Made by a program: the position numbers and the translations under genes | Origin: Mobula hypostoma | Lineage: Eukaryota | DNA: 64,000 nt | Direction of reading: 5' to 3' | Assembly (NCBI RefSeq): GCF_963921235.1 | Contig: NC_086097.1 | Coordinates: 40,922,001 to 40,986,000 of the forward strand | The notes under the pieces: model-generated | What the model was told of the DNA's origin: nothing | Seen by the model: only the letters and a program-made list of their open reading frames with translations | Databases searched by the model: none | Shown here: positions 1 through 64,000 of the stretch, in pieces | Position numbering within the stretch: position 1 is the stretch's first letter | How the letters are laid out: each line of letters opens with the position of its first letter

Positions 1-272
1 CTTCTGCACTGCAGAGCCAGACTCAGTGCCAGAGATCCGGCTACTGCAGCTAGTCCCAGGTAAGTCATCCCCCCCAACAGTATCCAATGCGGTATACTTG
101 TTGTTGAGGTGAATGGTCACAGGGGAACCCTGCTCTGCCTGCCCTTTCCTCTTCCCTCGCCTCACAGTGACCCAATTTCCTGTCCTCTGCTCCTTTGGCG
201 TAACTACCTCCCTGTAGCTACGATCTATAATCTCCTCATTCTCCCGAATGATCCGCAGGTCTGTCATGAAAT
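1..272 (-). mobile_element. CR1 LINE ORF1-region fragment
   Basis: Similar by eye to 29030-29310 of the long minus-strand CR1 (aacagtatccaa...gttgttgagg...cacagggg). Confidence 0.65.
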
Positions 273-1415
273 CCCAATGGGTCGCCACTTAATATAGTTC
301 CAATTTTCTCCATTACCTGGGTCATGCCGAGTATCCACTACAGTGCACTCAGGTAGTTGCTATTTCATCCATCCAAAAGTGAAGCACCAGATTTGTAAAC
401 ATTTCCAAGCACATTGGATCAGATGAGCCTGCGCACTAACTTTCGCAAGTTTTGGAGCTGTGGGAGCAACTTAAATCTTGAATAATTTTGATAGAAATCG
501 AAACAAAATAATATAGAAGTTCACTCAAAATATTGATTTGGTTTATCTGGAGCTTACATAACACTGGTAACACTTGGAATGTTTTCAGTTAACTTTGAAG
601 TTTACACTAGATTCAGAGATGTATTGGGATTTTGTTTCTCCAGCTTTCTGAATTAACAATTTAGCCTTGTCACAAAAAGAAAAAAGCTATAATCAACTTG
701 TTCCTAAAATGCCTTCTGAAGCTGATAAAACTTGAACACTCTCTTTCTTCAAAGAAAAATCTTGTCAGGAAAATTCCACATTTTCTGACCGGAATGATAT
801 ATTCTGAGTCATGTGGTCCTTTGGTAACAGAGCATTTGGTTTGCTCTGTTTACTGTGTTATGCTTCATTCCATGTTCCAAGACGAAAGATTTCACAAATA
901 AACACTGATGCAGGCTTGACATCTGAGCTTTGTGCAAGACAGCAGTCTTTCCCTGCCTACTTAAGTTCCAACAGGCCAGTAAATAATTATTGCTGGTTGT
1001 ATTGACGTTATGACCAGGGAACCTTTAATAAATGACCAAAAGCATAACCTTATTTTGTGGGTGAATTATCTTTAACTGAGTTTGGGGGATTGCAGTAACC
1101 TTGATGCAGCCGGTCAATTTCTCCCTGCTTCTCTGCCGAATCATACACATGCCCAAAGCTGTCGTGGGTTCAATCTGCTGACAGCCAACTAAAACATGAC
1201 TTCTGGTGGCTGACCTTGTCATTCTTCCTGATGCAGCACTTGCGAGTGGTCCCAGTACTAACGTGTGCTGATAATTTATCTTTTCCCCTTCCTGACTCTC
1301 ACTGATCAGCCTGATCCTGTCTGGAAATCGGTCTCCATTGTTTAATACTTTTAGAATCATAGAGTTATAGAGCCAGACCTTTAGCCCACCTACTTTGTGC
1401 CGAACTATTATTATG

Positions 1416-2110
1416 TGTAAGGGGGTTTCGAATTTTATGTTACATGTGGATGCTAATTAAAATGGCGTCTTTGTTATGTTAATCTGGGGAATGCGGCTTT
1501 GTTGTGTTAAACGCTGAGAAAGTTTGCGCTAGCAGCTTATTTTTACTTTAGAGTGTGATAAGAGAGTGCTATTAACCAATTGGGATAGTTGTTATGGTTT
1601 TGGTGTATTTGAAGATGCTGTATGCGCGGGGTTTTGGGGCAGAAGGTGGGAGAGTGAGACAGAGGATGGACCAGGTGCTGTGAGTCCGCTAACGGGGTCG
1701 GACCCCGAGCGAGACGTTCGGCGAGGAGACGGAGACGGACTTGTGTGGAGCGTCTGGTCGACCACCGTTGTTGGTCCCAGACGGCCGGTTGAGGTGGTCT
1801 GAGGGGTCACAGGGTGAAGAAGCAGGTCCTTGAGCTGCAACGGTTTTTGTGCACGAAGAGATTGAACTTTGATAAGTGTGGCGCCTTTTATTTTCCTTTT
1901 ATATTTTATTCTCTCTTAATTATATAGTTCCAGTAATATCTATAAACTGTAAATCATTTAATTGTATCTGGTGTATTGTCTGTTATTTGGGCGGGGTGGG
2001 GTACCTCACACAGCATCCACACAAACGAATTATCCAGTTTGCCGGGGCCGAGGCTGTTTCCCTAGATGACAGCGAGCCGAGCAACCCTGAGGGTGGCCGG
2101 GGGGGCTACA
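1416..2110 (+). repeat. 5' LTR (TGTA...TACA)
   Basis: About 95% identical to 4820-5517 (roughly 34 substitutions counted by eye, plus small indels). Confidence 0.95.
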
Positions 2111-2113
2111 TTG

Positions 2114-2131
2114 TGGGGGCTCGTCCGGGAT
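2114..2131 (+). promoter_or_regulatory. Primer-binding site, tRNA-Pro
   Basis: TGGGGGCTCGTCCGGGAT is the 18-nt complement of the tRNA-Pro 3' end (the classic MLV-type PBS), 3 nt after the LTR. Confidence 0.92.
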
Positions 2132-2384
2132 GGAGCCTGCTGGTATGCTGTGTGGGTGCCCTGTTTAAATCTGTGATGTGTGTCTCTGTGGGTTATTTGC
2201 TGGTGATTGCTGTATGCGTGGTGGGTGAGGTCTTTGTTCGAGTTCAGGCTGGCATTGACGAGTTGGAGGTGGCACTCGGGGCTGTCCATGCAGTTGGGAG
2301 AGAGAGGAAAGAGTGGTCTGATTTGAGGTAGAATCTGAGAATAAATGTTCTAGCTCTGGCAGGCTCCGCCTGGCACTTGGGATA

Positions 2385-2807
2385 GTGTCCACCCCAAGAG
2401 GGGCGGAGGCGTGTGAGACGTGGGCGGAGCGGATCTCGCAGTTGTTAGATGAGTGGCAGTGCTCGGTTGAGGGAGAGCGACAGGGATTGGTTGAAAGTTT
2501 GTGTAGGTGGGCTAGTGACGGTGTTAGAGCTGTCAGGCTCAGTTACACTGTAGTGACTGCTGTCAGTTATTTGAAAGAGGGGGGAAAGTTTTCAGTGTGT
2601 CTTCTCTGGCTAGGAGGGCGGCTAAATTGCTTGCAGTGCCAGGGGGATCATTTCAGGGGATCAGCCCCTCCTTCAGTTGTTCAGCTGATCAGAGAGGTGT
2701 CGGGAAACTTAGTGGAGGCCCAGTGGGGGAACGGCTTGGGGTCTCTGGGGAAGCATGTTCCCAGCAATGTACCAATGTACTTCCGAAAGGAGAAGACCTA
2801 TTCCTGA
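2385..2807 (+). pseudogene. Degenerate PNMA-type Gypsy gag (capsid remnant and decayed zinc knuckle)
   Basis: TPRGAEACETWAERISQLLDEWQCS...QGLVESL resembles PNMA/Gypsy capsid; CLQCQGDHF resembles an eroded CCHC knuckle. Confidence 0.7.
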
Positions 2808-3387
2808 AGGCTTAAAGGGACAACACCCCAGGGTGTTGCTATGGATAGAGGGAAGCGATGCTAAAGCTATCCTCGACCCCGGGGCACAGATCAAGTTGTT
2901 GTACAGTTCGTTTTACAATCGGTGTCTGAAGCATTTATCCTTGACAACCACAAGGGCACCGGAGACTTTGGGTACTAGTGGCAGTAGTTATCCAGAAGAC
3001 GATGATTGGTTAATGACCCTGGAAGTCATGGAGGCATTTTCTGGGCACCCAGCATGTCGAGTTGCTTCCGAGGACGTGTGTAGCAGCCTTGAGCTAGTAC
3101 CGAATTTAAACGAGACCCAGCGGTGGTACGGTTTGGGGAAAGTAGCTGAGGGTGAGACCCTCTTAGTAGATGCTCCGGACTACCATGAGGGAGGGGAGTT
3201 GACCGCTGAAGACACCTCAGTAAGAGAGAGGTCACGGCAACTGGACCCTAGCGGCGTGGAAGATGAAGGCAGCGTGTGTGTGGATTATGCGATGTGGTTT
3301 AATGTGCTGCATCTGAGGGGTGGATGTTGCCAGATCCTGAGGAGAGCGGCTGTTGAGCTGAAGATGGCCGTTACTAATTCCCTATGA
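2800..3387 (+). pseudogene. Degenerate aspartic protease and N-terminal RT remnants
   Basis: AKAILDPGAQI (DTG changed to DPG); VCVDY and WFNVLHLRGGCCQI are RT motifs brought together by deletion. Confidence 0.75.
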
Positions 3388-3405
3388 TTCTTCTGATCCG
3401 AAAAG

Positions 3406-4485
3406 ATGCCCAAGGGCATATCCGGAGCCCCTGCATCCTTCCCGCGGGGCAAGAGGAAGACCATGGGGGAAGTGAAGGAGTGTGGAGTTTTGACGTATGT
3501 GGATGACCGCCTAGAGCTTGGATTCGCCTGGGGGGACTATGAGGCGAGGGGAGTGGCTGAGCCCGGGCGACCGAAGCGAAGTGTCATATGTGGAGGAGTT
3601 TTTGGCCGGAGGAGTTTGGTGCAATGTGAGAAAAATGACCTGACATACCAGTTGAACTTCCTGGTGTTGGGACAGACGGTGGTGGACCGGGGGATGGAAA
3701 CCCAGGTCGTCAATCTGAATGAGACACAGGGAAGAGAGGGGATTTGCACCGTACTGCGGTCATGTACTGATGAATTAATCCAGCGAGAAGAAACAATGAC
3801 CCACCTTCGAAGGGATCAGCAGAAACTCAAGACTTCGATTCAGAACAGATTGGAAGACTTGCAAGTTGGGGAAGATCAAGGAAGTGTTCTGACTAAGGTC
3901 AACAGAAAACCGAGCGCCCAGGGAGGGGAGTTTGACTACACTCCCGAGGAGGTAAAGAAATGGAGGACAGATCTCAGAAAAGGGAGGCGGACACTTGAAA
4001 GGAACCTGAAGATGACTATCGCGAGTTTAAACGAAGTGGAAAAACTGAAAGTTGACCTGGAAGACGTCCTCAGGAAGAAACAACCGGAGGCTGAACATTC
4101 TTTAACTGCTGCTTTTCAGGTCAGGGTGGAAGAAGCTGGTGGGGTAACTGCGTCCCAGATTGAGATGACCAAGAACCCTGAGTCGGAACTGCTGAGGCTG
4201 TGGCGAGAGTTGAAGGAGTCCCCAAAGAAGCTGACGTCTCGACTGCAGGAGGCTGAAGGGGTAGCCCCGGCTAAATGTTTCAGTTTGGAGAAACTTAAAC
4301 AGCAGCTACCGATCGAAGGAATGAGGAAGGATACAGATTCGAAGGATGATGTGCTGCCCATGTGGTACATGCTGCCTTTCGCTAATTTCCCCATGATTGA
4401 GGAAGAGACCTTTGGCCCTTCTCCCACTGAGTCAGGTGTGGTGGGGAGGGCTAGCTGTGGGCAGTCTGAGTTGTGGCAGGATTAG
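3406..4485 (+). CDS. Chimeric 359-aa ORF: RT remnant + myosin heavy-chain rod fragments + probable pol C-terminal tail (expression unknown)
   Basis: MPKGISGAPASF...VLTYVDD (RT), then EKNDLTYQL, LEDLQVGED, LKMTIASLNEVEKLKVDLEDVL, RVEEAGGVTASQIEM, KKLTSRLQEAE and AKCFSLEKLKQQL (myosin rod motifs in native order). Confidence 0.75.
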   Translation: MPKGISGAPASFPRGKRKTMGEVKECGVLTYVDDRLELGFAWGDYEARGVAEPGRPKRSVICGGVFGRRSLVQCEKNDLTYQLNFLVLGQTVVDRGMETQVVNLNETQGREGICTVLRSCTDELIQREETMTHLRRDQQKLKTSIQNRLEDLQVGEDQGSVLTKVNRKPSAQGGEFDYTPEEVKKWRTDLRKGRRTLERNLKMTIASLNEVEKLKVDLEDVLRKKQPEAEHSLTAAFQVRVEEAGGVTASQIEMTKNPESELLRLWRELKESPKKLTSRLQEAEGVAPAKCFSLEKLKQQLPIEGMRKDTDSKDDVLPMWYMLPFANFPMIEEETFGPSPTESGVVGRASCGQSELWQD

Positions 4486-4819
4486 GAAGGAGGAGAGGCG
4501 GGGCCCCAGACACAGGACAGGGGGCTCTGAGCTGTAGTGGTGGCCTGAGTGAGAGAGGAGTTGGCAAACAGGCCCGAGGTATCCCTAGTAGTGTCTGAGC
4601 CTTTTGGGTTTAGGTGAGGGGGTCCGGAGGTCTCGGAGGGTTAAGAAGCTCTCAGATAGGTTGGCCTATGTAGCGCCCGTGGGACGGGTGTAAGGTCCAC
4701 TGTTTGGGGAGCACTGGCACTGTGTGTATCTGTGTATGTGTGTGTTGTGTGTCTGCAGGACTGGTTGGCGAGTTATTTAGAAGTCATGAGGACATGACTT
4801 TATTTGGTGGGGGGGAGAG

Positions 4820-5517
4820 TGTAAGGGGGTTTCGACTTTTATGTTACATGCGGAGGCTAATTAAAATGGCGTCTTTGTTATGTTAATCTGGGGAATGCGG
4901 CTTTGTGTTAAACGCTGAGAAAGTTTGCGCTAGCAGCTTATTTTTACTTTAGAGTGTGATAAGGGAGTGCTATTAACCAATTGGGATAGTTGTTATGGTT
5001 TTCGTGTATTTGAAGGTACTGTATGCGCGGGGTTTTGGGGCAGAAGGCGGAAGAGCGAGACAGAGGATGGACCAGGTGCTGTGAGTCCGCTAACGGGGTC
5101 GGACCCCGAATGGGACATTCGGCGAGGAGACGGAGACGGACTTGTGTGGAGCATCTGGTCAACCACCGTTGTTGGTCCCAGGCGGCCGGTCGAGGTGGTC
5201 CGAGGGGTCGCAGGGTGAAGAAGCAGGTCCTTGAGCTCCAACGGTTTTTCTGCATGAAGAGATAGAACTTTGATAAGTGTGGCGCCTTTTATTTTCCTTT
5301 TATATTTTATTCTCTCTTAATTATATAGTTCCAGTAATATCTGTAAACTGTAAATCATTTAATCGTATCTGGTGTATTGTCTGTTATTTGGGCGGGGTGG
5401 GGTACCTCACACAGTATCCACACAAACGAATTATCCAGTTTGCTGGGGCCGAGGCTGTTTCCCTAGACGACAGCAAACTGAGCGACCCTGAGGGTGGCCG
5501 GGGGGGGGGGGGCTACG
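4820..5517 (+). repeat. 3' LTR (terminal CA mutated to CG)
   Basis: Direct repeat of 1416-2110; preceded by PPT ggtgggggggagag; followed by TSD TATG. Confidence 0.95.
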
Positions 5518-5715
5518 TATGCCTAGAACCATTGACCCACACCTGGACCATCTCCCTCCACACCCCTCCCATCCATGTACTTATCCAAAATTCTCTTATG
5601 TGTTGTAATCGAACCTACATCCACCAATTCCACTGGCAGCTCATTCCACACTCTGACCATCCTCTGATTGAAGCGGATCTCCCTCATGTTCCCTTTAAAC
5701 ATTTCATCTTTCACT

Positions 5716-6245
5716 TGTAACCGGGTGACCGTTGGATCTTATTCAGTGTCGTTAAAAGTGTACTTAGGCATCCACCTGGGTAATGCTAGAATGGATGTCT
5801 GTGCCTTTAAGGGAGACGGATATGTCATTACGCACACGTGGGATAGTGGGGAGACCATTTTGTTTTCTGCTGAAGACTCTGGTGGGGCGTTGGAATTGAG
5901 TTCCTCCCTGAGACTGGGCATGGTGAGGAAGGATTTTCATGAGTAAAGGCATCGACGCAGGATCGCGTGGCTTATACAAAGTTCCTCACCATCCAAGTAG
6001 GACTGCCACTACCATATTAGTACCGTACTAGTTCTGGTATTTTTTATGCTGCATATGCAACTCTGTCCATACACGAGGGTGTGGATCGAAAGTTAAACTG
6101 AGATTGTAACGGCAAGAACTGGTTGTAAATTCGTTCGTTTTGTTTTGTGACCCTCTTCTGGCACTTAAACATCTAAAACAGATAAAGGAATTCAAACCCA
6201 AAGAAGTATTTGTTGTCCTGAGTGTGTACTTTTCCCCAGGCTACA
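5716..6245. mobile_element. Probable solo LTR, 530 bp
   Basis: TGTAACC...GGCTACA termini interrupt a CR1 3' region. CACT at 5712-5715 recurs at 6249-6252, offset by 3 A's. Confidence 0.65.
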
Positions 6246-6825
6246 AAACACTCTTAACCTATGATCTCTTGTTCTAATCTCACCAAGCCTCAATGGAAAA
6301 TACCTGTGTGCATTTACTCTATAATTTTGAATACCTCTAACAAAACTCCCCACACTCTCCTACACTCCAGAGAATAAAGTCTTAGCCTATTCAATCTTTC
6401 CCTATAACTCAGGTCGTCAATGTTATAATTATATAATATTTTTATAACATTCCAGTCATAATTTCTGAAATACTAAACAGATGGTCAAATATACTTTTTA
6501 GCCGTGTTACACTTTTTACTTCAATACATTTTCAAATTTTAAAAAGTTGCAATAAAATTATACATTCACAGTCATTGCACATGGGGTAATCAAAACTTGT
6601 CAGCTCCTGCTTTCTCTTTATACACACAGTTACTTGGTTTATTGGTACAACTGAAAGTATTCTTTCTGAGGCTTTTAAAGTGATGCAGGCACTTTTCACC
6701 ATTTATAGCTGACTCAGCAGCTGTATTAGGAAGTGCACAGAAACACAAGGGACAGCAAATGGTGGAGTCTAGAACAACAACCAATCTGCCGGAAGAGCTT
6801 AGTGGCTTGAGCAGCATCGTGGGAA

Positions 6826-7660
6826 GTAACTGTTTTTGAGTCTGATGGCGTGGATGCTACGTAGCCTCCTCCCTGATGAGAGTGGTCCATGAGCACAGTG
6901 GCTGGGATCCTTTATAATGTTACTGTCCCTTTTCTGGCACTTTTCTGTATATATACCCTTGATGGTTGGTATGCTGGTACCGGTGATGCTTTGGGCATCT
7001 TTGACTACCTGTTGTAAAGTCTTGCTGTTTGCTGCGGTGCTGTTTCCATACCTTGCAGTGATGGAGCATTTTAGGGTGCTGTCTGCTTCACATCTGTAAA
7101 TGGTCCACCTCTACTCAGCCGCCTCAGAAATTAGAGGCATTGATAAGGTTTCCTGATTGTGTAGGATGAGAGTTTGTGCAAGAAGTGCACTCCTGGTAGT
7201 TTGAAAGTCTTCACAGTTTCACTGCCCTGTCGCCGATGTAGAGGCGAGAGGGTGTTGCGAGTTCTCCTGAAGTGACGGAGAGGTCATTTGCCTGGCCGGG
7301 CCTTGAGATCTTCCACCTCCTCTCTGTAGGCTGTCTCATCATTGTTGTTGATGAGCCCCACCACTGTCGTGCCATCGGCGCATTTGACAGTGCGATTACT
7401 CGGGTGATTAGCCGTGCAGTCACGTGTGAGCGGAGAGCACAGCAATGGGCTCAGCGCTCAGCCCTGAGGAACAATTATCTTGAGGATGATCGGGAGAGAG
7501 GAACGTTGTGCATCCTGACTATCTGAGGTCTGTTGGTCAGAAAGTCCAACACCCAATTGCACAATGGTGTATTTAGACCAAGGAGTAGGAGTTTGTTCAC
7601 CAAAGTTCATGAAGTAATAGTGTTGAATGCTAAACTGAAATCCAGAAGCAGCTTCATAGC
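6826..7660 (-). mobile_element. Rex1/Babar-like LINE RT fragment
   Basis: Minus strand reads ...IKCADGTTVVGLINNNDETAYREEV...; the FSSAFNTI-like motif (tgttgaatgctaaactgaa on +) lies near 7620. Confidence 0.65.
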
Positions 7661-8029
7661 CTGTAATACAAATGCAACAGCTTGTTATAAAAAGATTTAA
7701 ACCAGAGAATGGAAGTGCAATTGTCTAAGGAATATACCACTGTGTTCTTCTAAGATCTGTGATCACTAATTTTCCTCATGGTTTTCATTGGTCTAAATCA
7801 TAGCATGGTGCAAATTGCTTTCAGTTTGACAGAACTTAATGTCATGATGGCATCTAAACCCATCCTGTTAACAGGAATTGGAAAGCAGTAGAGTGCAATT
7901 GCTGGAAGAATGAAAAACAGAAAATGGCAGAAACACTCAGCAGGTTTGGCAGCATCTGTGAAGGGAGATTGAGATGCATTTTTTTTTAATTTTTTTGAGC
8001 TATGGATCTCACTATTACTCTTTTATTTT

Positions 8030-8358
8030 ACCTACTGAATATTGAAAGAGTTAGATAGAGTGGACAGAGGATGTTTCCAATAGTGGGGGAGTCTAGGACC
8101 AGAAGGATCAAAGATGAGGAGGAATTTCTTTTGCCGGGGGTGGTGAGTTTGTGGAATTCATAGCCACAGATGGCTGTGGAGGCCAAGTCATTGGATATAT
8201 TTAAAGAGGAGGTTGATAAGTAATTAGTAAGGGCATCAAATGTTTTGGGGAGAAGGCAAGAGAATGGGGTTGAGAGGGAACATAAATTAGTCATGGTGGA
8301 ATGGCTGAACAGACTGGATGGGCTGAATAGCCTACTTCTATTGCTTATGGTCTTATGA
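8030..8358 (+). mobile_element. CR1 LINE 3' end
   Basis: gaggatgtttccaatagtgggggagtctaggaccaga...tcttatg tail, shared with other CR1 copies in the window. Confidence 0.75.
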
Positions 8359-9412
8359 TCTATTATATCTGTTGAATTTTCCCTATTTTCCTGTTTACGC
8401 GTGAAACTGATCTTTTTTAATAGGCATCTTTGGAGAGAACACAGGGAAATCCTTATTATAATGCAGACCACAAAGACGAGGGACACATATTGACTTAGAG
8501 AGGGTGCTAACGATAAATTAATTACAGCTTTAACTACATGGAGACAGTAAGTAGAAGAAAGATACATGAGGCAGGAAAACTTAAAAAAAAACATTGACCA
8601 GTGAGTTATCCCACACAGCAGCTGATTGTGGGACAAAATAAGGAACACTGGAAGACCTCAGCAGGTAAGGCAGCACCTGTGGAGAGAGTCAAATGGGATT
8701 GAGTCTGATTTTGTGGGGGGAGCGTGGTGAGTTGATATTTCAGTAATGACTTTTCCATGGGGGAATACTTAGGCTCATAGCCTGGGGTGTTATTATTAGT
8801 TATCTCTCACAGATCCAGCGTAGCTTACTAAGAGTTTCCAGCTGTGTTGCTTTCTTCTCAAATCTGTTGTTTTCTTGGTATCTGATGTGTTTCTTTTTGG
8901 TTTTCAGTCCTTGGATGATTATGATATAATTCAATTTTTCACCCTGCAAAGATTGTACCTGAACTACCAGACTTTCCATCATCCCCCTTTATTCCACATA
9001 CAGTATCTGGCGACTGCGACTGCTACTGCTCTGTCCCTCAGCTTCTGCTTTCCTCAGACCTCCCTGTTAGCACCTTTCCAGGACTAATTAACTGTCCATA
9101 CCATGCCTTCACCTTTTCTTACTCAACAATGAACTGTCCCAGTTTCTATGGTCTTGACCTTATTACAGGCATTCTTTTTTTTTCTCTCCACATCCCTCAC
9201 CTCTGCAACTTTAAACAGGCTTCTTTTTCTAAATTTTCTAGTCCAGAATGTACGTCACTGTCCTGAAACTTCACCTTTGTTTCTCTTTCCAGAGATGCTG
9301 CCTGACCTCCTGGATATTTTCAGTATTTTCTGCTCTTGATGCAGTAACAAGAATCTTGAACTTTGAACTTTGAATCCATCTTGTTTTTGTCAGCATGTTC
9401 CTTAGTAACTTT

Positions 9413-10020
9413 TATAGAGGCATAGAGTCATAGAAAAATACAGCACAGAAACAGGCCCTTCGGTCCATCTAGTTTGTGCTGAACAATTTGAATTGCCTAC
9501 TCCCATCAACCTGCACCAGGACTATAGCCCTCCATACCCCTACAATTCATGCACCTATCCAAACTTCAATTAAATGTTGACATCAAGCTTGCATGCACCA
9601 CTTGTGCTGGCAGCTCGTTCCACACTCTCATGACCCTCTGAACGAAGAAGTTTCCCCTCATGTTAAACTTTTCTCCTTTCACCCTTAATCCATGGCCTCT
9701 AGTTGTAGTTGCACCCAACTTCAGTGGAAAAAGCCTGCTTGCATTTTCCCTATAAATGCCCCTCATAATTCTGTATAGTTCTATCAAATCTCCCCTCAAT
9801 CCTCTACTTTCCAAGGAATAAAGTCCTAACCTTTCCTTATAACTTGGGTCTTCCAATCCCGTCAACATCCTTGTAATTTTCTCTATACTCATTCAACCTT
9901 ATTTACATCTTTCCTGTAAGTAGATGACGAAAGGTGCCCATGATACTCCAAATTAGGCCTTACCATCTTACAGAACTTAAACATAGCATCCCATCTCTTG
10001 TACTCAATAGTTTGATTTAT
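9413..10020 (-). mobile_element. CR1 LINE 3' fragment
   Basis: ORF 9566-9892: GLYSLESRGLRGDLIE...QRVMRVWNELP. Confidence 0.8.
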
Positions 10021-10178
10021 GTTGACTTAAAATGCTTTGCACCAAATTTAGATTTCCTGCTGATGTATTACAAAAGTAACACATTGTAAATAATTCTGCC
10101 TGTTGAAAGAAGGTGCTTTTTCTGTGGTTCAGCCTTCTGTATCAAGTGTAATAACCATTTCTAATGATGCTTGCTCAG

Positions 10179-10353
10179 ATCAGATGGACCAAAACAGCAG
10201 GAAGTGCCTCTGACCGGTTCCATGATAACAGTGTTTTCAACGAGACCCTGCGGATCACCAGAATACAGCGCCACCAGGGAGGCCGCTACTACTGCAAGGC
10301 CGACAATGGCTTGAGCACCCCTGCAATCAAGTCCATCCGAGTAGATGTATACT
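10179..10353 (+). CDS. MDGA2: MDGA2 coding exon (C-terminal part of Ig-like domain 1), 175 bp
   Basis: Translates IRWTKTAGSASDRFHDNSVFNETLRITRIQRHQGGRYYCKADNGLSTPAIKSIRVDVY, which closely matches recalled vertebrate MDGA2. Acceptor ...ttgctcAG at 10177-10178; donor GTAAGT at 10354; ends in phase 1. Confidence 0.95.
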
Positions 10354-13300
10354 GTAAGTAACAATCAGGCACTTCGATCATTTTCACCCACTGTGTTCAG
10401 AACCACATAGATCCAATCCCAGTAAAGTTCATGATTGTGTGGAGGATTGATACTTGGTTTTTGCTTTTATTGTGAAAAGAAAGAGGCAATGAGACTGAAA
10501 TAAGTGGCAGAAGAGAAATCTGTAATTGATTATTCACAAATTTCCTTCTCTGTATCTTGTTTGGAGATATGCCATTGAGCTGAGAGCCTCCTAGGACACA
10601 AGTGGTATATTATAAATGGGACACTAGCTAGTATTATAAAGGTGTGAACACCAAGGGATTGAAATGGGATCTTCATCTGTGAGAGTTATTATTGTTAGAG
10701 TCACAGTTGCACACAAACTAGTTTGGATTTAGATTTTCATTTCTGAATGTGTAGATGCAAAGATAAAAAGAAAGGGGCGGTTGCTGAAAATAACAATTCT
10801 GGTACAGAGTGTATAACTAAAATATAAACATCATGAGCTTCTCTCTCCACATTACATATTGGCACTGACCTTCAGTCTTTCTAATTCTGAATATTTCTGT
10901 TTCTTAATTAAATCAAAGCCGGCCTCAGTTTAATGCATTGAAATTATCAAAATGGTATAATTGTTTTGAAGGATTTGAAACCTTACAAATAAGACTAGAG
11001 GTCAGATCTCATCAGCAGCCATTTCCAAAGGAGACTGACACACCAGGTGCTGTGGTTTCTGATCAGAAAACTTGTGCCACAGAAAATGAGACATCATCAA
11101 TTGCTGAAGCAACTTTGTGCATCAATTGGCATGTCTGTATCTCCATACAGGAGGCATCTGTTTTTTAGGTATAGGAAGTATCTAATAAAGTGGCCAATGA
11201 GTGTATCTTTCCTTAAATAAGGAGATCAACATTGCAAATGATAGTGCACACGAAAGCCTTCTATATTTGCAGCAAGGTTCTGTGCTCCTGTTCACCATCT
11301 CCATTGCAAATGGTCAAGATTTTATTTGCCTTCCTAATTACTTTCTGTAATTGCAAGTTGATTTTTTTTATTAAAATAAATGCAATATAATTTTAAAGTA
11401 AATGTTTGCTTTAATGTAACTTAAGGATTGAAGGTACAATATGTTGCATCCTGTTTTTGAAATCTATGGGAATGGCAACCTTAGCCATTGTCCACTCTGA
11501 GCCAAGGCCTGATGTTGGAAGTATTTAATGCATTCATGTGGAATGCACCATTGTTTTGCCTATAGCAACCTTGCTCTGTGTGTTAATTAAGTATTTAATG
11601 CCTCTGTCAAGGTAGCAGATAGATGTTGATATTTAGAACCATTTAAGCTTATAGCACTGAAGGAATTTATCCAGTCCACTGTCAATTATATATGTGTAAC
11701 AGCATTTTCAAACCATTCCCACTGCCTGACTCCTCATTCCATGTTCCAGTAACCTGAGCAATTTTACTAAGTTGCACTTAATGACAATTTTAAATTAATG
11801 GGTCTCCTTGCTGGCCCTTCACTTTCTCCATCTACTTGAATCAAAATATTTAATAATTTAAATCATCTTTGTTATGCAACAGTATAAGGAATCCTTGTGG
11901 CTTCAAATGTCTTTTCTCATGAATAAAGGTTGCCACCCTGTTGTTTATATTATTAACTTTCTATGCTGTTGATATTATTTACATAATGACTGAGAGCACA
12001 CTGATACCTCTATTTGTGGCCAGGTCAGTACTTTGTACAGAAATTATTCCTCCATTCTTGAACTCTATCCTTCAGTTTGTACAGCCCAGTATGATTTGTT
12101 TTTTGTTTAACTTCCTTTTATTGAATATGAAGTTGATAAAATTGTATTCCTACTTCTTCCGCCCACACATATCTCCAGAACATTATGATGATAGCTGAGC
12201 AATGGCTTCCTGAAGACTTTGGCTTTTTGCCTGCTTTGGAAACATCAACAAATTCTGAGATGGAGTTTCGTTTTGTCAAAATGCAAGGCATCCATATGTC
12301 AAGAGCCAACAGCATGGATTTATTTCTAATCATTCTCCAGTGCAAGCAAAGAAACATTCACATTCGGCTTCAATTGATCTATCAAATTTCTTTGATTTCT
12401 TTTTAAAACACACATCTTAAATTTCTCTGATATCTCTGATTTTAATTTTAAACTTATTCCTTTGTGATACTTCTCATTTACAAATAAGTCTTCAACCGTG
12501 ATCTGCTGACTAATTTTAACCTGTATTTTTCTTAATGCTGACTGATTTTGAAATGAGGATATCATGGACAGGTAGACAGAGCTCCCCTTGAGGAGGCACC
12601 TGGATACTGTAGGTATTTACCAAAGAGACATCAGCAGTACCAATGGGAAAAGATCAAGGAAATTGAATGAATTGGATAGATTTTTTAACAAGCTAGTACA
12701 AGCTCAATGTACTGAATCCACCATGGTTTATTAATTGTGAATTTAAAATTAGCAGGTTGCATCTAATGCTCTTTACTCTAACATAATGGTAAAGAACATC
12801 AGGTCAATAATATGACAGCCATTCATATACGATCGGTAGAGTTGAATTTTTACCCCAAAGGCGTAAACAAGTTTGACCTTGTGACCAAACTGTTGATTGG
12901 CTTTTCTCTGCCTTCTATCAGGGAAAAGCTATTTACCCATGCTTATTCTGAAAACACAACACGTTTTAAGTAACTGCTTTTCATCAAGAGTGCTGTATGC
13001 ATCTCTGGTGACTACAGGATAAGAATTGTTCACTCATCTCCAAAATAATTGTTTCTTGACTAAGAAAGCTCATTTGTAGCTACTTGGCAATTAGTTTCTA
13101 ATCCATCTGTGTCCCAGATTTGAACTCTGGTGGTGCTGGCTGGCCTCAACGTGAATGTGGAGATTAATTTGTAAAGCTTATTATTCACCAGACTTGAAAT
13201 GTATTTTGTAATTTTACTGCATTTCATTTTTTTTCATCGTGAAGTGCATTAGATATGATTATTTAGTAAATGATGTTTGCTGTTCTTATATATGAGTTAT

Positions 13301-13787
13301 TTGTTTTTAATTCCAATGTTTTCTCCTATTGCAAAATGAGGATCTAGCAATTTTAGTAACTGCAATTAATTAATTTGACATGTCGGAATCATGCCCATGG
13401 CAGATAAGAAGTAATTGTCAAGTAAGTATGGTGATGAAGGGTTCTCGGGATATTTTTGGATCGAGAGAGGAGCAGCAGTATGGGGCAGAGTGTTCCAACC
13501 TTTACAACAGTGGCACAGGAGACAGAGTGCTCATGGGTCCCTAAAGGAAAACAGAAAGCTTCACCAGCTTGTTATCTTTGGAAAGACATTTGTTACATAA
13601 GGAAAGGTTCCTCACTCTGGTGCACTTCCAATTGCAGTTAGAACCCAACAATCCCATCAGAAACTGGTTTTACAACATTAACTTTATTGTGCAATGCACA
13701 GGTACACATATGTAGAAATGCAAATGAAAAATTTACTCGCAATAGCAGTAACAGTCATATAGGATTAGAGATACAACATAAACACAG

Positions 13788-14114
13788 TTAGAGTCATAGA
13801 ACACTACAGAACAGAAACAGGCCCTTTGGCCCCTCTAGTCCATTTAAGCTGCCTAGCCCATTAATCTGCACCCGGACCATAGACCTCTGTACCGCTATCA
13901 TCCATGTCCCTATCCAAACTCCTCTCAAATGTTCAAATTGAAATTGCATCCACCACTTGCACTGGCAGCTAGTTCCATACTCTCACCATCCTCTGAAAGA
14001 AGAAGTGTTCCCTCATGTTCCCCTTAAAGATTTCACCCTTCACCCTTAACCCATGACCTCAGTTGTAGTCTCACCCCGACCTCAGTGGAACAAAGCCTGC
14101 TTGCATCTACCCTA
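13788..14114 (-). mobile_element. CR1 LINE 3' end
   Basis: Homologous by eye to 9420-9750. Confidence 0.75.
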
Positions 14115-14869
14115 TTAGAAAAGAAAAATAAAGTCCATTGCAGTGTGAAGTGGTCAAAGCATTGGTATACTGTGCATGATTAGAATTGTGCAGGTTGCTT
14201 CAAGAACCGAATGGTTGAAGGGAGGAAGTTGTGCTTGAACCTGGTATCTGCTGGTTAATATGGTTAAACTGCCCTCCTTTATTATATCAGTGAAAGTCAG
14301 ATGGATCATTGTTTTCCCCAAAGATATTTAAAAATTACTGCCATTAATGGCAATGCAAAAAGTCAAATAAAATTTATTGAATTTAATTATTGTAGAAACC
14401 TGCTTTTGAGATCATTTGCCCAATGTGGCCATTATCCTTCAGATGGCACATGCTACTGATGAGTGTAAGTGGAAAACAAGTGAATTATTATTTAATGTTA
14501 CTCACTTCGTAATGCACAGCAGGAGCTATTTCAATCAGTCTCTGCTGCTCTTAAATGGACAAACACATGCATTTAAAACTGAAGAGAATAAGTATTTAAA
14601 AAAAAACAAATAATTACAAATTAACATCCTGAGGCTGTGCTAGAACGCTATGTAGAGTTTTCCATATAACTTTTAAAAACAGAACAGTTGCCAATGATGC
14701 ATGAACCAAAATGGTAAAGAAATTTTAATCATTGCTGAGCTCCGAATCACACTTGTCATGTGTTCAAGGTCCACTGAAAGTATTCAAAGATAAAATATGA
14801 AGGTAAGCTAGACAATAATATAAAAGAGGATACCAAAAGTTTTCTCAGATATATAGAGAGTAAAAGAAT

Positions 14870-16924
14870 CACAATCAGAGAATCAGAATCAGGTTTATTA
14901 TCACCGGCATGTGACGTGAAATTTGTTAACTTAGCAGCAGCAGTTCAATGCAATACATAATCTAGCAGAGAGGGAGAAAAAATAATAATAAATTAAAACA
15001 TGTTAAATTAACAAGTAAATCAATTACATATATTGAATAGATTATTAAAAAATGTGCAAAAACAGAAATACTGTGTATTAAAGAAGTGACGTAGTGTCCA
15101 AAGCTTCAATGTCCATTGAGGAATCCAATGGCAGAGGGGAAGAAGCTGTTCCTGAAAGGCTGAGTGTGTGCCTTCAGGCTTCTGTATCTCCTACCTGATG
15201 GTAACAGTGAGAAAAGTGCATGCCCTGGGTGCTGGAGGTCTTTAATAATGGACACTGCCTTTCTGAAACACCGCTCCCTAAAGATGTCTGGGTACTTTGT
15301 AGGCTAGTGCCCAAGATGGAGCTGACTAGATTTACAACCTTCTGCAGCTTCTTTTGGTCCTGTACAGGAGCTCCTCCATACCAGATAGTGATGCAGCCTG
15401 TCAGAATGCTCTCCATAGTACAACCATAGAAGTTTTTGAGCGTATTTGTTGACATGCCAAATCGCTTCAAACTCCTAGTAAAGTATAGCCACTGTCTTGC
15501 TTTCTTTATGACTACATCAATATGTTGGGAACAGGTCAGATCCTCAGAGATCTTGATACCCAGGAACTTGAAGCTGCTCACTCTCTCCACTCCTGATCCT
15601 TCTATGAGGATTGGTACATGTTCCTTTGTCTTACCCTTCCTGAAGATTACAATCAGCTCTTTCATCTTACTGACGTTGAGTGCCAGGTTGTTGCTGCAGC
15701 ACCATTCCACTAGTTGGCATATCTCACTCCTGTACGCCCTCTCGTCACCGCCTGAGATTCTACCAACAATGGTTGTATCATCAGCAAATTTGTAGATGGT
15801 GTTTAAGCTATGGCTAGCCACACAGTCATGTGTATACAGAGCGTAGAGCAGTGGGCTAAGCACATACTCCTGAGGTGCAACAGTGCTGATCGTCAGTGAA
15901 GAGGATATGTTGTCACCAATCTGCACAGACTGTAGTCTTCGGTTAGAAAGTCGAGCATCTTATTATGGAGGGAGGTACAGAGGCCCAGTTTCTGCAACTT
16001 CTCAGTTAGGATTGTGGGAATGATGGTATTAAATGCTGAGCTATAGTCGATGAACAGTATCCTGATGTAGGTGTTTGTGTTGTCTCGGTGGTCTTAAGCC
16101 GTGTGAAGAGCCATGGAGACTGTGTCTGCCGTTGACCTATTGTGTCGACAGACGAATTGCAATGGGTCCAGGTCCTTGCTGAGGCAGGGGTTCAGTCTAG
16201 CCATAACCAACCTCTCAAAGCATTTCATCACTGTCGATGTGAGTGCTACCGGGCGATAGTCATTAAGGCAGCCCACATTATTCTTCTTTGGCACTGGTAT
16301 AATTGTTGCCTTTTTGAAGCAAGTAGAAACTTCTGCCCATAGCAGTGAGAGGTTGAAAATGTCCTTGAATACTCCCACTAGTTGGTTGGCACAGTTTTTC
16401 AGAGCCATACTAGGTATTCCATCGGGATCTTCTGCTTTGCGAGGGTTCACTCTCTTTAAAGACAGTCTAACATTGGCCTCTGAGACAGAGATCAGAGGGT
16501 CATTAGGTACAGCAGGGACCTTCACAGCTGTAGTTATATTCTCCCTTTCAAACGTGCATAGAAGGCGTTGAGTTCATCTGGTAGTGAAGCATCACTGCCA
16601 TTCATGCTATTGGGTTTTGCTTTGTAGGAAGTAATGTCTTGCAGTCCCTAGATGAGTTGCTGTGCATCTGATATCACCTCCAAACTCATTCAAATTTGTC
16701 CCTTCGCCCTTGAAATAGCCCTCTGCAAATCATACTTGGTTTTCTGGTGCAGACCTGTGTTGCCGGACCTGAATGCCACAAATCTAGCCTTCAGCAGACG
16801 ACGTACCTCCTAGTTCATCCACGGCTTTTGGTTTGGGAATGTACAGTAGGTCTTTGTAGGCACACACTCATCCACATAGGTTTTAATGAAGTTGGTAACA
16901 ACTGCAGCATACTCATCCAGATTC
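14870..16924 (-). mobile_element. Rex1/Babar-clade LINE, 5'-truncated, nested in CR1
   Basis: ORFs with LNDYRPVALTSTVMKCFERLV and LSPLLYALYTHDC...KFADDTTIVG; (CTGATT)n-type 3' tail at about 14874-14892; flanking AAAGAAT repeat. Confidence 0.85.
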
Positions 16925-18267
16925 AAAGAATGGATATCGGGCCACTGGGAGATGATGATGGGGATGAAGTAATGGGGCTCAAAGAAATGGCAGACAGACT
17001 TGAGTAGTTTGCATTAGTCACCACTGTGGAAGACACCAGCAGAACACCAGAAATCCAAGAGTGTCAGTAGATAGAAGTGAGTGTAGTTGCCATTACTAAA
17101 GAGTAGGTACTTTGGAAGCTGAAAGGTCTAAAGGTAGATAAGTTGCCCGAATCAGATGGACTACACTCCAAGGTTCTGAAAGAGGTAGCTCAAGAGATTT
17201 TAGAGGGATTAGTAATGATTTTTAAAGAATCTTTATATTCTGTAATGGTTCCGGAGGACTGGAAAATTGCAAATGTCACTTCACTTTTTGAGAAGGGAGG
17301 GAGAAAGAAGGAAGGGAATTATAGGCTAGTTAGCCTGACTTCAGTGGCTGGGATGACATTGGAGTCCATTATTGAGGATGAGGATTCGTGGTATTTGGAG
17401 TCACATAGTAAAATCGGCCAAATTCAGTATGGTTTCCTGAATCTTGCCCAACAAATCTCTGAGGAAGTTACAAGCAGGATAGACAAGAGAGAGTCAGTGG
17501 ATGTTGTTAGCTTGGATTTTCAGACAGCCTTTGACAAGGTGCCGTACATGAAGTTGCTAAACTAGATAAGAGCTTATGGTATTACAGGAAAGATAATTAC
17601 ATCAATAGAAGACTGGCTGACTGGCAGGAGGCAAACAGTGGCAATAAAGGGGACCTTTTCTGGTTGGCTGCTGATGACTATTGGTGTTCTACATGGGTTG
17701 GTGTTGGAATGATTTCTTTTCAATGACCTAATTGTGGCCAAGTTTGAGGATGATATGAAGATAGGTGGAAGGGCAGGTAGTGTTGAGGAAGCATGGTATC
17801 TAAGTCCGCAGATGGATTTAGACAGATTGGGAGAATGGGAAAAGAAATGGCAGATGGAATTTAGTGTAGAAGGAATAAAGATGTAAACTATTTAGTAAAT
17901 GGGGAGATAGTTGAAAAATCCGAGTTGCAGAGGGACTTGGTAGTCCTTATGCAGGATTCCCTAAAAGGGTAATTTGCAGAATGATTCATGGTAAGGAAAG
18001 CAAATGCGAAGTTAGCATTAATTTGAAGAGGACTATAATACAAAAGCAAGGATATAACGCTGACGCTTTATAAGGCATTGGTCAGCCCACACTTGAAATA
18101 TTGTGAGCCCCTTAGCCAAGAAAAGATGTGCTCAGAGGAGATTCATGAAAATGATTTTGGGAATGAAAGGGTTAATATTTGAGGAGTATTTGACGGCCCT
18201 GTACCTGCTGAAGTTTAGAAGAATGAGTTGGGGGGGGTGGGGGGAGGTCTCACTGAATCCTATTGAA

Positions 18268-18908
18268 TTAGATTAGATTATGAGGACACTCAGTCCTCAG
18301 TATGCATTAAAAAATGATACAACATTCCTCCAGAATGATATCACAAGAAAAACACAGGACAAACCAAGACTAAAACTGACAAAACCACATATAGTTACAA
18401 CAGTGCAAAGCAATACCATAATTTGATAAAGAGCAGACCATGGGCACGGCTAAAAAAAAGTCTCAAAATTCCGATAGACTCATCATCTCATGCAGGCAGC
18501 CGAAGGGAGGAACTCTCCCTGCCATGAACCTCCAAGTGCTGCCAACTTGCCGATGCAGCACCATTGGAAGCACCCGACCGCAGTGGACTCTGAGTCCATC
18601 CGAAAACTTTGAGCCTCTGACCAGCCCCTCTGACACAGCCTCTCCGAGCACCATCCTTTGCCGAGTGTTTTGACTCTGCCCCGGCCACCGAGCAACAATC
18701 AAAGCCGAGGACTCGGGGCCTTCTCCTCCAGAGATTCTGGACCACACAGTAGCAGCAGCAGCGAAGCAGGCATTTCAGAAGTTTCACCAGATGTTCTTCC
18801 GTGCTCTCACGTCCATCTCCATCAAATCAGGATTGTGTACGGCACCCTACTTGACAAATAACAGACATCACCACTGTGAGCTACATCACGCCGCTATCTT
18901 CTCCTCCC
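18268..18908 (-). mobile_element. Short non-autonomous retroelement nested in CR1
   Basis: CR1 sequence resumes on both sides. The minus strand starts gggaggagaagatagcggc and ends in a (CTAAT)n tail. Confidence 0.55.
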
Positions 18909-19204
18909 GCCTTCTTGAAAGGCCTAGATAAGGTGGATGTGGAGAGGGTATTTCCAATAGTTGGGGGCGGTGTGAGGGAGGTGTTGGTCTAGAACCACAG
19001 GGCACAGCCTCAAAATAGAGGAACAACCATTTAGAATAGAAAGGAGGAGAAATTACTTTTGCTAGATGGTAGTAAATCTCTGAAATTCATTGCCACAGAT
19101 GACTGTAGAGTTCAAGTCATGTTAGGGGAGAAGGCAGGAGAATGGGGTTGAGAGGGATAATAAATCAGTCAAGATGACCTAATTCTGTTCCTGTGTCTGG
19201 AACA

Positions 19205-19490
19205 CATGGTAAGTGTGGTTCAGAGCTGTATGTCGGTGCCACTTCCATGCCACACTGAAGGAGTGCTGCATTTGAGTTTATGTGTTAAACTAAAATTTCA
19301 AGGCTCTATTCAAAGTAATAGCAGTGGAACTTGTCCCAATATCCTGGCCAATACCCATTCCCTAATTGATATTAGGAAAACCGAGTGCACAAGTTTTGCT
19401 TGTGGGATCTTGCTATGTACCTACGTCATAGCAAGTAATTGTTTTAATTTGTTTTATATGGATATAAGACTCTATTTGGCATCCTGAGGT
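19205..19490 (+). mobile_element. Ancient Deu-domain (SacSINE/AmnSINE-like) SINE remnant
   Basis: tcctggccaatac...gcttgtgggatcttgctatg resembles the recalled Deu domain; highly diverged. Confidence 0.4.
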
Positions 19491-20264
19491 TGAAGGTGGA
19501 ACCATTGGTATCTTGTCATAGGTGAAAATTTAATGATAAATAACTCAGTTGCAGACATACAGGGAAATAGAGAAGTGTCCACTTTAGGAGGTATTTTAAG
19601 TGAACACTTATTGGACATAAAGGTGTGCCCTCGACGTGTTTAATGATAATCAGCATGCAAATATTTCTGGAGACCCCTGTCCTGCACACACCTCTGATTC
19701 AGAGCAGAGCCCATATAGAGGAGTGGCTCTAAATTGAATTTGATGCGGTTATTAATATCTGAGTTGTCAGGTTGCCTGGTGCTGAACATTTTGGCACTGC
19801 AGGAGGCCTATTCACTACAGAATGAACAATTGTAACCATTCTGGTATCCTTTTGGATTCTCCAGAAATTTGACCCCGCACAATTTTGCTTACGTCTCTGT
19901 CACACTTCAAGTGAGATCATTTCCGATAACTTCTCATGACATCTCTGATGAAAAACTCCAAATAAAGTATCATTGATCTCATAATGATACCAATGAGGCT
20001 ATTTGACCCATCGGATGCCTACCAGCTGCCAGAGGAACATGTGTTGCCTGACTTGCCGAGTGCTTTCAAAACTACTGTCTTTTTTTAATTAAGATTTTCA
20101 GATTCTGCTACTTTTTTTGATTTTGTCACTTTACTGTTCTGACATGAGCCTTTTTGATTACTTTTTGCAAACACATGTGGACACACAATTCCTTTGCTCC
20201 ATTTAAAGCTATTAGCCTTATTATTTGGAAGGGAATCCAACCTGTGTCTTTAAAGACCAAAAAG

Positions 20265-20540
20265 GGTGAAAGGTAAAAAGTTTAAGGAGAACTTAAATGT
20301 GCGGAAACATCCTCACATAGAGGATCGTGAGCGTGTGGAACGAGCTACCAGCAAAAGCGGTGCATGTGAGCTCGAGTTCAACGTTTAGGTGAAGCTTGCA
20401 TAGGTACATGGATAGTAGGGGTATGGAGGGTTATGGTCCCAGTGCAGGTCAATGCGAATAGGTATTTTAAATGATTTTGGCATGTACTAGATGTGTTGAA
20501 GGGCCTGTTACTGTGTTGTACTTCTCTATGACTCTAAGAT
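20265..20540 (+). mobile_element. CR1 LINE 3' end
   Basis: gtgtggaacgagctacca...gaagggcctgtt...ctctatgactcta tail. Confidence 0.7.
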
Positions 20541-21899
20541 TCTAATGGATAACTTCTCAACAGCCACCACCCTTCCACCCCTCCACCTCTCAAAACTGCG
20601 TTTGAACTCCATCTAGAGTTGTGAAGCACTATAGCACAGAAACAGAACAGGCTATTTATTCCAGCTAGTCTATGCCTGCCTGGTCCCATTTCCCTGTACC
20701 CGGATCGCAGCCCTCTATACCTCCATCATCCATGTACCTAAACAAACTTCTCTTAAATGTTACACCATTTGTTACAAATGTTCCACACTCGAACCACCCT
20801 CTGAGTGAAGAACTCACCTTTCAAATTGCCTTAGGCTCCCCTCATTCTCATACGCTTCAGAGAAAAAAAAAATTCCAATCTGTTCCATGTCTCCCTATAA
20901 CTCAGGTGCACTTTCTCCCCACAATGCATTTCTCTTTGTAATCTCAAACTCCTGTTTTCAGAACTTACTTGTCTGCAAATATTCCTGTGCCATTGGGTGT
21001 TTGGGACTGATAGTTTGCAGCTGATCTCTAAGGTGCACAGTGGATTCACTCTCCCTTGTAGCCAATTTACATTGCCCAGGATAACACATTTCCCAACACC
21101 TCTGCTTTATTTTTGAGTCACAAGTTGTTTGGAAAGAGATTATACTTTGAGGTCTTGCTAGTTTCAGAGATAAAATATCCTTTGGATGATTTTATTTTAT
21201 TCCTTTCTAATTAGCTGGCAGAAAATCTATAGCATTGCTTATCTTGAAATGTGTTACCTGTAGACAATTATTTTTGCTTCTACACTACCTAAGTAGTTAA
21301 AAGTACCTGGTTATTTTGGTATATTCCAGATTGATTGGGTAAAATAAAGGTATGTATATATTTTATGTGTTTCTATCAATTCTATGATAAAGTGTATTGA
21401 TAAATAGGACAGCTGTTCACCTGACTATATGAACCCATTTTCTTGATCCACTGGGACTCTGCATTCATATAGACTTAACCAAGGCCAGAGATTATTTTAA
21501 TAAACTGAGCGATTCCCATGTACTCTGGGTAGTGATCTTTACGTAAATAGAATAGTTACCAAGGGGCCTAATAATTCATTGAAATGCACTTCATTCAATA
21601 TCTGCACACATGTCACTGTGTAAAGATTTTAAGTAAACTCAAGATCTGTGGGGAAAAAGGCTGAATGGTTTGTAGTAATGAAGGATCAGGTTTGTTGACT
21701 GGATGTTCTTCTCACAGCAGTCCTCATGTTTACATGAGCAGGGAGCAGGAACAGCAATAATGCTGTTGTTGTTGGTTCCTGTCCAAGCTACTGAAAGACT
21801 ATAAAATACCGATAAAAGCAGTACAAGTTCAGCTATAGGTCTTGCCAAGCTGTCATCTTTGCAACAGTGGTGGACTATTAAAAACGTGAAGCAAGAGTA

Positions 21900-22495
21900 C
21901 GAGGGGTTATTGATAAGTTTGTGGCCTAAGGTAGAAGGAATCAATTTTAGAAAACCTAGCACATTTATTTTTCAATGTAGTCCCCTCCTACATTTGCACA
22001 CTTAGTCCAGCGGTCGTGGAGCATATGGATCTTGGACCTCCAGAAAATGTCCGCAGATGGATGATTGATAAGTTTGTGCCTGAAGGTAGAAAGAGATGAG
22101 TTATACAGCTCTTGTTACACACACATGCAGTTCAACTCTGAGTGATTATGCAGGAAGTTTGAAATTAATAACTCATCTCCTTCTACCTTAGGCCACAAAC
22201 TTATCAATCACCCCTGATGAGTTATTAACTTCAAACTTTCTGCATAATCACCAAAGAGTTGAACTGCATGTGCATGTAATGGGAGCTGTAGAACTCATCT
22301 CCTTCTACCTTTGGGCACAAACTTATCAATCACCCCTGCTGTGGACACTTTCTGGAGGTCCAAGATCCGTATGCTCCACAACTGCTGAGCTAAGTGTGTA
22401 CATGTAGGAGGGGACTATGTTGAAAAATAAATGTGCTAGGTTTTCTAAAATTGACTCCTTCTACCTTAGGCCACGAGTTTATCAATCACCCCTCG
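21900..22495. mobile_element. Tc1/mariner-type foldback MITE, 596 bp
   Basis: TA flanks (21898-21899, 22496-22497); termini CGAGGGG...CCCCTCG; arms 21900-22177 and 22216-22495 are inverted repeats. Confidence 0.88.
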
Positions 22496-22849
22496 TATAA
22501 ATGTAGGTCTTCCTCCATGTCTTTCAAATAAATTCCACTTTCACTGAGAACGTAGTGAGCATTGAGACAAAGGCTGTTTCTTGTCTGAGCACTCTGATCC
22601 TTGATCACAGCCACACCTCTGAAGGAGGCATCATTGTGCCCTCCAGTAGGGAAAATCATTGATTTGGGTAAAGGCAGTATGCATGATGGAAGATACGCTA
22701 TTACACAAAGTGAAAGTGAAATTAAAAGGAACTAGTTATATTTACTACATTTACAATTAAAAAGGATTACTTTAAGCAATTAAATTAACATCCGCAAAAT
22801 GCTGGAGAATGCAGCATGTTAGGCACCATCTGTGGAGAGCATATAAAAA

Positions 22850-23972
22850 CAATTAGGAAGAAAGCACGGCACCGCCTCTACTTCCTTTGGTGTCTGCAGA
22901 CATTTGGAATGACAGCTAAAACGTTTACTAACTTCCATAGATGAGTAGTGGGGAGTATATTGACTGGCTGCATACAGCCTGGTATGGAAATACCAATGCC
23001 CTTGAATGGAAAATCCTACAAAAAGTGATGGATGCAAACCCTCCCAACCATTGAATGCATTGTAAACACAAAATAATCTGCAGATGCTGGGGTCAAAGAA
23101 ACACTCACAACACGCTGGAGGAACTCAGCAGGCCGGGCAGCATCCGTGGAAACGATGAGTCGATGTTTCAGGCCGGAAGGAAGGGACCTGACGAAGGGTT
23201 CCGGCCCAAAACGTCGACTCATCGTTTCCATGGATGCTGCCCGACCTGCCGAGTTCCTCCAGCGTGCATTGAGTGCAGTTACATGTAACGTTGTCGCAGG
23301 AAAACAGCATCCATCATCAGGGGCCCCCACCACCCAGGATATGTTCTCTTTTCATTGCTGCCATCAGGATGAAGCTACAGGAGCCTCAGGACTCGCACCA
23401 CCATGTTCCGGAAGAATAGTAGTAGTAGTAGTAGTCGTAGTCATACTTTATTGATCCTGGGGGAAATTGGTTTTCGTTACAGTTGCACCATAAATAATAA
23501 ATAGTAATAGAACCATAAATAGTTAAATAGTAATATGTAAATTATGCCAGTAAATTATGAAATAAGTCCAGGACCAGCCTATTGGCTCAGGGTGTCTGAC
23601 CCTCCAAGGGAGGAGTTGTAAAGTTTGATGGCCACAGGCAGGAATGACTTCCTATGACGCTCTGTGCTGCATCTCGGTGGAATGAGTCTCTGGCTGAATG
23701 TACTCCTGTGCCCACCCAATACATTATGTAGTGGATGGGAGACATTGACCAAGATGGCATGAACTTAGACAGCATCCTCTTTTCAGACACCACTGTCAGA
23801 GAGTCCAGTTCCATAACCACAACATCACTGGCCTTACGAATGATTATTACTCTTCAACCTGTTATGGTTATTATTCTACAGATTTATTGAGTATGCCCAT
23901 AAGAAAATGTATCTCAGGGTTGTATATGGTGACGTATATGTACTTTGATAACAGATCTATTTTGAACTTTGA
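22850..23972 (+). mobile_element. Rex1/Babar-like 3' fragment with nested insertions
   Basis: Homologous to 55430-56110. Contains a foldback element (23060-23266) and an opposite-strand LINE 3' end with a (TAG)n tail (23417-23843). Confidence 0.65.
23060..23266. mobile_element. Penelope-derived foldback minielement with hammerhead-core remnant
   Basis: 68-bp inverted arms at 23111-23178 and 23199-23266; CTGACGA at 23188; 11-bp TSD cattga(a/g)tgca; homologous to the Penelope terminus at 49020-49160. Confidence 0.8.
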
Positions 23973-25202
23973 ATAAAGAATCGACATCTCAAGCCAGGAC
24001 AGGTCTTCAGGCTTTGATATATCACAAATATCAAAGTAATAGATAGGTCAATAAAGAGGTAGTCCTTCACCCTTTCACAAATAGATCTCCTGATCAGAGG
24101 TGATTTTCTTTGCCAGAGTGTATTTTCCCTTGACCCACTTTCTCTTAGCTACGAGTAATTATTGCAGGCTTTCCATCCGGCTTGCTGTCAGTCTTGAGTG
24201 AAAACTGAATAGTTTCCTTAGGGAAGATTGTGCAAGTCTAACTATTTTGTTGGGAACTTTTTATGGACTGATCTGTGGTGAGCAGATTTATGCAGAGGCT
24301 TTCGTTCATCAAATAGTGAATGAATAGGGAAGTTCTGTTATAAAGTATCTTCAAGCAAGAGTTGGTGGCTGTTTTTTTTAAAAAAAAGCTAAAACCAATG
24401 ATAAAGGGAAATTCAAAACACTATTTGGAGATTTGAACAGTTGCCAGATCAAATAATGAGATTATCTTGAGACCACTTGACTCCAACATGAGTAAGAAGA
24501 CACAGCTTGCTGCTTACAAGATTGAGGCTTCATTGCTGTCCCCAGGACTGGAATTCAAAATGGAGTGGATTTGTTCCATCAGTTCAAATGTTTCCTTTAG
24601 TTGGAACTTACTCAGAAATCCTCCCAATAGCTCGTCACATTTCAGCTTTTTTTCCAGTTATGAATGTGAGGTTAAACATTATAAAATATTTGGAGCTCTT
24701 TGCAAAGATAATTACCATAAGCTCACAAGATATAGGAGTAGAATTAGGCCATTTGGCCAATCGAGTCTGCTCTACCATTTCATTGTGGCTGATCAAATTT
24801 TCCTCTCAGCTCCAGTATCCTGCCTTCTCTCTGTATCTCTTCATGCTCTGAACAATCAATAATCTATCAACCTCTGCCCGAAATATACCCAATGACTTGG
24901 CCTTCATAGCTGCTGTAGCAACAAATTCCCCAGATTCACCACTCTCTGGCTAAAAAAATTCCTTCTCATCTCCCTTCTCGAAGGACGCCCCTCTATTCTG
25001 AGTCTGTGTCTTCTGGTCTTTGACTCTCCCACCATAGAAAACATCCCCATTTGATAGGTTTCAATGAGGTCACCCATCTTTCTTATTAATTCCAGTGAAT
25101 ACAGGCCCAGAGCCATCAAACACTCTTCATATAAAAAGCCATTCAATCCTGGAATCATTTTTGTGAACCTCCTTTGAACCCTCTCCAGTTTCAGTACCTC
25201 TT

Positions 25203-25600
25203 TTCCAATGTTGGAAAGTGTATGGTCATGCACTTTGGTGGAAGAAATAAACGGGCAGACTATTATTTAGATGGTGATAGAATCCAAAATGAAGAGATGC
25301 AAAGAGACTTGGGAGTCCTTGTGCAGTATACCCTAAACGTTAACCTCCAGGTTGAGTCGCTGGTGAAGAAGGCAATTGCAATGTTGGCATTCATTTCTAG
25401 AGGTATAGAATATAAGAGCAGGGATGTGATGTTGAGACTCCATAAGGCACTGTTGAGACTCCATAAGGCACTATTGAGACAATACTTGGAGTATTGTGTG
25501 CAGTCTTGGCTCCTTATTTAGAAAGGATATACTGACGTTGGAGAGGGTTCAGAGAAGATTTGTGAGAATGATTCCAGGAATGAAGGATTACCATATGAGA
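25203..25600 (+). mobile_element. Inverted CR1 ORF2 segment inside the minus-strand CR1
   Basis: + ORF reads NVGKCMVMHFG...RDLGVLV...YLEYCVQ; includes a 21-bp tandem duplication (LRLHKAL twice). Confidence 0.75.
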
Positions 25601-26043
25601 TTGTATATTTTCTGACACTATATTTCATCTGTCAGTTCTTGGCCCATTCTCCTAATCTGTCTAAGCCCTTCTGTAGACTCTCTACTTTCTCAAAACTACC
25701 TGCCCCTCCATTTACCTTTACATCGTCTGCGAACCTTGCAACAAAGACATCAATTTCATCATCCAAATCGTTGACATACAACATAAAAAATAATTGAGTC
25801 CAACACAGACCCCTGCAGAATACCACTAGTCACTAGCAGCCAACCAGAAAAGGCTCCCTTTATTCCCACTCTTTGTCTCCTGACATTCAGCCACTGCTTT
25901 ATCCATACTAGAATCTTTTCAGTAATACCATGGGCTCATCATATGTTAAGCAGTCTTATGTGTAGCACCTTGTCAAAGGCCTTCTGAAAATCCAAGTACA
26001 TAGCATTCTCTTTTGTCTATTCTGCTTGTTATTTTTTCAAAGA

Positions 26044-26611
26044 TGGTAGTCAACATGGATTTTGCATCTAAGCCATCTAGATACGCAAGCCAGGGCACTA
26101 CAATGTGGAGAGCAAGCTATAGCCCATGTAGCAAGCTCCCCTTCTCCATGCATTTGCTGAACCCGAAGGAGACCGATACAGTTTGGCGTCAGCATCATCA
26201 CAGGAGTTGCCAGTCAGCATTGAACTCAACGTAGGGCTGCCTCAGGGACTCCAGCTCTGGAATTTTCCTTCAGGGTTTACTCCTGTAGCCTTCTCCATGA
26301 GTGGATATAGCCGTAAGGCAGCAGAGTTTTGAGATCAGAGTTTTCCTTCTCCTAGGTGAGCTGCTAACCATGGCTGATGAGCCTTATCCGCCCAAAGCAA
26401 CCGGTTTGAAGGCAGCAGTAACCTGCCTTTGCCCCTTCTCCTGTCAGTAAAAATGGTTCCGCTGGGCTTAGTAGTTAAGATTAGCTATGTGAAGGCCAAG
26501 AGCTGGACATGGTTGTCAGAGGCTACTTGAGATGCACACCATCGGGAGCACTTAATAGCTAGTGGGAGCTTATCCCCACTATCACCCCAGCTATAACAAT
26601 TTTAAGGAACC
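26044..26611 (-). mobile_element. RTE-related short element inserted in CR1
   Basis: 12-bp TSD ttttttcaaaga / tttcttcaatga (2 mismatches). The sequence resembles recalled RTE 5' regions (gatcagagttttccttctcctag; gatacagtttggc). Confidence 0.55.
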
Positions 26612-29600
26612 TTTCTTCAATGAATTCCAACAGACATCTCAGCCAAGAATTTCCCTTGAGGAAACATGCTGATTCTGTTCTATTTCATCATGTGCCTTTA
26701 AGTACCCTGAGACCTCATCCTTAATAAACAACTCCAACATCTTTCCAAGCACTGAGATCAGACTAACTAGCCTATACTTTTCTTTCTTCTGCTTCTCAAC
26801 CTTCTTGGAGAGTGGAGTGACATTTGCAATTTTCCAGTCTTTCAGAGCCATTCCACAATCTAGTGATTCTTGAAAAAATGCCTCCACAATTTCTTCAGCC
26901 ACCTCTTTCAGAACCCTGGGGTGCACTCCATCTGGTCCAGGTGACTTATCTGCCTTCAGACTTTTCAGGTTCCCAAGAATTTTCTCTCTATAAATGGTAA
27001 CTTTACACAGTTCATGAAACCTGACACCTGGAACTTCCATCATATTCCTAGTGTCTTCCACAGTGAAGACTAATGCAAAATACTTATTCAGTTTGACTGC
27101 CATTTCCTCGTTCCCCGTTGCTACCTCTCTAGCATTGTTTTCCAGTGGTCTGATATCTACTCTTGGCTCTCATTTACACTTTATATATCTGAAAAAAAAA
27201 CTTGTGATATCCTCCTAATATTATTGGCTGGCTTTCGTATCCCATCTTTACCTTCTTATTGACTATTTTAGTTGACTTCTGTTGGTTTTTAAAGCTTCCC
27301 AATCCTCTAACTTCCCACTGTTTTTTGCTGTATTATATGCTCTCTCTTTGGCTTTTATGTTGGCTCTGACTTCTCTTGTTAGCAATGGTTATAGCACCTT
27401 GCCTTAAGAATGCTTCTTCCTCTTTGGGATGTATATATCTGTGCCTTCCAAATGGCTTCCAGAAATTTCAGCCATTGCTGTTCTGCCATCATCCCTGCCA
27501 GTGTTCTTTTTCCAATCAATTCTGGCTAACTCTTCTCTCATGCCTCTGTAATTCCTTTTACTCCACTGAAATACTGATACATCTGACTTTAGTTTCCCCT
27601 CTCAAATTTCAGGGTGAATTTATTCATATTATGATTACTTTCCACTAAGAGTACTTGCACCTTAAGCTCTCTAATTAATTCTAGTTCATTGGACAACGTC
27701 CAGTCTAGAGTAGCTGATCCCCTAATGGGCTCAACCTCAAGCTGCTCTAAAAAACATCTTGTAGGCACTCTAGAAATTCCTCCTCTTGGAATCCTTGGAA
27801 TCTAGCACCAACCTGATTTTCCCAACCTACCGATATATTGAAATTCCCACGACTATTGCAACATTGTCCTTTTGGCATGTATTTTCTAACCCCTGTTGTA
27901 GACCACATCCTTACTACTGTTTGGGGTTTTAATGTAACTCCCATCAGAAATTTTTACCCTTGCAGTTCATTTGCTCTGTCCACAATGTTCCAACACCTCC
28001 CAACCCCATGTCTCCTCTTTTGAATGATATGATTTCAATTTTTTACTAACAGAGCAATAACACCCCCTCTCTTTCCTGCCTGTCATTTTGATACAATGTG
28101 TATGTATCCTTGGACATTAAGCTCCCAGCTATAATCTTTCAGCCATAATTCAGTGATGCCTACAACGTCATACATGCCAAACTGGAACTGTGCTCAAGTT
28201 CATCTATCTTATTCCTTATACTGCATGGATTCAATATAACACCTTCAGTCCTGTATTCACCCTTTTTTGTCACTGCAACTCATCCTGTTGCCTGCAATTT
28301 TGCCCTATCAATAGCCTGTCACTACACATTGCCTTTGTTTGTAAACCAGCTACCTCATCTTCAGCACTATTATCTGCCTTTCTTACCATTCTATTGCATT
28401 GAAATATATGCAGCATAGGACAGTAGACACACCATGCTCAACCTTTTAATTCCTAACTTTGTCTGACATCTGCCTCCACAACCTCTCCACTAACTTTCTG
28501 GCACTCTGATTCCTATCCCCCGAAACACTAGTTTAACCCCCCTCCCCCCCCCACCAATGCTGTATTAACAGACCTTCCTGCTAGGATATTAGTCCCCCTC
28601 TACTTCAAATGCAAATCGTCCCTTCTGTACAGGTCCCACCTTCCCTGGAAGAGAGCCCAATGATCCAAAAATCTTATGCCCTCCCTCCTACACCAACTCC
28701 TTAGCCATGTATTAAACTGTATTATCTAGTTCTGGCCTCGCACAAGCAGCAATCCTGAGATCACAATCCTGGAGGTCCTGCCTTTTAATTTAGCACCCAT
28801 CTCTGTGAACTCCCTGTGCAAAACCTGGTCACTTGTCCTACCCATAGCATTGGCACGTACATGGACCACGACCTCTGGCTGTTCACCCTCCCACTTAGGA
28901 ACTCTGAGGATTCGATCTGAGATGTCTCAGGCCTTTTTACCCGGGAGGCAACATAACATCCGGGAATCTTGATCTTATCCGCAGAGCCTCCTGTCTCTAA
29001 CAAATCCCTTTTCTACCCCCTTCCCTTCTGAGTCACAGAGGCAGATTCAGTGCAAGAGACCCAACCACCATGACTGTCCACTGTTAGGTCAACCACCGCC
29101 CCCTCAACAGTATCCAAAGTGATATACCAGTTGTTGAGGGGGATGGCCACAGGGGTACTCTGCACTGGCTCCTTAACTCCCCTCCCTTTCCTGACTGTCA
29201 CCCAGTTTCCTATGTCCTGCAACTTGGGTGAAACTACCTCTGTATGTGTCCTATCTATCACCCCCTTCAACCTCCTGAACAATCCAAAGTTCATCCAGTT
29301 CCAACTCCAGCTCCTTAACACTGTTTGTTAGAACCTGTGGTTGGATACACTTCTCGCAGTTGTAGATGTCAGGGACACTGGAGATCTCCTTACCTTCTCA
29401 CATCCTGCAAGAGGAGTATTCCACTATTCTGTCTGGCATCTCTACTGTCCTAGCTGAGCAGATATAAAGAAGGGAAGAAAGAGAACCAGTATATTTTCAA
29501 GGCATCGCATTTTAAAAGGTGAAAGGTCTCAACCCAAAACATCAGCTCTTACTCTTTTCCATAGATGCTGTCCCCAGCATTTTGTGCATGTTGCTCGTAT

Positions 29601-30039
29601 TTCCAGCATCTGCAGATTTTCTCTTGTTTGTGATAAATATATTGGACAAGTTCAGAGAAAAACAACCCATGTTATTCTATGCATTGGGACCATGTTGTCA
29701 GATGTTTACTGATATATATGAACTAGGAATGAGAGTTCAGTCCTTCAGGCTTATTCTGCAGTTCAGTGAAATCGTAGCTGATTTATGAAATAATATTTGC
29801 CTGCTTCTGCCTGCACCCCATATGTTACATTAACAAAACACTTTATCTCATATGTTAAATTAGCAATTGGTAACAGAGCAGTTGTCATTTGCCGAGGAGA
29901 GTTTGGTTTTATCACCTCTGCATGTGGACATTTTTCCATTTGCAGAAGCCAGAGTAACAGAGGGGAGGAGCCAGTAGCATGTTAATTTCTGGCTCTAGTG
30001 GAGTGACCTTTTTTTGGAGTGACCATATTTGAGCTGCAA

Positions 30040-33000
30040 GTGCTCTGTTCTGAGTATAAGTCCTGAGGCTTTGGCTCAGAAGGCTTCTGTGAGGGGAGGT
30101 TGAGCAGTTAAGTCCCGTTAGTGTTTTCCTTAGAACTACTCTCCCTATTTGAGTAGCAGGGTTGGCAGTTCAGGCAGTGGAAAGTCCTCCTGCCTATGTG
30201 GGAGATCAGGGAGATCATGGTGCCTCTTAGTTGCTCGGGTCCAAGATGTCTCTGGGCAGCTGCAGACCATTATTAAGAGGTCATGGTGGGGACTAACAAC
30301 ATAGACAGAAAGAGGAGGAGGTCCCACAGAGTGAATGCAAGAATTTAGGAGAGTGCCTAAAAGTTAGGATCTCAAGGCTAGTAACCTTTGGATTACTTCC
30401 AGTGCCATATGCTAATGAGAGTACAAACAGAAAGATAGGTCAGGTGAATGCGTGGCTGAGGATTCAAAGATTCAAGTTCTTGGATCATGGTGATTTCTTC
30501 TAATATGGGGGTGACCTGAACACCTGTTCCACCTCCACCAGGGAGAACTAATATTGTGGTTGGGAGATTTGCCAGTGCTACTTAGAAGGGTTTCAGTTGG
30601 AGTGGGACAGTTGTGGGGTCCTGGGCAATAGAGTGGCTGATGAGAGATCAGAGGATAATACTGTAGACAATGAGAACACATTTAGAAAGAGAAAATGGAT
30701 GGTCACTCCGACTGGATTGTGTTATATATCATCCTCCCCACCATTCTCAGTGGGATTTGGCAGAGCAGATATGTAGGGAGATTGTTGTTACTTGTAAACA
30801 TAATAAGGCAGTAATAGAGGGAGATTTTTGACTTTCCTAATGTTGTGAAAAGCTTAGATGGAGTGAAATTCATGAATGTGTTCAGGAAGTGGATAGGGGA
30901 GAACCTGTGGATATGGTATATTTGGATTTTCAAAAGGCTTTTGACAGGGTCCCATACAGGAGATTAGCTTGCAAACTTAAAGCACACGGTATTGGGGGTA
31001 AGGTATTGATGTGCATAGAGAATTGGTTGGCAGACAGGAAGCAAAGAGTAGGAATAAACGGGACCTTTTCAGAATGGCAGGCAGTGACTAGTGGGGTACC
31101 ACAAGGCTCAGTGTTGGGACCCCAGTTGTTTACAATAGATATTAATGACTTAGATGAGGGAATTAAATGTAGCATTTCTAAGTTTGCTGATGACACGAAG
31201 CTGGGCGGCAGTGTTAGCTGTGAGGAGGATGCTACGAGGATGCAGGGTGACTTGGATAGGTTAGGTGAGTGGGCAAATTCATGGCAGATGCAAATTAATG
31301 TGGATAAATGTGAGGTTATCCACTTTGGTGGCAAAAACAGGAAAACAGATTATTATCTGAATGGTGGCCGATTAGGAAATGGGGAGGTGCAACGAGACCT
31401 GGGTGTCATTATACACCAGTCATTGAAAGTGGGCATGCAGGTACAGCAGGCGGTGAAAAAGGCGAATGGTATGCTGGCATTCATAGCAAAAGGATTCGAG
31501 TACAGGAGCAGGGAGGTACTACTACAGTTGTACAAGGCCTTGGTGAGACCACACCTGGAGTATTGTGTGCAGTTCTGGTCCCCTAATCTGAGGAAAGACA
31601 TCCTGGCCATAGAGGGAGTAGAAAGAAGGTTCACCAGATTGATTCCTGGGATGGCAGGACTTTCATATGATGAAAGACTGGATCAACTAGGCTTATACTC
31701 GTTGGTATTTAGAAGATTGAGAGGGGATCTTATTGAAACATATAAAATCCTAAAGGGATTGGACAGGCTAGATGCAGGAAGATTGTTCCCGATGTTGGGG
31801 AAGTCCAGAATGAGGGGTCAGAGTTTGAGGATAAAGGGGAAGCCTTTTAGGACCGAGATTAGGAAAAACTTCTTCACACAGAGAGTGGTGAATCTGTGGA
31901 ATTCTCTGCCACAGGAAACAGTTGAGGCCAGTTCATTGGCTATATTTAAGAGGGAGTTAGATATGGCCCTTGTGGCTAAATGGATCGGGGTATGGGGGGA
32001 AGGCTGGTACAGGGTTCTGAGTTGGATGATCAGCCATGATCATACTGAATGGTGGTGCAGGCTTGATGGGCCAAATGGCCTACTCCTGCACCTATTTTCT
32101 ATGTTTCTATGAAAGCTGCCTTGATCAATATGCAGAGGGATCTACCTTAGAGGGTGCAATGCTGGACCTCCTGGGGAATGACTTAGAGCAAGAGCTGTCT
32201 GTCAGTGAGCACTTTTGGTCCAGTGACCATAATTAAATTGGTTTTAAAACAGTTATGAAGTGAGATATGGCTTATTCACAGTTCCAGCTTCTGAACTGGA
32301 GTAGATCTTGCAGTGAAAGAAGCATCAACCACATGATAAGTCTTCAATAGTGTGGTGATCCGGGGGTGATAGCAGATTGGATTCATAATTGGTTCAGCCG
32401 TAGGAAGTGGAGGCTGATGGTCGAGGATTGTTTCTCAGACTAGAGGCCCATGTGTAGTGGTGTCCCACAGGTTTCGATCCTGAGACCTTTACTGTTTGTA
32501 ATTTATAGAAACCATTTTGGATGTGAATGTACAAGTATGGTTAGTAAGTTTGTAGATGATACTAAAATGGATGATATTGTAGATAGAGTAGAAGATTATG
32601 AGAAGCAATATGGGAAATCTCGATCAGTAGGGTATGTGGACTGAGGATTAGCAAGTGGCTTTCAATCCAGATAAATGTGAGGTGCATTGTGGAAGATCAA
32701 ACCAGGGTATTCTCTTATACAGTGCATAGTAGAATCCAGGGAAGCATTGGGGAACAGAGGGAAATTGGAGTGCAAGTGCATCATTTACTGAAAGCAGCAT
32801 CACAGTTGGATGGGGTAGTGAAAAAGGCATTTTGCATGCTGGTCTTCAAGAATTGTGGCACTGAGTACAACAGTTAGGAAATTATGATGCAGTTACTGTA
32901 TATAAGATGGTGAAGCCACACTTGGAGTACTGTTTATGTTTTTAGTCACTCTATTCTAGGAAAGATGTTACTAAATTAGCAGGAAATCAGAAAAGATTTT

Positions 33001-33435
33001 CCAGGATGTCGTCTGGAGTTGGGGCTTAAGTCACAAGGAGAGGTTGTGTAGACTAGGAGTTTATTCCTTGGAACATAGACAATTGAGGGGTGACAAGATC
33101 ATGAGGGGCAAAGATGGGGTGAAAGCACATTTCCTTTTTCCCAAAGAAGAGGGGCTAAAAACAAGAGGGCATAGGAGGGCAGAGGTGAGAGATTTAAAAG
33201 TATCATCAACGTCTGCTTCTTCATGCAAAGAGTGGAACAGGTTTGGAATGGGTTGCCAGAAAGGCATGTAAGTCGGGCATGTAAGCCACATTTAAAATCC
33301 AATTGGGAAGTACATGGATAAGAGTGGTTTATTGGGCTGTGGGCCAAAAGCAGGCAGATGGGACAAACTTGGCTGGCCAATGCAGTCAAAATGGGCGAAG
33401 TGGACTCAAAGGCCTGTTGCTGCTCTGTGACTCTG
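30040..33435 (+). mobile_element. Old, deleted CR1 LINE hosting a younger CR1
   Basis: SGVPQVSILRPLLFVIY, SKFVDDTK and LGVYSLE remnants at 32450-33270; ORF1-like sequence at 30150-30600. Confidence 0.7.
30889..32111 (+). mobile_element. Young 5'-truncated CR1 LINE (open RT frame)
   Basis: 407-aa frame with [20 protein letters not shown] and KFADDTKL; (CTATGTTT) tail. Confidence 0.93.
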
Positions 33436-34454
33436 TAAGAGAGGTAGTTTCATGTAGTGTGTCTCGAATGCTTTCTCAGATACAGTGGTGGGAGCTCAGT
33501 TGAATACTTTAAAAGGGGAATGAATGGCCACTTAAATAGAGTAAATAAATGTAGACCTGTTTGCAAAATACACCTGAATCTTAGGACCATGTTCCAAAAT
33601 TCAAGAATTGCCATCCAGCAGGAATAGATTCTCAAAGTTACTCTTAATATCTAATAATATTCAATCAAATCACCCTTTAACATTTTAGAATCCAGGAAAT
33701 GCAACCCTAATTTATATTATCCTCTCTTCATAATTTCATCCTTGGAGACCTTGTTTCATTTTTTAATATCCACTTCAGGCCTGATCCACGCAAGATGTTA
33801 TGCAGCTGCAAAAGGCTGATTAGGAAGCCAATTGAGATAATTTTGTTATTGAGGGACATAGATGGTGATTGCTACACCTTTGTGTTAACAATGAATACAT
33901 GTAGTTTCTGTAAGCGGTGCGTGTCGAGAATTTGATCTTTTAGGAATACTGTATAACTGATATCATGTTTTGAAATTCAGTCTCAAGTAAAAGAAAAAGA
34001 CGTCCTAAGGAGTAGTCAGTGAGTAAAATAATGATTTGATTAAAATTTGGGGGTGATTGAACTGAAATTTAGGAGAATGGTTATTCATTAATAGAATAAA
34101 ATAATAGGATAGAAAAGCAGAAACTGACGTGTATGTATATATTCTATCACTTGCATTCAAGTAGATGCAGCAGGTGATTTTTAATGTGCAATCAGCATCA
34201 GAAAAATATGCAGTTTAATGTTTAGAGCAAACTGAGGAGGTCGGATTACAATGAAAGCAGACTTCAAGACCAAAGGTGACCAACTGGATCAACCTAAGGC
34301 TGTATTAGCAAAAAGCAGGAAGACTTTTAAGTGATGTGAAACACCTTGTCAGTCCAGAAAAAAAATACACATTAAAAGCAAAGAAGAAAAGAAGCAAAGT
34401 TGTTCAGCACAACTTTGTGGAGTTTTCTATGTTTCCATAAGAACACTTCTACAT

Positions 34455-36355
34455 GACAGTGGCAGACAGAGTTTAATCCAGACAAAGGTGAGGTCATCCA
34501 TTTTGCAAGGCCAAATGCAAAAGGAAAGAATACAGTAAATGGTAGAGCCCTTAGGAGCACTGAATTACAGAGGAATTTTAGCGTACAAGTCCATAACTCC
34601 ATGAAGGTGGTAGCACACGTGGATAGACTAGTAACGAAGGAATAGGGCACGCTTGCCTTCATTGGTTGGGGTATGGGTATAAGGGTCAGAAAGTCACGTG
34701 TAGCTGTATAAAACTTTCGTTAGGCCACATTTGGAATATTTTGTGCAGTTTGGTTGGAAGGATGTTGAGGCTTTAGAGAGGATGCAAAAATCTTTCACCT
34801 GGATTGTATTGTATTATAGAGTACTTGGTGGCATAGAACAAGGTAGGACAAAGTCAACATAGTCTCCTTAAGGGAAAATCTTGCCTGACAAACCTGTTGG
34901 AATTCTTTGAAGAGATTTCATGGATAAACGGGATGCAGTGGATATTGTACATTTGGACTTTCAGAAGGCCTTTCACAACGTTCCACTCATGAGGCTGCTT
35001 ACCAAGTTAAGAACCCATGGTATTACAGGCAAGTTACTGGCATGGTCAGAGCATTGGCTGATTGGTAGGAAGCAGCGAGTGGGAATAAAAGGATCTTTTT
35101 CTGGTTGACTATCAGTGACTAGTGATGTTCCACAGGGGTCAGTGTTGGGACCACTTATTTTTATGATGTAGATCAATGATTTAGATGATGGAATAGATGG
35201 CTTTTGTTCTGCTTGCAAAGGTAAATACCAGGAGGGAGATCAATAAAGATCAAGTGTCATTTTAAAACTTACTCGTTGCCACTGTTATGTTCTTTAACTC
35301 TGAAAGAAAAAATTAAAAAAAAAACAAAAGAATCCGGAATGCGAGTCTAACTTTAAGTGAGGCACATATGTATCATGTGGTGGCATGATAACATTTGCCA
35401 TTTGCGTACTTTTACACATAACCTACAATACATTATGTAAACACAAAGAATGCTTAATCAATCAATATATTTACCATATTACTCAAATATTACTGATATA
35501 TTAAATACACAACAGAAATGTATGGTCATGCACTTTGGTAGAAGGATTAAAGGCATAGACTATTTTCAACATCGGGGAGAAAATTCAAAAATCAGAAGTG
35601 CCAAGGGACTTGGGAGTCCATGTGCAGATTAACCTTAAGATCGCATTGGTGGTAAGGAAGGCGAATGCAATGTTGATATTCATTTCGAGAGAACTAGAAA
35701 GTGAAATAGAATATAAGAGCATGAATGTAATATTGAGGCTTTGTAAGGCATTGCAGTACTGTGAGCAGTTTTGGGCCCTTTTCTGGGTAACAATTTGGAA
35801 GCAGAATTGAAATGGGTGACCACTGGGAGATCCAATCCCAGGATCCAGTCCCTGCTGGAGAGAATCCATTGGAGGTTCACAAGAATGATTCCAGAAATGA
35901 AAGAGTTAATGTATGAGTAGTGTTTTATGGCTCTGAGCCTGGACTTGCTGGAGTTTAGAAGAATGAATGGGAGTCTCATTAAAACCTATCTGATATTGAA
36001 AGGCGTAGATAGAACGTATGTGGAGAGAATGTTTCCTATAGTGGGGAAGTCTGGGGCCAGAGTGCACAGCCTCAGAATAGAGGGATGCCCATTTAGAACA
36101 GAGATGAGGAGGAATTTCTTTAGCCAGCGAGTAGTGAATCTGTGGAATTCATTGCCTCGGATGGCTGTGGGGGCATGTCATTGAGTATATTGTATTTAAA
36201 GCAGACACTGATAGGTTCTCAGTCAGGGCATCAAACATTGCAGGTAGAAGGCAAGAGAATAGGATTGAGAGGGGGCAATAAATCAGTCATGATGGTGGAG
36301 CAGACTTGATGGGCCAGCTTGCTTAATTCTGCTTCTTTGTCTTATGGTCTTATGC
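34455..36355 (+). mobile_element. CR1 LINE fragments (two copies) with a nested LTR fragment
   Basis: ORFs 34920-35108, 35598-35810 and 35927-36184 are CR1 ORF2 pieces. Confidence 0.78.
35208..35514 (-). mobile_element. Short LTR (35283-35514) with PBS remnant
   Basis: TG...CA termini; homologous to 56699-56930; on the minus strand followed by gTGGCAACGAG (tRNA-Ser(GCT)-type PBS with CpG decay). Confidence 0.6.
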
Positions 36356-37355
36356 TCCTCTTTCTGACTTGCAAGGAGGGATTATCAAAGGACCTGTATT
36401 CCAACTGAACTCTATACAAAAGGAATGCACCACTAAATAATTAAAATTAAGGATAATGCATTTTATCTCAGACATAAATCTAATAGTAGTTTCAGATTGT
36501 CAAAAAAAATTGATGATGTAATTTTAAAAGATAAACTTAACAGGTAATAAGTGACTTCTGAAGTAGCTCTATGGGCTTACTTTTATTAAACTGAGGACCA
36601 AAGTTATTAAGGTAGATTAGTCAAGCATGATTTTTGCCGGTAGCTAATGACAACTCTAGAATGTAATAGGCCTTGGAATGATACAAAGTTGGTCATGTTT
36701 CCTCAATAAGACTCTGTGTCGAATGCTGGTCTTTTCATCTTTTGATTCATTATCGTTTGCTGTCTCTTTTATTCACTAACATAACTAGAGCAGGTGGTGC
36801 TCAGATAGACAACAATATGAGTTTTTAATTTTAATCTTCAGCTTTTTTCTTTGTAGGAGTTCAAATCTCTTCAGTACACAAAATCTGTAATATTTTCGTA
36901 TTTTAAAATGCTTCTCTTGAACTTGGAGCTCTCACTAATGTAGATTTTCATTTTCTGATAAAACGCTGGTGTTAAAATCATGACAATCATTGGTGATGAA
37001 TGGATGAACTGATCTGTTTTAGCAGATGAATGAAATTCTGGTGAAGGTAATGAAACAATTGGCATTTTACCAGGCTATTATTATGGTCTCATTGTTTATT
37101 TATTAAGTCAACAATACATTTTTTTAGTGCTAATGAGACTGCATTGCCGACCTGTGTTAATGACAGAGAACGTCACACTTTAGCACCTAATAAATAGAAC
37201 CTCCTAAAGTTTAACTGTTTTTCAAATGTTAACTGTTGAGCATTTGTCATAAACATTTAACTGTCATGAGAATATTTCTCTTTCCCTTAATGAAAGTGTA
37301 CTGTTTAAAAACTCTGGAATGGTTAACAAACTTGAAAACAAAAGATGGATTTCTG

Positions 37356-37356
37356 A

Positions 37357-37392
<36 letters not shown>
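37356..37392. repeat. Compound microsatellite (TG)n(AG)n
   Basis: Directly visible. Confidence 0.95.
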
Positions 37393-37393
<1 letters not shown>

Positions 37394-39332
37394 AATATTC
37401 TGGTTCTTTGGAAATACTACAAGTGCAGTATGGAAGAAAATGTATTCTGCTTCTTGCGTACAATAATTGTCTTTTTTCATCAATGTTGATGCCCATAAGC
37501 AGGAAGGATGTTCTGGCATCTATTATTCATCTGCAAATGGATGCAAGAGAAAGGCTTAATATCCTTCACCTCTAACTTTTAACCATCTGTTCTATCACAC
37601 TTCTGTTCTCACCGGCATTGTAAAGTATTGTGCTAACTGCTATGCTGCCGTGTTGTCATTGAACTTCTGTTCCTGGATCATTACCATAGGAATAATTTTG
37701 TCATAATCAATATCCCACTGTACTTCCTAAGAATGAGGTGTGGGTTGTGGAAGTATAACACTTTACAAACAACATTGATCTATTTGATTTCTAAGACAAC
37801 TAGCAGTACAGAGGTAAGTTGCTGCCATTGGGGAAGAGTACAATATCTTCGATTGACACTCCTTCCAATACTTAATAAGATGCTCTCCCCAATTCAAATT
37901 TCAAAGTAAATTTATTATCAAAGAATGTACTACATATGATATACTATCTTCAGATTAATTTTCTTGCAAGCATTTACAGGAAAATAAAGAAATACAATAG
38001 AACTTATAAAGACTATACATCACAAAGATTGACACACAGCCTAAGTTCAAAAATAGATCAGTTGTGAAATTAATTTTTAAAAAGTAAATAATTACTACTG
38101 AGAACATGAGTTGTAGAGTCCTTGAAAGTGAGTCTATAGGTTGTGGAATCAGTTCAGCAAGGAATATAGAAATTTACAGCACATTACAGCCCCTTTGGCC
38201 CGCAATCTTGTGCCGAGCATATAACCTATTCTAGAGATTGCCTAGAATTTTCCGAGCACATAGCCGTCTATTTTTCTAAGCTCTGTGTACCTATCTAAGT
38301 GGCTCCACCCACACTGATGTGAGTGATGTTATCCATGCTGGTTCAGGAGGCTGAAGGTTGTAGGGTAATAACTATTCTTGAACCTGGTGATGTGGGACCT
38401 AAGGCTACTGTACCACCTGCTCAATGGTAATCACGAGAAGAGAGCATGGCCTGGATGATATGGGTCCTTGATGATGGACTTATAGCAGAGTAGTCTTTTA
38501 TGTGTGATTGACAGGAGAATTCTAATATCTGGATTTAAAATAGGATTGGCGGTGTCACTATTTACAGCCTTTTATAAACTTCTTTTATTCGCCCACTATC
38601 ACTGGCAAGGCCAGCATTTAATGATCATCCTGACTAGTTTTGAACCCAAGAGCTGGCTGGGCTATGTCAAAGTGCAGTGAAGTATCAAACACCACTTGAT
38701 TGTGTGGTTTGGATTTACATATTGGCTAAATGGAATTAGGATGACAGATTTCCTTCCCTAGCGTGCATCAGGGAATCAGCTGAGTTTTATTGACAATCAC
38801 CATCGTTGACACTGGTTCTCATTTCAGAACAGTGGCATTTAAGAGGCTTTTAGATAGAATATGAAGGCAGGGATGTGGATCCTGTGCAGGCAGAAGGGAT
38901 TTAGTTTAATTTATTATTGTAGTTAGCACAGACATTTCGGCTGAACAGCTTATGCCTGTGCTATACTATTCTACTTTATTTAATTAATACAGTTTAAATG
39001 TTACATCTGCTGCATTGGATTTGAGCTTGATTTCAAATTGTTAGTCTAGTCTTTTGGATTGCCCGTTACCACACTGCCCACATGTGTTTAATTAAGTATT
39101 ATTAGTAAGTATATTTATTGCACAAAAAATTTATGAGGCCTTTAGTACGTTGACAGATGTCTATCAGATGTGTAAAGAAACAAAAATGCTGGAAATACTG
39201 AACATATCAGAGAAGCAAACATAGTTAACATTTTAAGGTGGTGACCTGGCATTCCTTTTTTGTCTTTATATCCGATTTCCATGATTTTTTTCTGCCCTTC
39301 TGTTACTGCATCAGAACAGAATTCCTTCAGAG

Positions 39333-39411
39333 CAGGATTCCCAACCTCATTTATGCCATGGACCCCTACTATTAACCGAGGTGTCCGTGGGCCCCAGGCT
39401 GGGAACCCCTG
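39333..39411. mobile_element. hAT/Charlie-type mini-MITE
   Basis: TIRs CAGGATTCCCAACC / GGCTGGGAACCCCTG; related to 61269-61347. Confidence 0.65.
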
Positions 39412-41849
39412 TTTGGAGCAATGGAGCCCTCTTTTCTGGGAGATAATTTAGTGAGATTCCAAATTCTCTTTTTGAAAGGTTTTATTGATATTTTGAGACA
39501 TATGATAAAAAATTCTGTAACTTTGCTGAGCTCCATTTCCTTTACCAGCTTTATAACTTCTACAATTTTCAACAGGCTTCAGTCTTGCCCACTCTCCTCA
39601 GTGCAACGCTCTGCAGAATTTACTTGGTGACCAGTAATTTCTTCTTTCGCACTGCAGCCTTCCCCTAGAGTCTGGTGTTGCCTCCTCTCCCCTGCAGCCA
39701 TTGGCAGACCCTGGTGTCTCTCCTTTTCTTCCTTCTAGTCTCCAGTCATTCTGCCTCTTCACTGAAACTCTCCAGTTGTTAATGTTTCATGGGCATTTTT
39801 TTATTCCATATCTTGTCGCTTCAATTTCTACTTCACTGTATGAACTGACTTCCCCTTTTGAAGAAGAAGTGAATGGTGCTTTATATCATAACTCATCAAT
39901 AATTGTTTGAACTGAATTGGTCTGGCTACGGACCCATTTTTCTGAAATGTCTTGTAAAGACAGACCATGTATTATTTCGAAAAAAAAGCATAATTTCTCA
40001 ATTAAATGCTCATGTTCGACTTTAGTCTCTCTGAATAAGTATCACTGAGAGCCAAAATGTGGCCCATTCCTTTTTCACAGTGATTCTTTCTGTAAGCACA
40101 TTGGAATAGTTTTGCTGGTCACATCCCTATCTAAAAATATACTTTAGAATGTTGTGCTTTAACAGTTTTGAAATGCATTATATCTGCAACCTTAATTGGC
40201 AGATTATTCATGCTGTTTGTGATGAAATGACTTCATGTAGTAGCAACCTGTGTTCAAATATATCATCTCTTGAGTACATAATCATAAATCTGCTTCAGTT
40301 TCCACCACTGTGAAAGGGAAATAATCTTCTTTGATTTGTACAGCAGAAGTCTTGTTCTTTGTTTATTTAGTTCTTTTTCACGAGGTTGGTTCAATAGGGC
40401 ATCAGGATGATGATGGGGAAATTTATTTGGATTGTCATTGTGCTGGCAACCAAAGTGTATTAGAGCAATTTTTAGTGTAGAAACAAATTGTAGGGGAATC
40501 TCTGAGGGATCGGGGAGAAGCAACCAAGATGCTGAGCCAAAGGGATTTGGAGTGATAGGAAGAGTTTGCAAGAGGGCCTTAAATTGGAGAAAGAGATGGA
40601 AAATCAGGAGTTTGTGAAGGGAATTCCACAACATGGAACTCAAGATACGGTAGGTAAAGTCTTTGACCGTGCAGCAAAAGGGAACTAATTGTCAGAAGGA
40701 AGGGAAAGTGCAAGGGCTGTGATCATACCACTGGAGAATTACAGATCTAGAGTAAGGGTGATGCCAGCAGTAGGAATAAGAGGCTTCAGGGATGAGGAGC
40801 TCGTGTGAGCCAGCATAAAAAAATAGAGCAATGGGCAGTGGTTATATGGTCTGTGTGCTGATGTTTATGAATTATTTCATATGAATGGCGACCCTGGAGA
40901 ACATTGGTCTCGTCAACACTGGTGGTGGCAATAGCATGGTGAAGGGTTTCGGCAGCATAATATGATGAGTAAATTTGGGTAATGTAGTGGTGGTAGAAGC
41001 AGGTGGTGTTTGTTAAGCAGGGGATGTAGGGGTCAGAATCTGACTTTGGAGAGAATGCAAACAGTTTGGCTTAACTGATTTCGAACAGATTTGCTGCTTT
41101 CCTGATTGGATTTTCTCCAAAGCCTTGGGAATTCTTTGATTGCTAATATTTTCTTAGTCTGTCTATTGAACTGGCTCCTTCATGCTGTTTCATTTGGTCG
41201 GAGGATTGAAGTGGCAGATGAATAATGTTAAATATCCCCATATGCAAATAATATTCCAAATGGAATGCTGCCTCAAAGTTGTTTGAACAAGGAGTAGTTC
41301 ATCCAAATAAATTGACAGCAATCAATTTTAAAAGCAAGATCTAATTGCCTTGTGCAAATAATGCTGTTAAATTAAAGAGATCAGATCAGAAATGATGGAA
41401 GGAAAGACTCAAACAATTAAATGGGAGACACTACTGTTAAGTGAACTGATCTATTTTGTGCATGATTAACTCTCTGAAATGTATGCATTAATAGCTAAAT
41501 AACTACAATCAATTTCTATGAATAGTATCACCTTTATCTAAAGTCACCATAAGTCATCCATGTAATGGATACGAGATGTATTCTAATTGAAGAATTTAGG
41601 TAATCACTTTCTGCTTGCTTCTTCCACTTGAGCTTGTATTTGTTGTTATAACTGTCTGCCTACTACAAATTGATCTAATCTCAGATGGTTATGCAATACA
41701 AGGCAGAGTCTTAGCTGTGGAAGAAATATCCTCAGAACAAATGAGGAATCTGGAACACATGCCAGGAATCTTCACACTTGCTGAAGCAATTTTGTTGTCG
41801 TCCCTGCCCACAAGGGTCAAAGTGTGGCTTATATCATGAAATTCCCCTG

Positions 41850-42097
41850 GTAAGAGAGTGGTGAGAGGGAGTGTGTTTAAAAGCAATATGAGGGCAACGT
41901 GTTTTACACAGAAAATTGTGGTAGGCAGCTGTAATCTGTTGCTGGAGAGAGTGATAGGTTCTTGATTAATCAGGGCATCAAAGGTTATGGGGAGAACACA
42001 GGACAATGGTGTTGAGAGGGTTAGTAATTCAGCCATGATGGAATGGTGGAGCAGGCTCAATGGGCCGTATGGCCTAATTCTGCTCCTTTGTCTTATG
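41850..42097 (+). mobile_element. CR1 LINE 3' end
   Basis: gggcatcaaaggttatggggaga...ggcctaattctgctcct...tcttatg. Confidence 0.7.
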
Positions 42098-42635
42098 AAC
42101 TTGTGGTTTTAACTTAAGACCTTGACCCATAATTTCTGCCTTTTATTCTTTGTTTCTAAACTAAGTGATCCATCATTGCCCATCTCTATTTCCATCTCCA
42201 TGTTCGCTCACCTTAGTGCCTGATTTCACTGTCCATCCTTCACTTGTTCCAAAGTATGAATTCCCTATCAATTTTCCAACTGCTCCACCAGGGCTTTTTA
42301 TGTGGTCTCTCAGCTCCTTTGTTCTCAGCCGTATATAGTGCACTTCTATTCCTTTATGTAATATTAGATAGAAAATACTACCTCTGCAGTGCAAGTTCTT
42401 TCTGTAAACCCCACTGAAATACATTTGATGTCTTTCACTCTCCTCTCTCTTCCATCCGTGGCATTTCTTCTGATTTTATAACCGATTCTCATCTGCAGTA
42501 CTTCAGTAACAAACCATGTGCCTTTCTCAACTGTCTCTTCTGCATCCTCCCTACTCATTCCTTACTCATGCCTTCTGAGCACCTTCTCACAGATTCTTCC
42601 TCTCATCCTTAAAAATTGTCAATGCTGGCTCTTGC

Positions 42636-43419
42636 TGTTACATACTTCATGGATATCTTGTGACTGTCTTATGAGGATGATGTAATGGTCTTACAGAGGT
42701 CACATGATGACTTGTTCTCAAAAGGTATATAAAAGGGAAACCCCTGGTGACACAATTAGTTTTCAGTTTAGTTTTGTGTTAGATACTCCGTTTTGCTGTG
42801 TATTTGGCTGATGACGCAGTTTTATTTTAAAGTGGAGTTCTACTTTCTGTTGTAAGTAGTATTGGAGGGTGAAGACCTTACCAAAATACAGGAATTCGCC
42901 AAGTCGAGTAAAGCTGATATTGTTTGACAGTTTTGGAGAGGATTGAACTTTGTTGAATCTTCTTTCAAGTAAAAGTGACCTGCAACTGAGATATCCCCTG
43001 CTGAAGTAGGAAGGGTAGTGCAGTGTCCTTTCGCCAGAGGAAAAGGTCAGTTTCTTTAAACCGTTTTATTTCTGTCGTCGTGAATCCTGCGGACAAGGCG
43101 GGTTTCGGCTGTGATCATCAGTAACGACATGTCTTCGAGGAATTCTTTACTTCAGGAAAGTCTCTCCTAATTGACTGTATAAATCTCTTGGACTTTCAAA
43201 TTTACCATTCTAAGAACTGTGTTTGAATTTATCACTTTAAGAACTGTTTTTGCATTTACCCTTTTAAGAACTGTTCCAGAGTTGCCGTATAGCAATTAAC
43301 TTCCGGTTAAGTTAGTCGTTTAAATACATTTCGCTATTTTTGAGCAAAGTTTAATAAATGTTTGCTGTTTTTTATAAAACCTGACTCAATTGATATTCAT
43401 TGTTGCTAGTCACGTGACA
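42636..43419 (+). repeat. 5' LTR of the Gmr1-like element (784 bp)
   Basis: Direct repeat; TATATAAAA near 42726; AATAAA at 43353. Confidence 0.95.
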
Positions 43420-43425
43420 TAAATT

Positions 43426-43443
43426 TGGGGGCTCATCTGGGAT
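43426..43443 (+). promoter_or_regulatory. Primer-binding site, tRNA-Pro (2 CpG-type mismatches)
   Basis: TGGGGGCTCATCTGGGAT versus TGGGGGCTCGTCCGGGAT. Confidence 0.85.
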
Positions 43444-43549
43444 TGTTCCAATTTTGAGCTTAAGTGCTTGTTTAGGTATCAACCTGATTTGGAAAATGGA
43501 AATATCCAATTCTTTTGTTTGATTGGTCTGTGGGTAGTATTCAGCAGCA

Positions 43550-45120
43550 ATGAATATTGATGACTTTATGGAATTGCCAAACTCGGAGTTTTTAGCGACA
43601 GCGAGAAAGGGTGTTGTATCCGAGATTGCTAGAAGGTTGGATCTTAAAGGAATTACAAAGGTTACAACCAAGCCAGTTGTTCAGAGACAAATTGTGGCAC
43701 ACTATAAAGAGTTGGGTGTTTTTGATGAAGAAGTGTTAGATAGCTTTCCATTGAGTAATCTAGAGCTGTAGTTACATATTGAACAAATAAAGTTAAAGCA
43801 ATTAGAAGCTGATTTGGAAAGAAGTCGGTTAGAAGCTGAAAATAAACAGAAAGAATTCGAGGCTAGAGAAACCCTTAGGAAAAAGAAATTTGAAGAAAGA
43901 GAAGCAAATAAAAAGAGGGAGTTTGAGCTAGAGATGGAGAAATTCTGGTTCTAGGAAATAGTTTGTTGCTAGTCGAGGGGTTATTTTGGCTCCTCCATTT
44001 AATGAAGCAGAGGTGGACAAATATTTCCAACATTTCGAAATTGTTGGTCTGAGTTTAGAGTGGCTGAAAGAGAGATGGCCAGTGATGTTACAAAGTGTAA
44101 TTAGAGGCAAGGCACAACAAGTTTATACAGCTTTAAATGCTGAGCGAGCACTTGATTATGATATTGTGAAACAGCATATATTGAAAGCATATGAATTGGT
44201 TCCATAAGCTTATAGAAAAAGATTCAGAAATTTGAAGAGATTTGTGGAAAAAACTTACGTGGAATTTGCATACGAGAAATCTGTGTGTTTTGCGAGATGG
44301 GTTTCCTCTAAAAATGTGAATGGGGAGTATAATAAATTAAAAGTTGATTTTACTGGAGGAATTTAAAAGGAGCATTCCTGTTGAAGTAAGGACATACTTA
44401 AATGAAAGGGACACCGCTACATTGCAGGAGTCTGCTAAATTAGCTGATGAGTATGCTTTAATTCATAAGAGTAAATTTTCTCCAGGTAGAACTTTTAAAA
44501 AGAAAAATAGCACAGAGAGTCAAGGTAAACCAGAAATTAAATCTGAAGTTAGTGAGAAAGGTAAGGATGAAGGGAGACATGTGAAGGAAAGACATTTTAG
44601 TCTTAATGGTAATTATTGTAAGAAACCTGGACATGTAATAGCTAACTGTTTTGCATTGAGAAAGAAAAAGAAGGAAGCAGTCCCAGATGCTTGTGTGCAG
44701 CATATTGAAACACGTGTAAATCCACAGAGTTCGATAAATACCAATGAAGTTTTGTCAGAGTCTTACCAAGTTAAGAGGGGATATGAACAGTTTATAACCG
44801 AAGGATTTGTATCCTTGAAAGAGGGATCCAATCCCGTACCAATAAGAATCCTTAGAGATACTGGAGCTTCTCAATCACTAATGTTAGACAGTGTTCTAAA
44901 GTTTAGTGATGAGTCCGACATTGATGAGGTAAACGATATAAGAGGAGTTGGGGGTGCCCATATGTCGGTACATTTGCATAGAGTAAATTTAGGGTCAGGG
45001 TTAGTTACAGGGCCTGTTAAGTAGGACTACAACCCAGTTTACCCATAAATGGTGTTTCTCTTTTGTTAGGGAATGACTTAGCAGGTGGACACGTTTTTCC
45101 TGAAGTGCATTTGACAATAA
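43550..45120 (+). pseudogene. gag (SCAN-related capsid, zinc knuckle) and protease, disrupted
   Basis: PPFNEAEVDKYFQHFE; ILKAYELVP; ILLEEFK; YCKKPGHVIANC; ILRDTGASQSL; stops and frameshifts present. Confidence 0.88.
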
Positions 45121-46747
45121 TTTGACATGTTAGTAGGGAAGTAGTGTTAAGTAAATTGAGGGGATTGAAGGCAGATAAATCCCCAGGGCCAGATGGTCTG
45201 CATCCCAGAGTGCTTAAGGAAGTAGCTCAAGAAAGAGTGGATGCATTAGTGATAATTTTTCAAAACTCTTTAGATTCTGGATTAGTTCCTGAGGATTGGA
45301 GGGTGGCTAATGTAACCCCGCTTTTTAAAAAAGGAGGCAAAGAGAAACTGGGGAATTATAGACCGGTAAGCCTGACATCGGTTGTGGGGAAAATGCTAGA
45401 GTCGGTTATCAAAGATGTGACAACAGCACATTTGGAAATCGATGAAATCATCGGACAAAGCATGGATTTGTGAAAGGAAAATCATGTCTGACGAATCTCA
45501 TAGTATTTTTTGAGGATGTAACTAGTAGAGTGGATAGGGGAGAACCAGTGGATGTGGTATATTTGGATTTTCAAAAGGCTTTTGACAAGGTCCCACACAG
45601 GAGATTAGCGTGCAAACTTAAAGCACACGGAATTGGGGGTAAGGTATTGATGTGGATAGAGAATTGGTTGGCAGACAGGAAGCAAAGAGTGGGAATAAAC
45701 GGGACCTTTTCAGAATGGTGGGCAGTGACTAGTGGGGTACTGCAAGGCTCAGTGCTGGGACCCCAGTTGTTTACAATAGATATTAATGACTTAGACGAGG
45801 GAATTAAATGCAGCATCTCCAAGTTTGCGGATGACACGAAGCTGGGCGGCAGTGTTAGCTGTGAGGAGGATGCAGGGTGACTTGGATAGGTTAGGTGAGT
45901 GGGCAAATTTATGGCAGATGCAATTTAATGTGGATAAATGTGAGGTTATCCACTTTGGTAGCAAGAACAGGAAAACAGATTATTATCTGAATCGTGGTCA
46001 ATTAGGAAAAGGGGAGGTGCAACGAGACCTGGGTGTCATTGTACACCAGTCATTGAAAATTGGCATGCAGGTACAGCAGGCGGTGAAAAAGGCAAATGGT
46101 ATGCTGGCATTCATAGCAAGAGGATTCGAGTACAGGAGCAGGGAGGTTCTGCTGCAGTTGTTCAAGGCCTTGGTGAGACCACACGTAGAGTATTGTGTGC
46201 AGTTTTGGTCTCCTAATCTGATGAAAGACATTCTTGCCATAGAGCGGGTACAAAGAAGTTCACCAGATTGATTCCTGGGATGGCAGAACTTTCATATGAT
46301 GAGAGACTGGATCGACTAGGCTTATACTCTCTGGAATTTAGAAGATTGAGGGGGGATCTGATTGAAACGTATAAAATTCTAAAAGGATTGGACAGGCTAG
46401 ATGCGGGAAGATTGTTACCGATGTTGGGGAAGTCCAGAACGAGGGGTCACAGTTTGAGGATAAAGGGGAAGCCTTTTAGGACCGAGATGAGGAAAAACTT
46501 CTTCACACAGAGAGTGGTGAATCTGTGGAATTCTCTGCCACAGGAAACAGTTGAGGCCAGTTCACTGGCTATATTTAAGAGGGAGTTAGATAAGGCCCTT
46601 GTGGCTTAAGGGATCAGGAGTTATGGAGAGAAGGCAGGTACAGGGTTCTGAGTTGGATGATCAGCCACGATCGTAATCAATGGTGGTGCAGGCTCGAAGG
46701 GCTGAAAGGGCTACTCCTGCACCTGTTTTCTATGTTTCTTTGTTTCT
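45121..46747 (+). mobile_element. Young 5'-truncated CR1 LINE nested in the Gmr1-like element
   Basis: ORFs 45144-46609 (RT, FADD); CTATGTTT-type tail; ATAA on both flanks. Confidence 0.93.
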
Positions 46748-47055
46748 ATAAAGCCTATTTCTGAGGATCCACAGAGGGATGCTAACATAGATTCTTCCTG
46801 TGTTGTAACCCGAGCTATGGCTAAAAAGTCTGATGTACAGGATGGGGTTGTTACCCATGGCTGTTCAACTCGGGATGCGAATTTTGAGGATGTGTCAGAG
46901 ACTTTCTTCCCTTCATTATTTGATCAGGGTTTTGGTAGTAAGTCTGATCATGAAGATTTGTCTTTATCTCGGAAGGAGATGATAGCAGAGCAGAGTAGAG
47001 ACCCTGAGATTATCAAATTAAAGGAACAAGCTTTCTAGATAGTGAAATTGAGAAT

Positions 47056-48022
47056 GTGCCAGTAGGATATTATTTTGAAAAGGGAGGATTGATGAGGAAG
47101 TGGAAATCACCTACAATTCCTGCTAGTGAGGAATGGGAAGTTAATCATCATGTAGTAGTTCCTAAAGTTTATCGAAATGAGATTTTAACTATGGCTCAAG
47201 CTATGCCTTTGGGTGGCCATCAAGGTGTAAAGAAAACTATGAATAAGGTTTTTAAACATTTTTACTGGCCTAGTTTAAGAAAGGATGTGGCGACATTTTG
47301 CAGGATGTGTCATACATGTCAAATTGTGGGTAAACCTAATCAAGTTACTCCAGTGGCCCCACTGCAACCAATTCCAGCATTTGGTGAGCTGTTTTCCAAA
47401 ATTATTATAGATTGTGTAAGCCCATTGCCAAAAACTAAAACTGGGCATCAATATTTGCTGACCATTATGTGCACAGCGTCTAGGTTTCCAGAGCAATACC
47501 TCTTGGGAATATAACAGCCAAAACTGTGACAAAGGCTCTTATAAAATTCTTTACTTATTTTGGGTTGCCTAAGGAAATACAATCGGATCAAGGTAGTAAT
47601 TTTATTTTTGGATTATTTCTGCAGGTAGTTTATAAACTGGGAGGAAAACAGATTACCTCATCTGCATATCATCCAGAATCACAAGGAGCCTTGGAGATAT
47701 TCCATGCTACCCTTAAAACTATGATTAGAACGTATTGTGTAGAAAATGAAAAGGACTGGGATGAAGGTGTACATTTACTACTTTTTGCAGTATGGGAGGC
47801 AGTACAGGAATCATTAGGCTTTAGTCCTTTTGAACTTGTGTTTGGGCATAGAGTTCGAGGATCTTTGGCCTTGTTGAAAGAACAGTGGATTAATAAAGAG
47901 GTACACACCAATTTGTTGGATTATGTTTTAAAATTTAAAGAAAGATTACTTAAAACTTGTAGCTTAGCCAAGGAAAACTTAAAATCGGCTCAGGAGAAGA
48001 TGAAAACTTGGTATGATAAGGA
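47056..48022 (+). pseudogene. Integrase (zinc-binding and DDE core), frameshifted
   Basis: GHQGVKKT...FYWP...CRMCHTCQ; IIIDCV; IQSDQGSNF; YHPESQGALE. Confidence 0.92.
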
Positions 48023-49019
48023 TCAACTCCACCATCAACTCTGCTCTCAAACGCATCTCCCCCATTTCACGCACATCTGCTCTCAGTCTATCCTCTCGCC
48101 ACCCCACGAGGAATAGGGTTCCCCTGGTCCTCACCTACCACCCCACCAGCCTCCGGGTCCAACATATTATTCTCCATAACTTCTGCCACCTCCAACGGGA
48201 TCCCACCACTAAGCACATCTTTCCCTCCCCCCCCTCTGCTTTCCACAGGATTCGCTCACTACAAGACTCCCTTGTCCATTCGTCCCCCCATCCCTCCCCA
48301 CTGATCTCCCTCCTGGCACTTATCCTTGTAAGCAAAACAAGTGCTACACATACCCTTACACTTCCTCCCTTACCACCATTCAGGGCCCCAGACAGTCCTT
48401 CCAGGTGAGGCGACACTTCACTTGTGCTGGGGTGATATACTGCGTCTGGTGCTCCCGATGTCGCCTTCAATATATTGGCGACACCCGACGCAGACTGGGA
48501 GACCGCTTTGCTGAATACCTACGCTCTGTCCACAGAGAAAGCAGAATCTCCCAGTGGCCACACATTTTAATTCCACATCCCATTCCCATTCTGACTAGTC
48601 TGTCCACGGCCTCCTCTACTGTAAAGATGAAGCCACACTCAGGTTGGAGGAACAACACCTTATATTCCGTCTGGGTAGCTCCAACCTGATGGCATGAACA
48701 TTGACTTCTCTAACTTCCGCTAATGCCCCACCCCACCTCGTACCCCCATCTGTTATTTATTTTTATACACACATTCTTTCTCTCACGCTCCTTTTTCTCC
48801 CTCTGTCCCTCTGACTGTACCCCTTGCCCATCCTCTGGGTTTCCCCCCTCCCCCTTTTCTTTCTCCCCGGACCTCCTGTCCCATGATCCTCTCATAGCCC
48901 CTTTTGCCAATCACCTGTCCAGCTCTTGGCTCCATCCCTCCCCCTCCTGTCTTCTCCTATCATTTTGGATCCCCCTTCCCCTCCCACTTTCAAATCTCAA
49001 ACTAACTCTTCCTTCAGTT

Positions 49020-49055
49020 AGTCCTGACGAAGGGTCTCGGCCTGAAATGTCGACT
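49020..49055 (+). ncRNA. Minimal type I hammerhead ribozyme motif (stem III mutated)
   Basis: AGTC-CTGACGA-AGGGTCTCGGCCT-GAAATGTC-GACT. Confidence 0.65.
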
Positions 49056-49188
49056 GTACCTCTTCCTAGAGATGCTGCCTGGCCTGCTGCGCTCACCTGC
49101 AACTTTGACGTGTGTTGCTTGAATTTCCAGCATCTGCAGAATTCCTGTTGTTTGCGTTTTTAAATTCACTACTGCGAAGCCTATTCCG

Positions 49189-52100
49189 GTGATGCCTACA
49201 CGGAAGAAGTTTAGATCTTCTCCTCGACGGGAGTTCAGTGAAACCATCTCTCACTGCTTCCCACCTGTAATTTCTTCGGCTCTTCGACTTTTCGACTACA
49301 TTTTGACTCTGACTCACTATCACAGCCATATATCCATTCTTGGAATGTGCCTCCGCTGCCAACTTACTCCAGTTGGCTTTAGGATTCGTTTCCGAGCCCC
49401 TCAATTTGGACCTTCTGAGGATCCCAGGTACTCATATTTTATTGACTCTGCCTCTCGTCGCTTCTCCCGTCAAGCTCTGAAGGCGACTCTCTCTGTCATG
49501 AGGAGGTATTTGGTGTCCCTATCCCGGACCCTTCCACACGTTCGGGACACTTTCTTCGCCGTCTGTAATGGTCCTACCCGTTATTTCATCCTCCGTCGGA
49601 TCCATGCCTACAATCGCCGTTTATTTGACTTTGTCATGTTAGGCAAAGATTGCAAGATCCTGCATCTGCGGACCCCAGAGCCTGCTGGCCCTGAAACTAA
49701 CAGGTATGAACTTCAGATTGCCTTTGCCATTGATCTCGCCAGCTCCAACACCTCAGGGCATATTCAAAACCCAGACTCCAGCAACGACCATGGACACCTT
49801 CAAAGCGATTGCGCAACCACCAACTGCGACTCCAGCCTTGAACTCCAGGCCGGGTCTTTATGTGCTGCTATTGTGACTCCCGTCTCCCCTTCCCCCATCA
49901 ATACTCTGCAATCCTGTCTCCCTCAGATCCCATCGTCAGCTCCTGGGTACTCAGAGGCTCCATCTTCCTCTCACCCCAACCCTCCCCTCTCCACTGACAC
50001 CCCCAGCCTCCCCCCTCCCCCCTGATCCCAGCTCTCAACCATGCCGGGTCTTTACCATCCCCTCCGACCTTCAACTGTCGGAGGCAGAACGCTCTGTCCT
50101 TAGTAAGGGCCTCACCTTTGTCCCCTTTCGCCCATACCTCAACGAGTTCCGTGTTCGCCATGATGCGGAACTCTTCTTCCGCCGTCTCCATCTCCGAGCC
50201 TACTTCTTCAGCAAGGACTCTTCCACCCCTACCGATGACCCCTTCTCCCGTCTTCAACCCTCCTCTTCTTCATGGACACCCCGCTCTGGTCTTCTGGCCT
50301 GCTCTGGATCTCTTTATTGCTAACTGCCGACAGGACATCAACCGTCTCGACTTCACCGCATCTTGTTCCCATTCCAACCTCACTCCTTCCGAACGCTCTG
50401 CTCTCCACTCCCTCCACACTAATCCTAACCTTACTATGAAACCCGCCGATAAGGGGGCTGCTGTTGTAGTCTGGTGTACTGACCTCTACCTTGCCGAGGC
50501 ATAGCAACAACTCACGGATACCTCCTCTTATTTACCCCTCAATCATGACCCCACTAAGGAGCACCAGGCCATTGTCTCCCACACCATCACTGACTTTATC
50601 CGCTCAGGGGATCTCCCATCCACTGCTACCAACCTTATAGTTCCCACACCTCGCACTTCCCGTTTCTACCTCCTACCCAAGATCCACAAACCTGCCTGTC
50701 CTGGCAGACCTATTGTCTCAGCTTGCTCCTGCCCCACCGAACTCGTTTCTGCATACCTCGACACAGTTTTATCCCCCCTTGTTCAATCCCTTCCTACCTA
50801 TGTTCATGACACTTCTTACGCTCTTAAAACTTTTCGATTATTTTAAGTTCCTTGGCCCCCACCGCTTTATTTTCACCATGGACGTCCAGTCCCTATATAC
50901 CTCCATCCTCCATCAGGCAGGTCTCAAAGCTCTCCGCTTCTTTTTGGATTCCAGACCTAATCAGTTCCCCTCTACCACCACGCTGCTCCGTCTAGCGGAA
51001 TTAGTCCTTGCTCTTAATAATTTCTCCTTTGGCTCCTCCCACTTCCTCCAAACAAAAGGTGTAGCTATGGGCACCCGTATGGGTCCTAGCTATGCCTACC
51101 TTTTTGTTGGCTTTGTGGAACAATCTATGTTCCGTACCTGTTCTGGTATCTGTCCCCCACTTTTCCTTCACTACATCGACGACTGCATTGGCACTGCTTC
51201 CTGCACGCATGCTGAGCTCGTTGACTTTATTAACTTTGCCTCCAACTTTCACCCTGCCCTCAAGTTTACCTGGTCCATTTCCGACACCTCCCTCCCCTTT
51301 CTAGATCTTCCTGTCTCTATCTCTGGAGACAGCTTATCCACTGATGTCTACTATAAGCCTACTGACTCTCACAGCTATCTGGACTATTCCTCTTCTCACC
51401 CTGTCTCTTGCAACAATGCCATCCCCTTTTCGCAATTCCTCCGTCTCCGCCGCATCTGCTCTCAGGATGAGGCTTCTCATTCCAGGACGAGAGAGATGTC
51501 CTCCTTTTTTAAAGAAAGGGGCTTCCCTTCCTCCACCATCAACTCTGCTCTCAAACGCATCTCCCCCATTTCACGCACATCTGCTCTCACTCCATTGTCC
51601 CACCACCTGACTAGGAATAGGGTTCCCCTGGTCCTCACTTACCACCCCACCAGCCTCCGGGTCGAACATATTATTCTCCGTAACTTCCGCCACCTCCAAC
51701 GGGATCCCACCACTAAGCACATCTTTCCCTCCCTGCCCCCCCCCCCGGCTTTCCACAGAGATCGCTCCCTATGCGACTCCCTTGTCCATTCGTCCCCCCC
51801 CATCCCTCCCCACTGATCTCCCTCCTGGCACTTATCCTTGTAAGCAGAACAAGTGCTACACATGCCCTCACACTTCCTCCCTTACCACCATTCAGGGCCC
51901 CAATCAGTCCTTCTAGGTGAGGCGACACTTTACCTGTGAGTCTGCTGGGGTGATATACTGCGTCCGGTGCTCCTGATGTGGCCTTCTATATTGGCGAGAC
52001 CCGACGCAGACTGGGAGACCGCTTTGCTGAACACCTACGCTCTGTCTGCCAGAGAAAGCAGGATCTCCCAGTGGCCACACATTTTAATTCCACGTCCCAT

Positions 52101-52214
52101 TCCCATTCTGACATGTCTATCCACGGCCTCCTCTACTGTAAAGATGAAGCCACACTCAGGTTGGAGGAACAACACCTTATATTCCGTCTGGGTAGCTCCA
52201 ACCTGATGGCATGA
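49189..52214 (+). pseudogene. Penelope ORF (RT and GIY-YIG endonuclease), disrupted
   Basis: KPADKG; FTMDVQSLYT; GVAMGTRMGPSYA; YIDD; LPFLD; DVYYKPT; Cys-rich linker; VIYC...YIGETRRRLGDRFAEH. Confidence 0.92.
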
Positions 52215-52536
52215 ACATTGACTTCTCTAACTTCCGCTAATGCCCCACCCCACCTCGTACCCCCATCTGTTATTTATTTTTATACACACATTCTTTCTCT
52301 CACGCTCCTTTTTCTCCCTCTGTCCCTCTGACTGTACCCCTTGCCCATCCTCTGGGTTTCCCCCCCTCCCCCTTTACTTTCTCCCCGGAACTCCTGTCCC
52401 ATGATCCTCTCATAGCCCCTTTGCCAATCACCTGTCCAGCTCTTGGCTCCATCCCTCCCCCTCCTGTCTTCTCCTATCATTTTGGATCCCCCTCCCCCTC
52501 CCACTTTCAAATCTCTTACTACCTCTTCCTTCAGTT

Positions 52537-52572
52537 AGTCCTGACGAAGGGTCTCGGCCTGAAACGTCGACT
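52537..52572 (+). ncRNA. Minimal type I hammerhead ribozyme motif (intact core)
   Basis: AGTC-CTGACGA-AGGGTCTCGGCCT-GAAAC-GTC-GACT: stem I AGTC/GACT, CUGANGA and GAAA boxes, palindromic ACGT stem III, GUC cleavage triplet. Confidence 0.8.
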
Positions 52573-52645
52573 GTACCTCTTCCTAGAGATGCTGCCTGGC
52601 CTGCTGCATTCACCAGCAACCTTGATGTGTGTTGTATGATAAGGA

Positions 52646-53845
52646 AGCTAGGATGAAATGATTTAAGCCTGGAGATAAGGTGTTGGTTCTTTTCCCGGTG
52701 CAAACGAACCCATTACAAGCTAAATTTCATGGTCTTTATGAGATTAAATCTAAATTAAATGATGTGGATTATGTGATTTAAAAACCCCAGATTGAAGAAA
52801 GGCTACACAGCTGTGTCATATAAATATAAAACCGTATTATGAGAGATAGGGTGCTACAATGACTGTTGTGGTCAATAATAATGAGTCTGATCTTTCTAAA
52901 AACTTAATGGATGATTCATCTGAAACTCATTTTAAATCCAACATTATTTCTGCCAGGTTACCGAACTCCACAATTCTGGAAAGTATTGATGAGGAATTAG
53001 CTCATTTACAGCCAGAGCAGAGAGAGCAGATGAAATAGTTAAATTTTAAATATAGGGATTTATTTCCAGACGTTCCTAGAAGAACCACCGTAGCTTCGCA
53101 TGACGTAGATGTTGGAGATGCAAAACCAATAAAACAACATCCATATCGGATGAACAGGGAAAAATGTGAACTTGTTGAACAAGAAATTAAGTATATGTTT
53201 GAGAATAATATTATTAGATTATGGTGCCTAAGCCAGACAATAGTATTCGGTTTTGTACAGATTACAGGAAGGTGAATGCTGTGACAAAAACTGATGCATA
53301 TCCAATCCCTAGGGTTGATGATTGTGTGGATAAAGTTGGACAAGCAAAGTTCCTTACAAAGATTGATTTGTTAAAAGGTTATTGGTGTGTTCTACTGACG
53401 GATAGAGATAGAGAGATTTCTGCATTTGTAACCCCATCTGGGTTATACGAATATAATGTTCTTCCATTTGGGATGAAGAATGCACCAGGTACTTTCTAGC
53501 GGATGATTAATAGTGTGATTCATGGGTTAAAAGATACAGATGCCTATATTGATGATTTAGTGAAAGGGAATAAGACGTGGAAAGCACATATTACTGCAGT
53601 GGAGAAACTATTTGAGAGACTTTCAAAAGCTAACTTAACTATTACCTTAGCTAAAAGTGAATTTGGTCATGCCACTGTGACTTACTTTGGTTATGTTGTA
53701 GGCCGGAGCTCAGTTAAAGAAAATGGTTAAGGAAATAAATCAAACTGCAATTTAGCAACAAAGTTTGATGTTACAGGAGTATAATATTTTGATAACTCAT
53801 ATTAAAGGTAAAGATAATGTGATTGCTGGTTGTCTATATAGATGT
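52646..53845 (+). pseudogene. Integrase C-terminal GPY/F module, RT, and RNase H C-terminal remnant
   Basis: FKPGDKVLVL; VPKPDNSIRFCTDYRKVN; KIDLLKGYW; LPFGMKNAP; YIDD; then a deletion to LQEYNILITHIKGKDNVIA. Confidence 0.9.
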
Positions 53846-54045
53846 TAAATGTACAATGTAATTTTTTTTATGGAGTGGTATTTTAACACTTGTAACACTC
53901 CTACTGTATGTTAGTTTGCAAGATGCTGTATGATAGTACTGTGTATGTTGTGTAAGTTGTAAATTTTATACATTTGTATTTTTTTGTAAATAGTTAATTC
54001 TTAACATTTTGCTCTTAAAAAGACCAAATTTTTTTTGGAGGGAGG

Positions 54046-54859
54046 TGTTACATACTTCATGGATATCTTGTGACTGTCTTATGAGGATGATGTAATGGTC
54101 CTGCAGAGGTCATATGATGTAATGTTCTCACCAGTGAGGTCACATGATGACTTGTTCTCAACAGGTATATAGAAGGGAGACCCCTGGTAACACAGTCAGT
54201 TTTCAGTTTAGTTTCATGTTAGATACTCTGTTTTGCTGCGTATTCGGCTGATGACGCAGTTTTGTTTTAAAGTGGAGTTTTACTTTCTATTGTAAGTAGT
54301 ATTGGAGAGTGAAGTCCTTACCAAAATACAGGAATTCACCAAGTCGAGTAAAGCTGATATCATTTAGTGATTTTGGAGAGGATCGACCTTTATTGAATCT
54401 TCGTTCAAGTAAAAGTGACCTGCAACTGAGATATTCCCTGCTAAAGTAGGAAGGATAGTGCAGTGTCCATTCACCAGAGGAAAAGGGCAGTTCCTTTAAA
54501 CCGTTTTATTTCCATCGTCGTGAATCCTGCGGACAAGGCGGGTTTCGGCTGGGATCATCAGTAATGACATGTCTTCGAGGAATTCTTTACTTCAGGGAAG
54601 TCTCTCCTAATTGACTGTATAAATCTCTTGGACTTACGAATTTACCATTATAAGAACTGTGTTTGAATTTACCACTTTAAGAACTGTTTTTGCATTTACT
54701 CTTTTAAGAACTGTTCCAGAGTTGCCGTATAGCAGTTAACTTCTGGTTAAGTTAGTCGTTTAAATACATTTCGCTATTTTTGAGCAAAGTTTAATAAATG
54801 TTTGTTGTTTTTTATAAAACCTGACTCAATTGATATTCATTGTTGCCGGTCACGTGACA
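54046..54859 (+). repeat. 3' LTR of the Gmr1-like element (814 bp)
   Basis: Direct repeat of 42636-43419 with one extra 30-bp unit. Confidence 0.95.
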
Positions 54860-55369
54860 TTGCTCAACAGTCCAGACAATGCTGAGACTAGCCTCTTAGT
54901 CACATTGTAGATGGGGCTGGCAATCAGGAAGTAGATAAGACAAAAATGGAGCTTCAAAATGCAGCATTTGTGTCGCAACTGCAGTTTTGCATTGTCGCAT
55001 GTTTGATTTGATGGCTGTAATATAGATAAGGCCAGACAATGAAAAAATGGGTAGCATTTAATGCTATCACTATCAAAATGCAAAGAACCTTGATGGGCAT
55101 GAAGCTTAAGAGTCTTGATCAGCATAAACTCCAGGATACTATTAGTATACTGGGTAATTTATCTCGAGTTGATTTTGACAACAGCTTAGTTGTGTGGGTA
55201 TTAAACTGTCAATGTACTCAATAAATTCGAAGTGCTGAAAACAATGAAAGGTTCATTGTTATTATGTCTTTATTGCACATTTAGCAAGAAATAAGTTTTA
55301 ACTAATTCCACGGCAATTTAATAATAAGCAACAGTACCTTTAGTACAATTTGTGAAGATTGTACTGGAA

Positions 55370-56112
55370 TCAACCCACTTCATAAGTGCCATTACAAAGA
55401 AGGCACAGCATTATAACCTGCATAAATGTCATTACAAAGAAGGTGTAGCAACGTCTCTACTTTCTCAGAAGTTTGGGAAGATTCAGAATATCATCTAAAA
55501 CTCTGAAAAACTTCTATACTTGTGCAGTAGAGGCTGTTTGCATCGCGGCCTGGTATGAAAACCCCGATACCCTTGAATGGAAAATCCTACAAAAAGAAAT
55601 GGATACAGCTCAGTCTATCACAGGTAAAACAGTCCCCACTATTGTGCAGATCTACAATGAACACTTCCACAGGAAAGCAACATCCATCATCAAGGACGCC
55701 CCCCAGCCAGCCATGCTCTCTTACTGCTGTTGCCATCAGGAAGAAGGTACAGGAGCCTCAGGGCTCACACCATTAGGATCAGGAACAGTAATTACCCCTC
55801 AACCATCAGACTCTTGAACCAGTGGGGATAATATCATGCAACTTCACTCACCCCAACACTGAGCTGTTCCCATAACCTATGGACTCACTTTCAAGGACTC
55901 TGCACCTCATGTTCTCGATATGTAATGCTAATTTATTTATTTTTTTTTTGCTTTTGTATTTGCAACATTTGTTGTTTTTTGTCTATGTTGTGTGTGGTTT
56001 TTCATTGAATTCATTGAGGTTCTTTGTATCTACTATGATTAATCCACAAGAAAATGAATCTTGGAGTAGTGTATGGTGTACATTGACGATAAATTTGAAG
56101 TTGAACTTTGAC
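55370..56112 (+). mobile_element. Rex1/Babar-like LINE 3' fragment
   Basis: SKTLKNFYTCAVE...CIAAWY; ttgaactttga tail. Confidence 0.7.
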
Positions 56113-56698
56113 CTTTGATTGTGAATGGAATGGAAGGAGTTGAGTACCTCAGCACAATGTTCTTGAGCTAACCCTCTTCATTTGCTTTATTAGTAACCAT
56201 CTTTTCATCAGAAGTCAGAACAGGGCTCTCCGCTAATGCATGTACAGTACTCAGCACAGGACTTATCTCCTCAGCTGTTGAAATAGTCCATGCTAACGTG
56301 TGGCAACATCTAGCTAGCTTTCAGATTTAGGCTGGCAAGTTGAAAGATAAGCTGAGATAGTGGTCAAATGCACAAGATTGTATGTTGCGACATTCAAAAT
56401 TAAAAATAAATCATGGTAATACTTGCAAGGTCCTGTTGGGCCTTACCTGTAATATTGTGGCACAGTTCTGAATGCTACACAATAGGAAGGTGATCAAGAC
56501 CCCAGAAAGAGCATTAAGGAAGTTTAACAGGAGAACAGCTGTGATGTGTGGAGAGAATGGAGAATTGGGATTAGCCTTCATAAGAGGAACTGTAATCATG
56601 GAAATTTTGACAAAATATATAGGCAGCTACTTTCTTTAGCAATTGGCTCAGAAACTCAAGGTCTTTGATTTTGAATGACTGGTAAAAGAAATAGGAGA

Positions 56699-56930
56699 TG
56701 TTATGTTTTGTAACTTGAAAACATTAAACTAATTCAAAGGAATACACGGGAGTCTGAAATGTGGGTCTAGATTCGAGTTTACTTTTAAGTGAGGTGTCCA
56801 TGTTGATGTATACAATTCAGATATTTATGCATATAACCCATAATGAATTATTGAAGTGAACAAGAATGCTTAATAAATCCACACATATACAAGATTACTC
56901 AAACTTTACTTGCGTATTAAATAAACAACA
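56699..56930 (-). mobile_element. Solo LTR, 232 bp
   Basis: TG...CA termini; flanks GGAGA/GGAGT; homologous to 35283-35514. Confidence 0.65.
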
Positions 56931-57290
56931 GGAGTTTGATGAGAAATGTCTCCATGTTTTTGGGTTATTCTGATCTGGAATACATTATCAGAAAGTGTAG
57001 AGAAATCATCAACCTTAAAATGATAATGAAGAGAACGTAATGAAAGAGAACCAAGTTGCAGAGTTGCTTGAGAAAGACAACAATATGAAATTCTAACAAA
57101 AAGGTATCTTTCAGAGTGGGTGAAGGCAAGAGAGGCAATTAGACCTTTTGTGCTTTAAGTTTCTATGATTAGAAGCACCAAATAACATAATACAATGCGT
57201 ATAATGTGTACATCTTGGTGGTTAATGTGCTGAGTCAGAAACCTAGATCTTTGCGCTCATGATCTAGAAACTGAGTTGAAATCCCGCAAT

Positions 57291-57496
57291 AAACACGAGA
57301 GATTCTGCAGGTGCTGGACATTGTGAGCAGTGCACACAAAATGCTGGGGAAACCTAGCAACTCAGGCGTAGATTATGGAGGGGAATTTCTCATCAAAGCT
57401 CACGAAGGGTCTTGACCCAAAGCATTGACTGTTTGTTCCTCTCCATAAATGCTGCCCAACTTGCTGAGTTCCCCAGCATTTTGTACATGTTGCTAG
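57291..57496. mobile_element. Penelope-derived foldback minielement (older copy)
   Basis: Inverted arms aaaatgctgggg / ccccagcatttt; 11-bp TSD aatccc(g/a)caat (57280-57290, 57497-57507). Confidence 0.7.
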
Positions 57497-60400
57497 AATC
57501 CCACAATGGCGCTATAGCAGAGCTATTGGGAAAGAAAAATATTAATGATGTATCTATTTATGCATTCACAATCATTCAAGACCCCAGTCCCTGAAGGATA
57601 AGAACTCCCAGTGTTCTAAAGTTGCAGCAATACCATGTTCAGTGTTATGTTCAATATTTGGAGCTATTGTTCAAATTTAAAAGTTATAGTTCAAACTCTA
57701 AGTCACTATTTTAGATAAGTAGATGCATGGCAGAGGTATGGTTCAGGTGCAGGTCAGTGGGATTAGGCAGAATAATGGTTCAGCACAGACTAGATGGGCT
57801 GAAGGGCCTGTTTCTGTGCTGTAGTGTTTTATGTCTCTATTTTCAACTTGTGTTTGAGAATCTTTAGGTTGCTATCTGAGGGATTATTACTCAATAGCAT
57901 ATTTATTTAAGGAATTAATGATAAAAATCTCTAAATTAATATTCACAGAAGTATTTTAGCGATCCAATTTAGATTGTGTCTATTTCTTTGCAGAATGAAA
58001 TTGGGAAGACAAGACCTTTCATATGTGTGAACAACGAAGGAATGATGATACATAATTCTAAAACTAGTTTATGAATAGTCCAGCATCCACTTCTCGATTA
58101 GATAAAGTAGAAAGATACAGGAGGCCAACATTATCAGAAGTTAATGAAATGATAGAATGAGGTGATGAAGAAATTGGAACTTAAAAATAAAACGTGTTTT
58201 GTTTCAAACACATGTAAAACTGATGTAGTGACGCAGCAATGTTAGATTAGTCATTCATCTTATTTCTAAAATTGATATTTCAAATCAATCTAACTGTAAT
58301 ATAATATTTAATTGATAGATATGCACTGAAAACTTTCCCCCTGTGTATACTTCAAGAAGCTTTTCAGGGGAATCAAGAAGCTTTATTCAATTCAAACTAG
58401 AGATTTGAGTTATTTTTATGACTTTATTGTATTTTTATAATTTATAGTTTTATTAATACATTACAATCAATTTAAGGTTAGAATTTCTTCTATGGCTGAT
58501 TACTTTTAAAAACAATCTGAAATGTCGATTGTATGCTTTCCATTGATGCTGCCTGGCCTGCTGAGTTCCTCCAGCATTTTGTATTGAGTCAATCATGTTT
58601 TGACTTAGTAATTGCCAGTCTATTTTTCTAAGCATGTTTTTCTCATCTTTTGTAAGTGTCATATTTATTTTTGATGTACAGTCACTTTCCATAAGATTTT
58701 AATTGCATTTTTTAAAACACGGAACCTGATGCCCAGGATGTATTAGGAAATAAATAAGACATTCAATTATAAAGCAATTTTTGATATGTTTCTGCTATTA
58801 TTTTCTTAAATATCTGAAGTGTAGCATAAGCAAACCAATTGGGGGATGATATAATAAGTAAAAACATTTTTTTAAACTCAAAGATTTCTTCTTTCATTTA
58901 ACGTTGCAATATTATGAGTTCCAATTTCATGCATCGATCACCAATGTTTTGATAGATCAGTGAAACTTAAGGTTAAGCAATAAAATGTTTATTGCCTTAC
59001 AATAGTTGTTCAGCTCATGTTGAAACCCTGTTACTAGCACAACCTGGCCGCAGTCTGTTTTTCCAGAATTGCAATGAGCTTCTTGTCTAGATACTGCTGA
59101 CCAAAACATGCTTGGACTGTCTGCCTTACATTGTGCAAGAATACGATATAAAGGATCACAAATTATTACATAGGAAAGTGATGGTGCTTCATCTTCCAGC
59201 AGCATGAAACATTGCAGTTAAATGAGGTGCAACCTGACCAAGGATTTGTAATTATACTTCTCACAATAGGCTGTGCCAGATCGAAGTGAAACCTGTGATT
59301 CCTGTGTAATGAGGTGAACACTCATCTCTTTAGCATGCTACTTCATTATTGGAAGAAGACAGTATTCTATTTTTAATATACTGTACTGTCATGAGTATTG
59401 TGCATTAGCCATCAGTCTAAACTGACTTGCAATGACTTTGATATACAGGTATTGACCAATTACTAAGTGTTTCAGATGCAAGTTCTTGTTTGCTAACTCT
59501 CTGCAATTATTATCTGCTTCCTCTGTTAGTTTGACATGCTGAAAAGTTACTCAAAGTCTTTCATCAATTATAATCAGCAATACATTTCAATTTGAAATGT
59601 AATGATTGCAAGCAAGGCTGAAAAAACAATTCTAGTCCTTACAAATGCAATGGTGATGTTATTCTTCAGTAAAAAGCTTGAATTAGATGTCTTATGTCAT
59701 ATTTTTCTCCTTTATTCTGATTTTGTCTACCCTTTCAGCTTAACCAGAGCATTTAAAATTATTTTAAAAATTGTTATCGACTTCATTTTTCACGCTTTTC
59801 AAAAACCAGCTACCAGCAGAGAGATTTGAAGTAATCACTCCCTCCTTTCTTTTGTTTTGGCTGAAGTAAATTGTCATCACTTGAATGAGAACGTATAATT
59901 TAAGTCTCTAATGTTTTCCAAATCCTCTATTTGAGTTCTTCTGTGTTTACAATCACACTACAATCTGTTGTTCCCATAAATTGCATCTTTATCACCCTGA
60001 TGTTGGCTTGGATTCAGTGTTGGATCTGCAGTCAGGAATCAAAAAGCATAGGTTTTAGTGACTGCAGTCAATTTAATGGTGGGACCTGATAAACCTTTTT
60101 GGAACTAGTGTGGTGACCATTGCCTGCCATCCCGAGAGACTGTCTGGATGCAGAAGAGGTTGACACTCACCACCAGCTAATGTTATTAGATTTTAGTGAG
60201 GGCAGGTCTGGGGAGCACATCAAGAGGGCATCAGATCATTTAGAAGTCTGATCATTAGCAGTACTAACAGGCTTTCTGGCTGAGCCAATGGGAAGTATGT
60301 CTGCTATTGGATTTTAAACTATTGCATACAACACTCCTCATCTCTATTTTTAGTTATTAAGTTCCCTGAGGTCCAAGATATTCAACTGCTAGGATTAGAA

Positions 60401-60911
60401 AGAGTAACCGAGAGAACAAAATCCAAGATCTTGCTAGTGAGAGAGAGCCTGTCCTCTCATCTGTTTTAAGGCATAAAATTCTGCACAAAATATCTAGATT
60501 ATACTGTTTTATATGTGTACACTCATGTTAGAAGGCATCGTATTTTGTTTGTACCATCATAGTTTGAATTTTGCCAGTAGCATTCTAGTAGGATACAAGA
60601 TGGCAAATTTGATCAGAAAGGCAATGGAGCACCTGATACAACATTGATGCATCTTGGACATTCTTTCATAGCTACAAGATTCAGGAAACTACTGTTATCT
60701 GAGAATGGATTAGTGTGAATTAGTACAAATCCTCTTGTCTATTCGCATGAATCATCCTGATGAATATATGAAGAAGTTGTGGAAGATTAAAATCAATTGC
60801 ACATCAAAATTCTGTACCTTTGAAATCAAGACTATTACCTAAGATTTCAATTTCACTTCCAATATTAGAAATGGTTGATATTAAACTTCAATTTTTGTTT
60901 GTCTTTTCTAG

Positions 60912-61108
60912 ATTTGGACGACCCTGTGCTGACAGTACATCAGAGTATTGGTGAAGCAAAGGAACAGTTTTACTTTGAGAGGACTGTGTTCCTTCGGTGT
61001 TCAGTCAATTCAAATCCACCTGTTCGATACAGTTGGCGCCGTGGAAGGGAAATTCTGTCACAAGGATCAGACAAAGGGGTTGAAATCTATGAGCCATTTT
61101 TTACCCAG
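60912..61108 (+). CDS. MDGA2: MDGA2 coding exon (start of Ig-like domain 2), 197 bp
   Basis: Pyrimidine tract and AG at 60910-60911. T from the previous exon plus AT gives Tyr, then LDDPVLTVHQSIGEAKEQFYFERTVFLRCSVNSNPPVRYSWRRGREILSQGSDKGVEIYEPFFTQ; GT donor at 61109. Phase and sequence continue the upstream exon exactly. Confidence 0.95.
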
Positions 61109-61268
61109 GTACATTTTAAAATTTTACTTCTGTGACCAAAGTATTTGAATATTCTTTCACTAGTAATGCTGTGGTGGACATAATATTCCAATTGAAACTA
61201 GTGGCTGATAAACAGTCTATTAAATCTCCACCAAAACTACCTTAGTATTTCATTCTGGGTCTCTAGAC

Positions 61269-61347
61269 CAGGGGTTCCCAGCCCAGGGTCCATGGACATT
61301 TTTCTTAATGGTATTAGTTGATGGCATGCAAAAGGTTGGAACTCCTG
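61269..61347. mobile_element. hAT/Charlie-type mini-MITE, 79 bp
   Basis: Perfect 8-bp TSD CTCTAGAC (61261-61268, 61348-61355); TIRs CAGGGGTTCC / GGAACTCCTG. Confidence 0.85.
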
Positions 61348-62181
61348 CTCTAGACAATTGTCTGTTATTAGCTGTCCCACAGTAACTTCTTAACAGTTTA
61401 ATCATATGAAACAATTGTAAAATATAGTGTCATGGTGCAAAGCAACAGCAAATTACGTTTCTACAGACTAGAGCAGCATTGCACAGTTTCTGCACACTTT
61501 TCTATCAGTCAGAAAGCTGTGAGTTTGAACGGCATTTCATTTACCTGGGTGCAAAATTCTCAGCAGACAGTCCAGTGCGGTGCTGAATGGGTGAGAAAGA
61601 TGAGACATGTAACTAAATCTCTATTTGTGCTTAAATGTAGATGATACATAAAGAATTTTGATAGACAAGGAGTCCGTTCAGACCATTGTGCATGTTCTGG
61701 ATGGAAAGAGATGTTTCCTAACCTGTTCCTACCTTCCAGCACTAGGGCCAAGGACCTACGGGTCACAGTTTTCAAGTACACATCTATATCCTGTTTAAGT
61801 ATGATGGAGGTTTCTCTTTCTATTTTGCTTTTAGACAATGAGTACGAATTCCTTACCATCCTTTGGATGGAAGATGTTTTTCCTCATCTGCCTTTTAATC
61901 CTTGCAATAAATTCAAGCTATACTCTTGATTTTGTCCATTCTGATAAAACTCTTCTTACTTACTCCTTCCAAACTCCTTCCTGGCATTATTTTAAAGATG
62001 AAAATATATCCAGGGCAGTGTTTCGCCATCAGACAGCAATGCGTAAAAAATAAATGTTCTTCTACCTACTGAACAGAGCTTACTCCCATTTGGATAAGCA
62101 GGGCAGCGCTGTGAAGATCCGTGTTTTTTTGATTTCTCAAGTGCCATCATTACTGTACAGCCCTCACTGCAGGGGGAAAAG

Positions 62182-63211
62182 TCCCATTCAATGCAGATTG
62201 GTTTTTCCATTGTATCCTGGATAATGGACAACCTGACTGGCACCACAGTCTGTGCAGCTTCAGAGCTGTGTGTCAGACATGGCTATAAGCAGCACTGTTG
62301 CCCCATAGGGAACTGTATTGGCTCCTTTCCTGTTTATCCTGTACACCTTGGACTTCAGATACAACGCAGAATCATGTCATCTGCAGAAAGTCTCTGATGA
62401 CTCAGCAATAGCTGTGTGTTTAAAGGGAGGACGGGAGGATGAATACAGGGCCCTGGTGGAGGACTTTCTCAAATAGTGAAAGCTAAATCATCTGCAGCTC
62501 AACATTAGTGAGACAAAGGATATGAAGATGGACCTTAGGAAAACTAAGTTTGCACTGCTCCCTGTTACTATTGATGGTGAATACCTACAAGTACATGGAG
62601 TGCACCTGGATGACAGACATGAGTGGAGCACCAACACAGAGGCTGTGTACAAGAAGGGCCAGAGTTGCCTCTACTTCATAAGAAGACCGAGGTCCTTTGG
62701 AGTATACAGGCCTCTCCTTCACATGTTCTACCAGTCTGTTGTCACCCGTACAGTCTTCTGTGTGGTGGTGTGCTGGGGCAATGGCATCAACATGGGTGAT
62801 GCCAACAGATTCAATAAACTGATTAGAAAGATGGGTTCTGTTATAAGAGTCAAACTGGACACACTGGAGGATGTGGTAGAACAAAGGACCCTACAGAAAT
62901 TCCTGACAATTCTGGAGAATGCTTTTCACCCTCTGCATGCCAAATTGGCTGGACAGATTAGCATCTTTTAATAATGGACTAAGACAACTGCACTGTGCCA
63001 AAGAGCGCTATATAAGGTCATGCTTACCCTCGGCCATTAGGCTCTATAATACGTTAATCTATAGATGGGAAGTGATAACCCCTCCTGTTAGACTGTTTGT
63101 GGTAACTTATTTTTTATTCTTTCTACTTCTCTACTAATATTTATATCTGCGCACTTGTAATGCTACTGTGTCACTGTAATTTCCTTTGGGATCAATAAAG
63201 TATCTATCTAT
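62182..63211 (+). mobile_element. Rex1/Babar-like LINE 3' portion
   Basis: ORF 62522-62971 (GVHLDD...KKGQSCLYF...MFYQSVV...VVCWG); aataaag plus (TATC)n tail. Confidence 0.75.
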
Positions 63212-63344
63212 CTTTCATAATTCCTTTTGTTGGGGCTTCTTGTGCATAATTTAGCTGCCACATCTCCTACATGGCTGTAATGAGTACATTTCAAAACCTG
63301 TTCCATTGGCTGAACAGCATTCAGAGGTGGCTTAAGTAAATCTA

Positions 63345-63625
63345 TTTATTCATTTATTCAGATACAATGTGGAATATGCCCTTCCAGCCCTTCGAGCCAT
63401 GCCACCTGGCAAATCCCCCCGTTTAATCCATGGGACTATTTACAGTGACCAATTAACCTTTCAACCGGTACGTCTTTAGACTGTGGGAGGAAACCAGAGC
63501 AGCCTGAGGAAACCCATGTGGTCACGAGGAGAACATGCAAACTCCTTACAGGCAGTGGCGGGAATTGAACCTGGGTTGCTGGTACTGTAAAGTGTTGAGC
63601 TAGCCACTAGTCTACTGTGCCACCC
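63345..63625 (-). mobile_element. tRNA-derived V-SINE (HE1-like)
   Basis: Minus strand has A box TGGCACAGTAG, B box GGTTCAATTCC (63561-63571) and V-domain ggtttcctcccacagtctaaagac. Confidence 0.8.
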
Positions 63626-64000
63626 CACAATATGAAACAAAAGGCTCTACCAAATCTAAATCTTTCTATTTGTCCTGATAAAAAAAAGCACAATATAAAT
63701 ACTGCAATACTGCTTGTGCAATGAAAATTAAATATCTTAGTGTACTAATTTTGTTTCATTTGGCTTTAATTCTATAAAAGGCAAATATTGAAGATCTCAT
63801 TATTTTCTATTAAGAGTTAGCTTCCAGTTAAAAATGTCTAAGTACTGATTGAAGGGTTATTCTCCTCAAAGGTGGATTTCACTCATTTGCAGATTTCTCT
63901 CTTCCTTAAAAACACCGTGGCATCAACAACGCAGATTTATTTACCATCTGCAAAGTGACTCAGTGATCCACAAGTAAAGCATTCTTATTGACCTGTCATT

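Follow-up and report, generated by a model that had tools for sequence, protein, structure and literature searches.

How a piece of the jaw-muscle myosin MYH16 came to lie inside the pol gene of a retrotransposon is the question raised by a locus of the ray Mobula hypostoma. The window, meaning the whole 64,000-nucleotide stretch of DNA that was analysed (RefSeq assembly GCF_963921235.1, contig NC_086097.1, positions 40,922,001 to 40,986,000 of the forward strand), had received an initial annotation proposing a Gypsy element that carries an intronless MYH16-like rod in frame with a reverse-transcriptase remnant. The locus is very probably a decayed copy of a family whose ancestor exchanged its integrase for spliced MYH16 mRNA and later spread. 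Positions below are those within the window.

Structure of the element

Positions 1416–5517 are one decayed copy of a 4.1-kb non-autonomous Ty3/Gypsy LTR element, with all features on the + strand. The repeats first appear as direct repeats 3401–3404 nt apart and 95–97% alike, and the full LTR pair is 94.8% identical over 690 nt. The 5′ LTR (1416–2110, 695 bp) has TG...CA ends, and the 3′ LTR (4820–5517, 698 bp) has G and not A as its final base, giving a CG end instead of CA. Identical TATG target-site duplications stand on the left (1412–1415) and on the right (5518–5521), as expected of the LTR element that had been annotated. The second complete copy, L070, has the target duplication TAAC/TAAC, and in the third, L069, a recognisable duplication was not found. 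The primer binding site TGGGGGCTCGTCCGGGAT (2114–2131), read from the sequence, is of the tRNA-Pro type. Its reverse complement equals the CCA-ended, tRNA-Pro(TGG)-like 3′ end of a retro-copied tRNA half with anticodon loop TGG at locus L073; ARAGORN reported no whole tRNA gene at either of the fetched loci bearing this tRNA-end motif. The polypurine tract GGTGGGGGGGAGAG (4806–4819) abuts the 3′ LTR and is conserved in copies L068–L070.

The internal region contains a gag remnant with a PNMA-type capsid (2322–2807), recognised by Pfam PNMA (E 5.7e-6, 26.3 bits, cut-off 25) and 39% identical to the gag of an autonomous relative, L071. This gag is out of the pol frame because of a private 1-nt loss at 2796; in copy L068 gag and pol occupy a single shared frame. 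The protease-like part of the pol frame (2713–3384) has 50% identity to L071 over 82 aa and is closed by TGA stops at 3385–3387 and 3394–3396, both private to the window copy (in P0001, a named protein with 94% identity, these positions are G and R). The ORF at 3397–4485 (+) has 362 aa from stop to stop, or the 359 codons previously reported when counted from the first ATG at 3406. The reverse-transcriptase (RT) remnant, which has internal deletions (3256–3520; 32.6% identical to the L071 RT over 172 aa, E 2.4e-11), carries the two motifs that had been noticed, MPKGISGAPASF (3406–3441) and YVDD (3496–3507), and both align with the L071 RT. It is followed by an RNase H remnant (EKNDLTYQLNFLVLGQTVVD, 3628–3687), the MYH16-derived rod (3691–4317) and the element's own pol C-terminal tail (DTDSKDD..WYMLPFANFPMIEEETFGPSPTESG, 4330–4437). 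The tail matches the end of pol after integrase in L071 (..DTSSEDDDSDVWYLFPLADSLVPGEETPGPSITESG), and the last ~50 residues of the 362-aa frame are the element's own pol C-terminus. The ORF-ending TAG (4483–4485) seems to be peculiar to this copy: among the 29 other copies none has a stop listed for codon 363, and the protein P0002 has Q there and reads on.

The block EKNDLTYQL(NFLVLGQTVVD) at 3628–3687 was one of seven blocks originally attributed to myosin. Motif comparison with older copies (ERNYPTHKLNFLALERAVVD) and with L071 (ERNYPTHKLEFLALKWAVVD) assigns it to RNase H. The myosin part is also shorter than the ~235 aa of coiled coil first assumed, at ~210 aa. The pol order in the window copy is protease, RT and RNase H remnants. 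Integrase is absent from this copy and from L063, L064 and L068–L070, and with no integrase and an internally deleted RT, the element is non-autonomous.

The element is a member of the Ty3/Gypsy (Metaviridae-type) class, as judged from its structure, its pol order and its Pfam domain types. In the autonomous relative L071, Pfam finds PNMA gag, zf-CCHC, RVT_1, RT_RNaseH_2, Integrase_H2C2 and rve in that order. No env-like ORF was seen in the 10-kb stretch of L071, and a tandem-repeat array follows its pol. In RNase H, L071 and the chimera family share only ~70% identity. The LTRs of L071 were compared in part, and no autonomous partner whose LTRs match those of the chimera came to light.

Identity of the rod

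The rod has four internal deletions and is collinear with MYH16 residues ~887–1403. The gapless myosin alignment of the initial annotation was recovered by phmmer against PDB, in which ORF residues 120–233 match Myosin-4 978–1091 over 114 residues (E 1.3e-7), and two more myosin blocks follow downstream in native order. The PDB listing of 13 entries comprises 11 muscle myosin II heavy chains, one chimera with MYH7 1361–1425 (E 0.0023) and one unrelated protein (E 1.5). The window ORF matches Leucoraja myosin-16 in blastp (E 9e-27). In a longer protein search it returned a single weak myosin, and an older copy was far more informative. The protein of that copy, P0013, found 4275 proteins. Among the best 87 of these 4275, 68 are named myosin-16 or MYH16, four have other myosin names and 15 have generic names (E 5e-40 to 3e-30, 50–57% identity), whereas other sarcomeric myosins begin at E 2.5e-28 with 44–48% identity. 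The older copies have 50–57% identity to MYH16 over 157–176 residues, and the element resembles host MYH16 exons at the DNA level as well (78.6% over 70 nt, E 1.5e-10). The element sequences form a clade (100/100) that the tree places inside the MYH16 group (97/94). Judged by these comparisons, the source of the rod lies nearer to MYH16 than to the other myosin II paralogues, in agreement with the original assignment. The same annotation had expected a Myosin_tail_1 domain with MYH16 as best match. MYH16 was indeed best in the protein search with the older copy, but Pfam did not call Myosin_tail_1 on the window ORF or on the better-preserved P0013, and on the window ORF it gave a weak CENPH match (a coiled-coil family; E 0.011), below its cut-off.

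A long stem leads to the element clade, which is placed outside the gnathostome MYH16 crown group; the reason for this position may be an artefact of long branches, a great age of the capture or a transfer from a different host. A clade of the element and elasmobranch MYH16, a group named after the tree had been seen, was marginally rejected (p-AU 0.044). Because of this position and this test, the ray lineage's own MYH16 is a candidate donor only. The motor domain is absent and only the rod at ~887–1403 is present, with its four deletions; it is therefore a fragment and not a myosin gene.

Capture of a spliced transcript

The intron-bearing host MYH16 is found on a contig other than that of the window, C36 (minus strand, region 112714000–112733500), where its exons are 71–96% identical, exon by exon, to Mustelus myosin-16. 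Its rod exons cover residues 872–947, 947–982, 982–1012, 1012–1060, 1058–1090 and, further on, 1109–1139, 1139–1221 and onward. In the older copies L063 and L064, residues ~872–1108 form one unbroken match, and another old copy contains goby-fragment positions 19–352 inside 1000 nt. Mapping onto the host exons, a check that the initial annotation had put forward, thus finds at least five host exon junctions crossed without introns in the older copies, and the capture therefore proceeded via RNA, as had been proposed.

The order around the rod is RNase H end, rod and pol C-terminal tail. The older copies retain more RT (RVT_1 E 5e-12 in L064; RT_RNaseH Pfam matches in L063), and in L063 and L064, RT and RNase H extend to ..YRPGS.NID.. 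and the rod begins after that. Their sequences indicate that ancestrally the rod replaced integrase only, between RNase H and the pol C-terminus, and that RNase H was lost later by further deletions. Of the earlier view that both RNase H and integrase had been replaced, the part on integrase is upheld, but RNase H was ancestrally kept.

The 5′ junction falls within ~1 codon of an exon start (EQEN, residue 872; in the chimera, ..LDMDE is followed by EQES..). A GAG-GAG-rich stretch (GAG GAG .. AG.) is common there to L071 and the exon start, in a comparison between a distant relative and old copies. The 3′ junction lies inside an exon, and a reading without gaps puts the host end at about residue 1403–1405. 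Since the 5′ junction coincides with an exon start, a splice-mediated 5′ junction is as much a candidate as template switching.

Copies, subfamilies and species

The propagation as a family that had been suggested is borne out by the scored DNA matches, all 40 of which are 95–100% identical, near full length and distributed over 18 contigs (among 1634 first-look candidates). Protein searches gave 3504 and 4187 first-look candidates, and all copy-number figures beyond the scored copies are candidates of this kind. At least three subfamilies exist. The mid subfamily, at 92% identity, is longer by 120 nt; the corresponding 120-nt deletion at ~3751 is specific to the young subfamily of the window copy. 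Named relatives occur in four stingray species, namely Mobula birostris, M. hypostoma, Hypanus sabinus and Hemitrygon akajei. Four runs, under three organism codes and from three studies, supply contigs of uncertain, perhaps RNA, type; when the chimeric internal region is divided into 30 bins, these contigs cover 29, and one of the contigs bridges the deletion point of the young subfamily.

In rays, several public gene models that bear the name 'putative uncharacterized protein MYH16' or 'myosin heavy chain-like' match the element. A genome-wide Pfam scan for Myosin_tail_1 found mostly non-muscle-type myosin genes and unrelated intronless pieces; at the scan loci, element proteins (tblastn) gave nothing useful and element DNA (blastn) gave no match. 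The other intronless myosin-tail loci are 26–30% identical to the sarcomeric myosins tried in the four of ten that matched at all, and a Gypsy flank was found in none of the ten.

Proposed origin and alternative explanations

In the favoured explanation, the integrase-coding part of pol in the family ancestor would have been replaced in frame by spliced MYH16 mRNA. The replaced stretch would begin directly behind RNase H and stop shortly ahead of the pol C-terminus, and the captured stretch would extend from about residue 872 to near residue 1403. The most likely route is LTR-mediated retroposition of a host mRNA packaged in a virus-like particle, with the reverse transcriptase switching from element RNA to mRNA and back to element RNA; this switching, the mobilisation in trans and the timing are what we infer. 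Because the LTRs, primer site, polypurine tract and gag were kept, the chimera could be mobilised by related autonomous Gypsy elements, which are abundant in the ray genome. Subfamilies would then have lost more of RT, RNase H and rod, while the family reached an order of a thousand or more copies.

Classical transduction would differ from this explanation only in how the 5′ junction was formed. An element would have landed, in sense orientation, in the MYH16 intron before the residue-872 exon; its transcript would read through, a cryptic donor after RNase H would be spliced into that exon, and one non-homologous switch in a later exon would restore the 3′ end. The start of the host part within ~1 codon of an exon start, which by our estimate has a ~3–5% chance given exons of ~30–80 codons, and the 3′ junction inside an exon fit such a course. 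On the other hand, the codons at the 5′ junction are also similar between L071 and the spliced mRNA, as a microsimilarity-guided switch of the kind described in PMC5131818 predicts, and no GT donor is seen at that site in L071, a distant relative. This route is possible though rather unlikely. A DNA-level event or assembly artefact, in which the element was nested in a MYH16 pseudogene or the reverse and then spread by segmental duplication, was considered since intronless myosin-tail pieces exist elsewhere in the genome; evidence in its support was not found. It is very improbable given a rod flanked on both sides by pol of the same element within intact LTRs and a target duplication, copies on 18 contigs, the bin coverage with one contig bridging the deletion point, and the low identity and lack of Gypsy flanks of the other myosin-tail loci. 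The silence of Pfam on Myosin_tail_1, with CENPH as its only weak match, is what a generic coiled coil in a native accessory ORF of the element would produce. That reading is scarcely credible beside a gapless 114-residue match in the right register, three collinear myosin blocks with distinctive non-heptad motifs, the extent of MYH16 identity in the older copies, and a specific paralogue preference joined with DNA similarity to host exons; the outcome of generic coiled-coil matches alone, named beforehand as fatal to the myosin assignment, did not arise.

Whether the rod does anything for the element bears on the last alternative. The dN/dS comparison that had been suggested was made, and the residues evolve in a neutral-like manner: pooled dN/dS of the rod is 0.53–0.69 in frame against 0.62–0.82 in two wrong frames, and on differences fixed between subfamilies it is 0.59 in frame against 0.72 and 0.57 out of frame. 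The rod of the window copy has seven prolines, against none in Mustelus MYH16 872–1405 and none in an older copy. As in-frame dN/dS equals the out-of-frame controls and seven prolines were gained, the rod looks like cargo, and the myosin part is apparently a passenger in which amino-acid constraint was not detected. Pure passenger status is doubtful on one point, because active lineages keep an open frame and the large deletions add up to an in-frame change, neither of which it predicts. Single open frames from gag into the rod reach 716, 544 and 677 aa in the mid subfamily; each of the six copies checked has 0–1 stops per ~360 codons in frame 0, compared with 21–26 in the other frames; and at least five large deletions have left the RT, RNase H, rod and tail remnants all readable in their native frames. 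The 120-nt deletion removes exactly 40 codons; taken one by one, some of the other gaps are no multiple of three, although their sum is. For every ~2.5% of private divergence, young copies have ~1.3 stops (29 counted in the 23 unshifted copies), and at this rate ~4 fixed stops are expected on the ~12% path from the old to the mid founder, where none is seen (P ~0.02, our estimate). These features would suit a rod, or translation through the rod, that is functional for the element, with active lineages selected for an open frame through gag, pol remnant and myosin; possible reasons are shielding of the RNA from decay or a fusion protein that joins the particles of a partner. Such a function is nevertheless improbable, given dN/dS equal to the out-of-frame controls, the gain of seven helix-breaking prolines, the internal stop or frameshift in 25 of 30 young copies, and some ascertainment bias in a window chosen for its ORF. 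We would likewise regard as doubtful the further idea that active lineages are selected to keep the frame open from gag to rod while residues drift, the rod being a working part of a parasite-of-parasite strategy.

Comparison with known systems

LTR-mediated retroposition is already known in animals, vertebrates included, and measured against the cases described in PMC5131818 it is the scale of amplification that is unusual here. LTR-mediated retrocopies are described from fly, mosquito, zebrafish (5/7), chicken (4/10), mouse and human, and the model proposed for them involves two template switches, made at microsimilarities within the particle (Tan et al. 2016, Genome Res; PMC5131818). As in the ray chimera, an internal, intronless, partial host mRNA replaces part of a retrotransposon ORF, discontinuous element sequence and both LTRs flank the insert, and the insert is often partial and sometimes in frame (PMC5131818). 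The retrocopies described there are loci of single or few copies, with secondary retroposition in two fly cases (PMC5131818), whereas the ray chimera is a family of 40 verified copies and thousands of candidates, with several subfamilies in several species; its microsimilarity comparison is limited to the distant L071. Maize Bs1 is likewise a non-autonomous LTR element with host exon fragments in which the same switch points were propagated; it is described as a copia-like element that draws on three parental genes and numbers one to five copies in Zea (PMC5131818). The ray chimera differs in having one parental gene, a Gypsy-type vertebrate background and a far higher copy number.

The crocodilian endogenous retroviruses with captured KIT-ligand and nectin3 share with the ray chimera a captured host mRNA that spread, as several insertions, through related species (Chong et al. 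2014; PMC4299795). They are described with nine and six copies and whole ORFs under purifying selection, one of which replaces env (PMC4299795). In contrast, the ray chimera is a Ty3/Gypsy element in which a structural rod fragment without visible residue constraint replaces integrase, at a copy number orders of magnitude higher.

Acutely transforming retroviruses carry a spliced host sequence in frame in a replication-defective genome and need a helper. The ray chimera resembles such oncogene transduction in its spliced, in-frame host insert and in a 5′ junction at an exon start. It differs in that no growth advantage is conceivable and that an intracellular retrotransposon was amplified in the germline. 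For oncogene transduction, a model of read-through, splicing and recombination has been proposed (Swain and Coffin 1992, cited in PMC5131818). Non-autonomous LTR elements can be mobilised in trans, as MaLR is by MERVL (PMC5131818). Elements of the MaLR type share with the ray chimera a defective pol, common terminal sequences and an amplification that depends on autonomous relatives, but as described there they are without host coding sequence (PMC5131818). A search of published papers, separate from the repeat libraries Repbase and Dfam, found none on a myosin-carrying retrotransposon in rays or sharks.

Significance

The family provides a clean and datable vertebrate example of a retrotransposon that gained a spliced host mRNA and became a large, multi-species family, and not a single dead retrocopy. 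LTR-mediated capture can thus scatter a great many fragments of a single host gene across a vertebrate genome, with a bearing on the potential for exon shuffling and on small-RNA cross-talk that may arise with the parental gene. Genome annotation is affected as well, through the ray gene models that are named after myosin and match the element. If selection for an open frame were real, translation through the cargo, or a fusion protein, would add to the unusual success of the element, by protecting the genomic RNA or by the entry of RNA or protein into helper particles. The nested deletion series is a natural record of a non-autonomous element that was whittled down yet stayed mobile.

Identity of the rod

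The match of the ORF to myosin is real and specific. The rod lies in a stop-to-stop frame of 362 codons (3397-4485, + strand), and counting from the first ATG (3406) gives the 359 codons of the initial annotation. Among PDB sequences, Myosin-4 residues 978-1091 match ORF residues 120-233 with no gap (E 1.3e-7), and two further blocks follow in native myosin order, near residues 1145-1180 and 1390-1427. The 13 PDB matches listed comprise 11 muscle myosin II heavy chains, one chimera with a MYH7 fragment, and one unrelated entry (E 1.5). The Myosin_tail_1 domain that had been expected was not reported by Pfam, either for the window ORF or for P0013, the protein of an older and better preserved copy (L063).

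With P0013 as the query, protein search found 4275 proteins. The first 87 show 50-57% identity (E 5e-40 to 3e-30) and are named myosin-16/MYH16 in 68 cases, other myosin in 4, and generically in 15; other sarcomeric myosins start at E 2.5e-28 with 44-48% identity. The window ORF matches skate myosin-16 at E 9e-27, a shark MYH7-like protein at 6e-17 and a teleost fast myosin at 6e-15. A maximum-likelihood tree of 27 rows groups the eight element sequences in a single clade (100/100) within the MYH16 group (97/94), which agrees with the assignment to an MYH16-type rod.

Other myosin sequences also occur in the genome. Intronless myosin-tail pieces with stops are found at L031 (G000:C18:48745314-48746731), L032, L033, L034 and other loci, covering Pfam positions 514-993 with up to 432 bits. 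L031-L034 have only 26-30% identity to the sarcomeric myosins tried, and Gypsy sequence was found at none of the 10 loci checked; they probably stem from non-muscle-type myosins as processed pseudogenes with no relation to the myosin-carrying family. In addition, G000:C68:15.30-15.90 Mb holds nine or more fast-skeletal-type myosin heavy chain genes clustered in tandem, in which the same rod exons are repeated at 72-92% identity to teleost fast myosin.

Structure of the element

The ORF sits within a 4.1-kb LTR element, the parts of which all lie on the + strand. Its direct repeats are 3401-3404 nt apart and 95-97% alike. The 5' LTR (1416-2110) starts with TG and ends with CA, and the 3' LTR (4820-5517) starts with TG and is 94.8% alike to it. 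TATG is duplicated on either side of the element; a second complete copy elsewhere in the genome has TAAC/TAAC at its ends, and a third has no recognisable target duplication at its ends. A purine run (4806-4819) abuts the 3' LTR. The 18-nt primer site (2114-2131) lies three bases past the 5' LTR. In reverse complement it matches the 3' end, terminating in CCA, of a retro-copied tRNA half elsewhere in the genome (L073, G000:C1:21293957-21296973), whose anticodon loop is that of Pro (TGG). At two loci with the tRNA-end motif, no complete tRNA gene was called by ARAGORN. A 17-nt tRNA-Pro 3'-end motif has 524 genome-wide matches (248 forward, 276 reverse; reversed-pattern control 0), followed by CCA in both loci examined, with the anticodon arm present at L073; these matches have the appearance of relics of primer-tRNA read-through, or else of primer sites belonging to other LTR families.

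The gag-like frame (2322-2807) matches the PNMA capsid family (Pfam E 5.7e-6, barely above the cut-off), and the protease-like frame (2713-3384) has 50% identity to the protease region of L071, an autonomous Gypsy relative. The main ORF opens with the RT motif MPKGISGAPASF (3406-3441), followed by YVDD (3496-3507). The stretch EKNDLTYQLNFLVLGQTVVD (3628-3687), previously read as a myosin block, is ruled out as such; it is an RNase H remnant corresponding to the motif ERNYPTHKLNFLALERAVVD, and the myosin-derived part of about 210 residues occupies 3691-4317. Four private lesions break the window copy: TGA stops at 3385-3387 and 3394-3396, upstream of the ORF (G and R in P0001, a named protein 94% identical to this copy), a 1-nt loss at 2796, and the terminal TAG of the ORF, listed in none of the 29 other young copies.

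The domain order of L071 (PNMA gag, two zinc knuckles, RVT_1, RT_RNaseH_2, Integrase_H2C2, rve) is the Ty3/Gypsy arrangement, by which the element is assigned. L071-like elements are very abundant in this genome, with 188,433 first-look candidates for an RNase H query; of the 150 scored, one was the query's own locus and the other 149 matched at 61-73% identity, a number of them within open frames as long as 1714 aa. The pol C-terminus of L071 is directly followed by a tandem-repeat tract exceeding 2.2 kb (L071 7721-10000; G000:C76:3025721-3028000), with a self-similarity of 92-96% across many offsets and with several reading frames open on either strand. Elsewhere in the window, integrase-like (47149-48020, +) and RT-like (53218-53715, +) retroelement remnants adjoin a 4-kb GC-rich region (48000-52000; 52% GC, GC skew -0.36 to -0.42). 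The integrase-like stretch has 26-35% identity to the L071 integrase and the RT-like stretch 26% to the L071 RT; neither is a copy of the myosin-carrying element.

Capture and junctions

The subfamily of the window copy is a younger one, in which most of RT and RNase H was lost as well. The old copies L063 and L064 retain both (Pfam matches), with RNase H complete to its end (..YDFSLKYRPGS.NID..). In these copies the rod enters at EQES.., about ten codons past the RNase H end, matching EQEN, the first codons of the host exon starting at residue 872. Past the rod, the frame continues as ..DSKDD..WYMLPFANFP.IEEETFGPSPTESG, which is the pol C-terminal end of L071, downstream of its integrase. Since the RNase H end precedes the rod and the pol C-terminus follows it, the rod ancestrally replaced integrase and nothing else, in frame at both sides.

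The host's MYH16 is found on a different contig (C36, minus strand), and its exons are 71-96% identical to Mustelus myosin-16. In Mustelus numbering, its rod exons are 811-871, 872-947, 947-982, 982-1012, 1012-1060 and 1058-1090, and after a gap 1109-1139, 1139-1221 and onward. L063 and L064 match over about 872-1108 without a break, crossing at least five exon junctions, and in a further old copy goby-fragment positions 19-352 all fall within 1000 nt. Likeness to the host exons persists in the DNA (78.6% over 70 nt, E 1.5e-10). The proposed intronless capture from host mRNA is borne out by the unbroken crossings: the rod passed through spliced RNA.

Two routes fit the 5' junction. It contains a short GAG-GAG-rich stretch common to L071, which is only about 70% related, and the spliced mRNA, in keeping with template switching guided by microsimilarity, as for animal LTR elements in PMC5131818. 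The same junction coincides with an exon start, as a splice-mediated origin would have it. The 3' junction lies inside an exon, near residue 1403-1405.

Family, donor and age

The myosin-carrying element is a family and not a single locus. The ORF DNA query gave 1634 first-look candidates, and all 40 matches scored are 95-100% identical, nearly full length, and spread across 18 contigs; with at least three subfamilies, this substantiates the propagation originally suggested. Rod queries gave 3504 and 4187 first-look candidates; roughly 80 of the 115 matches for the first and most of the 74 for the second are unbroken rod matches at 31-52% identity that are not host exons. In the rod DNA, the old subfamily (L063, L064) has about 80% identity to the window. 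The mid subfamily (L068-L070) has 92% identity and 120 extra nt, that is, 40 more rod residues, and the young subfamily comprises the window copy and L002-L030. Internal rod deletions differ between subfamilies, from which it follows that more was captured originally, at least about residues 872-1403.

Mobula birostris has named relatives at 94-95% identity, and less close ones are found in Mobula hypostoma, Hypanus sabinus, and Hemitrygon akajei; two from Hypanus sabinus bear the name 'putative uncharacterized protein MYH16'. In the internal region, 29 of 30 bins are covered by contigs from four public runs (three organism codes, three studies); a single contig spans the deletion point of the young subfamily, and the mid-subfamily insert is visible in their loose ends. 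Public gene models that fuse a rod piece of the element to unrelated sequence (P0011 from Hemitrygon akajei; P0008 and P0010 from Mobula hypostoma) are probably chimeric annotations for which the family is responsible.

In the tree, the element clade is on a long stem outside crown gnathostome MYH16, most likely through long-branch effects. When it is constrained to group with elasmobranch MYH16, a grouping defined once the tree had been seen, the log-likelihood drops by 14.2 units (p-AU 0.044). The ray lineage's own MYH16 gene is a candidate donor. The LTRs of the window copy diverge by 5.2%, which corresponds to about 26 million years if a rate of 1e-9 per site per year, itself unmeasured, is assumed. 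The whole family is far older, because its subfamilies diverge by about 20% and it is present in several stingray genera.

Probable cargo status of the rod

The rod is read as cargo. An internal stop or frameshift interrupts the ORF frame in 25 of 30 young copies (window included). Pooled over the rod, dN/dS comes to 0.53 inside the young subfamily and to 0.69 when subfamilies are compared, against 0.62-0.82 in the two wrong frames; for old versus younger copies the in-frame values are 0.41-0.75 and the out-of-frame values 0.34-1.29, and codons fixed between subfamilies give 0.59, with 0.72 and 0.57 in the wrong frames. The coiled coil of the window rod is eroding, with seven prolines compared to none in Mustelus MYH16 872-1405 and none in the old copy.

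On the other hand, active lineages kept the frame open, which cargo status does not explain. In copies of the mid subfamily, one uninterrupted frame (716, 544, and 677 aa) leads from gag into the rod; frame 0 holds 0-1 stops per about 360 codons and the other frames 21-26; and all remnants stay in their native reading frames despite at least five large deletions. From the stop gain in young copies (29 stops in 23 unshifted copies), about four fixed stops are expected between the old and mid founders and none is seen, a rough comparison (about P 0.02) open to ascertainment. These four observations are the grounds for supposing that active lineages were selected to keep the gag-to-rod frame open, which is nevertheless considered improbable.

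Comparison with known systems

The observation made in the initial annotation is confirmed except for the misassigned block, and its interpretation is supported with the corrections given here. No published report of a myosin-carrying retrotransposon in rays or sharks was found in the literature, repeat libraries being outside the search. The mechanism of capture is already described in animals, where Tan et al. proposed a model of double template switching for LTR-mediated capture; the same source gives one to five copies for maize Bs1 (PMC5131818). For crocodilian ERVs, PMC4299795 gives nine copies of KIT-ligand and six insertions of nectin3, under purifying selection. The present carrier differs in being a Gypsy-type element in a cartilaginous fish, and its cargo in being a structural rod fragment in place of integrase. 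The chief difference from the known cases is the scale and persistence of amplification.
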